Shown: piece by piece, positions 1 to 40,451 of the stretch
Position numbering within the stretch: the first letter of the stretch is position 1
Layout of the letters: every line of letters starts with the position of its first letter
Source of the DNA: a virus
Taxonomy: Duplodnaviria > Caudoviricetes
Direction: 5' to 3' (one strand)
Length of the DNA: 40,451 nucleotides
IMG/VR virus record: IMGVR_UViG_3300037195_000340
Location: 1-40,451 of that record
Made by a program: the position numbers and the translations under genes
The notes under the pieces: generated by a model
Database searches by the model: none
The model's input: the letters and a program-made list of their open reading frames with translations, nothing else
What the model was told of the DNA's origin: nothing

Positions 1-101
1 TATAAAAAAAAACACAGTGCTATAACAAATAGTGACATAGTTTGTCAATATAAAACAAATATTCACACCCAGTAACACCAGTTAACACCCAGTAAACTCT
101 A
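1..101. repeat. Direct terminal repeat (late-end copy)
   Basis: 1-101 matches 40350-40451 except for a 9-A versus 10-A run; each copy is flanked internally by short-repeat arrays, as in T7. Confidence 0.85.
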
Positions 102-280
102 GTCACACCCAGTAAACTCTAGTCACACCCAGTAAACTCTAGTTTAACACCGTGAAACACCAGTTAGCACCCAGTGAACCATAGTTGTACCCAGTGAACC
201 ATAGTTATACCTAGTGTACTTTAGTTGTACCTAGTGTACTCTAGTTACACACGGTTAACCATAGTTGGACTAGGTGTACC
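64..280. repeat. Short tandem repeat array next to the terminal repeat (T7 SRR-like)
   Basis: Repeated CACCCAGTAAACTCTAGT / ACCCAGTGAACCATAGTT / ACCTAGTGTAC units of ~18-19 bp. Confidence 0.8.
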
Positions 281-401
281 AAAGTTTTACGGGGGATACT
301 AAGGTTTGATGGGTGTTACAAAGGTTTGATGGGGGAAACGGGGGGCGTGAGGTTTAATATACCACCTCAGATATTTTTTCAATTTTTTAAGAGGGCTTCG
401 C

Positions 402-444
402 TAAGTATCTGAAATAACTCCATCTTGAGCGAAACCCAGTATAG
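402..444. repeat. ~43-bp dispersed repeat, copy 1
   Basis: TAAGTATCTGAAATAACTCCATCTTGAGCGAAACCCAGTATAG resembles 657-699. Confidence 0.75.
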
Positions 445-656
445 TTAAATACATTGTAGGCGTAGCATCAACGCCTCGTTAACCTTGCCTCATGATAGGG
501 TATCACGATCATACCCCCTTATAGAGAACTAGGTGTCATTACTGATATACGGTATATCCATAAGTAGCCATAATAACCTCCTGTATTTATCCAGTACCTA
601 TCATTTAGTGATAGTTGTTGGTATATTTTTGTTAGAAAAAAGAAGAATACCTTCTG

Positions 657-699
657 TAAGTACCTAAAATACCATCATCTTGAGCGAAACACAGTATAG
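657..699. repeat. ~43-bp dispersed repeat, copy 2
   Basis: TAAGTACCTAAAATACCATCATCTTGAGCGAAACACAGTATAG. Confidence 0.75.
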
Positions 700-723
700 G
701 CTCCCTGTAACACTGGGGTATCT

Positions 724-1023
724 CTAGGTTTCACCTGATGTAACCAGTTGATTCTGGGTGAAAAAAAGCGAAACACAGTGAGCTAAAGTTTCTTCCATGT
801 GTATATCCAACTGACATCCGAGTATCTCACATAGTGCATGGAAACACTCGTGTGTAAGACAGCGTCTAAAGTGCTCATAGTCGTCATACACCTCTTTCAA
901 ATAGATATGGGTATCTATACATAGACCATCTGCTTCCTCTTGGTTACACTTCCATTCTGAGACCGTCACGGGTACCTTAGTACCAAGTATGTTGACCTCA
1001 GTTATATAAGGTGTTTTAAACAT
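724..1023 (-). CDS. Small HEXXH zinc metallopeptidase-like protein (ImmA/IrrE-like)
   Basis: LTHECFHAL motif with downstream EE; AAGGAG RBS. Confidence 0.55.
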   Translation of the reverse strand: MFKTPYITEVNILGTKVPVTVSEWKCNQEEADGLCIDTHIYLKEVYDDYEHFRRCLTHECFHALCEILGCQLDIHMEETLAHCVSLFFTQNQLVTSGET

Positions 1024-1304
1024 GTATTCTCCTTATCTTGTTTAATGATTATTAAACATGTTATTGTGTTAAACATATAGTATAATATATATATATATAT
1101 ATAATTATCTAACAATTATATATTGTGTTATATATTTCTTAAATATTTCCTCCCCTTCTTATCCCCACTATATGTCTCTAAGTGCCACTAGGTGTTACTA
1201 TAGTGATACATAGTTAGATATAGGAGGGAGGGAGGGGGAGGGATAACTAGGTAATACTAGGTCATATAGAGCGATACATAGTATACTGGGAGTAACTTGA
1301 TTGG

Positions 1305-1347
1305 TTCCCTCATTAGTCTACGCTATTGAAGTACTTGAAATCATTGA
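1305..1347 (-). promoter_or_regulatory. Putative phage RNA polymerase promoter near the late end (T7 phiOR-like position)
   Basis: Minus strand TCAATGATTTCAAGTACTTCAATAGCGTAGACTAATGAGGGAA is near-identical to two copies just downstream of the RNAP gene; T7-like ACTA..+GAGGGA layout. Confidence 0.75.
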
Positions 1348-3047
1348 TGTTTTCTACCCATGTTACGTATCCTAAGTCCTTGATTATTCGATCTGTAGCC
1401 CATGTCATACCAATCTTCTATGAACTTATCTAGTTGTGCATCAAAAGCTTCTTCTCTACGTTGTTGTTCCTGCATGTGTTGGTCAACACTCAGTTGCTCT
1501 AGGAAGTACTGGACCATCATAGCCAGTGCATCTAGTCTATCATCGTGTGCTAAAGAACCACGCTCCTTAGAGAGTCGTGTCATCTGGTAGAACAACATAT
1601 ACTTAGTAGCCGTGTCGCTTGTATATCTTTCCATAGCTGTATCATAGTCCTTCTGAATAACCTGAGGGTCTATAATAAGTCTATGCTGATTCATTACAGG
1701 TTCTAACGTATCAATAATACGCAGTTCCTTTTGTATGTTCTGTCTTACCTCGTCCACTGAACAAGGGTATATTCTCGTTAAATGTGGTTTAAGTAGTTGA
1801 GAAAACATACCATCTCCGAAATTGGATTCAATTATAATCTTATTAACTTTGTACTTCTTAGCAATTTCAGCTAATTGTATCATCGCATCGTCTGAGTATC
1901 CTCCAACAATCCCACCTGCATCTGGAACAAAGATGTTACCGTGCAACATGAAGCCCACAGCATAGGCTGTCTCGTCTTTACCACGCCCAGAAGGGTCAAT
2001 GGCAAGGGTACGCATCATAGGCTCTGAGAATCCGTCTGAGAGCTTCTCGTGACTATAATAGTCTTGTCCTGCTGTAGCAACATTAGGTAAATCCTTTAGT
2101 TTCACTAGGGGGTTCTTGGACCAATAAATTTCATTAGGTAGTTTCTCACCAACATGAGATATAATAAGATCATCAATCTTAAGAGGAAATTTATCAGCAT
2201 CAGATAAAGAAGTATCAAGCATAAACTGTAATGCAAAACCTGAACGTCCATAAGAAAGTAGACGTTTAGCTAGGTCTTCATCTGTAAATCGAGTATCTGT
2301 AGTAGTACCTGCATCCTTAGTCTCCATCATCTTACGAATAAAAGGAGCTAGTTTAGGACCGTAACTAAGTGCTTGCTGTTCCGTAGGTACCTGAGCACAC
2401 CAGATTCTCACTTCGTACCCTCTGTTATACAGGGTATTATATAGTGACATCTCAGTTTGCGGAGTACCAAGGTAGATGTTCCTACCATTCGGTTTAATAA
2501 CAGCATCGAACTCTGTAACAAGTCTAGCGAGTTTCTCACGTAGATCATGTGTAGCTGAGTTAGATACTACCTCGATATCATCTGCAATAATGATGTCAGC
2601 ACGGGAACCTGTGATTTGTCCTGTGATACCTACTGACTTAACACTAGGTGAACCTGAGGTTGTTCTACCGTTGACATCGAAGATATTCTGTGTCGCTCGG
2701 TGTCCCTTGTTTTTATCAGGTTCCATGTGTTTTAATATATCGACATTCCTAATAAGGTTTCTAACAAATATGGCAAAAGCATCTGCTCTATCCTTACCTG
2801 CTGAAACTACCAGTATTTCTAAGTCTCTGTTGTATTTAAGTTTCCAACATACATAAGCTGCTGTTAGATAAGACTTCCCGACTCCACGGAAAGCCTCGAC
2901 GATACAACGCTCAGGACCATGTTGCAGGTACCAAGCGATATCGTTTTGAACTGGAGTCAATGGGGGTAAATCCAGTGACTTCCAGATATGATGACAAAAG
3001 TTCCTGAAATCCTTTTCAAGACCTTTCATGTACTTGTCTGAGTACAT
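1341..3047 (-). CDS. Terminase large subunit (T7 gp19-like)
   Basis: AFRGVGKS Walker A, GSRADIIIADDIE Walker B, IDPSGRGKDET and HDDRLDALA nuclease motifs; start moved to MYSDK, which has an AAGGAG RBS. Confidence 0.97.
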   Translation of the reverse strand: MYSDKYMKGLEKDFRNFCHHIWKSLDLPPLTPVQNDIAWYLQHGPERCIVEAFRGVGKSYLTAAYVCWKLKYNRDLEILVVSAGKDRADAFAIFVRNLIRNVDILKHMEPDKNKGHRATQNIFDVNGRTTSGSPSVKSVGITGQITGSRADIIIADDIEVVSNSATHDLREKLARLVTEFDAVIKPNGRNIYLGTPQTEMSLYNTLYNRGYEVRIWCAQVPTEQQALSYGPKLAPFIRKMMETKDAGTTTDTRFTDEDLAKRLLSYGRSGFALQFMLDTSLSDADKFPLKIDDLIISHVGEKLPNEIYWSKNPLVKLKDLPNVATAGQDYYSHEKLSDGFSEPMMRTLAIDPSGRGKDETAYAVGFMLHGNIFVPDAGGIVGGYSDDAMIQLAEIAKKYKVNKIIIESNFGDGMFSQLLKPHLTRIYPCSVDEVRQNIQKELRIIDTLEPVMNQHRLIIDPQVIQKDYDTAMERYTSDTATKYMLFYQMTRLSKERGSLAHDDRLDALAMMVQYFLEQLSVDQHMQEQQRREEAFDAQLDKFIEDWYDMGYRSNNQGLRIRNMGRKHQ

Positions 3048-3048
3048 A

Positions 3049-3738
3049 TTATTCTCCTTTATAAACCTCATCTATTAATTCATAGTAAAGAGATTCACTT
3101 GGTTTGTGAAAGAAATCATTCCAGTAAAATGTTTCCCATTCTTTAAATGATCTAAACTTTGTAGACTTCTTAAGTACGTTCTCACTCGTCATTCTTTCGA
3201 TTAGACGTAGTGCTCTCTGGTCTCCCCCAGAAGCTCTGTGAGTACCAATTACGGTGTACTCAGTAGCCATTCTATAGTTACCTTGCTGTAATATAGCAAA
3301 ACACATACTATAACAAAACTTATCAGCTACAGTAAAGAAAAATACGTTATCTCTATCTTGATATTCTTTCATTAAGTTCATAACACCAAAACCTGCAAAC
3401 ACAGAACCACCGCCTGAATACATACGTAATTCAATAACTGGTCTAGCTTGTTTAACAAGTAAAGTGTCTTTAATAATAGGAATCTTTTTTAGAATATTAA
3501 TTACTGTCTTCTGTGTTTCCACTTTGATTCTGATTTTATGTTCCACATCTTTCATACTAGATTCATCAACACGCTGTGACATATAGATAGTATTAGTAAA
3601 GATGTTATACTTACTCAGAGTACTAGTCTCATAGTTCTTAACTAAAGTATTATGAAGTACTGCTGTAGTGAAACATAGTCCAATAATTATAACCGACATA
3701 GCTAGTTTGTTAAAAAGAAACTTTACTGTATTGCTCAT
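3049..3738 (-). CDS. Membrane-anchored ClpP-like (S14/S49 family) serine protease
   Basis: N-terminal hydrophobic helix; YSGGGSV, CYSMCFAILQQG (Ser), IGTHRASGG (His) and NDFF..SESLYYELIDEV (Asp) follow the ClpP motif order. Confidence 0.8.
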   Translation of the reverse strand: MSNTVKFLFNKLAMSVIIIGLCFTTAVLHNTLVKNYETSTLSKYNIFTNTIYMSQRVDESSMKDVEHKIRIKVETQKTVINILKKIPIIKDTLLVKQARPVIELRMYSGGGSVFAGFGVMNLMKEYQDRDNVFFFTVADKFCYSMCFAILQQGNYRMATEYTVIGTHRASGGDQRALRLIERMTSENVLKKSTKFRSFKEWETFYWNDFFHKPSESLYYELIDEVYKGE

Positions 3739-3968
3739 TATTCTTCTCCTACTGTAAATGGCAAATCCTCAACAGCCGTAACTGTCTCATATAATTCACC
3801 AAGATTTTTATTTTCTGTTGGGTCTGCTTGTACATTATTCTCTTTAAGGAAACGTATAGCAGCCCCTAAGTCCTGAGCTGTTGCTTCACCAGACTTTATC
3901 TTATCAATTAGGTCTTTAGCTACTAATCCATGTAGCTGATCTAATAATTCTTCTGTTGCTTTACTCAT
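3738..3968 (-). CDS. Terminase small subunit (T7 gp18-like)
   Basis: LHGLVAKDLIDKIKSGEATAQDLGAAIRFLKENN pattern and synteny. Confidence 0.85.
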   Translation of the reverse strand: MSKATEELLDQLHGLVAKDLIDKIKSGEATAQDLGAAIRFLKENNVQADPTENKNLGELYETVTAVEDLPFTVGEE

Positions 3969-4303
3969 TTAACAACTCCTTTTATCTTTTCAAAACTACG
4001 TAAAGATGCATAACCTAATAAATAGTATAACATTTCTGTAGCTGATGTAAGGTCATGTTTTGGTAGTCCAAATAAAGGTTGTACTAAGTTATATATGAAA
4101 CTAAATACACAAATATAAGCTAGTAAGGGTCTCCATGAAGATTGGAACCAATTACCTTTAGCATCTGCTTCGTTAATTCTTTGACTACTGGTATCATGCT
4201 TAGTCAGTATCTCAGTAAGTTTAGCTTCTGCCTTTAAACGTTCTTCATCGCTTGTAAATAAATCATCTAAACCATTGAGTATACTACTTATTAAGTTACC
4301 CAT
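3965..4303 (-). CDS. Holin (GTA-holin/3TM-like family)
   Basis: DDLFTSDEER...SSWRPLLAY...LLGYASLRSFEKIKGV family pattern; hydrophobic segments. Confidence 0.75.
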   Translation of the reverse strand: MGNLISSILNGLDDLFTSDEERLKAEAKLTEILTKHDTSSQRINEADAKGNWFQSSWRPLLAYICVFSFIYNLVQPLFGLPKHDLTSATEMLYYLLGYASLRSFEKIKGVVK

Positions 4304-4316
4304 CTTTATCTCCTTA

Positions 4317-4562
4317 TTATAATATTTTAAATCTAATTAAAGTAAAAAGTATTGAACTGGCAATTACAATACCACCAAAGATTTTATCGTGAGTATCTAT
4401 CCGTTTATCAATACGCTCTAATTTTCTGTCTTGTTCATCAAAGCGTTTATCGCCTTTATCTAGGTTTTCTCTGATGTGCTTTAGTTGTTCTTGGTTGACA
4501 GCTTGTCCTGTCTTGATTTCACCAAGTTCCCTTAGTATCTTGTTTATACTGTCATTTGACAT
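4317..4562 (-). CDS. Coiled-coil protein with C-terminal TM helix (XhlA-like lysis accessory/holin)
   Basis: Heptad-rich N-terminus, C-terminal hydrophobic helix, GGAGG RBS, adjacent to holin. Confidence 0.55.
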   Translation of the reverse strand: MSNDSINKILRELGEIKTGQAVNQEQLKHIRENLDKGDKRFDEQDRKLERIDKRIDTHDKIFGGIVIASSILFTLIRFKIL

Positions 4563-4630
4563 TGTACCTCCTTGTTTTAAAGGTTAGGTATAAAATTTTA
4601 AAATTCTTACCTCCTGTTTAAAATGAAAAT

Positions 4631-4716
4631 TGAGCAGTTTGAATCTCATACTCAGGAGCTATAGCATCGAAACACTATAGGGGATATTGAGCAGTTTTAG
4701 TACAATACTCAGGTAC
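4631..4716 (-). ncRNA. Structured RNA: H-type pseudoknot, UUCG hairpin, H-type pseudoknot
   Basis: GUAC-C-UGAGUA-UU-GUAC-UAAAAC-UGCUCA (4688-4716); CUAUAGUGU-UUCG-AUGCUAUAG (4659-4680); CUC-C-UGAGUA-U-GAG-AUUCAAAC-UGCUCA (4631-4658); stem 1 differs in sequence between copies but pairs in both. Confidence 0.65.
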
Positions 4717-4753
4717 AAATGAATCGTTAGACAATTATCATCGGGTTAAGTTA

Positions 4754-4864
4754 TTACTCGTTTGATACTCTCTTCTCAAATTGATGATCGTCCTTAATAT
4801 GGGATTTCAAATCCTTTCTAATCCCTTTTACCTCTTCATAAAGTAATTTTTCAAATTCAGTCAT
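4754..4864 (-). CDS. 36-aa coiled-coil ORF, possibly a truncated remnant
   Basis: MTEFEKLLYEEVKGIRKDLKSHIKDDHQFEKRVSNE immediately after the tail fibre stop, with AGGA upstream. Confidence 0.4.
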   Translation of the reverse strand: MTEFEKLLYEEVKGIRKDLKSHIKDDHQFEKRVSNE

Positions 4865-4872
4865 ACTATTTC

Positions 4873-7752
4873 CTATGAGTAAAGCGGTCTTGCTGTGTCG
4901 TAGTAGTCGAAAGGGTAAACAATATCAGCGTCCGATGTATATGCTCCCCCATACGTGATTGTTAAATCACCCTCGTTTGCACCGTCATAATAATATGTAA
5001 TATCAACATAATTAGTATTTGTTCCGATAATATTCTGGTAGGCGTCGATACTTGTGAGCTTGTGCCAGATGGCACCAACTGGCTTGAGTGTATTAGGCAG
5101 TCCAGTCAATTTAGTTCCCGATGTTCCATCAACACCCCTCCTAAACACCTGATACCAAACATCGTTTACTTTAATCCTCTTCCCGAATACTGCGTACTCG
5201 TTACCGTCGGCGATGATTTCGTCGACTGGGATTGAGATGGCTTGTTTATCAAAAACAGGAGACACTTGGATAAAAGAGTTTATACCTGTTAGATTATTGT
5301 CTCCGTAAATAAAGTCATTAGAGCTAGCAGATGCGTCTATCTCAATTACTCCTGTAGGCGACTCAACTATCAGACTAGCACCGAAAGGTTGAATATGTGC
5401 ATCGTGATCGGTGTCCAATCTAAGTGATTTTAAAGTGCTAGTACCATCCGTTATATCAATGGTTAATGAACCGGAGCCACTAGCTCGAGTCATCATACTG
5501 GATAAATCTACAAGATGCTTAGTATTCGGAGCCACATTAAATGTAGTTACCGTGGCTGTTCCTGTAATATTTGAAGGGATTGTGTACTCTTGCACTTCTC
5601 CAAAATCCACCTCACTCATAATAGAGCGACGGTTTACTGCTTCGGTGATGTTGAGGTAGTTGAACCCTTCAGAATCATTGATTGTACCACCTGTATCCAT
5701 TCTAATCGAAATTATGTCTCCAGCAACAAGATCACTAATACCGCTGCACTCGCCTGCTGCAACAGAGGAAGCCGTCGTTTTAACACCTCCTGTAGCATAG
5801 AAAGACCCGTTTACGTATACATCCATCCTCCTGTCACCTGATGATGTGAATCTGGCACCGAACGACAAGTCAATTATACTGCTGCTAGATTGCACAGTGT
5901 ATTGAAAATTTATCGTATCCCACCCTTTTCCACTCGCTTGATAAGGAATATTTTCAGTATCAGCAGTGATTGCCTCATCGTCAGCATTTCGCGCTACTAC
6001 ACTATTAACCTCAACCCATTGCCCAATACTTCTAGGATTAGAATCCGACTGAATAAAGTCTACATAAAATAGATTAGCAGCAGTTCCAAGCTCAGATACA
6101 AATTTAAACGTGCATTTTCTATCGAGGCTTCCATGTCTCCAAGGCAGCATCCAATCTATGTTAATTGTTTTAAATCTTGCTTCTGATATAAAAGGCAGTC
6201 CACTTCCAGTTTGTTTAAGGTCTACTGATCGAACTAAATTACCATCAAAGTCATAAACTTCAAAAGTAACAGGATTCCCATCGTAATTCATATAGCTCAA
6301 TGTCGTCTGGTTGCTTTGAGCATCAACAGCTCTGTAAGGTATCTCGACTTCTATCTCTGCGCTATCATTTGCAGCAGGTAGGTCGATGCTAAACGATTGT
6401 GACCCATCTAGTCCACCAACGTACGTTGTTCCACCCTGTAGTGAAACAGCTCCTGTACCTGTGGTTGTCCAATTCTCAAGTAATACGGTATCTGCTGAGA
6501 CTAACCCCCATGAAGTTGCTGAACCTGAACCTCCAGAACCTCCTGATTCCACTAGAGCACCATCTGTAATAGTGTAACTCTTTTTTAAATCAGTAGCATA
6601 TACTTTTTCACCCTCAGTTCCAGAAGAAGAAGCATAAGATGTTAGATTAGTTAAAGTATCTTTTCTAGGTACAAGTTTCTCAGTATCAGTTATACTTGCA
6701 CCTTGTAACGTCTTATTAGTAAGTGTTTGTATCTCAGTTGTACCTACTATCTCAGTAACACCGTGTGTACTCGTATCGGCTTCGTGTGTCGCTAAGTCAC
6801 CACCGATTGTTCCTGCAGATTCAACTGCTGTCTCTAACTCCTGTAGAGCACCTTTAACATTGTTATCATCTGTTATAGTGCTACCACTAAAAGTACCTAA
6901 GTCTTGGTCTGATAGAGTTACACCTAAAATTGACTCGGTGTCACTAAGTGCTGTTGTATTGACTGATGTTGTATTCTGTAAAGCACTTATGTCTGATTCA
7001 TTTTGTGATACTCTGTTGGTTAGTAATGTCATAGCATTTTGTAACGCTAGGATATCACTTTGGTTAACCGTGATTGTATCTAGTTCTACATAGCTGACAA
7101 TGCGTTGCATGTTACCTACATCAAATACAGGTGCAGGATTTAGCTCAGTTGTTACTTTATACAGAATATTACTATGTTCTATTAAAGCTCCTACTTTATA
7201 AATCTCACCTTGTGTATATGTTCTAATACCTAATAGTTCTAAAACAGTACCTAAGTTAGTAGCTGAATCTTCATTAGTAGGGTCTCCTACGTTGACAATT
7301 TCTGCTGTATTAGCATCGACTGTATTAGTAACTGGGTCATACTGTAGTGAACCATTTAAAAAGTTGTCATACGCTTCTTGTAATAAATAAAATGTTTGAT
7401 TAGCATTTAAGTCCAGTTCTTCCTCGGTAAGATTAGCACCGTCTTGAAAATCAACAAGTCTTGTGTCTAACTGTGTTGATCTGTTAATAGTTAGTGGTAC
7501 CTGTGTTTCACCTGCTATTGGATAAATAGCATTTAGTTTATCCACACCTACCTGAGTCAATTGAATTAAATAATCAGAAGTAAATGTATAATCTGCTGCA
7601 TCAAGTACAGTAGTTTTATCTACTTCTAACTTAAAATCCGTTTGATCTAAATAAGGAAAACTGAACGTAAATGAATCACTAGTATTAAAAGGTAAATCAA
7701 CCAGATATGCTACGATTGTGTTAGCACCAGTGTTTACTTCTATAGCTGCCAT
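4873..7752 (-). CDS. Tail fibre / receptor-binding protein (T7 gp17-like N-terminus)
   Basis: FTFSFPYL...RST..RLVDFQDGANLTEEELDLNANQTFYLLQE gp17 anchor domain, then coiled coil and beta-rich C-terminus. Confidence 0.92.
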   Translation of the reverse strand: MAAIEVNTGANTIVAYLVDLPFNTSDSFTFSFPYLDQTDFKLEVDKTTVLDAADYTFTSDYLIQLTQVGVDKLNAIYPIAGETQVPLTINRSTQLDTRLVDFQDGANLTEEELDLNANQTFYLLQEAYDNFLNGSLQYDPVTNTVDANTAEIVNVGDPTNEDSATNLGTVLELLGIRTYTQGEIYKVGALIEHSNILYKVTTELNPAPVFDVGNMQRIVSYVELDTITVNQSDILALQNAMTLLTNRVSQNESDISALQNTTSVNTTALSDTESILGVTLSDQDLGTFSGSTITDDNNVKGALQELETAVESAGTIGGDLATHEADTSTHGVTEIVGTTEIQTLTNKTLQGASITDTEKLVPRKDTLTNLTSYASSSGTEGEKVYATDLKKSYTITDGALVESGGSGGSGSATSWGLVSADTVLLENWTTTGTGAVSLQGGTTYVGGLDGSQSFSIDLPAANDSAEIEVEIPYRAVDAQSNQTTLSYMNYDGNPVTFEVYDFDGNLVRSVDLKQTGSGLPFISEARFKTINIDWMLPWRHGSLDRKCTFKFVSELGTAANLFYVDFIQSDSNPRSIGQWVEVNSVVARNADDEAITADTENIPYQASGKGWDTINFQYTVQSSSSIIDLSFGARFTSSGDRRMDVYVNGSFYATGGVKTTASSVAAGECSGISDLVAGDIISIRMDTGGTINDSEGFNYLNITEAVNRRSIMSEVDFGEVQEYTIPSNITGTATVTTFNVAPNTKHLVDLSSMMTRASGSGSLTIDITDGTSTLKSLRLDTDHDAHIQPFGASLIVESPTGVIEIDASASSNDFIYGDNNLTGINSFIQVSPVFDKQAISIPVDEIIADGNEYAVFGKRIKVNDVWYQVFRRGVDGTSGTKLTGLPNTLKPVGAIWHKLTSIDAYQNIIGTNTNYVDITYYYDGANEGDLTITYGGAYTSDADIVYPFDYYDTARPLYS

Positions 7753-7772
7753 TTACGCTCCTTTGTTAATGT

Positions 7773-10700
7773 TTATTTTTCTTTGTCTACAAAATTGAAT
7801 AACTGTTGAAATCCAATCTGTCGATATATAGGGGAAGTTTTCAATAATTGCATACCTCCACCTTTCAAATCTCCTTGTAGTGTTTTCTCAGTTCCTTTAT
7901 AAATACCTCCTACTGCCTGTCCTGTTGGAGTAGTAGCTAAGTTAAAGAAGTTCTTAGAACGTCCTACTGAAGATGTTTTCTCGAATATAGGGTCAATACC
8001 AAAAGCTCCTGATATCGTATCAGATATCGTAGGTATATTACCTGCAATAGATGAACGAGAGAAACCAATAGCTGCTGCCTTGATTAATCCTTCGTCATAT
8101 AGGTCCACTTCCCTGTCACCACCTGCTCTTTGTATTCCCTGTCTTAGTGTTACTGATAACATTCCTAATGCTGTACCCCAGAATATCTTCTGAGCTGCTT
8201 TAACCATTTCAGCTTGATCTCCTCTCATTGAACTGATTGCTGCGTTAGATACTGCTTGTCCTGCTACCTTCGTAGTAGCATTAATAGTAAATGTACGGAA
8301 TTGGTTAAGTATCTGACCGACTGTAGTTGATTGCCACAGAGCCATCGTAGTACCATCAGGTGTTACTAGTATATGATTAGCTTGCATCTCAAGAACATCC
8401 CCGAATGCTCTAGCAGCATCTGAGTCCCAATCCTTAAGGTTAAGTTGAACTAAACGTCCATTTTCATCAAACTTAGCGTTTTTAATCATATTCTTTTTAA
8501 TCTTAGCATAATTATCATTAAAGATAAATTCACCTGCTTCATCAAACTTACCAAGATTAGAGTTCTCTAGTACTCTGTTAGATACGCCATTTGAACCGAA
8601 GAAAGCACTTAGTAAACCGCCTTTCTCCTTGTCGGTAAAGTGATTAGCCCATTTTATCGCTAAGGCATTAGCTGTCATTCTACGTCCAACAGTTTCAATA
8701 CCTCCGAAGGTACTGTGTGTAAGTCTACCAATACTGTCTATACCTTTTTCTACTGTACTACCTAGTCCTTGGTCGAATACTCTAGTTGCTCTTGACATAC
8801 CCTTAGTGTTCCATGATGTACCTTCTAGTCCTACACCAGTTATAGTACGTAATTCATCGTAAAGTACGTTTGTAAACTGAGAAGGTCTATCGGCATAAAG
8901 ATCGTAGATATGTTGTCTAAGTCCTCTCATGGCTTCTAAAGTAGAACCAACACCTGCTTCAACAAGTGTACCACCTATTTCTGCAATAGATGAAACCCCT
9001 GCGTATTGCATTAATCTAGCATAGTTATACTTTTTTACAAATCTTAGGAAATCATTAGCCATATCTTCATGTAGATCATCTAAACCTGACATACCTCCAA
9101 ACTTAAAGTTAGTAAGGTCTTGTCTCATAGCCTCAACAGCAAACTTAGCTTTTTGTCTAGGATTCTTTTCTCCCATCTTAGCAAATCTATCAATCTCGAA
9201 TTTCTCAGCATCCTTAATCCACTCGTCCATGTCATTAAGGTTCTTGATACCATGTTCAGCTGCAGAAATACGTGCTGACATTCTCTCTGTGTATCTACGT
9301 TGAGAATGTATTAGATTATCCTCTAATATATCAGATAATTGTCTACCATCTGGTAAAGTTACAGTTAAATCCATTTGTACTCTATTAGCTAGATCACCTG
9401 CATCATTCTTCTGTTTAAGATAAGTAAGTCTTTCAACTTCCGTTCTTAATACCTTAGCTTCCTTTCCATCTGTCTGATCTGCAAGTTTAGCAAGTTTCTT
9501 AATCCAATCTGCTTGTAATTCTTCAATTCTATGCAAGTCAGCATTCTGTAAACCATATGCGAATTTCTTAGCTTGACTACGTATATCAGCTTCGTCAAAT
9601 TCTAATTCCATTTTTCTCATATGACTCATCATAGCTTCTGCTACAGTTTCTTCAAGTTCTGTTTTATTAACAGCTCTTGCTTTGTTGAAATCCCAACTCC
9701 TATGGAACCAACCTTCTGTCGCATCAAAACTTACACCTTCAACACCTGCTGACTTAGCTTCATCAACTATTCTCTTATTTAGAGAATTAAAATCGTTAAC
9801 AAAATCATCAGCTATATCAGCAATGTTATCACCATATTTTCTACGGAACTGTTTACCTGTTTCATCAAGAAGTCTCTCACGAATCATAGGTATTACCTTG
9901 TTCTCATAGTCATCAGGGGATAATACTCCTTTAACTTTGTTACGTACTGAAGTACCACCTTCTAAAGCGTTATATAATCTCTCACCTTGTGTGTGAAAGA
10001 TATTCATTAATTCACCACCGTAAATCTTAGCATACTTCTGTTGAGATTCAATAGCACGAATACGTGATGTACCCATTCTACCTGCACCATCAGGAGCCAT
10101 CCAGTTATAGAAAGAAGCAACATAAGGATTCTCAGAGTTAACTAGGTTTCCCTTATTAAACAAGAATTGAGACATAGGACCATCTGTACTAGCCAGTTGA
10201 TTCAGTTTATCTCCTAAACCTAATTTACCAATTACAGGAACATCATCTAATTTCTTAACACTATCTGTACCTGCTAGTTTCTTAAATGTTTCATTAAGAT
10301 TAATTCTTCTATTTTCTCTCATTTCTGATAACTGTTGCATCATTACATTCGCATACTTCTTCTCACCTTCAATAACAAAATCAGCAGCAATATCAGGTGT
10401 ATCTAAACCAAGAAACTTACGTAGTGTCTCGTTGTTCTTCACATACTTCTTAGGGATATCTAGTTCTTCTGCGATTGTCTTAACTGAAAACTCAGGATTA
10501 ACCTGTGCTGACAGTTTAGGATGTGTACCATCTGCTAATGTAATAATCTCTTGTGGTAATTTCTTATCAAACTTGTCTAATTGACGTACAGCTTTTTGCT
10601 TACTTGTTTTAGCTTTCTTAAATACGTCTGTACCTTTCTTAGCTTGTTTAAGTATCTTATCTGATTTTTCAATCTTACGAAGTATTGATAATCTTTCAGC

Positions 10701-12512
10701 CTCTAAATTCTTACGAATCATTATAGCTGCATTTTTCTTTTTCTTAGTAACTCTTTCTGCTAATGCAACTGCCTGAGCATCATTAGTTCTTTTAGTTACT
10801 TCAGCAACTAAGTCTTTACCTTGTTTACTAGTAAGGTTAATAAAACCTCCTTCGTTACTCAGTAACTCCTTAGCTGTCTTTTGTATCTCTACAGAATCAT
10901 AAGCTGTCCTAAGACCTACACCTGCTCCAATAGCAAGTGCGAATATCGCAGGGTCAAACTCATATTCTCTATCATTATTAGCCCAGATAATCTCTTGAAT
11001 ACCTTGTTCACCTAGTTCACCTATAGCGTACTTAGTAACATTACGATATTTCTGTAAATCTCTAAGGCTTTTAATCTTAGTACCCATAGAAGCACCACCA
11101 ATTAATTCAGCAACTGGCATAAATGCAGCACCCTCAACTAACATATTAGCAACTGAGTTTGTACCTGATAACACTGGGTGTCTCCTAGCGTAGTCTTCCA
11201 TTTCATTCTTACGAATGAGATATGCTTGCATTGAAGATACATTAGTCATAAAATCACCATAGTTATTAGATGATTTAAGTACTTCTTCAATCATAGAATT
11301 ATCTAAATCTTTTACAAGGTCTTCATAACCTTCTACTTCTAAAGCATTAAAGTTAGGGTCTACATCTCCTGATGTTGTTAGTAAATCAACAGCACCTTGA
11401 GCGATAAAACCTAAAGCATTCTGGTCAATAAACTTATTAACTAGATCATCTCCCATGCCTTCAAACTCTAAGTTTTGAATATTGGTAATTACATTACTAT
11501 ATTCTTCCTCTCTAGCACCTAGGTCAAGTGTAGAATCTGTCTTTAATGTTGTATCTTCTTCAACCTGTGATTCCTCTAAAGCACCTTGTAACTCTTGGTC
11601 AAACTGAAATGGTCTCTCGGTACTACCAACTGTTTCCATAGCGACATCACTAGGTGTCTCCTGATAATCCTCCATTTCACTAGGTGCTACCTCGATGTTC
11701 TCAATTTTATTTGGAGTACTAAGGGATGGTTCCTGTGCTTGTAAGTCATAAAATTCTTCATCTGACTCTTGGACTTTATCTGTATTAACTGGATTAAGTA
11801 CTGACCTAGAAATTCCTTCTAAAGATTCTGATTCTGGGAGTACTAAAGTTGCTAGGTCTCTAACTGGTTCTGTCTGAGGTTCCTCTTGTGTTTCTAAGAC
11901 TTCACCACCTGTTTCTTCAACCTGTTCTTGTACTTGAGGTACTAATTCAGGGTTAGCAAATGCGTCCATCATTTTCTTGTATTCACTAGGTGTTCCCTCA
12001 GTTTTATCAAGAAATGAATTAGCTCTTTTCTCCCATATCCTCTGCCATGTCTCAGGTTTATTAAGAGACTTATAGTACTTTAAACGAGCCTCTACATATT
12101 CATTATTTGTAATCCCAGATTCTTCAATAGCTTTCAAAGTGTTAGGACCTATAATACCGTCTGGTTTAGCTCCTACAGCTTTCTGTAAACTACCTATACC
12201 ACCTCTAGGTCCTGCATTGATTGTCATATCTAATACATTTTTCTGGAGATGTTCAGGAAGTTTATCAATTTTATTTTTAACATAATAATCTTTATAAAGA
12301 ATATCTACCGCAGTTTCTTCACTTAAATTAAGCATTTCTTCCTTAGTAGGTGTACGTTTTAAATATGAAGCTAGAGCAGGTGCTGAAATACCATACTTAG
12401 TTCCTATATTCTTACCTTTTATAAAGTTACCTGTATCATCCTCACGATTTTGATACCCACCTTCATGTTTACCAATTACCGTTTCTTTAAGATATTTTCT
12501 GATATCTTCCAT
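7773..12512 (-). CDS. Internal virion protein D (gp16-like) with N-terminal GH108 muramidase
   Basis: HEGGYQNREDDTGN..GTKYGIS GH108 motif, LQKAVGAKPDGIIGPNTL PG-binding motif; size and synteny; C-terminal QFRTF motif. Confidence 0.88.
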   Translation of the reverse strand: MEDIRKYLKETVIGKHEGGYQNREDDTGNFIKGKNIGTKYGISAPALASYLKRTPTKEEMLNLSEETAVDILYKDYYVKNKIDKLPEHLQKNVLDMTINAGPRGGIGSLQKAVGAKPDGIIGPNTLKAIEESGITNNEYVEARLKYYKSLNKPETWQRIWEKRANSFLDKTEGTPSEYKKMMDAFANPELVPQVQEQVEETGGEVLETQEEPQTEPVRDLATLVLPESESLEGISRSVLNPVNTDKVQESDEEFYDLQAQEPSLSTPNKIENIEVAPSEMEDYQETPSDVAMETVGSTERPFQFDQELQGALEESQVEEDTTLKTDSTLDLGAREEEYSNVITNIQNLEFEGMGDDLVNKFIDQNALGFIAQGAVDLLTTSGDVDPNFNALEVEGYEDLVKDLDNSMIEEVLKSSNNYGDFMTNVSSMQAYLIRKNEMEDYARRHPVLSGTNSVANMLVEGAAFMPVAELIGGASMGTKIKSLRDLQKYRNVTKYAIGELGEQGIQEIIWANNDREYEFDPAIFALAIGAGVGLRTAYDSVEIQKTAKELLSNEGGFINLTSKQGKDLVAEVTKRTNDAQAVALAERVTKKKKNAAIMIRKNLEAERLSILRKIEKSDKILKQAKKGTDVFKKAKTSKQKAVRQLDKFDKKLPQEIITLADGTHPKLSAQVNPEFSVKTIAEELDIPKKYVKNNETLRKFLGLDTPDIAADFVIEGEKKYANVMMQQLSEMRENRRINLNETFKKLAGTDSVKKLDDVPVIGKLGLGDKLNQLASTDGPMSQFLFNKGNLVNSENPYVASFYNWMAPDGAGRMGTSRIRAIESQQKYAKIYGGELMNIFHTQGERLYNALEGGTSVRNKVKGVLSPDDYENKVIPMIRERLLDETGKQFRRKYGDNIADIADDFVNDFNSLNKRIVDEAKSAGVEGVSFDATEGWFHRSWDFNKARAVNKTELEETVAEAMMSHMRKMELEFDEADIRSQAKKFAYGLQNADLHRIEELQADWIKKLAKLADQTDGKEAKVLRTEVERLTYLKQKNDAGDLANRVQMDLTVTLPDGRQLSDILEDNLIHSQRRYTERMSARISAAEHGIKNLNDMDEWIKDAEKFEIDRFAKMGEKNPRQKAKFAVEAMRQDLTNFKFGGMSGLDDLHEDMANDFLRFVKKYNYARLMQYAGVSSIAEIGGTLVEAGVGSTLEAMRGLRQHIYDLYADRPSQFTNVLYDELRTITGVGLEGTSWNTKGMSRATRVFDQGLGSTVEKGIDSIGRLTHSTFGGIETVGRRMTANALAIKWANHFTDKEKGGLLSAFFGSNGVSNRVLENSNLGKFDEAGEFIFNDNYAKIKKNMIKNAKFDENGRLVQLNLKDWDSDAARAFGDVLEMQANHILVTPDGTTMALWQSTTVGQILNQFRTFTINATTKVAGQAVSNAAISSMRGDQAEMVKAAQKIFWGTALGMLSVTLRQGIQRAGGDREVDLYDEGLIKAAAIGFSRSSIAGNIPTISDTISGAFGIDPIFEKTSSVGRSKNFFNLATTPTGQAVGGIYKGTEKTLQGDLKGGGMQLLKTSPIYRQIGFQQLFNFVDKEK

Positions 12513-12533
12513 TGTAACTCCTTATCGTATAAA

Positions 12534-14684
12534 CTAAAGAGAAATAGCAAAGCCTGACTTATTGATTGTATCCAATGTTTCATTTCTACTTTTCCTCTCT
12601 TTTGTTAAACTCTTTAAGTATTCTTTCTCTATACGTTTCTTTTCTTTTGTCTGTAATTTATCATAGTTATTAGTAAATGTATCATAAGACATTCTAGTAT
12701 TAGCAACTCTTTTACCATCATAGAAAACTTCTATTTGTTTTGTTTTCTGGAAATCAGAAGTAGGTCGTATAGATATTCTATTACGGAACACATAATCATT
12801 ACCTAAATAAGTATCTGCTGTTTTAAAAGACTGTAATTGTGGTAAATTAGCCGCTACTTCAGCGAATGCTTCTTCTCTACCTCTAAAACTTACAAAATCT
12901 CCACCAATAGCAGACTCAGAACCATCAGGTGATTCAAATTTAAGATGTGTATTGTTAAACATTTCTTCAGCTTTCTCTTGAGCTTCTTCGACATCCATAC
13001 CACCTGCTAAGAACATAGATACATTATTTTCTAATGTCCTAGCTACATACCTAGGTGTAGAAAATTCGTCCCATGTCCATTCAGGAGAAGAACCTGCAAC
13101 CTCAGTTGACCACTCAGAAATCTCTGCTTGAGACATTTTAGCATCTACATCAGGGTCTCTAAAGCGTCCCCAAGAATCAATCTTCTTTTCTAAATTTGTA
13201 TTAAAGTTAGAATAAATCTCTTGAGCTTCTGCTGCATTAACTGAATTACTGTCGATACCTTCCAATAGATTTTTCATAAATGTCATACGTGATAAATCAG
13301 TTACATCAAATGCTGAATCTATAGAAGTAGCTGAAGATGCTGTAGCGGCACTTAGTTCCTCATAGGTGTTCACTTTGATTCGCATAGCGTCCGCAAAGTT
13401 AACAACAGTTTCTTCACCTGTCACTGGGTCAACATCTGTATAAGCACGTGGTTGAGTCTTAGCCCAAGCCTTCATTTCTTTAGGATGATCTCCACCTTCT
13501 TTGTAATACTGAGTTAACGCATATTTCATCTGGTCATCAGCCATTGCCTCTGTGATTCCCTGAGGTGACAAATCGTTAATCCCAGTGAGGGTAGAGAAAG
13601 CTTGAGTATGTACTTCATCCTTCTCTTTTTCTTTCCAATCTTGTCTCTCTAGGTAAGTATAATCACCTTGTTTAACAGCGTCTAAATATTCTTTTGTTTT
13701 ATTTCCTGTAGATACTCCTTTGTACATTTTCTGTTTTAATGTAAAAATATCCTTAGCTGAAGGTCTATATTCCTCAGGGATATTGTTCATCTTTTCTTGT
13801 ATAAATTGATCTACGTTTTTATCTGTAAGGAAACCTCCACTATCTGCGATAACATAAGCTTCTTCCTCTACAGTCTTAAAATTATTTTCTCTTTGCGCTG
13901 AAACAATACTAGTTGCTTTCTTTTCAGCCATACTGATGATGTTATCATAAGCAGGTACTGAACCAAACACTTTTTTCATTTCACCACTTTTTAATTTAGA
14001 TAAGAGTTTAGGATTACCTGATGTTACTGCTTCTTGCATTAAGGGTAAAGATAACTGTTCTAGTATCTCTTCCCTAGTAGCTCTTATGCTTTTCTCAGGA
14101 CCTACTCTTTCGTTTAGTGTTTCATCAATATACGTAACTAAATCTTCAGGAGACATGTCACTTCTGATCTTACCTATAATATCTTCTGAAAGTATCTGTC
14201 CTTGTTTCTGCTCATAAGCATCTCTTATTTGTTTACTATGTTTTTCTAAAAGTAAAGAGTTCTTTTGATCTAATTGTTCATTAATAAGTTCAAAATAAGG
14301 TTTATTATTTAGTCCTTTACTTTCTATATATTCATCTTTTAATTCTTTAGAATATTTAAGGATATCCTCATCTGTCAGATCAGCAAATTCTTTACCATCC
14401 GCCTTAGCTTTGGTCTCAAGACCTGAAGCATTATAATCAGCATAACCATTAGCATCTGCTTTAGCATCTAAACCATGAGTATCCTCTAATTCTTTTCTAT
14501 CTTTAACTATTTTATTTTCAACTGTTGTATTTGCTACACCTAGTAGTCCCCTGATTGAATCGGCGAAACCTCTTTTCTGAGCATCATACTCAGCTTGTAA
14601 GTCTCTCTCAGGTCCCGTAGGAGCTGCCGACTGTACTCGTCTATCAGTAGTAGGTGTTTCTACCTTTTGATAAAATTCTGTCAT
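12534..14684 (-). CDS. Internal virion protein C (gp15-like)
   Basis: 716 aa, helical character, lies between the gp14- and gp16-like genes. Confidence 0.75.
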   Translation of the reverse strand: MTEFYQKVETPTTDRRVQSAAPTGPERDLQAEYDAQKRGFADSIRGLLGVANTTVENKIVKDRKELEDTHGLDAKADANGYADYNASGLETKAKADGKEFADLTDEDILKYSKELKDEYIESKGLNNKPYFELINEQLDQKNSLLLEKHSKQIRDAYEQKQGQILSEDIIGKIRSDMSPEDLVTYIDETLNERVGPEKSIRATREEILEQLSLPLMQEAVTSGNPKLLSKLKSGEMKKVFGSVPAYDNIISMAEKKATSIVSAQRENNFKTVEEEAYVIADSGGFLTDKNVDQFIQEKMNNIPEEYRPSAKDIFTLKQKMYKGVSTGNKTKEYLDAVKQGDYTYLERQDWKEKEKDEVHTQAFSTLTGINDLSPQGITEAMADDQMKYALTQYYKEGGDHPKEMKAWAKTQPRAYTDVDPVTGEETVVNFADAMRIKVNTYEELSAATASSATSIDSAFDVTDLSRMTFMKNLLEGIDSNSVNAAEAQEIYSNFNTNLEKKIDSWGRFRDPDVDAKMSQAEISEWSTEVAGSSPEWTWDEFSTPRYVARTLENNVSMFLAGGMDVEEAQEKAEEMFNNTHLKFESPDGSESAIGGDFVSFRGREEAFAEVAANLPQLQSFKTADTYLGNDYVFRNRISIRPTSDFQKTKQIEVFYDGKRVANTRMSYDTFTNNYDKLQTKEKKRIEKEYLKSLTKERKSRNETLDTINKSGFAISL

Positions 14685-14692
14685 TTATCCTC

Positions 14693-15217
14693 CTATAGTC
14701 CTAAGAGCTTGTTAATATCTGAATTTATACCTTCTGTAGCGTTGTAAGCTCCTATAGCTCCTGTTATTTGGTCTAAAGGTGAATCACCCTCAGGTATTGC
14801 TCCTATATTTGTTGATTGAGCATTGATATCTTCTGTTTTTTGTAAGTTTTGTCTGTACATATCACCTAGTTGTTGATCTAGGGCTTTCTTATTTTGTACT
14901 TTATTCTTAGCTACTTGCGTATCTAGTTCATTCTCTAATTCAGAAACAGACGTACCTGAAATACCTGAACCTGCAAATGCTTCTTGTAAAGATGACTCAC
15001 CTTTGAGAGCATTTTCTTCCATCTGTATTTCTCTAGCTTGAGTAGCTTCTCTAGCTCTTTGAGCATTAGTAGCAAAATCTCCTGCTTGTCTAGCTCTAGC
15101 TCTATTCAACTTAGCACGTTGAAGTTTAGCATTCTGTACTGCTGCTTTTAGTTGTTTCTGTCTTTGAGAATGAGAACTAATCATCGAGGCGGCTGCCATT
15201 GCCATCTGTACGTACAT
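14693..15217 (-). CDS. Internal virion protein B (gp14-like)
   Basis: Ala/Gln-rich, AGSGISGTSV motif, synteny. Confidence 0.8.
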   Translation of the reverse strand: MYVQMAMAAASMISSHSQRQKQLKAAVQNAKLQRAKLNRARARQAGDFATNAQRAREATQAREIQMEENALKGESSLQEAFAGSGISGTSVSELENELDTQVAKNKVQNKKALDQQLGDMYRQNLQKTEDINAQSTNIGAIPEGDSPLDQITGAIGAYNATEGINSDINKLLGL

Positions 15218-15230
15218 TATTCCTCCTTAT

Positions 15231-15261
15231 AAAAGGGGCATACGATTCTAATGTATACCCC
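15231..15261 (-). terminator. Intrinsic terminator-like hairpin after tail tubular B
   Basis: GGGGUAUAC-AUUAGAAUC-GUAUGCCCC-UUUU. Confidence 0.7.
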
Positions 15262-15276
15262 AAATTACAGTAGGAA

Positions 15277-18200
15277 CTATATATTCCTACCTCTTGTTAT
15301 CATCTGTCCTTGCCATTCAGTAGCAAGTAAATTCATTGGTGTTGTGTCTAGTGTTCTAATAGTTATTCTGCTGTACTTAGCAAAAGTATTAATAGGAAAT
15401 CTGAAATTGATATCAGATACCGTACCTCTACCTACTACAAAACTACCTACTGGTTTACCTGTAAATTTCTTTACAACGTCTGGTCTATTTTCTAAGTTAA
15501 CAGTTACCTCAAATATACCACTCTTTCCTAATAGTAATCGCATACGTCTTAACATTAACTTAGAGAAGTTCATAACCGTATAACCACCTTCATTACTAGG
15601 TACTCTAGGAACTACCTTACTTAGTTCTACACTGGTCTCGAAAGGTATCCCAAATAGTACTCGTTCAGCTTGTTCTGTAGTTTCTACTAGTTCATATCTA
15701 TATACTGAGTAATAACCATTACCTTGATCTTCACCTTTATAATATTTATAATTACCTTCTGTGTGATCTTCTGAGAAATCCCCTCCACCTGCTACTGTAA
15801 CAGTATCATTCCATACTATGTTAACCTGTGAATCAACTACTTGCCAATAGTAATCATTAGTTCCTGAATTATTGAAAGCAGGTTCCTCTAGGTTTGTCTC
15901 TAATACTTGTAGCTGTTCTGTAGCTGCATTGCCTTCTTCCTTAGTAGCATAACGAAAACCACTACGTATATTTACCGCTGCAAATTCTGGAAAGTTCCTT
16001 ATAGGAAAAAAGTCTTCAGTATATAAATCCATATAAGGTGTCCATCCAATGTTTACCTCATCTCTTACTTCTTCAACATCCTGAGGAGATAAAGTATATT
16101 TAGCTACCATTGTATAAGTATTAGTAAATGTATCATTAGCTGACATTAGTATAATTAACTCATTATTAAAGAAATAGAAATGTTCTACATCATAAGGTAC
16201 TGTCCATTTATGCCAAGCATTCTGAATAATCTGACCTCCTGTATGATATGTATTCTGTACATACAGAGTCTTAGTATCATCATCTGTTCTAATAACAGCT
16301 AAACCTGAGTCATATCCCATATCAAGAACACGTCCTTTAATGTATTGAGGACAATGTTTAGTCATATCAATATTCTCATACACGTTGTTACCTAGGGGAG
16401 CATAGTTGTGTATCCTCGTAGAACCTAGTGTAGATAGTGCGAAATATAAACTATTACCAACTGGTAAAGGTTTAGTGTCACCTAGTGTATATGAACTTAC
16501 CTCAGATAATCTTGCTGATGTCAAATCAAAAGCATTGTTAACTAAGAGAACAGACTGAGAATACCCAGTGTTAACTAATAATCTACCTTCATACGATACC
16601 ACATGTTTAATAGTGTTATATCCAATTTTAGAACTATCTAACTTTATATCTTTTCTATCAGATTGTTTTACTAAAGATGTAGTAGTTCTAAAGAATTGTA
16701 AAGGCTGATCTATAGCACTTAGCACTAAAGTATCATCCGTAGCAAACCCAAGTCTATTACCATAGAAGAACATATCATTAATAGTTCTATCTACAAAAGA
16801 AGGGTCTTTGTTAGACTCATTATCCCCTGCTTCTGAGAAATCCCAGAATATAGGTTTAATTGTTATCTCTCCTGTTTCTCTAAACTCTTGTTTATCAATT
16901 ACATACGGCATAGTTAACTGATCTAAGAACCTAGTTTCATCTAATGGTTTCTCTTTCCATCCTTTGAAACCTGCATCATAAGTCATATAATAGTTAGACG
17001 CAGCTTCTCCTTGTGAAGCATTTACACGGACTGTAAATCCTTGTACAAATAGAGGAGGTAATGAAGTGATCTCTGTAAGACCTGCTGTGTTACCCTCGGT
17101 TGCTCTAGGTACCCCTGTGATTGACGAGGTGTCAAAGTTATTTGTCACATCAATACTAGTTATTTCATATCCTGCATTCATTAGAATATAAATAGCATTA
17201 TCGTATGTTGTAGATACTAAATTAGTATCTGAGTTTAAATCTGTTGATAATGTATCTGCTACCCAGTTTAACTTAATGTTACTAGCTGTACTTCCTACAC
17301 TAGCTGTCGCTGTAGCGGTAAGAGGTGTGCTAGGTGCTGTCACATCATAATAGTTTAAAGTAATATCATATGTTTGATCTTGGGAAACACCTGTTATCCA
17401 TACCATACCATCTGTTGCACCCTGTGTGCTTGTAGATGATTGATTAGGTGTGGTTACTGTTGGAGAATACGTATCTGTGTTATATACTGTCTGTATTCTC
17501 TTTATTTTGTAGTAGAAATCAGTACTACCTAATGCCCAGTAAGCACCTTTATAATACTTACTATCTCCTATAACTAAAATATTACTTGTACTATTTCTTG
17601 TAGCTATTGTTGAGTTATTATAAACCCATTTCTGTCTCTGTGAGAAAGACCTACTAATAGATACGTAGAAATCTGATCCAGAAGACTTCCCTATCCATCC
17701 ACTATCTATTTCTTCTGTCCAATCCCACTCTAAATCTACATTATCCACTGTAGTACACGTAGGTAACACCCATCCACTAGGTATCTCTCTGAATGAAATC
17801 CTAAATCTTTCTTTAGAACCTTCACCAACGATCTCTCCTGTTTGAGCAACAAGAGCTGTATTAGCGTTATATGTACTTACTATATCTGATACTGTGGTAT
17901 CTTTATCAACTAGGATATCTATAGTTTCCTCAGTAACTGCTGAGAAATTAGGGTCTCTAACTGCTGTAAATCTTAAGTAATAACTACCTCTTTCCCATCT
18001 ATCATCTTGTATATTAGTTCTATCATTGACTGTTGAAATATCAAAATAAGTTGTTCTACCTGATGCCGTACCTACTTTCTGTTTCTTATTTAGAATATAA
18101 ACTCTTTCTTTATCTTCTAATATAGAAATATCTTCAGGTAACGCTCCTTTGAAGTATGAACCATCTTGTAAACTTATAGTTACATCAGGGTCATCCGTTC

Positions 18201-18474
18201 TCAAAGGGATATAAGTAACTTGGTTAACAGGGTGATCTGCATTTAAAGCAATACAATGACTAACTCCGTCAATATTAAAACTTATCTTGGTATAGTCTCT
18301 GATATATTTAGGGGCTACGTTCATTAGTTCTAAACCATTTCTTCTAGTTAAACCTCTTGTAATATCAGAGTAAGCATTAATCTGTTCCTCTACTTGATTA
18401 TCTAATCTTACTGTAGGGTCCTGTTCAGATACTCCGTTAATCAGGTTAGTAACTGAATGATTAACTAATGTCAT
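15277..18474 (-). CDS. Tail tubular protein B / nozzle (gp12-like), enlarged
   Basis: NLINGVSEQDPTVR N-terminus, PSFVDRTINDMFFYGNRLGF, QNAWHKW motifs. Confidence 0.93.
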   Translation of the reverse strand: MTLVNHSVTNLINGVSEQDPTVRLDNQVEEQINAYSDITRGLTRRNGLELMNVAPKYIRDYTKISFNIDGVSHCIALNADHPVNQVTYIPLRTDDPDVTISLQDGSYFKGALPEDISILEDKERVYILNKKQKVGTASGRTTYFDISTVNDRTNIQDDRWERGSYYLRFTAVRDPNFSAVTEETIDILVDKDTTVSDIVSTYNANTALVAQTGEIVGEGSKERFRISFREIPSGWVLPTCTTVDNVDLEWDWTEEIDSGWIGKSSGSDFYVSISRSFSQRQKWVYNNSTIATRNSTSNILVIGDSKYYKGAYWALGSTDFYYKIKRIQTVYNTDTYSPTVTTPNQSSTSTQGATDGMVWITGVSQDQTYDITLNYYDVTAPSTPLTATATASVGSTASNIKLNWVADTLSTDLNSDTNLVSTTYDNAIYILMNAGYEITSIDVTNNFDTSSITGVPRATEGNTAGLTEITSLPPLFVQGFTVRVNASQGEAASNYYMTYDAGFKGWKEKPLDETRFLDQLTMPYVIDKQEFRETGEITIKPIFWDFSEAGDNESNKDPSFVDRTINDMFFYGNRLGFATDDTLVLSAIDQPLQFFRTTTSLVKQSDRKDIKLDSSKIGYNTIKHVVSYEGRLLVNTGYSQSVLLVNNAFDLTSARLSEVSSYTLGDTKPLPVGNSLYFALSTLGSTRIHNYAPLGNNVYENIDMTKHCPQYIKGRVLDMGYDSGLAVIRTDDDTKTLYVQNTYHTGGQIIQNAWHKWTVPYDVEHFYFFNNELIILMSANDTFTNTYTMVAKYTLSPQDVEEVRDEVNIGWTPYMDLYTEDFFPIRNFPEFAAVNIRSGFRYATKEEGNAATEQLQVLETNLEEPAFNNSGTNDYYWQVVDSQVNIVWNDTVTVAGGGDFSEDHTEGNYKYYKGEDQGNGYYSVYRYELVETTEQAERVLFGIPFETSVELSKVVPRVPSNEGGYTVMNFSKLMLRRMRLLLGKSGIFEVTVNLENRPDVVKKFTGKPVGSFVVGRGTVSDINFRFPINTFAKYSRITIRTLDTTPMNLLATEWQGQMITRGRNI

Positions 18475-18477
18475 AAA

Positions 18478-19059
18478 TTACCCCCTTCTGTTCTTAAAAG
18501 CAACATTTCTTACTGCTTGAGCTTCGAATATGTTGATCTTTTCGTTATCAATATGTTCTTTGTCTAGTTCTGTTTTTGCTCTTTGGAAATCTGCTTGTAA
18601 ATCTCCCTTGATGCTTTGTTCACCAAAGTACTCGTTGTTGTACCTGATTCTACAAAGTGTCCTTAAGTATTCCCTAGCTGACTGTGGTAGCTGTTCAAAC
18701 GTCATCATTAAATATAAGTCTGCTGTGATAGGTCCTGTAATAAGGTTAGTTCTTTCTACTTTATCGTAAACTTCAGAACCTCTCAGGACGTACCTAGTGT
18801 CACTAGGTTCAAATTTTAATATATTAAAAGGAACATTAATAGTTCCTGTTACTTGATTAGTTGTCAATTCAACACCTCTTTCTGTATTAAACCAGAAACC
18901 TTCTGTTTGTAACCTACGTGACTCGGTGTTAATCATATCACGTATGATGTATACTGGTTGATATGTGTCGTCTAGTGATTGAACAGGAGCATCACCTGTA
19001 ACACTGAGTACACTGTTGACGACTTCTAGTTCAGAACTCAGTCCTATTGTTCTAGCCAT
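18478..19059 (-). CDS. Tail tubular protein A (gp11-like)
   Basis: ELEVVNSVLSVTGDAPVQSL and QTEGFWFNTE motifs. Confidence 0.93.
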   Translation of the reverse strand: MARTIGLSSELEVVNSVLSVTGDAPVQSLDDTYQPVYIIRDMINTESRRLQTEGFWFNTERGVELTTNQVTGTINVPFNILKFEPSDTRYVLRGSEVYDKVERTNLITGPITADLYLMMTFEQLPQSAREYLRTLCRIRYNNEYFGEQSIKGDLQADFQRAKTELDKEHIDNEKINIFEAQAVRNVAFKNRRG

Positions 19060-19072
19060 GTTAACCTCCTAG

Positions 19073-19103
19073 AAATAAAAAGGGGACAACCTAAGTTATC
19101 CCC
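19073..19103 (-). terminator. T-phi-like terminator after the major capsid gene
   Basis: GGGGAUAAC-UUAG-GUUGUCCCC-UUUUUAUUU. Confidence 0.88.
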
Positions 19104-19112
19104 GTGTTAATA

Positions 19113-20069
19113 TTATGGTGTTTCTTGCTTAATGTTAATTGCACAAGCGTGGTTAAGGATACCATATCCTACAGCCATCTTAGATGTAATTAGGTGAGCA
19201 AGACGGTTTGGTACATAGTCAACACGTGACTGAATACCGATAAGCTCTAGCATACCTACAGCTTCTTTTGCGAAAAGGATACCGCCTACTTCACCTGCTG
19301 CAATAGAAGCACCTGCTAGTGCAGGAAAATGTGGTGACTTAAGTACCTTTTTACCAAGTAGCATAGGTACCTTACCTGATTGAGCAAATGGATCATTTAC
19401 CCAAGTAAGACCTGTCTGTGCAGGGTTATTTAGTAATGAGTAGTACTGATTAGTGCGGAATAGGAAAACTGGTTCTCCTACTGCGTCTTTATCATCGTAC
19501 TCAGCAACTGCCTTAACAGCCGCAGAATATACACCTGACCCTGAAGTAAGGTCATCCTCAACATTACTAGTGAAGACATCATCAGTAAATGCTTTAAGAC
19601 CTGCTGTACCTGCTGACGTAGCGTCAGTAACATCACCTGCTTCGATTACTTTAGCAATTACATCAATATCTACTTTCTTAGACATTGCACGACCGATTGA
19701 CTCAGCTTGTGCTGATTGTGAATCATAATGTGCCATTGCTTTATCTAGGTCAGTAAGATAAGCATGAGATACAACCATATCATCAATTACGATTGTTCTC
19801 TCAGTTGCTGAGATATTTTGTACTGCTAGTTCAGAAGCATCGTTAGCAACTGATTGTGCTGTAGCATTACCAACAATAGGAAAGTTCTCTGCTTTACCTG
19901 AGTCAATAGACTTAGTAGTAATAAGAGCCTTAGCTACGTTAGTATCCATGAAATAACGAAGTACGTCCGTTGAAAATTTAGTTTGAAATAGTTCTCTATC
20001 AACTGCTTTGTTAGTAGGTAATGAACCATCACCTGTTGCGTTATTTGAACCAATTGGACTATATGCCAT
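19113..20069 (-). CDS. Major capsid protein (gp10-like)
   Basis: LFQTKFSTDV, SGKAENFPIVG, ERTIVIDD, KMAVGYGILNHACA motifs; followed by terminator. Confidence 0.95.
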   Translation of the reverse strand: MAYSPIGSNNATGDGSLPTNKAVDRELFQTKFSTDVLRYFMDTNVAKALITTKSIDSGKAENFPIVGNATAQSVANDASELAVQNISATERTIVIDDMVVSHAYLTDLDKAMAHYDSQSAQAESIGRAMSKKVDIDVIAKVIEAGDVTDATSAGTAGLKAFTDDVFTSNVEDDLTSGSGVYSAAVKAVAEYDDKDAVGEPVFLFRTNQYYSLLNNPAQTGLTWVNDPFAQSGKVPMLLGKKVLKSPHFPALAGASIAAGEVGGILFAKEAVGMLELIGIQSRVDYVPNRLAHLITSKMAVGYGILNHACAINIKQETP

Positions 20070-20084
20070 AATTTATCCTCCTTG

Positions 20085-20759
20085 TTAGAACCCTGAGATA
20101 TCCCTTTTCTGCTCTACCTGAGCACGATACTCTGGGTCTGATTTGTATTTAAAAGTACGAGTCTCATTAAGATACTCATGTACGTTACTAAAAGGTCTAC
20201 TAGACTCATTAGCTGTATTTCCAGACTCCACCATCCTAGATGGGTCTTTTCCATTAGCAGCAACGTATCTTGCCTGTAAACCTTGTACAGCGAGTTTAGC
20301 TTGTTCCATATCTCCTGAGAAAAGAGCTTTATTAAAAGCTTCTTTTTGTGACTCATTGAGATTAACCTTCGCCCACTCTTGTACCTCCAAGTAAGCCTCT
20401 TTTCCACCTACTGTATTATAAACTTCATTAGTATCTCTCTCTTGAATAACTCTTTTACCTTCGGCAATAAGTTCAAGATGTTGTCCTAATCCGTTTTCAT
20501 CAATAAGCTTCTGAGTTTCCTCAGAGATTTCTCCTGTCAAATATTCAGAAACAATATCATCAATAGTCGGTGTCGATTGTTCAGGTGTCTCACTTCCTTC
20601 ACTATCTTCAATTCCTAAATCAGAAGACACTTCTGCATTTTGTGGGGTAGTATCTTCTTGTACTTCAGCTTGAGAGGCTGTTTCCTGAGTTTCTACCTGT
20701 GCATCTGGTGTTGTTTCTACTGTATTTTCTGAAGAATTTTGTTCTGCTGTATCTGTCAT
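20085..20759 (-). CDS. Capsid scaffolding protein (gp9-like)
   Basis: Acidic N-terminus, VGGKEAYLEVQEWAKVNL, YKSDPEYRAQVEQK. Confidence 0.93.
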   Translation of the reverse strand: MTDTAEQNSSENTVETTPDAQVETQETASQAEVQEDTTPQNAEVSSDLGIEDSEGSETPEQSTPTIDDIVSEYLTGEISEETQKLIDENGLGQHLELIAEGKRVIQERDTNEVYNTVGGKEAYLEVQEWAKVNLNESQKEAFNKALFSGDMEQAKLAVQGLQARYVAANGKDPSRMVESGNTANESSRPFSNVHEYLNETRTFKYKSDPEYRAQVEQKRDISGF

Positions 20760-20764
20760 TTTTA

Positions 20765-22297
20765 TTATCCTTGTTCCTTAGCTAACTGTTGTTGACTTGC
20801 GGCATTAATCGCAGGTCCAACAGCTTGTTGTTGTAACTGTTGTTGTTGTTCTATTTGTTGCTGTGCTTGTAGTTCTTCTTCTGTCCTTACAAGACCTGCT
20901 GTATTAACATCTAAGGCATAACCACCACGTTGTAAAGTTTCTGATACATTTAAGTAATCATAGACTCTTTCACCTAGTAATTCTCTTGCCATATTAACAA
21001 ACCTACTTAATGCTTCAAACTCTGTACCTCTACCTAGAGCTGCTGAACCTGTAGTAATCTGTAAGTCTACATTATTTTTAACAACGTCTTGGATTGTACC
21101 TTTCTTAGTTAGTCTCTTAAGATATAGACGTACTAAAGGTTCCTGAAGATGATTAGCTAATGTTGCATAGATACCACCAAACGCTGTTTCTAGTTCTTGT
21201 GATACCCTTCTAATCTCCTCTGCTGTTACTCTTTCTGCATCTCTCCTTACTGCTGAATCCAGTAAGAATAAAGTAGATAGGTCACGCTTAAGTTCCTCTG
21301 CTGCCTTCTGGGTAACACTTAGGTCCAACGATTTGTTAGCCTGTAGAGTACCTACGTCGTCAATATCACCCTTAAGTACTTCACCTGAATTAGCTGTCTG
21401 TAGTTTCTTAGGTGTTAATGTAGCATTCTGTTTAATTAAATATATAATGCGTGCTGATTCTGCTGAACCTTCTAATATAGCTTTAGATAACCCTTCGTAA
21501 GATTGAATATCACCTATGAAATCCTCGATGTAACTACGTGCATAATCTTCACCTCGGTCAACAAAAGGTACAAATATAAAAGGGACTTCCTTCTCTTTGT
21601 ATACCCCTTCACTTCCTTTGATCTTAACACCCTTTACTTCTTGGATTGTATCATAGTCACCTTTTTCATTTCTAATTACTGCTGTGAAAATCTCTAATAA
21701 TTTCTTTCCTGTTTTCTCATCTTCAGAAACTTCAGGAATGCTTGATTGTACATCAGCAGGTAATTCAGAAAATGCTAGTTGTTCACGTACTACTAGTTGT
21801 AACATCTTACCAGACTTACTTCTACGAATACCAAAATTAAATAAACTGTATACTTTAGGGTGATCTTCATTTGGTATATATAATACCGACGAACCACCTA
21901 CAATACATTGTTTAATTACTTCAACTAACTTACTACGTAGTTGAGATACTTCCATTTCATCTACTAATGATTTCTCAATGACCTGCATAGCTTTAGTCAT
22001 GTCACCATCAGTAACCCCATTACCTTCCTTAACTGCTTGGTTAGCATCTAATTTAAAGAATGCTGTAGCAGGAGGGAATAAACTTAGAATAATTTTATTT
22101 GCTAAGTTGTTTACACCCCGTGCCCCTAGGGATTGATAAGGTGTAGGAAATGTTGTACTTGAAGTATCCTCAATTCTAGGAAACAGTTGAGGTACTGTGA
22201 TCTCACTTGCTTCCTTAGCTCTATTTAAAAAGTTATCTCTATTTACAATTAGACGTTCATACAGTTTTTTAAGTTGGACTTGATTGATATCTTCCAT
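20765..22297 (-). CDS. Portal / head-tail connector (gp8-like)
   Basis: PYQSLGARGVNNLANK, GEDYARSYIED, RDAERVTAEEIR. Confidence 0.97.
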   Translation of the reverse strand: MEDINQVQLKKLYERLIVNRDNFLNRAKEASEITVPQLFPRIEDTSSTTFPTPYQSLGARGVNNLANKIILSLFPPATAFFKLDANQAVKEGNGVTDGDMTKAMQVIEKSLVDEMEVSQLRSKLVEVIKQCIVGGSSVLYIPNEDHPKVYSLFNFGIRRSKSGKMLQLVVREQLAFSELPADVQSSIPEVSEDEKTGKKLLEIFTAVIRNEKGDYDTIQEVKGVKIKGSEGVYKEKEVPFIFVPFVDRGEDYARSYIEDFIGDIQSYEGLSKAILEGSAESARIIYLIKQNATLTPKKLQTANSGEVLKGDIDDVGTLQANKSLDLSVTQKAAEELKRDLSTLFLLDSAVRRDAERVTAEEIRRVSQELETAFGGIYATLANHLQEPLVRLYLKRLTKKGTIQDVVKNNVDLQITTGSAALGRGTEFEALSRFVNMARELLGERVYDYLNVSETLQRGGYALDVNTAGLVRTEEELQAQQQIEQQQQLQQQAVGPAINAASQQQLAKEQG

Positions 22298-22590
22298 TAT
22301 AACTGTACTCCTGTTTTACGTTTTTTATTGGATATACCTCCTAGTCCTAAGTCTGAACTCAGAGTAGTCACAGGTTTTTTAGACTCTGTTGACTTAGTTT
22401 CTTCTTCTTGAGTTTCTTTCTCAGCACCTAATTGTATATTAGCTGTCTCAGCTCCTTTCTTTGCTTTCTTCTCAGCTAAAGCTATTTCAGCTTCTCTACG
22501 TGCTCTTTCGGCTTCTTCTCTAGCTCTCTTTCTTTGCTCTCTTAAAGCTTTCTCTTGAGGGCTAGTACCGATACCTAGGAATCCTCCCAT
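22297..22590 (-). CDS. Small virion protein (gp7.3-like position)
   Basis: MGGFLG start, charged composition, directly upstream of portal. Confidence 0.55.
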   Translation of the reverse strand: MGGFLGIGTSPQEKALREQRKRAREEAERARREAEIALAEKKAKKGAETANIQLGAEKETQEEETKSTESKKPVTTLSSDLGLGGISNKKRKTGVQL

Positions 22591-22598
22591 ATTACCTC

Positions 22599-22838
22599 CT
22601 ATAGATAAACGAAGGACGGTCTGCTCCTTTTACGCTTATCAGCTTTTTCATTTTGTTCATTTATAAATTTATCTGCCTCTGCTTCACTCTTAAACTCTCG
22701 TATATAAGCATAATCAATCATGAGTTTTACTTTCTTACTCTTTTTCTTTTTCTTATATACTTTCGTCTTACTTTTTACCTCGTCTTCAACGTGCTTCTTA
22801 CCGTATTTTCTCTCACGTTTACTCGTTGCTTTTTTCAT
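22599..22838 (-). CDS. Lys-rich hypothetical protein
   Basis: ORF; likely start at MKKATSKR. Confidence 0.55.
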   Translation of the reverse strand: MKKATSKRERKYGKKHVEDEVKSKTKVYKKKKKSKKVKLMIDYAYIREFKSEAEADKFINEQNEKADKRKRSRPSFVYL

Positions 22839-22998
22839 TCTCTGTCCTTGTATGTAATTCAGGATATAGTTCAGTGAAACAGTCTTCACAGTATCTCTCT
22901 AGGTGTTTCCTAGTTGGTTTTAAGTTCAACCTGTTTCTACCATATTCACTTAGTTCACTTAGTGTCTCCGTCTTCTTCCCACATTTGTAACATTTCAT
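22819..22998 (-). CDS. 59-aa zinc-finger-like protein (not in the ORF track)
   Basis: MKCYKCGKK...RYCEDCFTE with two CxxC motifs; AGGAG RBS; overlaps neighbouring genes. Confidence 0.6.
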   Translation of the reverse strand: MKCYKCGKKTETLSELSEYGRNRLNLKPTRKHLERYCEDCFTELYPELHTRTENEKSNE

Positions 22999-23776
22999 CC
23001 GTAACTCCTAATAGTTTATAAGGATTGTATGTACCCATATCATTAATAAGCCTGATATAGTCATCAGCATGTAGTATACGAGCCTGTCCTATCTGTTCCA
23101 GTAACATCTCCTTAGCTTTATCTTTGTATCTCTTAAAGTAAAGTTTATGTACTGCTTCTAATAGTTCCAGTTCTGTATTACAAGGTACCACAACACGTTT
23201 AGATTTAATCTTTCCGTATCTAGGTAAACCTTTGTATCCATCAACTGCATCCCCAGTTAAAACCTGCTCGTATAAAAACCTAAGGGATTGTATCTCTGTA
23301 GGTCTGATAAACTTATTCTTTTTAAAATCCCATTGATTACAAGGTATAGTATACATATCTTTATCTTGTGAATATATATGTATGTTATCTGGGTCAATAG
23401 AACCAAAGTAACCCATAACATCATCTGCTTCACAGTTAGGGAAGAATAACGTTTCATACTTTTCTTTATGTTCAAAGCAATGTTCTCTAAGAGCTTTTAG
23501 TCCTAGAGGTTTTCTCACATGTTTTCTATTGCCCTTATATGTTGGGAAAAATGTTTTCCTGAAATTAGAATCTGATGATAAACAGAAGACCATGTGTTCC
23601 CTAGGGAAACCTGTTTTCTTAGCAATGTTATCCAGTTCACTTTCGAGTAATCTAAGTGCTGATTCCATGTCGTATGATTCCATCTGTTCATCGCCAAAGT
23701 CTGTAATATCTTCAGTAACTCTACCTATTTGAAAGAGAACAATATCCCCATCAATTAATAATGTAGCTTTACTCAT
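22955..23776 (-). CDS. 5'-3' exonuclease (gp6-like)
   Basis: LLIDGD, NFRK..PTYKGNR, EADDVMG, SQDKD, GDAVDGYKGLP. Confidence 0.95.
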   Translation of the reverse strand: MSKATLLIDGDIVLFQIGRVTEDITDFGDEQMESYDMESALRLLESELDNIAKKTGFPREHMVFCLSSDSNFRKTFFPTYKGNRKHVRKPLGLKALREHCFEHKEKYETLFFPNCEADDVMGYFGSIDPDNIHIYSQDKDMYTIPCNQWDFKKNKFIRPTEIQSLRFLYEQVLTGDAVDGYKGLPRYGKIKSKRVVVPCNTELELLEAVHKLYFKRYKDKAKEMLLEQIGQARILHADDYIRLINDMGTYNPYKLLGVTDEMLQMWEEDGDTK

Positions 23777-23877
23777 ATGTGACTCCTTATAGTCCTAGTA
23801 ATTTATCTATTAGACCTTTTCTTTTCTTTTTCTTATTTTTCTTCTTTTTCTTATTTTTACCACCCCAGTTGATCTTC

Positions 23878-24441
23878 TCAGCTAGGGAGCCTTTCTTGTT
23901 TCCTGCCATCTGCATCCTCCTTGTTACGTTTTGTTAAATAATCTTGAATACAGTATAATGCGTTTTCAAGAGTACGCTGTATACCTCCTCTATTATCTAC
24001 ATAGTAATCAAAAGGGAAGCTATCCAGTGCTGTTTCTGTTTTATTGTTTACGTTATGGTCTACGTTTGGTCCTCGTTGTTCTCCAGTAATTCTCATAAGA
24101 ATACCATTCTTCTTGAACCACTCTGCTTCATTCTGGAACCTTACGTCGTCACAGATTATAACCTGTGCCTCTGAGTTAAACATAGCTTCAACTGCTTTGT
24201 CTAACCAGAAGTTAGAACATCTACCACGTCCCCACATACCTAAAGCAATGAGAAGGTCTCTATCTTTCTCACCTACCATCTTCATGTTTAGGTGTTCATA
24301 AATGAGATTCTGTGTATCTTTAATAGGTTTAGCTAAAGATACTACTTCGCAAGGAGTAGGTGTCTCTCTGATTATACCCTGAGTTAAAGTACTTTTACCT
24401 GAACCCATTTTTCCTGATATTCCGATATATAGTTTTCTCAT
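23878..24441 (-). CDS. Deoxynucleoside monophosphate kinase-like P-loop protein
   Basis: IGISGKMGSGKST, DDVRFQNEA, ETALD. Confidence 0.85.
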   Translation of the reverse strand: MRKLYIGISGKMGSGKSTLTQGIIRETPTPCEVVSLAKPIKDTQNLIYEHLNMKMVGEKDRDLLIALGMWGRGRCSNFWLDKAVEAMFNSEAQVIICDDVRFQNEAEWFKKNGILMRITGEQRGPNVDHNVNNKTETALDSFPFDYYVDNRGGIQRTLENALYCIQDYLTKRNKEDADGRKQERLPS

Positions 24442-24444
24442 TGT

Positions 24445-24738
24445 CTATCCTCTGTATCCGTTTACTAATTCTGTAATAATATCTAAGTATCTTTTAGTGT
24501 CTCTTAATTGTTGTTCAGTGTTTTCAATGCGTATTTCAGCTAGTTCTTTACCTACATAATCTATACTTTCTTTTGAGTGTAAGAAATTAGGAATAATTAA
24601 ACTAGGATGTACCACAGCTCCTAAATTTGTAGAAACCCATTTACCTGTACTATCCATTACTTCTTTAGTTTCCTTATTAATAACATATATAAAAGTACTA
24701 TAGCTAGGCATATCATTTACTATTCTAACAGTAATCAT
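24445..24738 (-). CDS. Hypothetical protein
   Basis: ORF translationally coupled within the operon. Confidence 0.6.
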   Translation of the reverse strand: MITVRIVNDMPSYSTFIYVINKETKEVMDSTGKWVSTNLGAVVHPSLIIPNFLHSKESIDYVGKELAEIRIENTEQQLRDTKRYLDIITELVNGYRG

Positions 24739-24986
24739 TTCTTACTCCTACGTTTAATCTCAGCATTAAATTCATCAAACCATTTCATTTCATTTTTCTT
24801 ACTTAATTGTATTCTCTCACATATCTCAGTAAGATTTTGTCCTTGTTGTATATATGCCCGTCTAGCTGTATCTTTAATATCTCGATAAGCTGTAAGGGAG
24901 TAAACCCCCTGTAGGACTTTCTTATGTCCATTAGGGAGCACCTCGCATAATCTTATATGTTTAATTACTGGAATCATTTTCTTCAT
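24735..24986 (-). CDS. Hypothetical protein
   Basis: ORF with AGGAG RBS after the DNA polymerase gene. Confidence 0.6.
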   Translation of the reverse strand: MKKMIPVIKHIRLCEVLPNGHKKVLQGVYSLTAYRDIKDTARRAYIQQGQNLTEICERIQLSKKNEMKWFDEFNAEIKRRSKK

Positions 24987-24994
24987 TCAATCTC

Positions 24995-26833
24995 CTAGTG
25001 AGTGTCGGCATAACTATTACCTACATCCCAATCAGTATCAAGTTGAATCTTAACATCATAGAAATCTTTAACTTTATTCATAGCTATCTTAGAGATTTCA
25101 CCTAATTCTTCTCCTGTAACTTCTTTAGGATTAAAAGCTAGCTGTACCTCATCATGTACCCATGCCATCTGTTTAACATGTTCTGTTAAGTTTCTTTCTT
25201 TAATAATTCTGTGTATCTCTACCATCCACCTTTTACATACAATAGCTCCTGCACCTTGTAGTAAAAAGTTTAAAGCCGAGTGAGTGGAGCGTACTGGTAT
25301 CTTTCTACCATCCAGTCCTTTGATGTATCCTCTTTCTGATGCTCCTTCAACTGCTTCTCTAAGTTGCTTAATTGCAGGGATAGCTTTGTAAAACTTCTCT
25401 TTAAGTCTTCCACCATCTTTGGAGTTACCACCAACGATACTTCCGATTTTTCCATTTCCTGCTCCATATAGGAACGCATAGATGAAAGTCTTTGCATCGT
25501 TTCGCGTAGGGAGTTCTGCTGCTTCTTGATTAGCTGTATGTATGTCTCCTTCAAGAATAATTTTTCCGTATTCTCCATTGTCCCACCTTGTCATATAGTG
25601 TGCTAACATTCTAAGTTCAAGTCCACTAGCATCTGTACCAAAGAGTTTCCACCCTCTTTTGTGAGGAATGAAAAGTTCTCTACATTCTTTACCATATGGT
25701 GAACGTACTGAAGGAATCTGTGCTAAATTAGGTTTACTGTGTGTTGCCCTGCTTGTCGCAGCACCTAGAGTATTTACTCTACCATGAATAACTAAGCTAT
25801 CCATATCTACTAATTTAAGCCAAGCGTTTCTACCTTCACTAAGCATACCTAGTCTTTTCTGTATTGTAAAAAGTTTAGCAATCGTTTTAAATATAGGTTT
25901 ATCTTCTTTAATCAGAATTTCTTCTGACATAGTTGGATAACCATCATCACCAAACACTTTTGGTTTCCATCCTAACCTTTCTATTAATCTAGTAGATAGA
26001 TGTACTCTTGATGTCGGATTAAAGTCCTTAATCTCAAGTTTAGTGTATGGACATCCTGCCATGACATTACCTCTACTAACGTCCTTATATCTTATAGTAC
26101 GTTTAGGAACCTTGACTTCCTTTCCTTTAATGAAAGGACCACCAAGTTTAGATTTAATAATCTCTTGTAATTCATGTTGTTTTTCTTGTAATTGTTTTTC
26201 TAGTTTAATAGCTTTGTCGTAGTCAAAACCAAAACCTGTATTTGTTTGTTCTAAGCAAACCTGTTGTGCTTCATGTTCAGTCTCTAATATTTTCTCGTCT
26301 ATATTTTTAGTTAGTAGTTTGTGATATAGTTTAGTATTTACCTCTACGTCACGTACACAATACTCAAGCATATCTTCTGAGAACTTCTCAAAACCTACTT
26401 CTTTTCCAAAAGAACCCTTATGAAGACCTAGGCGTAACCCCCATGCCTCTAGGGACTGTTTACCAATATTGGCTAACTTCTGTGTCTCTAGGGATGTCCT
26501 GAGTTGTCTAGGTGTTTTAATTATCTTACTGTATCTTCTAAAGTCAATATCTTTAATATCTGGATAAGCTATCTTAGCCATTAATAAAGTATCTGTTAAC
26601 TTAGCATCTGTAGTCCACTTAGGATACAGTTTCTTAATCGCTCTAATATCATAATCAAGAATATTATGTCCGATAAGTTCATCAGCATCTTTAAGGAATT
26701 TTAAGCCTTTCTTTATTTCATCTGGTCTAAACTTAAATATCTTTCCTGACTCGTAGTCTTGAGCAACTATACAATGTATTACTGTTACATCTTGTAAGTA
26801 GTTGTCTCCTTCTATATCAAATATTAATCTCAT
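24995..26833 (-). CDS. DNA polymerase family A (T7 gp5-like)
   Basis: FDIEGD exonuclease motif, DASGLELRMLAHY motif A, RNDAKTFIYAFLYGAG motif B, VHDEVQ motif C. Confidence 0.98.
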   Translation of the reverse strand: MRLIFDIEGDNYLQDVTVIHCIVAQDYESGKIFKFRPDEIKKGLKFLKDADELIGHNILDYDIRAIKKLYPKWTTDAKLTDTLLMAKIAYPDIKDIDFRRYSKIIKTPRQLRTSLETQKLANIGKQSLEAWGLRLGLHKGSFGKEVGFEKFSEDMLEYCVRDVEVNTKLYHKLLTKNIDEKILETEHEAQQVCLEQTNTGFGFDYDKAIKLEKQLQEKQHELQEIIKSKLGGPFIKGKEVKVPKRTIRYKDVSRGNVMAGCPYTKLEIKDFNPTSRVHLSTRLIERLGWKPKVFGDDGYPTMSEEILIKEDKPIFKTIAKLFTIQKRLGMLSEGRNAWLKLVDMDSLVIHGRVNTLGAATSRATHSKPNLAQIPSVRSPYGKECRELFIPHKRGWKLFGTDASGLELRMLAHYMTRWDNGEYGKIILEGDIHTANQEAAELPTRNDAKTFIYAFLYGAGNGKIGSIVGGNSKDGGRLKEKFYKAIPAIKQLREAVEGASERGYIKGLDGRKIPVRSTHSALNFLLQGAGAIVCKRWMVEIHRIIKERNLTEHVKQMAWVHDEVQLAFNPKEVTGEELGEISKIAMNKVKDFYDVKIQLDTDWDVGNSYADTH

Positions 26834-26864
26834 TTTTACCTCTTTTCTTACGCTAGGTTATAGC

Positions 26865-27239
26865 TCACTTTTTCTTTTTATACGTCTTAGTAATATACTT
26901 AATAGCATTCTTTAGAAGAACCCTACTATCTTTAAAATGTCCTAATCCTGTATTACAAGTACCACATAATAAACCTCGTACATGCCCGTTGTCATGGTTA
27001 TGATCTATGTGTGCTTTTTGTTTTGCTTTGAAACCAAGTTCATGTACATCAACACTTACGTCACAGATTGCACATCTACCTGATTGTTTTCTGTACATTT
27101 CTACTACTTCAGAAGAAGTAATACCGTAGCGTCTACGTAACTTACTAGCACGTTCAGCACACTTAGCACTACAGTATTCTCTTCGTTTTTCAAAATATTC
27201 AGAGCATACAGGACATTTCTTCTTTTTCTTAGAAGCCAT
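26865..27239 (-). CDS. Endonuclease VII-family (His-Me) nuclease
   Basis: YGIT...QSGRCAIC...HIDHNHDNGHVRGLLCGTCNTGLG. Confidence 0.9.
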   Translation of the reverse strand: MASKKKKKCPVCSEYFEKRREYCSAKCAERASKLRRRYGITSSEVVEMYRKQSGRCAICDVSVDVHELGFKAKQKAHIDHNHDNGHVRGLLCGTCNTGLGHFKDSRVLLKNAIKYITKTYKKKK

Positions 27240-28875
27240 GGTCCTCCTCTACTTTCTCTTTAGTATTAGGTTTTTCACCTTTCTCTAGCTTACCTGTGAA
27301 ACCATTATAGAATAAATAATCAGCAGGTCCTGTCATTCCTGTGTACCTACATTTAAGTACTGAGAACAACGAGGTGTTCCTTTCTGTCTCATCATCTGCC
27401 TGTTGGTTCCTACTAAAAGCATAAATACTATTAGCGAGTTGTTTGATACCTCCTGAACCTCTTAGGTTATTAACGGTAGGAATACCTCCGTTTTCAAAAG
27501 GAGTCATCGTGTTATTATTTAAGTGTACTACGAGTCCTATGTAACAACCCAGTTCAATAGTTAATGACTTGAGTTCGTGCATAATTTTATCAATAGTACG
27601 TCTTTCATCACCATCATTACCCATTCCTGAAACAAGAATAGATAAGTGATCTAACCAAATAATCTTACAGTCTAATCCTTTAACCATAAAGCGAATCTTG
27701 TTATATAGGTCCTCGCTTTCCATAGAACCAAAAGAGTCATATAGAGCAAACCTAGAGTTACCTTCGTCATCTACTGCTTCAAAGATTTCCTTAGCTTTAG
27801 TCATGTATGATTCTTTATCTATATCATCTCTTAACTGTAAACGAGTTTCCATTGAGATACCAACTAAGTCTTTAGCTGTGTGTTCCAACGGTTCCTCTAA
27901 GTGTATAAGAGCTTGATTAAAGTTTGTTGTTTTATAATAATGATATTGTAATTGTTTTAGTAATGTTGTCTTACCTGAACCTGTACCTGATGTATAGACA
28001 TCTAGTTCAGATAATCTAATACCCTTAGTTTTCTCATTTGTTATTTCCATAAAGTCTGGAAAAGGGAATGATTCTGCTTGTGTTTCATTAGATAATCTTT
28101 CTAAGATTGATGTACCTGATAAGATACCATCTGGTGTATAAGGTTTAGCACTCATTAGTGCTTGACTTAATTCAGATGCTCTACCTTCTTTCAGCATGTC
28201 ATTAGCATCCTTAAGAGGTAACGTAACAATCTTAACAAACTTAGGAGGAAATAAAGCTGACACTTCTCTTGCCGCCTGTTTTCCTACATCGTCGTTGTCA
28301 AAGCATAATCTAATTTCTTTAAACCCTAGTAAGAACTCCATATTCTTTTTAATATCTTTCTTAGCTGCTGCTGCACCATTCGGTACTGACACAACAGGAA
28401 ATTTATTATTCTGTAACTGAGAGATACTCATAGCATCAATCTCACCTTCAGTAATTGTAATACTAAGTTTCTTATTAGGTTTCCAGAGTTGTTGACCAAA
28501 TAACGTAGCTTCTCTAGCGTTACCTTTCCAAGCAAATTCTTTCCCTCTCTTTCTATACTTCTCAGCAACTATGTTACCTTCAGTATCAAAGTAATAAGTA
28601 CAATGTTTTTTATCTACTACACCATACTTAAACTTTTCTAATGTTGATTTATTAATACCTCTAATTGAATCAGGTATTAGAATATGAGAAGGTTCATACC
28701 CAGTACTTTTGAGTACTCTATCAGTACTAAACGAACCAGTATTGTTAAAACTAGTATGGCTACAGCTGAAACAATGAGTATTGCCATTAGAGTAAACAGC
28801 ATTTGCATCAGAACTTCCACACTTCTCACAATTTGTTTTATGTAAATATTCAGCTTCTTCATTCTTCATACCCAT
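27229..28875 (-). CDS. Primase-helicase (gp4-like)
   Basis: CEKCGSSDA..HCFSC zinc finger, TEGEIDAMS Toprim, SGTGSGKTT Walker A, LDHLSI, LRGSGGIKQL. Confidence 0.98.
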   Translation of the reverse strand: MGMKNEEAEYLHKTNCEKCGSSDANAVYSNGNTHCFSCSHTSFNNTGSFSTDRVLKSTGYEPSHILIPDSIRGINKSTLEKFKYGVVDKKHCTYYFDTEGNIVAEKYRKRGKEFAWKGNAREATLFGQQLWKPNKKLSITITEGEIDAMSISQLQNNKFPVVSVPNGAAAAKKDIKKNMEFLLGFKEIRLCFDNDDVGKQAAREVSALFPPKFVKIVTLPLKDANDMLKEGRASELSQALMSAKPYTPDGILSGTSILERLSNETQAESFPFPDFMEITNEKTKGIRLSELDVYTSGTGSGKTTLLKQLQYHYYKTTNFNQALIHLEEPLEHTAKDLVGISMETRLQLRDDIDKESYMTKAKEIFEAVDDEGNSRFALYDSFGSMESEDLYNKIRFMVKGLDCKIIWLDHLSILVSGMGNDGDERRTIDKIMHELKSLTIELGCYIGLVVHLNNNTMTPFENGGIPTVNNLRGSGGIKQLANSIYAFSRNQQADDETERNTSLFSVLKCRYTGMTGPADYLFYNGFTGKLEKGEKPNTKEKVEEDHGF

Positions 28876-29236
28876 AGTTCACCATTTTCCTTACTATTGT
28901 GTAGCCCTTGTTAGTAGGTATACATTCCATATTCCAATTAATAAATTTCTTAAGTGCTTTAGGATTAGCTTCATATACATTCCCATAATACATTATGATT
29001 CCTTCCTCTTGCATAAAATTCTCAAAGTTCTGCATAATCATTTTAGATACATCACTACCTCTAAACTCAGGTACGATATAAATATCCTCAATGAAGAATA
29101 CATTACCTTCCCTTTTATACTTAAAGAAACCTTGGTTATAAAATTTATATTCTGCTCCGCTATATTGTCGGGCAGCATTAATTAACATTTTAAATGCTTT
29201 TTCAGTTGAGTTGCTTAACTCTTGCTTTGATACCAT
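28859..29236 (-). CDS. GNAT-fold acetyltransferase-like protein
   Basis: FIEDIYIVPEFRGSDVSK (motif A-like) and VYEANPKA (N..A motif B); AAGGAG RBS at MVSKQ. Confidence 0.65.
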   Translation of the reverse strand: MVSKQELSNSTEKAFKMLINAARQYSGAEYKFYNQGFFKYKREGNVFFIEDIYIVPEFRGSDVSKMIMQNFENFMQEEGIIMYYGNVYEANPKALKKFINWNMECIPTNKGYTIVRKMVNYGYEE

Positions 29237-29600
29237 AGTCTTCTCCTTCCTCTTGGTATCTCTTAGAGGCACATAGTTCCACTACCTGTATATCGTCTTC
29301 CCAAAACATCCCTGCATACGTGAAACCATCCAATACACCCTTAACATAATTATCTATGTCTCCTCTCGGATAAGGGTTACTAGGTTTCTTCGGTTTTTTA
29401 CAGATGAACTCTAGTTCAACTAGGAACTCCCCAGTGGCACTGGGTGGGAACTTGTCTTTAATCTTTTTTAGAACAGCATATAACGACTTTCTAAACTCCG
29501 TATAGTTCTTACCATAGTAAGTACCGTACCTACTGACTCTAGGTCTACTAGCAGGTACTGGTCTTACGTCAAGTATAATCTTAGAAGTCGAGGTCGTCAT
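29202..29600 (-). CDS. rusA: RusA-family Holliday junction resolvase
   Basis: PVPASRPR, DIDNYVKGVLDG, EDDIQVVEL..SKRY. Confidence 0.88.
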   Translation of the reverse strand: MTTSTSKIILDVRPVPASRPRVSRYGTYYGKNYTEFRKSLYAVLKKIKDKFPPSATGEFLVELEFICKKPKKPSNPYPRGDIDNYVKGVLDGFTYAGMFWEDDIQVVELCASKRYQEEGEDYGIKARVKQLN

Positions 29601-30108
29601 TATCCTCACCTTCGTGGTCGTTATCTGAAAATTCTAGTGCGTCAAAACCATCATCAGTGTCTCCAAACTCTACAATAGTTTTGAATTGTACTGATTTAGG
29701 TTTAACTGATACACCCTTTACTCCCATTACTTCGTAATTAGATACTTCAATCTTAGCTCGCATGGTAGAACCATTACCGATACTAAGTTTCTCTAGTACC
29801 TCTCCTTGAATACGTTTACCCAAAGAGTCATAAAGTGCAGGGGGGTTGATTAAGTACTTAGTACCATCTCTCTTTTCACCTTCTCTTTTTTGTTTTAGTT
29901 TTAGAATTACGGAGCCATCAGCCTGTTTCTCATACGGCTTTTTCCCTTCACCGATCTCGTCGATTTTGGAAATTAGATCATGTGTTTCTGGACTATCCGA
30001 TAATACTAGTTGACATGTGTAGTTCCCAAATTTATCTACTTTACTTAGTGAGAACCATTTAACTGTACCTACTGGTGTAATTAATCTTACTTTTTTTCTT
30101 TCTGACAT
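29581..30108 (-). CDS. Single-stranded DNA-binding protein (gp2.5-like)
   Basis: TPVGTVKW, IGNGST, acidic tail ending DDLDF. Confidence 0.88.
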   Translation of the reverse strand: MSERKKVRLITPVGTVKWFSLSKVDKFGNYTCQLVLSDSPETHDLISKIDEIGEGKKPYEKQADGSVILKLKQKREGEKRDGTKYLINPPALYDSLGKRIQGEVLEKLSIGNGSTMRAKIEVSNYEVMGVKGVSVKPKSVQFKTIVEFGDTDDGFDALEFSDNDHEGEDNDDLDF

Positions 30109-30143
30109 TTATTTCTCCTGTCTATTGAGTTTATAACGTATGT

Positions 30144-30302
30144 TTAATCTACAAGTTTGTGTTCATCATACGTTAATGATTTATTATATTCTAATTCTGT
30201 ATCTAATGATGTTGGATACTTTTCTTCTAACCTTTGGTTAAAGGTAGAGGAAGGAATAGAGGTTCTAGTAATAGAACCATCAATGTTAACTATATAGTTC
30301 AT
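30144..30302 (-). CDS. Small hypothetical protein, first gene after the phage promoters
   Basis: AGGAG RBS before MNYIVNIDG. Confidence 0.5.
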   Translation of the reverse strand: MNYIVNIDGSITRTSIPSSTFNQRLEEKYPTSLDTELEYNKSLTYDEHKLVD

Positions 30303-30356
30303 AGTGTCTCCTAGTGATATTAAGCGATACTTAGTACAATAAGAGTAACTGTTTTG

Positions 30357-30399
30357 TTCTCTCATTAGTCTACGCTTTTGAAGTTGTTGAAATCATTGA
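30357..30399 (-). promoter_or_regulatory. Putative phage RNAP promoter (phi1.1B-like position)
   Basis: TCAATGATTTCAACAACTTCAAAAGCGTAGACTAATGAGAGAA. Confidence 0.8.
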
Positions 30400-30411
30400 G
30401 GAATTTCGGGT

Positions 30412-30450
30412 TTCCCTCAGTAGTCTACGCTCTTGAAGTACTTGAAATCA
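30412..30450 (-). promoter_or_regulatory. Putative phage RNAP promoter (phi1.1A-like position)
   Basis: TGATTTCAAGTACTTCAAGAGCGTAGACTACTGAGGGAA, in tandem with the previous copy downstream of the RNAP gene. Confidence 0.8.
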
Positions 30451-30452
30451 CG

Positions 30453-30656
30453 TTACCCTAGCCACGGTTTGTTATTCCTATCTAAGTTATAGATATCTAC
30501 GTTGTAGCATTTATTCAATACATGTAGTATGTTTGATATGATCGTATCATTATAGAGGTGGGAGGTTTTTCCATGTTCTAATACTTCCTCTAACTCTTTA
30601 TGTAGGAACTCTACAGGGTCTTTACGATATTCTGTAAGCATCTCATCTGTTAGCAT
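30453..30656 (-). CDS. Hypothetical protein
   Basis: AAGGAG RBS before MLTDEML. Confidence 0.6.
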   Translation of the reverse strand: MLTDEMLTEYRKDPVEFLHKELEEVLEHGKTSHLYNDTIISNILHVLNKCYNVDIYNLDRNNKPWLG

Positions 30657-30666
30657 ATTATCTCCT

Positions 30667-33108
30667 TTATGAAAAGAAAAACTCATCTTCTAATACATTA
30701 GATAATTCTAATGTACCACTAGACGGTTGTGATTCAGTAATTTCAATAGGTTGTTCTGTTATAAAGTTATTAAGCACTGTCTGATCTTTATACATTTTAT
30801 AGAATACCTGTCTAAGTACCTTAAATAACTCAGGTGAATCCGCTACATGTACACCAAATGAATCATGTATCATAGCATAAGAACAACCCTCACTCATGTT
30901 ATTAACAGTTTCCTGTAGATGACAAGCGTCTAAACTGTGTACAAAATTAGGTGCAATTCCAGTAGCATGGGCACGTATATCTGTGTCTTCTGTATAATTC
31001 TGTAATACTGTACGGAATGAACCCTTCTCTTTAACAGTAAACCCTAGAGGTGTCTCTATAGTTGTATTTTGTGTCTCTACACGCTTCTGTTTAACTGGGA
31101 AACCATTAGGTGTAGTCCAACATATAGTGTTACTACGTGTTTCCTTAATGATTTCACGTGCAACTGTACTTAAATAAGACATGATCTCACGTCCTTTCAG
31201 TATCTTAATGTTAATCGCTTCCCATACAGTAGCTGTATATAGAGTCAGGGCTTCCTTGTATCTCTCACCAAAGACCTCTTGACCGCCTTCCTTTTTAAAC
31301 TGTTCATCTATGTATCTCCTACATGCTCTCTGTGTTCCTGCGTACGGTACAATCATTACAGGACGCTTCACAGCTTTACGTGTGATCCCAAACTCTACTA
31401 GAGACCTCGCCAGAGGCTCTGAGCTTGCTTCTAACAGCTTTAATGTCTCATCCCTAACGTCACTATAGATATCACCTTTAACGCTCTTATTCGTTAAATT
31501 AACCGACTCTCCGCCTACCTCATCAAGTAAGATAGCACTGAGATGTTGTAAACCGTTACAAGAACCGTCCATAGCTACCGCTAATCTTGATTCAAATGTA
31601 TCAGGTGACTCGTGATAATCTCTATACTCAAAACAGAACGCTAGGAATAACCAAGGTTCCTCATCTGCTTCATGCCAGAGACCTGTTTGTTCATAAGGAT
31701 TGTTAGCTGTCTTAATAATAGCATGGTGATTATCTTTAACCCACTGAACTTTCTCAGCGAATGTTTTCTTTTCTAAACCGTGTCCAAAAGTGTTAGCCCC
31801 TTGCATACAGAAGAATTTATATTGTTCCTCTGTTTCTATACGTTTACCTTCTGAGAATTGTAGTAAAGATTTTACATAATCTGTACCTTGAGGTGAAAGA
31901 AAAGTTGCTTTAGGGTACGCTCTACCTCTAAAGTCTAGGAAGTACGCAAAGTAAATAGAATCGTACTTACGAAACCTTTTAGCTTCTAGGATAGACATAC
32001 GTAATGCGAGTACCTTAGATTCTCTTGAGGCTTGTTCTTTGTAGTGTACTGAGGCTTGTTGTCTCCATACTTTACGATCTTCTTTCTGTTCTTCTGTCAA
32101 GTGTTCATTAGGTACATCCTCGTGTGGACAAGGTGTTAAGTACAACTTAGCGTCATAAGGTGTTGGTAAGTCTCCCCATGATAGTTCGCTGTTTGTAGCT
32201 GATTCCATCACCTCTAATATTCTTTGGTTAATTCTCCATTTAGTATCTTGAAGTCTATTAACAGCTTGTAAAGTTCTCTCAGGTTTAAGACCTCTATACT
32301 CCTGCCTATCCACTGTTGTTTGTATCAAAGGATACTTAAATCTTGGAGTATAAAAACCACCACCCTCTAATGAAGTCCAAGGTAAAGGACGTTCAACCAT
32401 AGGAGTATGATACGTACCTAAGATAGAACCGTCGTTCTCTGTAATTAGTTCCTTTAATTTTATGTGAAACCATGATCTAATTTCTACTAGCTTATCTCTA
32501 CTTGTGTTTCTTAGGTCACATAGAGGTGGAGCAATTTTGTTATTAATAACTGGGTAAGTAGAACATAATACCTGAATAGCTTTAAGAGCTAATTGCATGA
32601 AGCTAGTTTCCTTCTTAGAAATATCCTTATGGTACTTACTGATAAGGTCTTTAGTCATTTTAATTTTTCGCACATCTGAGTAATTAGTTCCTTGTACAAA
32701 ACCGACTAAAGCTGTCTTTAGTGATTCGTCCTTTTTCTCCAAGTGTACTATAGTGTATTCAGTCTCTAAGAAGTTAGCTAGAGTTGTCGCTATCTTTGTA
32801 ATACGTCTATCTGTGAAGTGAGATGTGTTCACTACAGTTCTTACAGTGTGGTGTGCTACAACTAATGGGTCTAAAAGTTGTAACATCTTAGCAGGTAGGG
32901 CTTTAATCTTAGCTTTACCTTGGAGTATTTCGTTAGTATAAAGACCTAAAGAATTAGCTAAGTCACCTACGTAGTAAGGAATAATGTAATTACATGCTTT
33001 GATATCGGAAAGATTTCCTTTTTGTTTACTGTCTTGGTATTCGTTCATCCCCTTTGTTAACATAAGTTCTAAGTTCTCTTGTTCTATTTCTGTTTGGGTC
33101 TTTAACAA
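30667..33108 (-). CDS. Single-subunit T7-like DNA-directed RNA polymerase
   Basis: LDFRGRAY, DGSCNGLQH, RKAVKRPVMIVPY, APNFVHSLDA, IHDSFG; TTG start with AAGGAG RBS. Confidence 0.98.
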   Translation of the reverse strand: MLKTQTEIEQENLELMLTKGMNEYQDSKQKGNLSDIKACNYIIPYYVGDLANSLGLYTNEILQGKAKIKALPAKMLQLLDPLVVAHHTVRTVVNTSHFTDRRITKIATTLANFLETEYTIVHLEKKDESLKTALVGFVQGTNYSDVRKIKMTKDLISKYHKDISKKETSFMQLALKAIQVLCSTYPVINNKIAPPLCDLRNTSRDKLVEIRSWFHIKLKELITENDGSILGTYHTPMVERPLPWTSLEGGGFYTPRFKYPLIQTTVDRQEYRGLKPERTLQAVNRLQDTKWRINQRILEVMESATNSELSWGDLPTPYDAKLYLTPCPHEDVPNEHLTEEQKEDRKVWRQQASVHYKEQASRESKVLALRMSILEAKRFRKYDSIYFAYFLDFRGRAYPKATFLSPQGTDYVKSLLQFSEGKRIETEEQYKFFCMQGANTFGHGLEKKTFAEKVQWVKDNHHAIIKTANNPYEQTGLWHEADEEPWLFLAFCFEYRDYHESPDTFESRLAVAMDGSCNGLQHLSAILLDEVGGESVNLTNKSVKGDIYSDVRDETLKLLEASSEPLARSLVEFGITRKAVKRPVMIVPYAGTQRACRRYIDEQFKKEGGQEVFGERYKEALTLYTATVWEAINIKILKGREIMSYLSTVAREIIKETRSNTICWTTPNGFPVKQKRVETQNTTIETPLGFTVKEKGSFRTVLQNYTEDTDIRAHATGIAPNFVHSLDACHLQETVNNMSEGCSYAMIHDSFGVHVADSPELFKVLRQVFYKMYKDQTVLNNFITEQPIEITESQPSSGTLELSNVLEDEFFFS

Positions 33109-33118
33109 AAGTATCTCC

Positions 33119-33610
33119 TTATTTGTGTAAATATTCTAATTTTTTAGAAACTTTATCTAGTAAACTCCATAACAGTTTGTGTTCTTGTGGTTCATACAGG
33201 ACTTCTCTAAAAACAGAATATTCTTTCAAGTACTTCTTACCTAAGGTACTGTTATTATCTAAACACTCCTGCATATTCACGTACCTAACACATAACTTAA
33301 TTAAAGTTGCTGTCTTCGACGTTCTTATACATTCTAAATAAGACTTAAATCGTGTATCTTTTTCTCTTGTGAGTAGTAGAACAGGATTAACAATCTTAGT
33401 ACCAAAATGGTGAGTTAAGTCATCTACGGTACATGTAGTGTCTTCTAATATATCATGTAGATAAGCCACACATACATTCACTTCAGAATATCTATCTAGT
33501 GCCTTAAGGGTTTTAATAACCTTTTCTAAATGATACATATATGTCTTGTCACCGTACATCTGCCCCCAGTGATATCTAGTTGTTAGTTGTCTAGCAATAT
33601 GAATATCCAT
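33119..33610 (-). CDS. HD-domain SpoT/Mesh1-like small alarmone hydrolase homologue
   Basis: HWGQ..Y..H, LHDILEDT, LLT, IKLCVRYVN (canonical KLADRxxN). Confidence 0.8.
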   Translation of the reverse strand: MDIHIARQLTTRYHWGQMYGDKTYMYHLEKVIKTLKALDRYSEVNVCVAYLHDILEDTTCTVDDLTHHFGTKIVNPVLLLTREKDTRFKSYLECIRTSKTATLIKLCVRYVNMQECLDNNSTLGKKYLKEYSVFREVLYEPQEHKLLWSLLDKVSKKLEYLHK

Positions 33611-33619
33611 AGTATCTCC

Positions 33620-33970
33620 TTACTTTAAATAATTAACAATGTTATCTTTTAATCTCACGACAAAAGCTCTATCCAACGACTCCTTAGTTTCAGTATCTAC
33701 AAAAGAAGCAAACTTATAAGGATTATAAGTAGCTCTACCTGAGTACTCACTACCTGTTAAGTTAGAGACAATTTCACCTTCAATAAAAGCATGTACATTC
33801 TTAGTCTTGGTATTTAATACCCTACGTCTACCACCTTGCTGTACAATAAACTTAGCGTTTACTAGAAATACTTCATCTAAGTGGGCTATTACTCGTTGTG
33901 TTTTCTTTAAACGTATTGACCAACAGTTCTTGTGTAAGTTCTTGTATACTTGTACTCGTTTTCCTAGCAT
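33620..33970 (-). CDS. Conserved phage hypothetical protein
   Basis: VYKNLHKNCWS..KNVHAFIEG..YNPY pattern, familiar from other phage genomes; function unknown to me. Confidence 0.65.
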   Translation of the reverse strand: MLGKRVQVYKNLHKNCWSIRLKKTQRVIAHLDEVFLVNAKFIVQQGGRRRVLNTKTKNVHAFIEGEIVSNLTGSEYSGRATYNPYKFASFVDTETKESLDRAFVVRLKDNIVNYLK

Positions 33971-34176
33971 TACTTATTCTCCTTGAATTTACATGTCATA
34001 CCACCCTTCTTGTAGCCTGAAAATATATAACACGTGACTTCTTCATTTTCACATCTAAACAGAGAGTCCTCAATTTCCAAACAACCTTCTGTAGATAAAG
34101 AAGTATCTATATTTTTCTTTACATCGGAACAGCTAAATAAAGTTAGCGTTAAAATAATGACAGACAAAATCTTCAT
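33970..34176 (-). CDS. Small lipoprotein
   Basis: MKILSVIILTLTLFS-C signal peptide II/lipobox; four further Cys. Confidence 0.65.
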   Translation of the reverse strand: MKILSVIILTLTLFSCSDVKKNIDTSLSTEGCLEIEDSLFRCENEEVTCYIFSGYKKGGMTCKFKENK

Positions 34177-34185
34177 GTACTCTCC

Positions 34186-34398
34186 TTATAGTTTATGTTC
34201 TTCACCTGATGGGTCTACCACCTTATCGGTATAAATCTTAAATCCTTTGTGTACCATGTACTGCTGTATTTCATCTAGTTGTTCCCTGACTTCAAGGCGT
34301 TGTTTCTTGTTTGCGAACCAAGAACTACCCTCTTGACATTCGAGCGTTAAGTGTTGACCTAGTGTTTGTTTGTATTCTAACAGTGTTGTATCAATCAT
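34186..34398 (-). CDS. Hypothetical protein
   Basis: ORF with GGGAG RBS. Confidence 0.55.
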   Translation of the reverse strand: MIDTTLLEYKQTLGQHLTLECQEGSSWFANKKQRLEVREQLDEIQQYMVHKGFKIYTDKVVDPSGEEHKL

Positions 34399-34622
34399 TT
34401 ATTTCTCCCTTTTACTAATGCGTCATATACAAGGGCTTGTCTCTTTGTCATAAGAAATCCTGCTCTCATGTAAAGATTTCCTAAGGTTTTTGGTATTAAG
34501 TACTCCAATAAGTAATATGGTACTTTATTCATCTACAACCTCAAAAGTCTCATCATCTAACGTAATTGTTCTAGCGTTTGGTGCTTTGATTGTAAAATCT
34601 TCTCTTTTCATTTTTTTTCTCC

Positions 34623-34838
34623 TTACTTACGTCTTTTATATATTATTATATTATTACCTTCCTCTATAACAAGGATAACGAACAGTAAACAAAATGCTAT
34701 AACAGCTACCCAAGATAGTAATATACTTGTTAAAAACATAAAACAATCTGTAATAGAAACTGAATATGGTTTATTTAAAAAGACAAGAATACTTAGAAAT
34801 ATAAAAGCTAATAAAACACCTATTAAATAGATACTCAT
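34623..34838 (-). CDS. Two-TM membrane protein
   Basis: Two hydrophobic segments; GGAGG RBS before MSIYL. Confidence 0.6.
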   Translation of the reverse strand: MSIYLIGVLLAFIFLSILVFLNKPYSVSITDCFMFLTSILLSWVAVIAFCLLFVILVIEEGNNIIIYKRRK

Positions 34839-35383
34839 GCTAAACCTCCCCTTACAACACCCCATACCACCGCTTGCACCTGATGAGGTAGAAGCCCCAA
34901 CTCACTCGCTACCTGCTGATAAGCGGTTTCAATGGGTTTATAAAACTTGTTCTTAGGTTCTAAATTAACTGACCTATAAGCCCATACGTCAACAGTAACA
35001 CAATCACTAGTATCATACCTAAGTATGTTTGTGTAGAAATGTTTTGTCTTGGTACCTCCGAGTATTTTGAGTACTTCATTTTCTTCCTTTGCGTTGATTA
35101 TGTCAATCGCTTTTTGTCTTTGACTTTTGAATGTACATGTCTTAGTTGTCAGTTTTGGTGTTTCTAAGATATCCCAAGCGTCACTTAAGTTCCTAGCCCA
35201 CTTGTTACGTGGTGATAACGCTGAGATCACACCACATGCCTTCCATAGAGGTACCTCGAATACTTGAGATAACAAGACAGCCTCATTGTAAGCCCTGTGA
35301 TACCAAGTGAGACCTTGGTTTAATGTCTGTACATCTGCGGAGTCATAGTGTTTTCTTATCTTTTGTTTAAGTTCTTCTACCAT
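34835..35383 (-). CDS. Phage protein with distant HhH-GPD DNA glycosylase-like features
   Basis: [36 protein letters not shown] pattern; VDVW resembles the EndoIII-family VD motif. Confidence 0.55.
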
Positions 35384-35997
35384 TCGATAGCCTCCTGTTT
35401 AGTTATAAACCCGTGTAAACCTGAGACACATTCTAGTCTTGGGTCGTCGTTGAATGAATCAGGATATACTGTTGTTTTAAGTTTGTATTCTATACCCTGA
35501 TAATGTGTTCCGTGAAATGACACGGTTTCATCTGAAAATAAATTACCTGACATATCTTCCACTTTAATGATCTTTGCTTGAGATACTCTGATTTTTCTTG
35601 AGGAGTAACAGTTTACTCTCTTAGCTTTACTGGGACACCTAAGAGTTAGAATATAGTTTTTATCTGAATTTTTTACCTTTTTATAGAAAGTAAAAGAACC
35701 CTCCTCAGGTACTATAATGTTTTGGGAAAGTCCCTTAGCACCTTCCAAATCAGCGCCTATCAAATTAGCACGTCTCAAATCAGCAAATCTCAAATCAGCT
35801 CGTCTCAAATCAGCACCATACAAATCAGCACCTCTCAAATTAGCACCTATCAAATCAGCACCTCTCAAATTAGCACCTTCCAAATTAGCACCTATCAAAT
35901 CAGCACCTCTCAAATTAGCACCTTCCAAATTAGCACCTCTCAAATCAGCACCTCTCAAATTAGCACCTGCTTTAATTTCATATCCATTAACTTTCAT
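35377..35997 (-). CDS. Pentapeptide-repeat protein with DUF5758-like C-terminal domain
   Basis: A(D/N)LxG repeats, then [12 protein letters not shown]...[25 protein letters not shown]. Confidence 0.85.
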
Positions 35998-36190
35998 TCA
36001 TAAACTCCTTAAGTGTTTCCTGATCTTCAAATAACTCATTATCAAAGTAAGACCTAATCAAGTCTTGAGCAACAGACAGACCCCTGTCAAATATCGCAGA
36101 GGCTAGTATAGTATTGTTATCATCTTCGAGATTAAAGTCACGTTTCTTGGATTCAAGTAGTTTTATTAACACGTCTTTGTCTGTGTACAT
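35987..36190 (-). CDS. Hypothetical acidic protein
   Basis: ORF with AAGGAG RBS. Confidence 0.55.
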
Positions 36191-36192
36191 GG

Positions 36193-36555
36193 TTACTCCT
36201 TGTAGTTTCTTATTAGGTCACATGTGTTTATGAAAGAGCCATAGAGAATTATTTGTCTTTCAGTGTAGCCGTTTTGTTCTCCTATAGTTTGATAATGTGT
36301 TATCCAGTGTTTTATAGGATAGTCCTTACATCCTATTTGTATTCTATCTTTGTAACAAATTGCTAGATGTTGTTCCCCTGAGAATGTTAGAATACCTTTA
36401 GCACCTTCCAAATCAGCGCCTATCAAATCAGCACCTCTCAAATCAGCACCTCTCAAATCAGCACCATACAAATCAGCACCATACAAATCAGCACCATACA
36501 AATCAGCACCACTTAAATTAACAAAAGCTTTAATTTCATATCCATTAACTTTCAT
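36193..36555 (-). CDS. Pentapeptide-repeat protein (paralogue 2)
   Basis: [10 protein letters not shown] plus ADLxG repeats and a RIQIGC C-terminal domain; AGGAG RBS. Confidence 0.85.
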   Translation of the reverse strand: MKVNGYEIKAFVNLSGADLYGADLYGADLYGADLRGADLRGADLIGADLEGAKGILTFSGEQHLAICYKDRIQIGCKDYPIKHWITHYQTIGEQNGYTERQIILYGSFINTCDLIRNYKE

Positions 36556-36563
36556 ACTCACTC

Positions 36564-36992
36564 CTAGTCAATAACTAAATCTAAAGTCATGTTACGTCCG
36601 TTAGTTCTATCAATTTTATATTCATCATATTCATAACCTGAGTTTACCAGTAAGTCACGATGTTTAATAATATCCTTTCTCCTCAGTGTTACTTTGGTTC
36701 CCATAGTTGTTCTTAAGGAATTGACAATGTTCCCTTGTTTGTCTACAGCATTGTCTGAACATTTAAGGAAATTACCTCGTTTCGGTCTGTTTTCCCACGT
36801 AAGAGGGTTAGTACTGTATAGGTCTCCTTTTTTGTCTAGGTAGTAATGCTGTAGATTCCTCATACCACTAGGTGTCTGTACCCAACCCAGTGACATAAGT
36901 TCTAACTTACCTTTGTTCTTGATGTAGTTCAGTACTATTAGAATACCTACGATTAAAGTTGCTAAGATAATTGGAAAGATGTAAATTTTCAT
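36564..36992 (-). CDS. N-terminal TM protein with weak NUMOD4-like segment
   Basis: Hydrophobic N-terminus; YYLDKKGDLYS...LK...GNIVNSL pattern. Confidence 0.5.
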   Translation of the reverse strand: MKIYIFPIILATLIVGILIVLNYIKNKGKLELMSLGWVQTPSGMRNLQHYYLDKKGDLYSTNPLTWENRPKRGNFLKCSDNAVDKQGNIVNSLRTTMGTKVTLRRKDIIKHRDLLVNSGYEYDEYKIDRTNGRNMTLDLVID

Positions 36993-37012
36993 AGTTGTTT
37001 CTCCTTGTTTAT

Positions 37013-37399
37013 TTATTTATTATTTTTAATATAGTCAACTAGGTATACCCTAGGTGCATATTTAACTTTATAGGCTTCTCTTATGTCATTACTAGCTACC
37101 CCAATACTTAAGGCAGTCGCTACTAGTAGGGAACAAAAAGTATATAAACACATGACTCTTATTACGTTTTCTTTGTGGTTTATATCATAATAAATAGCTA
37201 CACCTAATAAGGTAAGTAGTGTTGCTAGTACTACAAACATAAAAAGGAAGTCAGTAAACCCTGTTGTTAGGTGTTCCCAGAATTTAAAGTTGAGCAGTTC
37301 TGTAACATATATTGGTAGCTCTTTACTAACAAATGCCTCCGCATTGTTCAAATATCCAAGACTTTTCTCAAGTAACTCATTAATAATTTTATCCTGCAT
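37013..37399 (-). CDS. Two-TM membrane protein
   Basis: Two hydrophobic segments. Confidence 0.6.
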   Translation of the reverse strand: MQDKIINELLEKSLGYLNNAEAFVSKELPIYVTELLNFKFWEHLTTGFTDFLFMFVVLATLLTLLGVAIYYDINHKENVIRVMCLYTFCSLLVATALSIGVASNDIREAYKVKYAPRVYLVDYIKNNK

Positions 37400-37770
37400 T
37401 ATGCCTCCACAAATGTAAAAGTAATATCTAAGCTCGGTATCCTAGTTCTATCACCTGTCTTAAGTGTATTATCTATGTTAAGTACACCAATAAACTGTTC
37501 ATTCCCATTCTTAGAAAGATAACCCTTACCGTTCTCTGCATATAGGAAACAGTCTTGGTCGAATAATACCCTAAGAGCTTCCATCTGTGCTAGGTCTGGA
37601 TTAGGAATAAGAACTGAGGATTCAGAGTTATTTTTGAAGACACCTTCAGTTGTTAAGAATTTAATATTCTTGTTCCTCAAAATAGCTATTAATAAGTTAT
37701 GTCTGTCAGTGTCCGCGCCAGTACCTTGTTTTACGTAAGCACTTATTACTGCAAATTTGTTAATTAACAT
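37399..37770 (-). CDS. S-adenosylmethionine lyase (T3 gp0.3 SAMase-like)
   Basis: VISAY..RH..L..L..GVF..E.SV..FDQDCFL parallels T3 SAMase LVSAF..RH..GCY..EEKTV..WEQDCVL; early-region position; AAGGAG RBS at MLINK. Confidence 0.75.
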   Translation of the reverse strand: MLINKFAVISAYVKQGTGADTDRHNLLIAILRNKNIKFLTTEGVFKNNSESSVLIPNPDLAQMEALRVLFDQDCFLYAENGKGYLSKNGNEQFIGVLNIDNTLKTGDRTRIPSLDITFTFVEA

Positions 37771-37796
37771 TAAATATCTCCTTTGTAAAATCCATA

Positions 37797-37828
37797 TAAA
37801 AACAGTAGTAGACCAAAACAGCCTACTA
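37797..37828 (-). terminator. Hairpin plus U-tract in the early region (terminator or processing site)
   Basis: UAGUAGGCU-GUUUU-GGUCUACUA-CUGUUUUU. Confidence 0.5.
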
Positions 37829-37848
37829 ACCAAGCATGTAACTCCGCA

Positions 37849-38271
37849 CTAGGCATTGTTTTCCTCGTATACCTTAGTAAGCACTTTCATTACAGCTTTG
37901 CTGTTATCTAGTACTGCGTTGATTTTTGTGATACCTACATTGAACTTCCCTGAGCCGTCCATGTGTTGAATTTGATATAGAGTACGTCCGTGTTTTTGTA
38001 CCTCTTTCATCATGTTTGGTTCATTTTGAGTATTTAGAATACTCGCTACTTTACGGATAGATACTCGTACATCGTAACCTTTCTTTGTTGGTAGTGTCAT
38101 TAATAGGATACCATGGTCGTTTTGTACTACGTCAATCTTTACTGGTGTTGGTTTCTTCATTGTCTTACCTTTTGTTGCTGTTTTCTTCACTGTTTTACCT
38201 TTTGTTGCTGTTTTCTTCACTGTTTTACCCTTTGTTGATGTTGATTTTTTAGCTTTAGTTATCTTTGCCAT
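37849..38271 (-). CDS. Basic protein with histone H1-like K/T/A repeats and a duplicated small domain
   Basis: TKGKTVKKTA repeated about three times (30-bp tandem repeat); AGGAG RBS at MAKITK. Confidence 0.7.
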   Translation of the reverse strand: MAKITKAKKSTSTKGKTVKKTATKGKTVKKTATKGKTMKKPTPVKIDVVQNDHGILLMTLPTKKGYDVRVSIRKVASILNTQNEPNMMKEVQKHGRTLYQIQHMDGSGKFNVGITKINAVLDNSKAVMKVLTKVYEENNA

Positions 38272-38282
38272 AGTTGTTTCTC

Positions 38283-38777
38283 CTATTCGGTTATAGATGT
38301 TATAATGCCTTGCTTTAAGGCACACATTTTAATAAATAGTCCGTAAGATTGTACTTGAGATTCGGTGTAGTTATTTTTATGTCCTATAGTTTGATAAAGT
38401 GTTACCCAGAGTTTTATAGAATGGTCTTGACATCCTATTTGTATTCTATCTTTGTAACAAATTGCTAGATGTTGTGCTCCTGTGAAAGATAAGATACCCT
38501 TAGCACGTCTCAAATCAGTACGTCTCAAATCAGCACGTCTCAAATCAGCACCTCTCAAATCAGCAGCACTTAAATCAGCACCTTCCAAATCAGCACCACT
38601 TAAATTAGCACCTATCAAATTAGCATGTCTCAAATCAGCACCTCTCAAATCAGCACCATACAAATTAGCACCTTCCAAATCAGCACCATACAAATTAGCA
38701 CCTTCCAAATCAGCACCATACAAATCAGCGCCTATCAAATCAGCATCTGCTTTAATTTCATATCCATTAACTTTCAT
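38283..38777 (-). CDS. Pentapeptide-repeat protein (paralogue 3)
   Basis: [10 protein letters not shown] plus ADLxG repeats and a RIQIGC C-terminal domain; GGAGG RBS. Confidence 0.85.
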
Positions 38778-38943
38778 GTTTCCCTCCAAAAACCCTTTCA
38801 CCGCCTAATTTAGCTAGCTTATCCTCAGCCTGTTTAAGCGACTCGTTTACACTCATAGGTATACCCATGTATTTGTTCGTCTCGTAAATTTGTCTTGCCA
38901 TCTCGATAATTCTCTTTTGATAAGGTGTTACTACGTTGCTCAT
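38767..38943 (-). CDS. 58-aa hypothetical protein (not in the ORF track)
   Basis: ACAGGAG RBS; [21 protein letters not shown]...GGKHES; stop overlaps the next start region. Confidence 0.6.
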
Positions 38944-39046
38944 GTGTTTTCTCCTGTTGTTTAATGTGTGTGAAACATTGCCAAAAAGTCATTTTACCTT
39001 GGTTCATTGCATATAAATTCATTACTTTACTCATTACGTCCTGCAT
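38834..39046 (-). CDS. Hypothetical protein (3' half overlaps the next gene)
   Basis: AGGAG RBS at MQDVMS. Confidence 0.4.
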   Translation of the reverse strand: MQDVMSKVMNLYAMNQGKMTFWQCFTHIKQQEKTHEQRSNTLSKENYRDGKTNLRDEQIHGYTYECKRVA

Positions 39047-39068
39047 ACGTGCTCCTAAGTGTTTGTTT

Positions 39069-39218
39069 TTATTTACTATGAATACGCTTGTATTCTTCTA
39101 TAATATGTTTTGGTAAACCGCCACGGTACCTACGTCTAAATAGACGATTATACTGACGCCTGTCTTTGTTATCTTTCTTTTTACTATTTTTCTTTACTGG
39201 TATTCGCTCAATTTGCAT
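39069..39218 (-). CDS. 49-aa Arg/Lys-rich protein
   Basis: ACAGGAG RBS; MQIERIPVKKNSKKKDNKDRRQYNRLFRRRYRGG... Confidence 0.55.
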   Translation of the reverse strand: MQIERIPVKKNSKKKDNKDRRQYNRLFRRRYRGGLPKHIIEEYKRIHSK

Positions 39219-39532
39219 AATATCTCCTGTGTTATTTAAGGTACGTGAAATATTCCCTGTACACTAAATAACACCTAGTAACCCCATAGTTACACTAAGT
39301 ACAAGTTGGCTTGTATTAGGTCACTAGATGATATAATTTAATTATTTCAACTACTTGCCTGTACTTACTTACTTGAGTTCATGTCTATCAGTGGTGTAAA
39401 TACTAGTTTTCGTTCAGGATATTGTAATTGCATTTACTTACTTAGGTTCATATAACTAGAGGTAATTGGACGCAATTAGTCACCCTGTTTTTTCACTGTG
39501 CCTATAGAATACAATATACTCCCCTGTATGAA

Positions 39533-39559
39533 TAACGCAGTTTCAAGTCACGTTAAGAC
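39533..39559 (-). ncRNA. H-type pseudoknot related to the 4631-4716 motif
   Basis: GUC-U-UAACGU-GAC-UUGAAACU-GCGUUA; shares AAACUGC and the topology. Confidence 0.4.
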
Positions 39560-39697
39560 GCACCCTTGCATACACGCATGATATACTGGACAATATAAGC
39601 ACGTGGATAGTTCTCTAGTCTAGTTATGTTCGGTTACTTAATCCGCTAGCGCCCTGTATTCACCTACCAACTACCAAGGTGATAACACTAGATTCTT

Positions 39698-39774
39698 GAA
39701 TATTGACCAACTCATCAGTATACACTTAAGGTCTGTGTATAGACACGGCATGACACCGTGTTTCGCCTGTATTC
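39698..39774 (-). ncRNA. Type II hammerhead ribozyme
   Basis: GAAUAC-AGGC-GAAA-CACGGUG(UCA)UGCCGUG-UC^-UAUACAC(AGACCUUAA)GUGUAUA-CUGAUGA-GUU-GGUC-AAUAUUC; complete core CUGAUGA/GAAA/GUC; predicted cut between 39742 and 39741. Confidence 0.9.
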
Positions 39775-39806
39775 CTATATCAGTATAATTTGCATTTATC
39801 CCGATA

Positions 39807-39953
39807 TCAGTATAATACGTCCTCATTCATTAGGAAGAAAGCCTGTGCTTCGCACGGTTTCTCCTGTACTCGCTTCTTTTTAGTACGTTTTACCTTACTA
39901 GGTTTCGCTTGTTTTGACCTATTCTTATGTAAGTCTAGTTTTTTACTACACAT
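39807..39953 (-). CDS. 48-aa Lys-rich early protein
   Basis: MCSKKLDLHKNRSKQAKPSKVKRTKKKR...; AAGGA upstream; overlaps the preceding gene's stop. Confidence 0.45.
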   Translation of the reverse strand: MCSKKLDLHKNRSKQAKPSKVKRTKKKRVQEKPCEAQAFFLMNEDVLY

Positions 39954-40060
39954 GTGTCACATCCTTTGTTATATTCGTTAAATGTTTTGTGCTCTATATT
40001 TATTGTACTTAATATGAATACTAAATATAAAGCTGAAAGAGTTAAGATTGTTTGTTTCAT
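39935..40060 (-). CDS. First early gene, 41-aa membrane/secreted peptide
   Basis: AGGAGG RBS just downstream of a sigma70 promoter; hydrophobic N-terminus; CDTC motif. Confidence 0.55.
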   Translation of the reverse strand: MKQTILTLSALYLVFILSTINIEHKTFNEYNKGCDTCVVKN

Positions 40061-40082
40061 CGTTCCTCCTAAGCTCATAACC

Positions 40083-40111
40083 AGTATGCCATAGCTAGAA
40101 TCAGGAGTCAA
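40083..40111 (-). promoter_or_regulatory. Host sigma70 early promoter
   Basis: TTGACT-17 bp-CATACT with extended -10 TG. Confidence 0.8.
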
Positions 40112-40264
40112 TAGAAAAAACACAGTGCAACGAAAAAACTTGCATAATTCCAATAATTACACCTAGTTACACTGTGATTTTTCTTGGTGGCACCTTGTGT
40201 ATCATGTATATAAAGGAACGTACACTACGTATATACCACGTATACACCACGTGTAACCGAGTAA

Positions 40265-40333
40265 CACCTAGTGATACCTAGTGGTACCTAGTGGTACCTA
40301 GTGGTACCTAGTGATACCTAGTGATACCTAGTG
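40265..40333. repeat. 10-bp tandem array (T7 SRL-like)
   Basis: (ACCTAGTG[A/G]T)n. Confidence 0.85.
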
Positions 40334-40349
40334 TCTTTAGTATAGATAG

Positions 40350-40451
40350 TATAAAAAAAAAACACAGTGCTATAACAAATAGTGACATAGTTTGTCAATA
40401 TAAAACAAATATTCACACCCAGTAACACCAGTTAACACCCAGTAAACTCTA
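40350..40451. repeat. Direct terminal repeat (early-end copy)
   Basis: Matches 1-101. Confidence 0.85.
40369..40398 (-). promoter_or_regulatory. Host sigma70-like promoter inside the terminal repeat
   Basis: TTGACA-18 bp-TATAGC with TG extension. Confidence 0.55.

Follow-up and report, generated by a model that had tools for sequence, protein, structure and literature searches.

A recurrent small pseudoknot between phage genes and its possible role as a barrier to mRNA decay

A small H-type RNA pseudoknot, found in two copies between the tail fibre gene and the lysis region of a T7-like phage, belongs to a family in which selection acts on the base pairing, as seen at many unrelated phage loci. 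The window analysed here, 40,451 bases, is the whole genome of that phage. By analogy with the resistant RNAs of eukaryotic viruses, we propose, at a probability of about one half, that the units act in cis on polycistronic mRNA as a barrier to decay from the 5′ end. If this is true, phage mRNAs are commonly punctuated by a nuclease-blocking fold known so far from eukaryotic RNA viruses, phage operons have a mechanism for unequal expression of their genes, and a portable 28-nt mRNA stabiliser becomes available for bacteria.

The two units and their surroundings

Both units read on the minus strand. Unit 1 (4716-4688, 29 nt) was recognized in the sequence, by a structural descriptor and by a covariance model match (E 0.003). 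Its stem 1 has 4 bp (4716-4713 with 4703-4700) and its stem 2 has 6 bp, including one U-G (4711-4706 with 4693-4688); loop 1 is the single base C4712, loop 2 has 2 nt, and loop 3 has 6 nt, ending AAAC. Unit 2 (4658-4631, 28 nt), recognized in the sequence, by the descriptor and in an alignment of 24 copies, has a stem 1 of 3 bp (4658-4656 with 4647-4645) and a stem 2 of 6 bp (4654-4649 with 4636-4631), with C4655 as loop 1, a loop 2 of 1 nt and a loop 3 of 8 nt, again ending AAAC. Between the units lie a 7-nt linker and then a 9-bp hairpin with a UUCG loop (4680-4659, minus strand), found by folding, which is specific to this locus. The hairpin contains two G-U pairs, and its UUCG is closed by U-A; the extra-stable form of this tetraloop has a C-G closing pair. 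The minus strand is favoured because the U-G pair of stem 2 turns into a C-A mismatch on the plus strand.

The descriptor finds exactly these two units in the window, as against a mean of 0.02 in 100 random sequences matched to the window in dinucleotide content. The preliminary description of two H-type units flanking a 9-bp UUCG hairpin is borne out. A looser stem 2 pattern gave 3 matches in the window (0.31 expected), and the covariance model matches only the two units there, unit 2 being part of its training set. Nested folding of the 151-nt region, a method that ignores pseudoknots, was not significant (z -1.05). The two units are 57 nt apart and 70% alike over 50 nt. No terminator-like site was found on the minus strand. 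A T7-like promoter inside the hairpin was considered and rejected, the 9-mer being no commoner than chance.

The genome carries an exact 98-nt end repeat (4-101 and 40354-40451) and encodes its own RNA polymerase (about 30-34% identity to the best annotated phages). Units of 20 nt and 10 nt form tandem arrays close to each end of the genome (62-290; 40241-40337), and the early region holds three paralogous pentapeptide-repeat genes (35377-35997, 36193-36561 and 38283-38801, minus strand). A 50-nt intergenic repeat occurs three times (1298-1347, 30350-30399 and 30405-30454; 78-88% alike), two of the copies lying just 3′ of the RNA polymerase region; it is a candidate phage promoter.

All annotated genes flanking the gap are on the minus strand, in the order tail fibre (4873-7752), gap, an 81-aa ORF (4317-4562), holin (3965-4303; phrog_3427, PF11351 GTA_holin_3TM), small terminase, protease-like gene and large terminase. 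The gap is intergenic, as first described, insofar as it lies between annotated genes, but it does hold a 36-codon ORF (4864-4754, minus strand) with an SD-like site at 4874-4869. This ORF has no family match and looks like the beginning of a coiled-coil protein; 38 nt separate the end of its stop from the unit 1 core. An orphan SD-like AGGAGG (4610-4615, minus strand) follows unit 2 by 15 nt, with ATG, GTG and TTG absent at SD spacing. The 36-codon ORF and the orphan site may be remnants of genes lost from the gap. The 81-aa ORF, which starts 68 nt after unit 2, has a coiled-coil and a C-terminal hydrophobic segment. It gave no Pfam match, no NCBIfam match over the cut-off, and only weak PHROGs matches of unknown function; a search for relatives found none. 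By language-model features it would fall near XhlA-like small membrane proteins, which we take as a lead. Its SD (4567-4572, minus strand) is complementary to the 5′ strand of unit 2.

A widespread phage family with covarying stems

Viral contigs were scanned with three different exact patterns, for which we estimate about 480, 1,400 and 1,100 matching stretches; at least 121, at least 124 and at least 141 matches, respectively, were listed. Each pattern left part of the structure free, which allows an unbiased test of pairing. With stem 2 fixed and stem 1 free, 84 of the 104 distinct matches listed form at least 3 bp, whereas shuffling of partners gives an expectation of 16.4 (maximum 29). 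When stem 1 was fixed instead, at least five of the six stem 2 pairs are present in 106 of 124 matches listed, where 4.2 would be expected, and compensatory changes are numerous. Stem 2 also pairs in 102 of 119 matches listed when only its 3′ arm and two 5′ positions were free. In the alignment of 24 copies, which were hand-picked, 99.1% of the cells are paired, as against 22-43% in slid controls, and two-sided changes are seen in 5 of the 9 pairs. The C-G closing pair is present in 24/24 and the two other stem 1 pairs covary. Invariance is seen at the loop-closing C-G, at the C of loop 1, at the A-U pair where the helices join, and in AAAC. The CUC/GAG stem 1 of unit 2 is an ordinary variant (5/84 among the matches listed). 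The selection on a pseudoknotted RNA that had been proposed for this gap is thus confirmed by covariation of both stems over many unrelated phage loci.

Annotated phages of Nostoc, Synechococcus, Paracoccus, Staphylococcus, Bacillus, Mycobacterium and Vibrio carry confirmed copies; cultured carriers include Synechococcus phage S-EIVl, Paracoccus phage ParMal1 and Mycobacterium smegmatis phage Labelle. Among 116 distinct matches in contigs of bacterial and archaeal genomes, 60 form stem 1, and many of the remaining ones look like chance coding matches. L495 was rejected as a family copy, being a chance match in coding sequence. Compared with cultured and annotated phages, the whole element gave only a partial match, in a crAss-like phage. 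One 37-nt query had no match in 5,426 E. coli genomes, a search that sequence variants would escape. As an observation in its own right, a complete copy occupies the first spacer of a CRISPR-like array (L496:257-395, plus strand); presumably it is derived from a phage.

Rfam does not cover the motif: nothing was matched in the window at gathering scores, nothing meaningful in 4500-4950 at E up to 10, and no family overlaid the motif in 20 homologous loci at E up to 5. In forty further loci Rfam recognized nothing but flanking tRNA, tmRNA and DUF2800, apart from a single hammerhead. The idea that self-cleaving ribozymes usually precede the copies is therefore unsupported. The M23 motif (RF03006) matched 0/5 motif-carrying records at E up to 10 and nothing in 4500-4950 or the 20 loci.

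The preliminary description had also seen in the tandem arrangement and its UUCG hairpin a candidate new RNA system. The distribution of copies does not favour this. Of 353 distinct copies, no more than 11 have another copy within 120 nt. A search targeted at tandems gave 71 distinct close pairs, 38 of them with two complete pseudoknots; their linkers are 5-35 nt long and unconserved, a hairpin fold is present in 11/38, and the only UUCG hairpin among the 38 is in a record identical to the window over 4,065 bases (L769). A hairpin of -5 kcal/mol or better lies downstream of 35 of 123 copies and upstream of 60, and around single copies UUCG occurs about equally on the two sides (9 downstream, 8 upstream). 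We infer that the hairpin is an incidental linker and not a conserved part of the family. The tandem-plus-UUCG layout before the lysis genes is a local, ordinary instance of the family and not a separate system.

Longer arrays, of 3-5 copies, do exist (L712, L719, L775 and L778). In L719 (2001-2125, plus strand) about four divergent units with 3-4 nt linkers stand before a scaffold gene, and relatives of this array are found in prophage-like contigs (L720, L721, L724, L725, L734, L739, L742). The most antitoxin-like layout seen is in L775 (288-450, minus strand), where at least five near-identical units are separated by a G-rich 16-nt linker; the ORF flanking this array has no Pfam match.

Tandem pseudoknots bring to mind the type III toxin-antitoxin systems. 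ToxI, CptI and the pseudo-ToxI of phage phiTE (PMC5086642) are also small H-type pseudoknots that can be tandem, and the units had been considered a decoy antitoxin against a host type III (ToxIN-like) RNase. Such a decoy would not require a toxin gene nearby, and the arrays of 3-5 copies are in its favour. However, in the available sections of the same paper the ToxI/CptI antitoxins are arrays of near-identical repeats before a terminator and toxin gene, specific to their own toxin and not neutralising across systems, whereas the core of the present family is near-invariant across unrelated hosts of many phyla. Copies are mostly single and tied to stop codons. No ToxI match was found in Rfam, and the window has no terminator-toxin cassette. 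To look at neighbours of the copies we scanned for families 116 of 138 downstream ORFs, 119 of 124 upstream ORFs and 83 of 108 ORFs beside tandems; most of the ORFs omitted were called on the opposite strand or lay farther away. The 318 ORFs scanned include no ToxN-type, DUF3800 or holin family, and only 42/116, 38/119 and 13/83 of them have any Pfam match. Beside bacterial copies, too, no toxin family was found among the ORFs scanned, a check that had been named earlier. A decoy is very improbable.

The same scan bears on lysis. The units had been put forward as a leader that times holin expression. This is unlikely: no holin family was found beside the other copies among the ORFs scanned, and the motif is absent from all 80 loci that surround relatives of the small terminase, although these relatives are distant (57% identity at best). 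A more local form of control would have unit 2 switch between the pseudoknot and pairing of its 5′ strand with the 81-aa gene's SD, and so gate the genes of the lysis region. Nested folding does pair 4658-4655 with 4568-4571 at a probability of about 0.67, and the gene, which may be XhlA-like, precedes the holin. The nested calculation, however, cannot include the pseudoknot, the CUC/GAG stem is ordinary in the family, and no independent relative was found from which conservation could be judged. What stands of the proposed local control is the predicted capacity of unit 2 to pair with the SD, and what falls is a lysis-specific family; we consider such a switch quite unlikely.

Position on translated messages and resistance to decay

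The copies are placed in a definite manner relative to genes. It should be noted that the flanking ORFs were called by a simple script, and individual calls may be wrong. Sufficient flanking sequence was available for 149 viral copies; 123 of them fall outside called ORFs, while 82% of random positions fall within one. In 114/123 cases the copy and its upstream ORF share a strand, in 101/123 the copy and its downstream ORF do, and after 21/123 an opposite-strand ORF is called. All 42 multi-copy loci carry their copies on one strand. In 24 of the 149 copies exactly 6 nt separate the upstream stop from the core, and in none is the distance 0-5 nt. After clustering to 115 independent contexts, 16 remain at 6 nt and none at 0-5 nt, and two cases use the motif's own UGA. 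The mRNA-channel spacer of the ribosome is given as 6-8 nt (PMC3561942, in its available part). The closeness of the two distances suggests that the fold must survive a ribosome terminating just upstream. The stop spacing points to a role on translated mRNA, and argues against a single-stranded DNA element or a free small RNA.

The next start is often 19-28 nt downstream, and the 3′ flank of the copies is G-poor. The neighbours are a mixture of scaffold, SSB, DUF932 and helicase genes with many unknowns. Near a tRNA (within 150 nt) lie 16 of 189 copies, most of them 3-13 nt upstream of it. One set of related phage contigs, which are multi-copy and have DUF932 as well, carries a copy 3-11 nt 5′ of tRNA-Asp (L009, L013, L024, L034-L038, L043, L059, L067 and L074). 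In two other loci the motif abuts the 5′ end of a DUF2800 RNA (RF02960) with no gap (L437:2501-2686, plus strand; L490:143-325, minus strand).

As a barrier to decay, the pseudoknot would work as follows. The fold would stay intact during termination by a ribosome directly 5′ of it. Once the message had been cut upstream or trimmed at its 5′ end, the fold would stop 5′-to-3′ exonucleases of the RNase J type and, in hosts without RNase J, would slow the scanning of RNase E. The downstream message would be kept alive, and the genes on it thereby stabilised. In the window genome the two copies would protect the late message for the XhlA-like gene, the holin and the terminase; they may have come from duplication, or from gene loss between two cassettes. 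The frequent position of copies before scaffold and SSB genes would fit genes needed in bulk.

Several published observations bear on this proposal, each taken from the available part of its source. In vitro, bacterial RNase J1 is blocked by an xrRNA from a plant virus, one that belongs to another class (PMC8826918). H-type pseudoknots with 8-15 coaxial pairs impede scanning by E. coli RNase E in proportion to their size, an 11-bp pseudoknot being only a modest obstacle (PMC9943677); the window units, with 9-10 bp, are smaller still, which counts against a barrier. Most beta- and gamma-proteobacteria are without RNase J, and most gamma-proteobacteria have only RNase E/G (PMC3997798). Since a real copy occurs in Vibrio phages, RNase J could not be the sole target. 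Resistance is also not a general property of pseudoknots: of 17 coremin variants that cause frameshifting, 15 failed to stop Xrn1, as did four frameshift pseudoknots from viruses (PMC10321173). That most pseudoknots are not xrRNAs counts against the barrier, and so do the 21 of 123 copies followed by an opposite-strand ORF.

The wall at 6 nt after the stop would fit equally well a translational insulator, and this too weakens the case for a barrier to decay. As an insulator, the pseudoknot would stand at the entry channel of the terminating ribosome and block post-termination scanning and reinitiation, uncoupling the downstream gene. The sharpness of the wall and the frequency of a start at 19-28 nt are in keeping with this, as is the report that coremin stalls scanning eukaryotic ribosomes and promotes frameshifting in vitro (PMC10321173, PMC10520033, in the parts available). 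Many copies, however, are far from stops, or directly before a tRNA or a DUF2800 RNA, where no ribosome would call for insulation, and in the window the nearest sizeable ORF ends 38 nt ahead of unit 1. An insulator is conceivable, though not probable.

The coupling to the upstream stop, the higher share of same-strand ORFs upstream than downstream, the G-poor 3′ flank and the copies just before tRNAs could also be read the other way round, with the fold capping the upstream fragment against 3′-to-5′ exonucleases after a downstream cut (e.g., by RNase P at a tRNA). But the coremin core has been characterised as a 5′-to-3′ block (PMC10520033, PMC6546385, in the sections available), and a plain hairpin would probably serve to protect a 3′ end without an invariant tertiary core. 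Protection of this kind is unlikely.

A spacer of 6 nt following a stop, together with a size like that of luteovirus pseudoknots, might suggest a stimulator of readthrough or frameshifting. Here the stops themselves speak otherwise: 44 of 63 stop-motif pairs at 6-12 nt have TAA, and most reach another in-frame stop within 20 codons. The copies are, besides, intergenic, and recoding seems extremely improbable. Finally, the invariant unpaired bases could be a binding site for a conserved host or phage protein or for a small ligand, and copies do precede SSB and scaffold genes, which are known for autoregulation. The same motif, however, stands before unrelated genes and tRNAs and in intergenic regions of RNA viruses, and no Rfam riboswitch matched (nor did the M23 model, as noted above). 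We see only a slim chance of such a site, and retain a barrier to 5′-end-dependent decay as the preferred reading.

Likeness to coremin and to other pseudoknots

The closest known counterpart is coremin (xrRNA-C), an RNA described from beny-, cucumo- and other eukaryotic RNA viruses. In the available sections of PMC6546385, its first stem is free in sequence with a pyrimidine-purine closing pair, A16-A20 are essential, its 5′ spacer tolerates insertions, and tandem repeats occur. The loop was later extended to 6-8 nt under a YGNNAD rule, in searches directed at RNA viruses; coremin-type RNAs stall both Xrn1 and scanning ribosomes, and YGNNAD loops are Xrn1-resistant (PMC10520033, in its available part). 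The invariant closing C-G, the loop 1 C, the junction A-U and AAAC are common to coremin and the phage family. In both, a variable 5′ spacer is followed by AAACU, and the element lies shortly after a stop or between genes. Coremin has a free first stem of 3-5 bp with a Y-R closing pair; stem 1 of the window units has 3-4 bp with such a pair. The coremin loop starts with Y and ends with A-D, and that of unit 2 runs from C to A-U, unit 1 having one extra U. It should be noted that some of our scan patterns were built around a common stem 1 sequence, which exaggerates the resemblance to coremin at the level of letters. The search that left stem 1 free showed the invariant core as well.

There are also three clear departures. 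The second loop base is G in coremin (YGAD/YGNNAD) but U in both units and in most copies with an 8-nt loop. The coremin spacer is A-A-C-U-A, whereas in phage copies AAACU is invariant and the next base is mostly G; in both window units it is G and is paired in stem 2. In coremin a second hairpin directly follows the spacer; in the window the hairpin comes 7 nt after unit 1, and unit 2 has none. These three differences count against the barrier. The phage form, with prokaryotic hosts, also uses its 8-9 nt loop to make a canonical 6-bp stem 2, unlike coremin. Hence we do not file the window units as coremin members, although by analogy they probably work like coremin. The structure of coremin was unsolved in 2023 papers, as far as their available text goes, and the canonical stem 2 could serve as a simple model of it.

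A scan with a shorter loop connects the two forms more directly. It gave an estimated 630 or so stretches, with at least 122 listed, and the exact YGNNAD hexaloop form accounts for 67 of 117 distinct short-loop matches listed. RdRP or picorna-type capsid genes are present in seven of 35 hand-picked loci. Ten hexaloop loci, likewise hand-picked, belong to DNA phages or prophages, as judged by flanking genes or by a named-prophage match (L577, L583, L584, L585, L593, L602, L603, L604, L610 and L640). Motifs in these DNA-phage loci lie mostly between minor-head and scaffold genes, and L584 matches Lactobacillus prophage Lj928. The two loop forms take the same positions. Before scaffold genes we find the 8-nt loop in L251, L320, L408, L425, L439 and L702, and the hexaloop in L577, L583, L585, L602, L603, L604 and L610; after DNA polymerase A the 8-nt loop occurs in L248, L301 and L325, and the hexaloop in L640. 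One 28.8-kb contig carries both forms, about 1 kb apart. Conversely, a picorna-like RNA virus contig (L270:1493-1523, minus strand) has the 8-nt-loop, 6-bp form in the intergenic region between the RdRP gene, whose stop lies 9 nt upstream, and an ORF for a picorna-type capsid.

We read the hexaloop and 8-nt-loop forms as probably one superfamily, although convergence is conceivable for so short a motif. More tentatively than for the barrier itself, and short of calling it probable, we suggest that a superfamily of RNA roadblocks spans DNA phages, prophages and eukaryotic RNA viruses, and that the phage form with the long stem is a bacterial xrRNA that carves stable sub-operon mRNAs for bulk genes (scaffold, capsid, SSB), set one ribosome-channel length past the upstream stop. 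Our literature search found no phage coremin-like family or phage xrRNA, the 224 motifs of PMC5737381 and large lists of candidate structured RNAs of phages lying outside its scope. The coremin, pseudoknot and Xrn1 papers it returned are all titled for eukaryotic RNA viruses, exact-motif strings matched only unrelated primer papers, and the available part of PMC12397905 does not mention phage.

Other systems are less similar. The xrRNA-WCC scaffold (PMC10321173) is alike, with a canonical antiparallel stem 2 in both. As described in the available sections, it needs G in loop 1 and has a 3-bp stem 2 (G8-C18) that includes the C of AAAC; the window units, in contrast, have C in loop 1 and a 6-bp stem 2 that begins after AAAC. 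STAXI RNA (RF01728; PMC2864571, in its available part) has the architecture of the window, a pseudoknot repeated two or three times with UUCG tetraloops, but it differs in sequence in the alignment rows compared and has no match at E up to 10 in 4500-4950 or up to 5 in the 20 loci. It comes, moreover, from Enterobacteriales, whereas in the phage family tandem arrangement and UUCG are incidental. PeSL cassettes were rejected as a counterpart: they consist of a promoter and G/C terminator hairpins, and their description mentions no pseudoknot.

Luteoviral -1 frameshift pseudoknots (BWYV type) and pseudoknot 1 of tmRNA share with the phage units a 1-nt loop 1 and an A-rich loop 3. The luteoviral ones differ in that the phage copies are intergenic, with no slippery site seen in the window, and BWYV pseudoknots do not stop Xrn1 according to the available sections of PMC10321173. 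A bacterial tmRNA (L464:250-601, plus strand) itself matches the motif pattern just before its tag reading frame, the place expected of pseudoknot 1.
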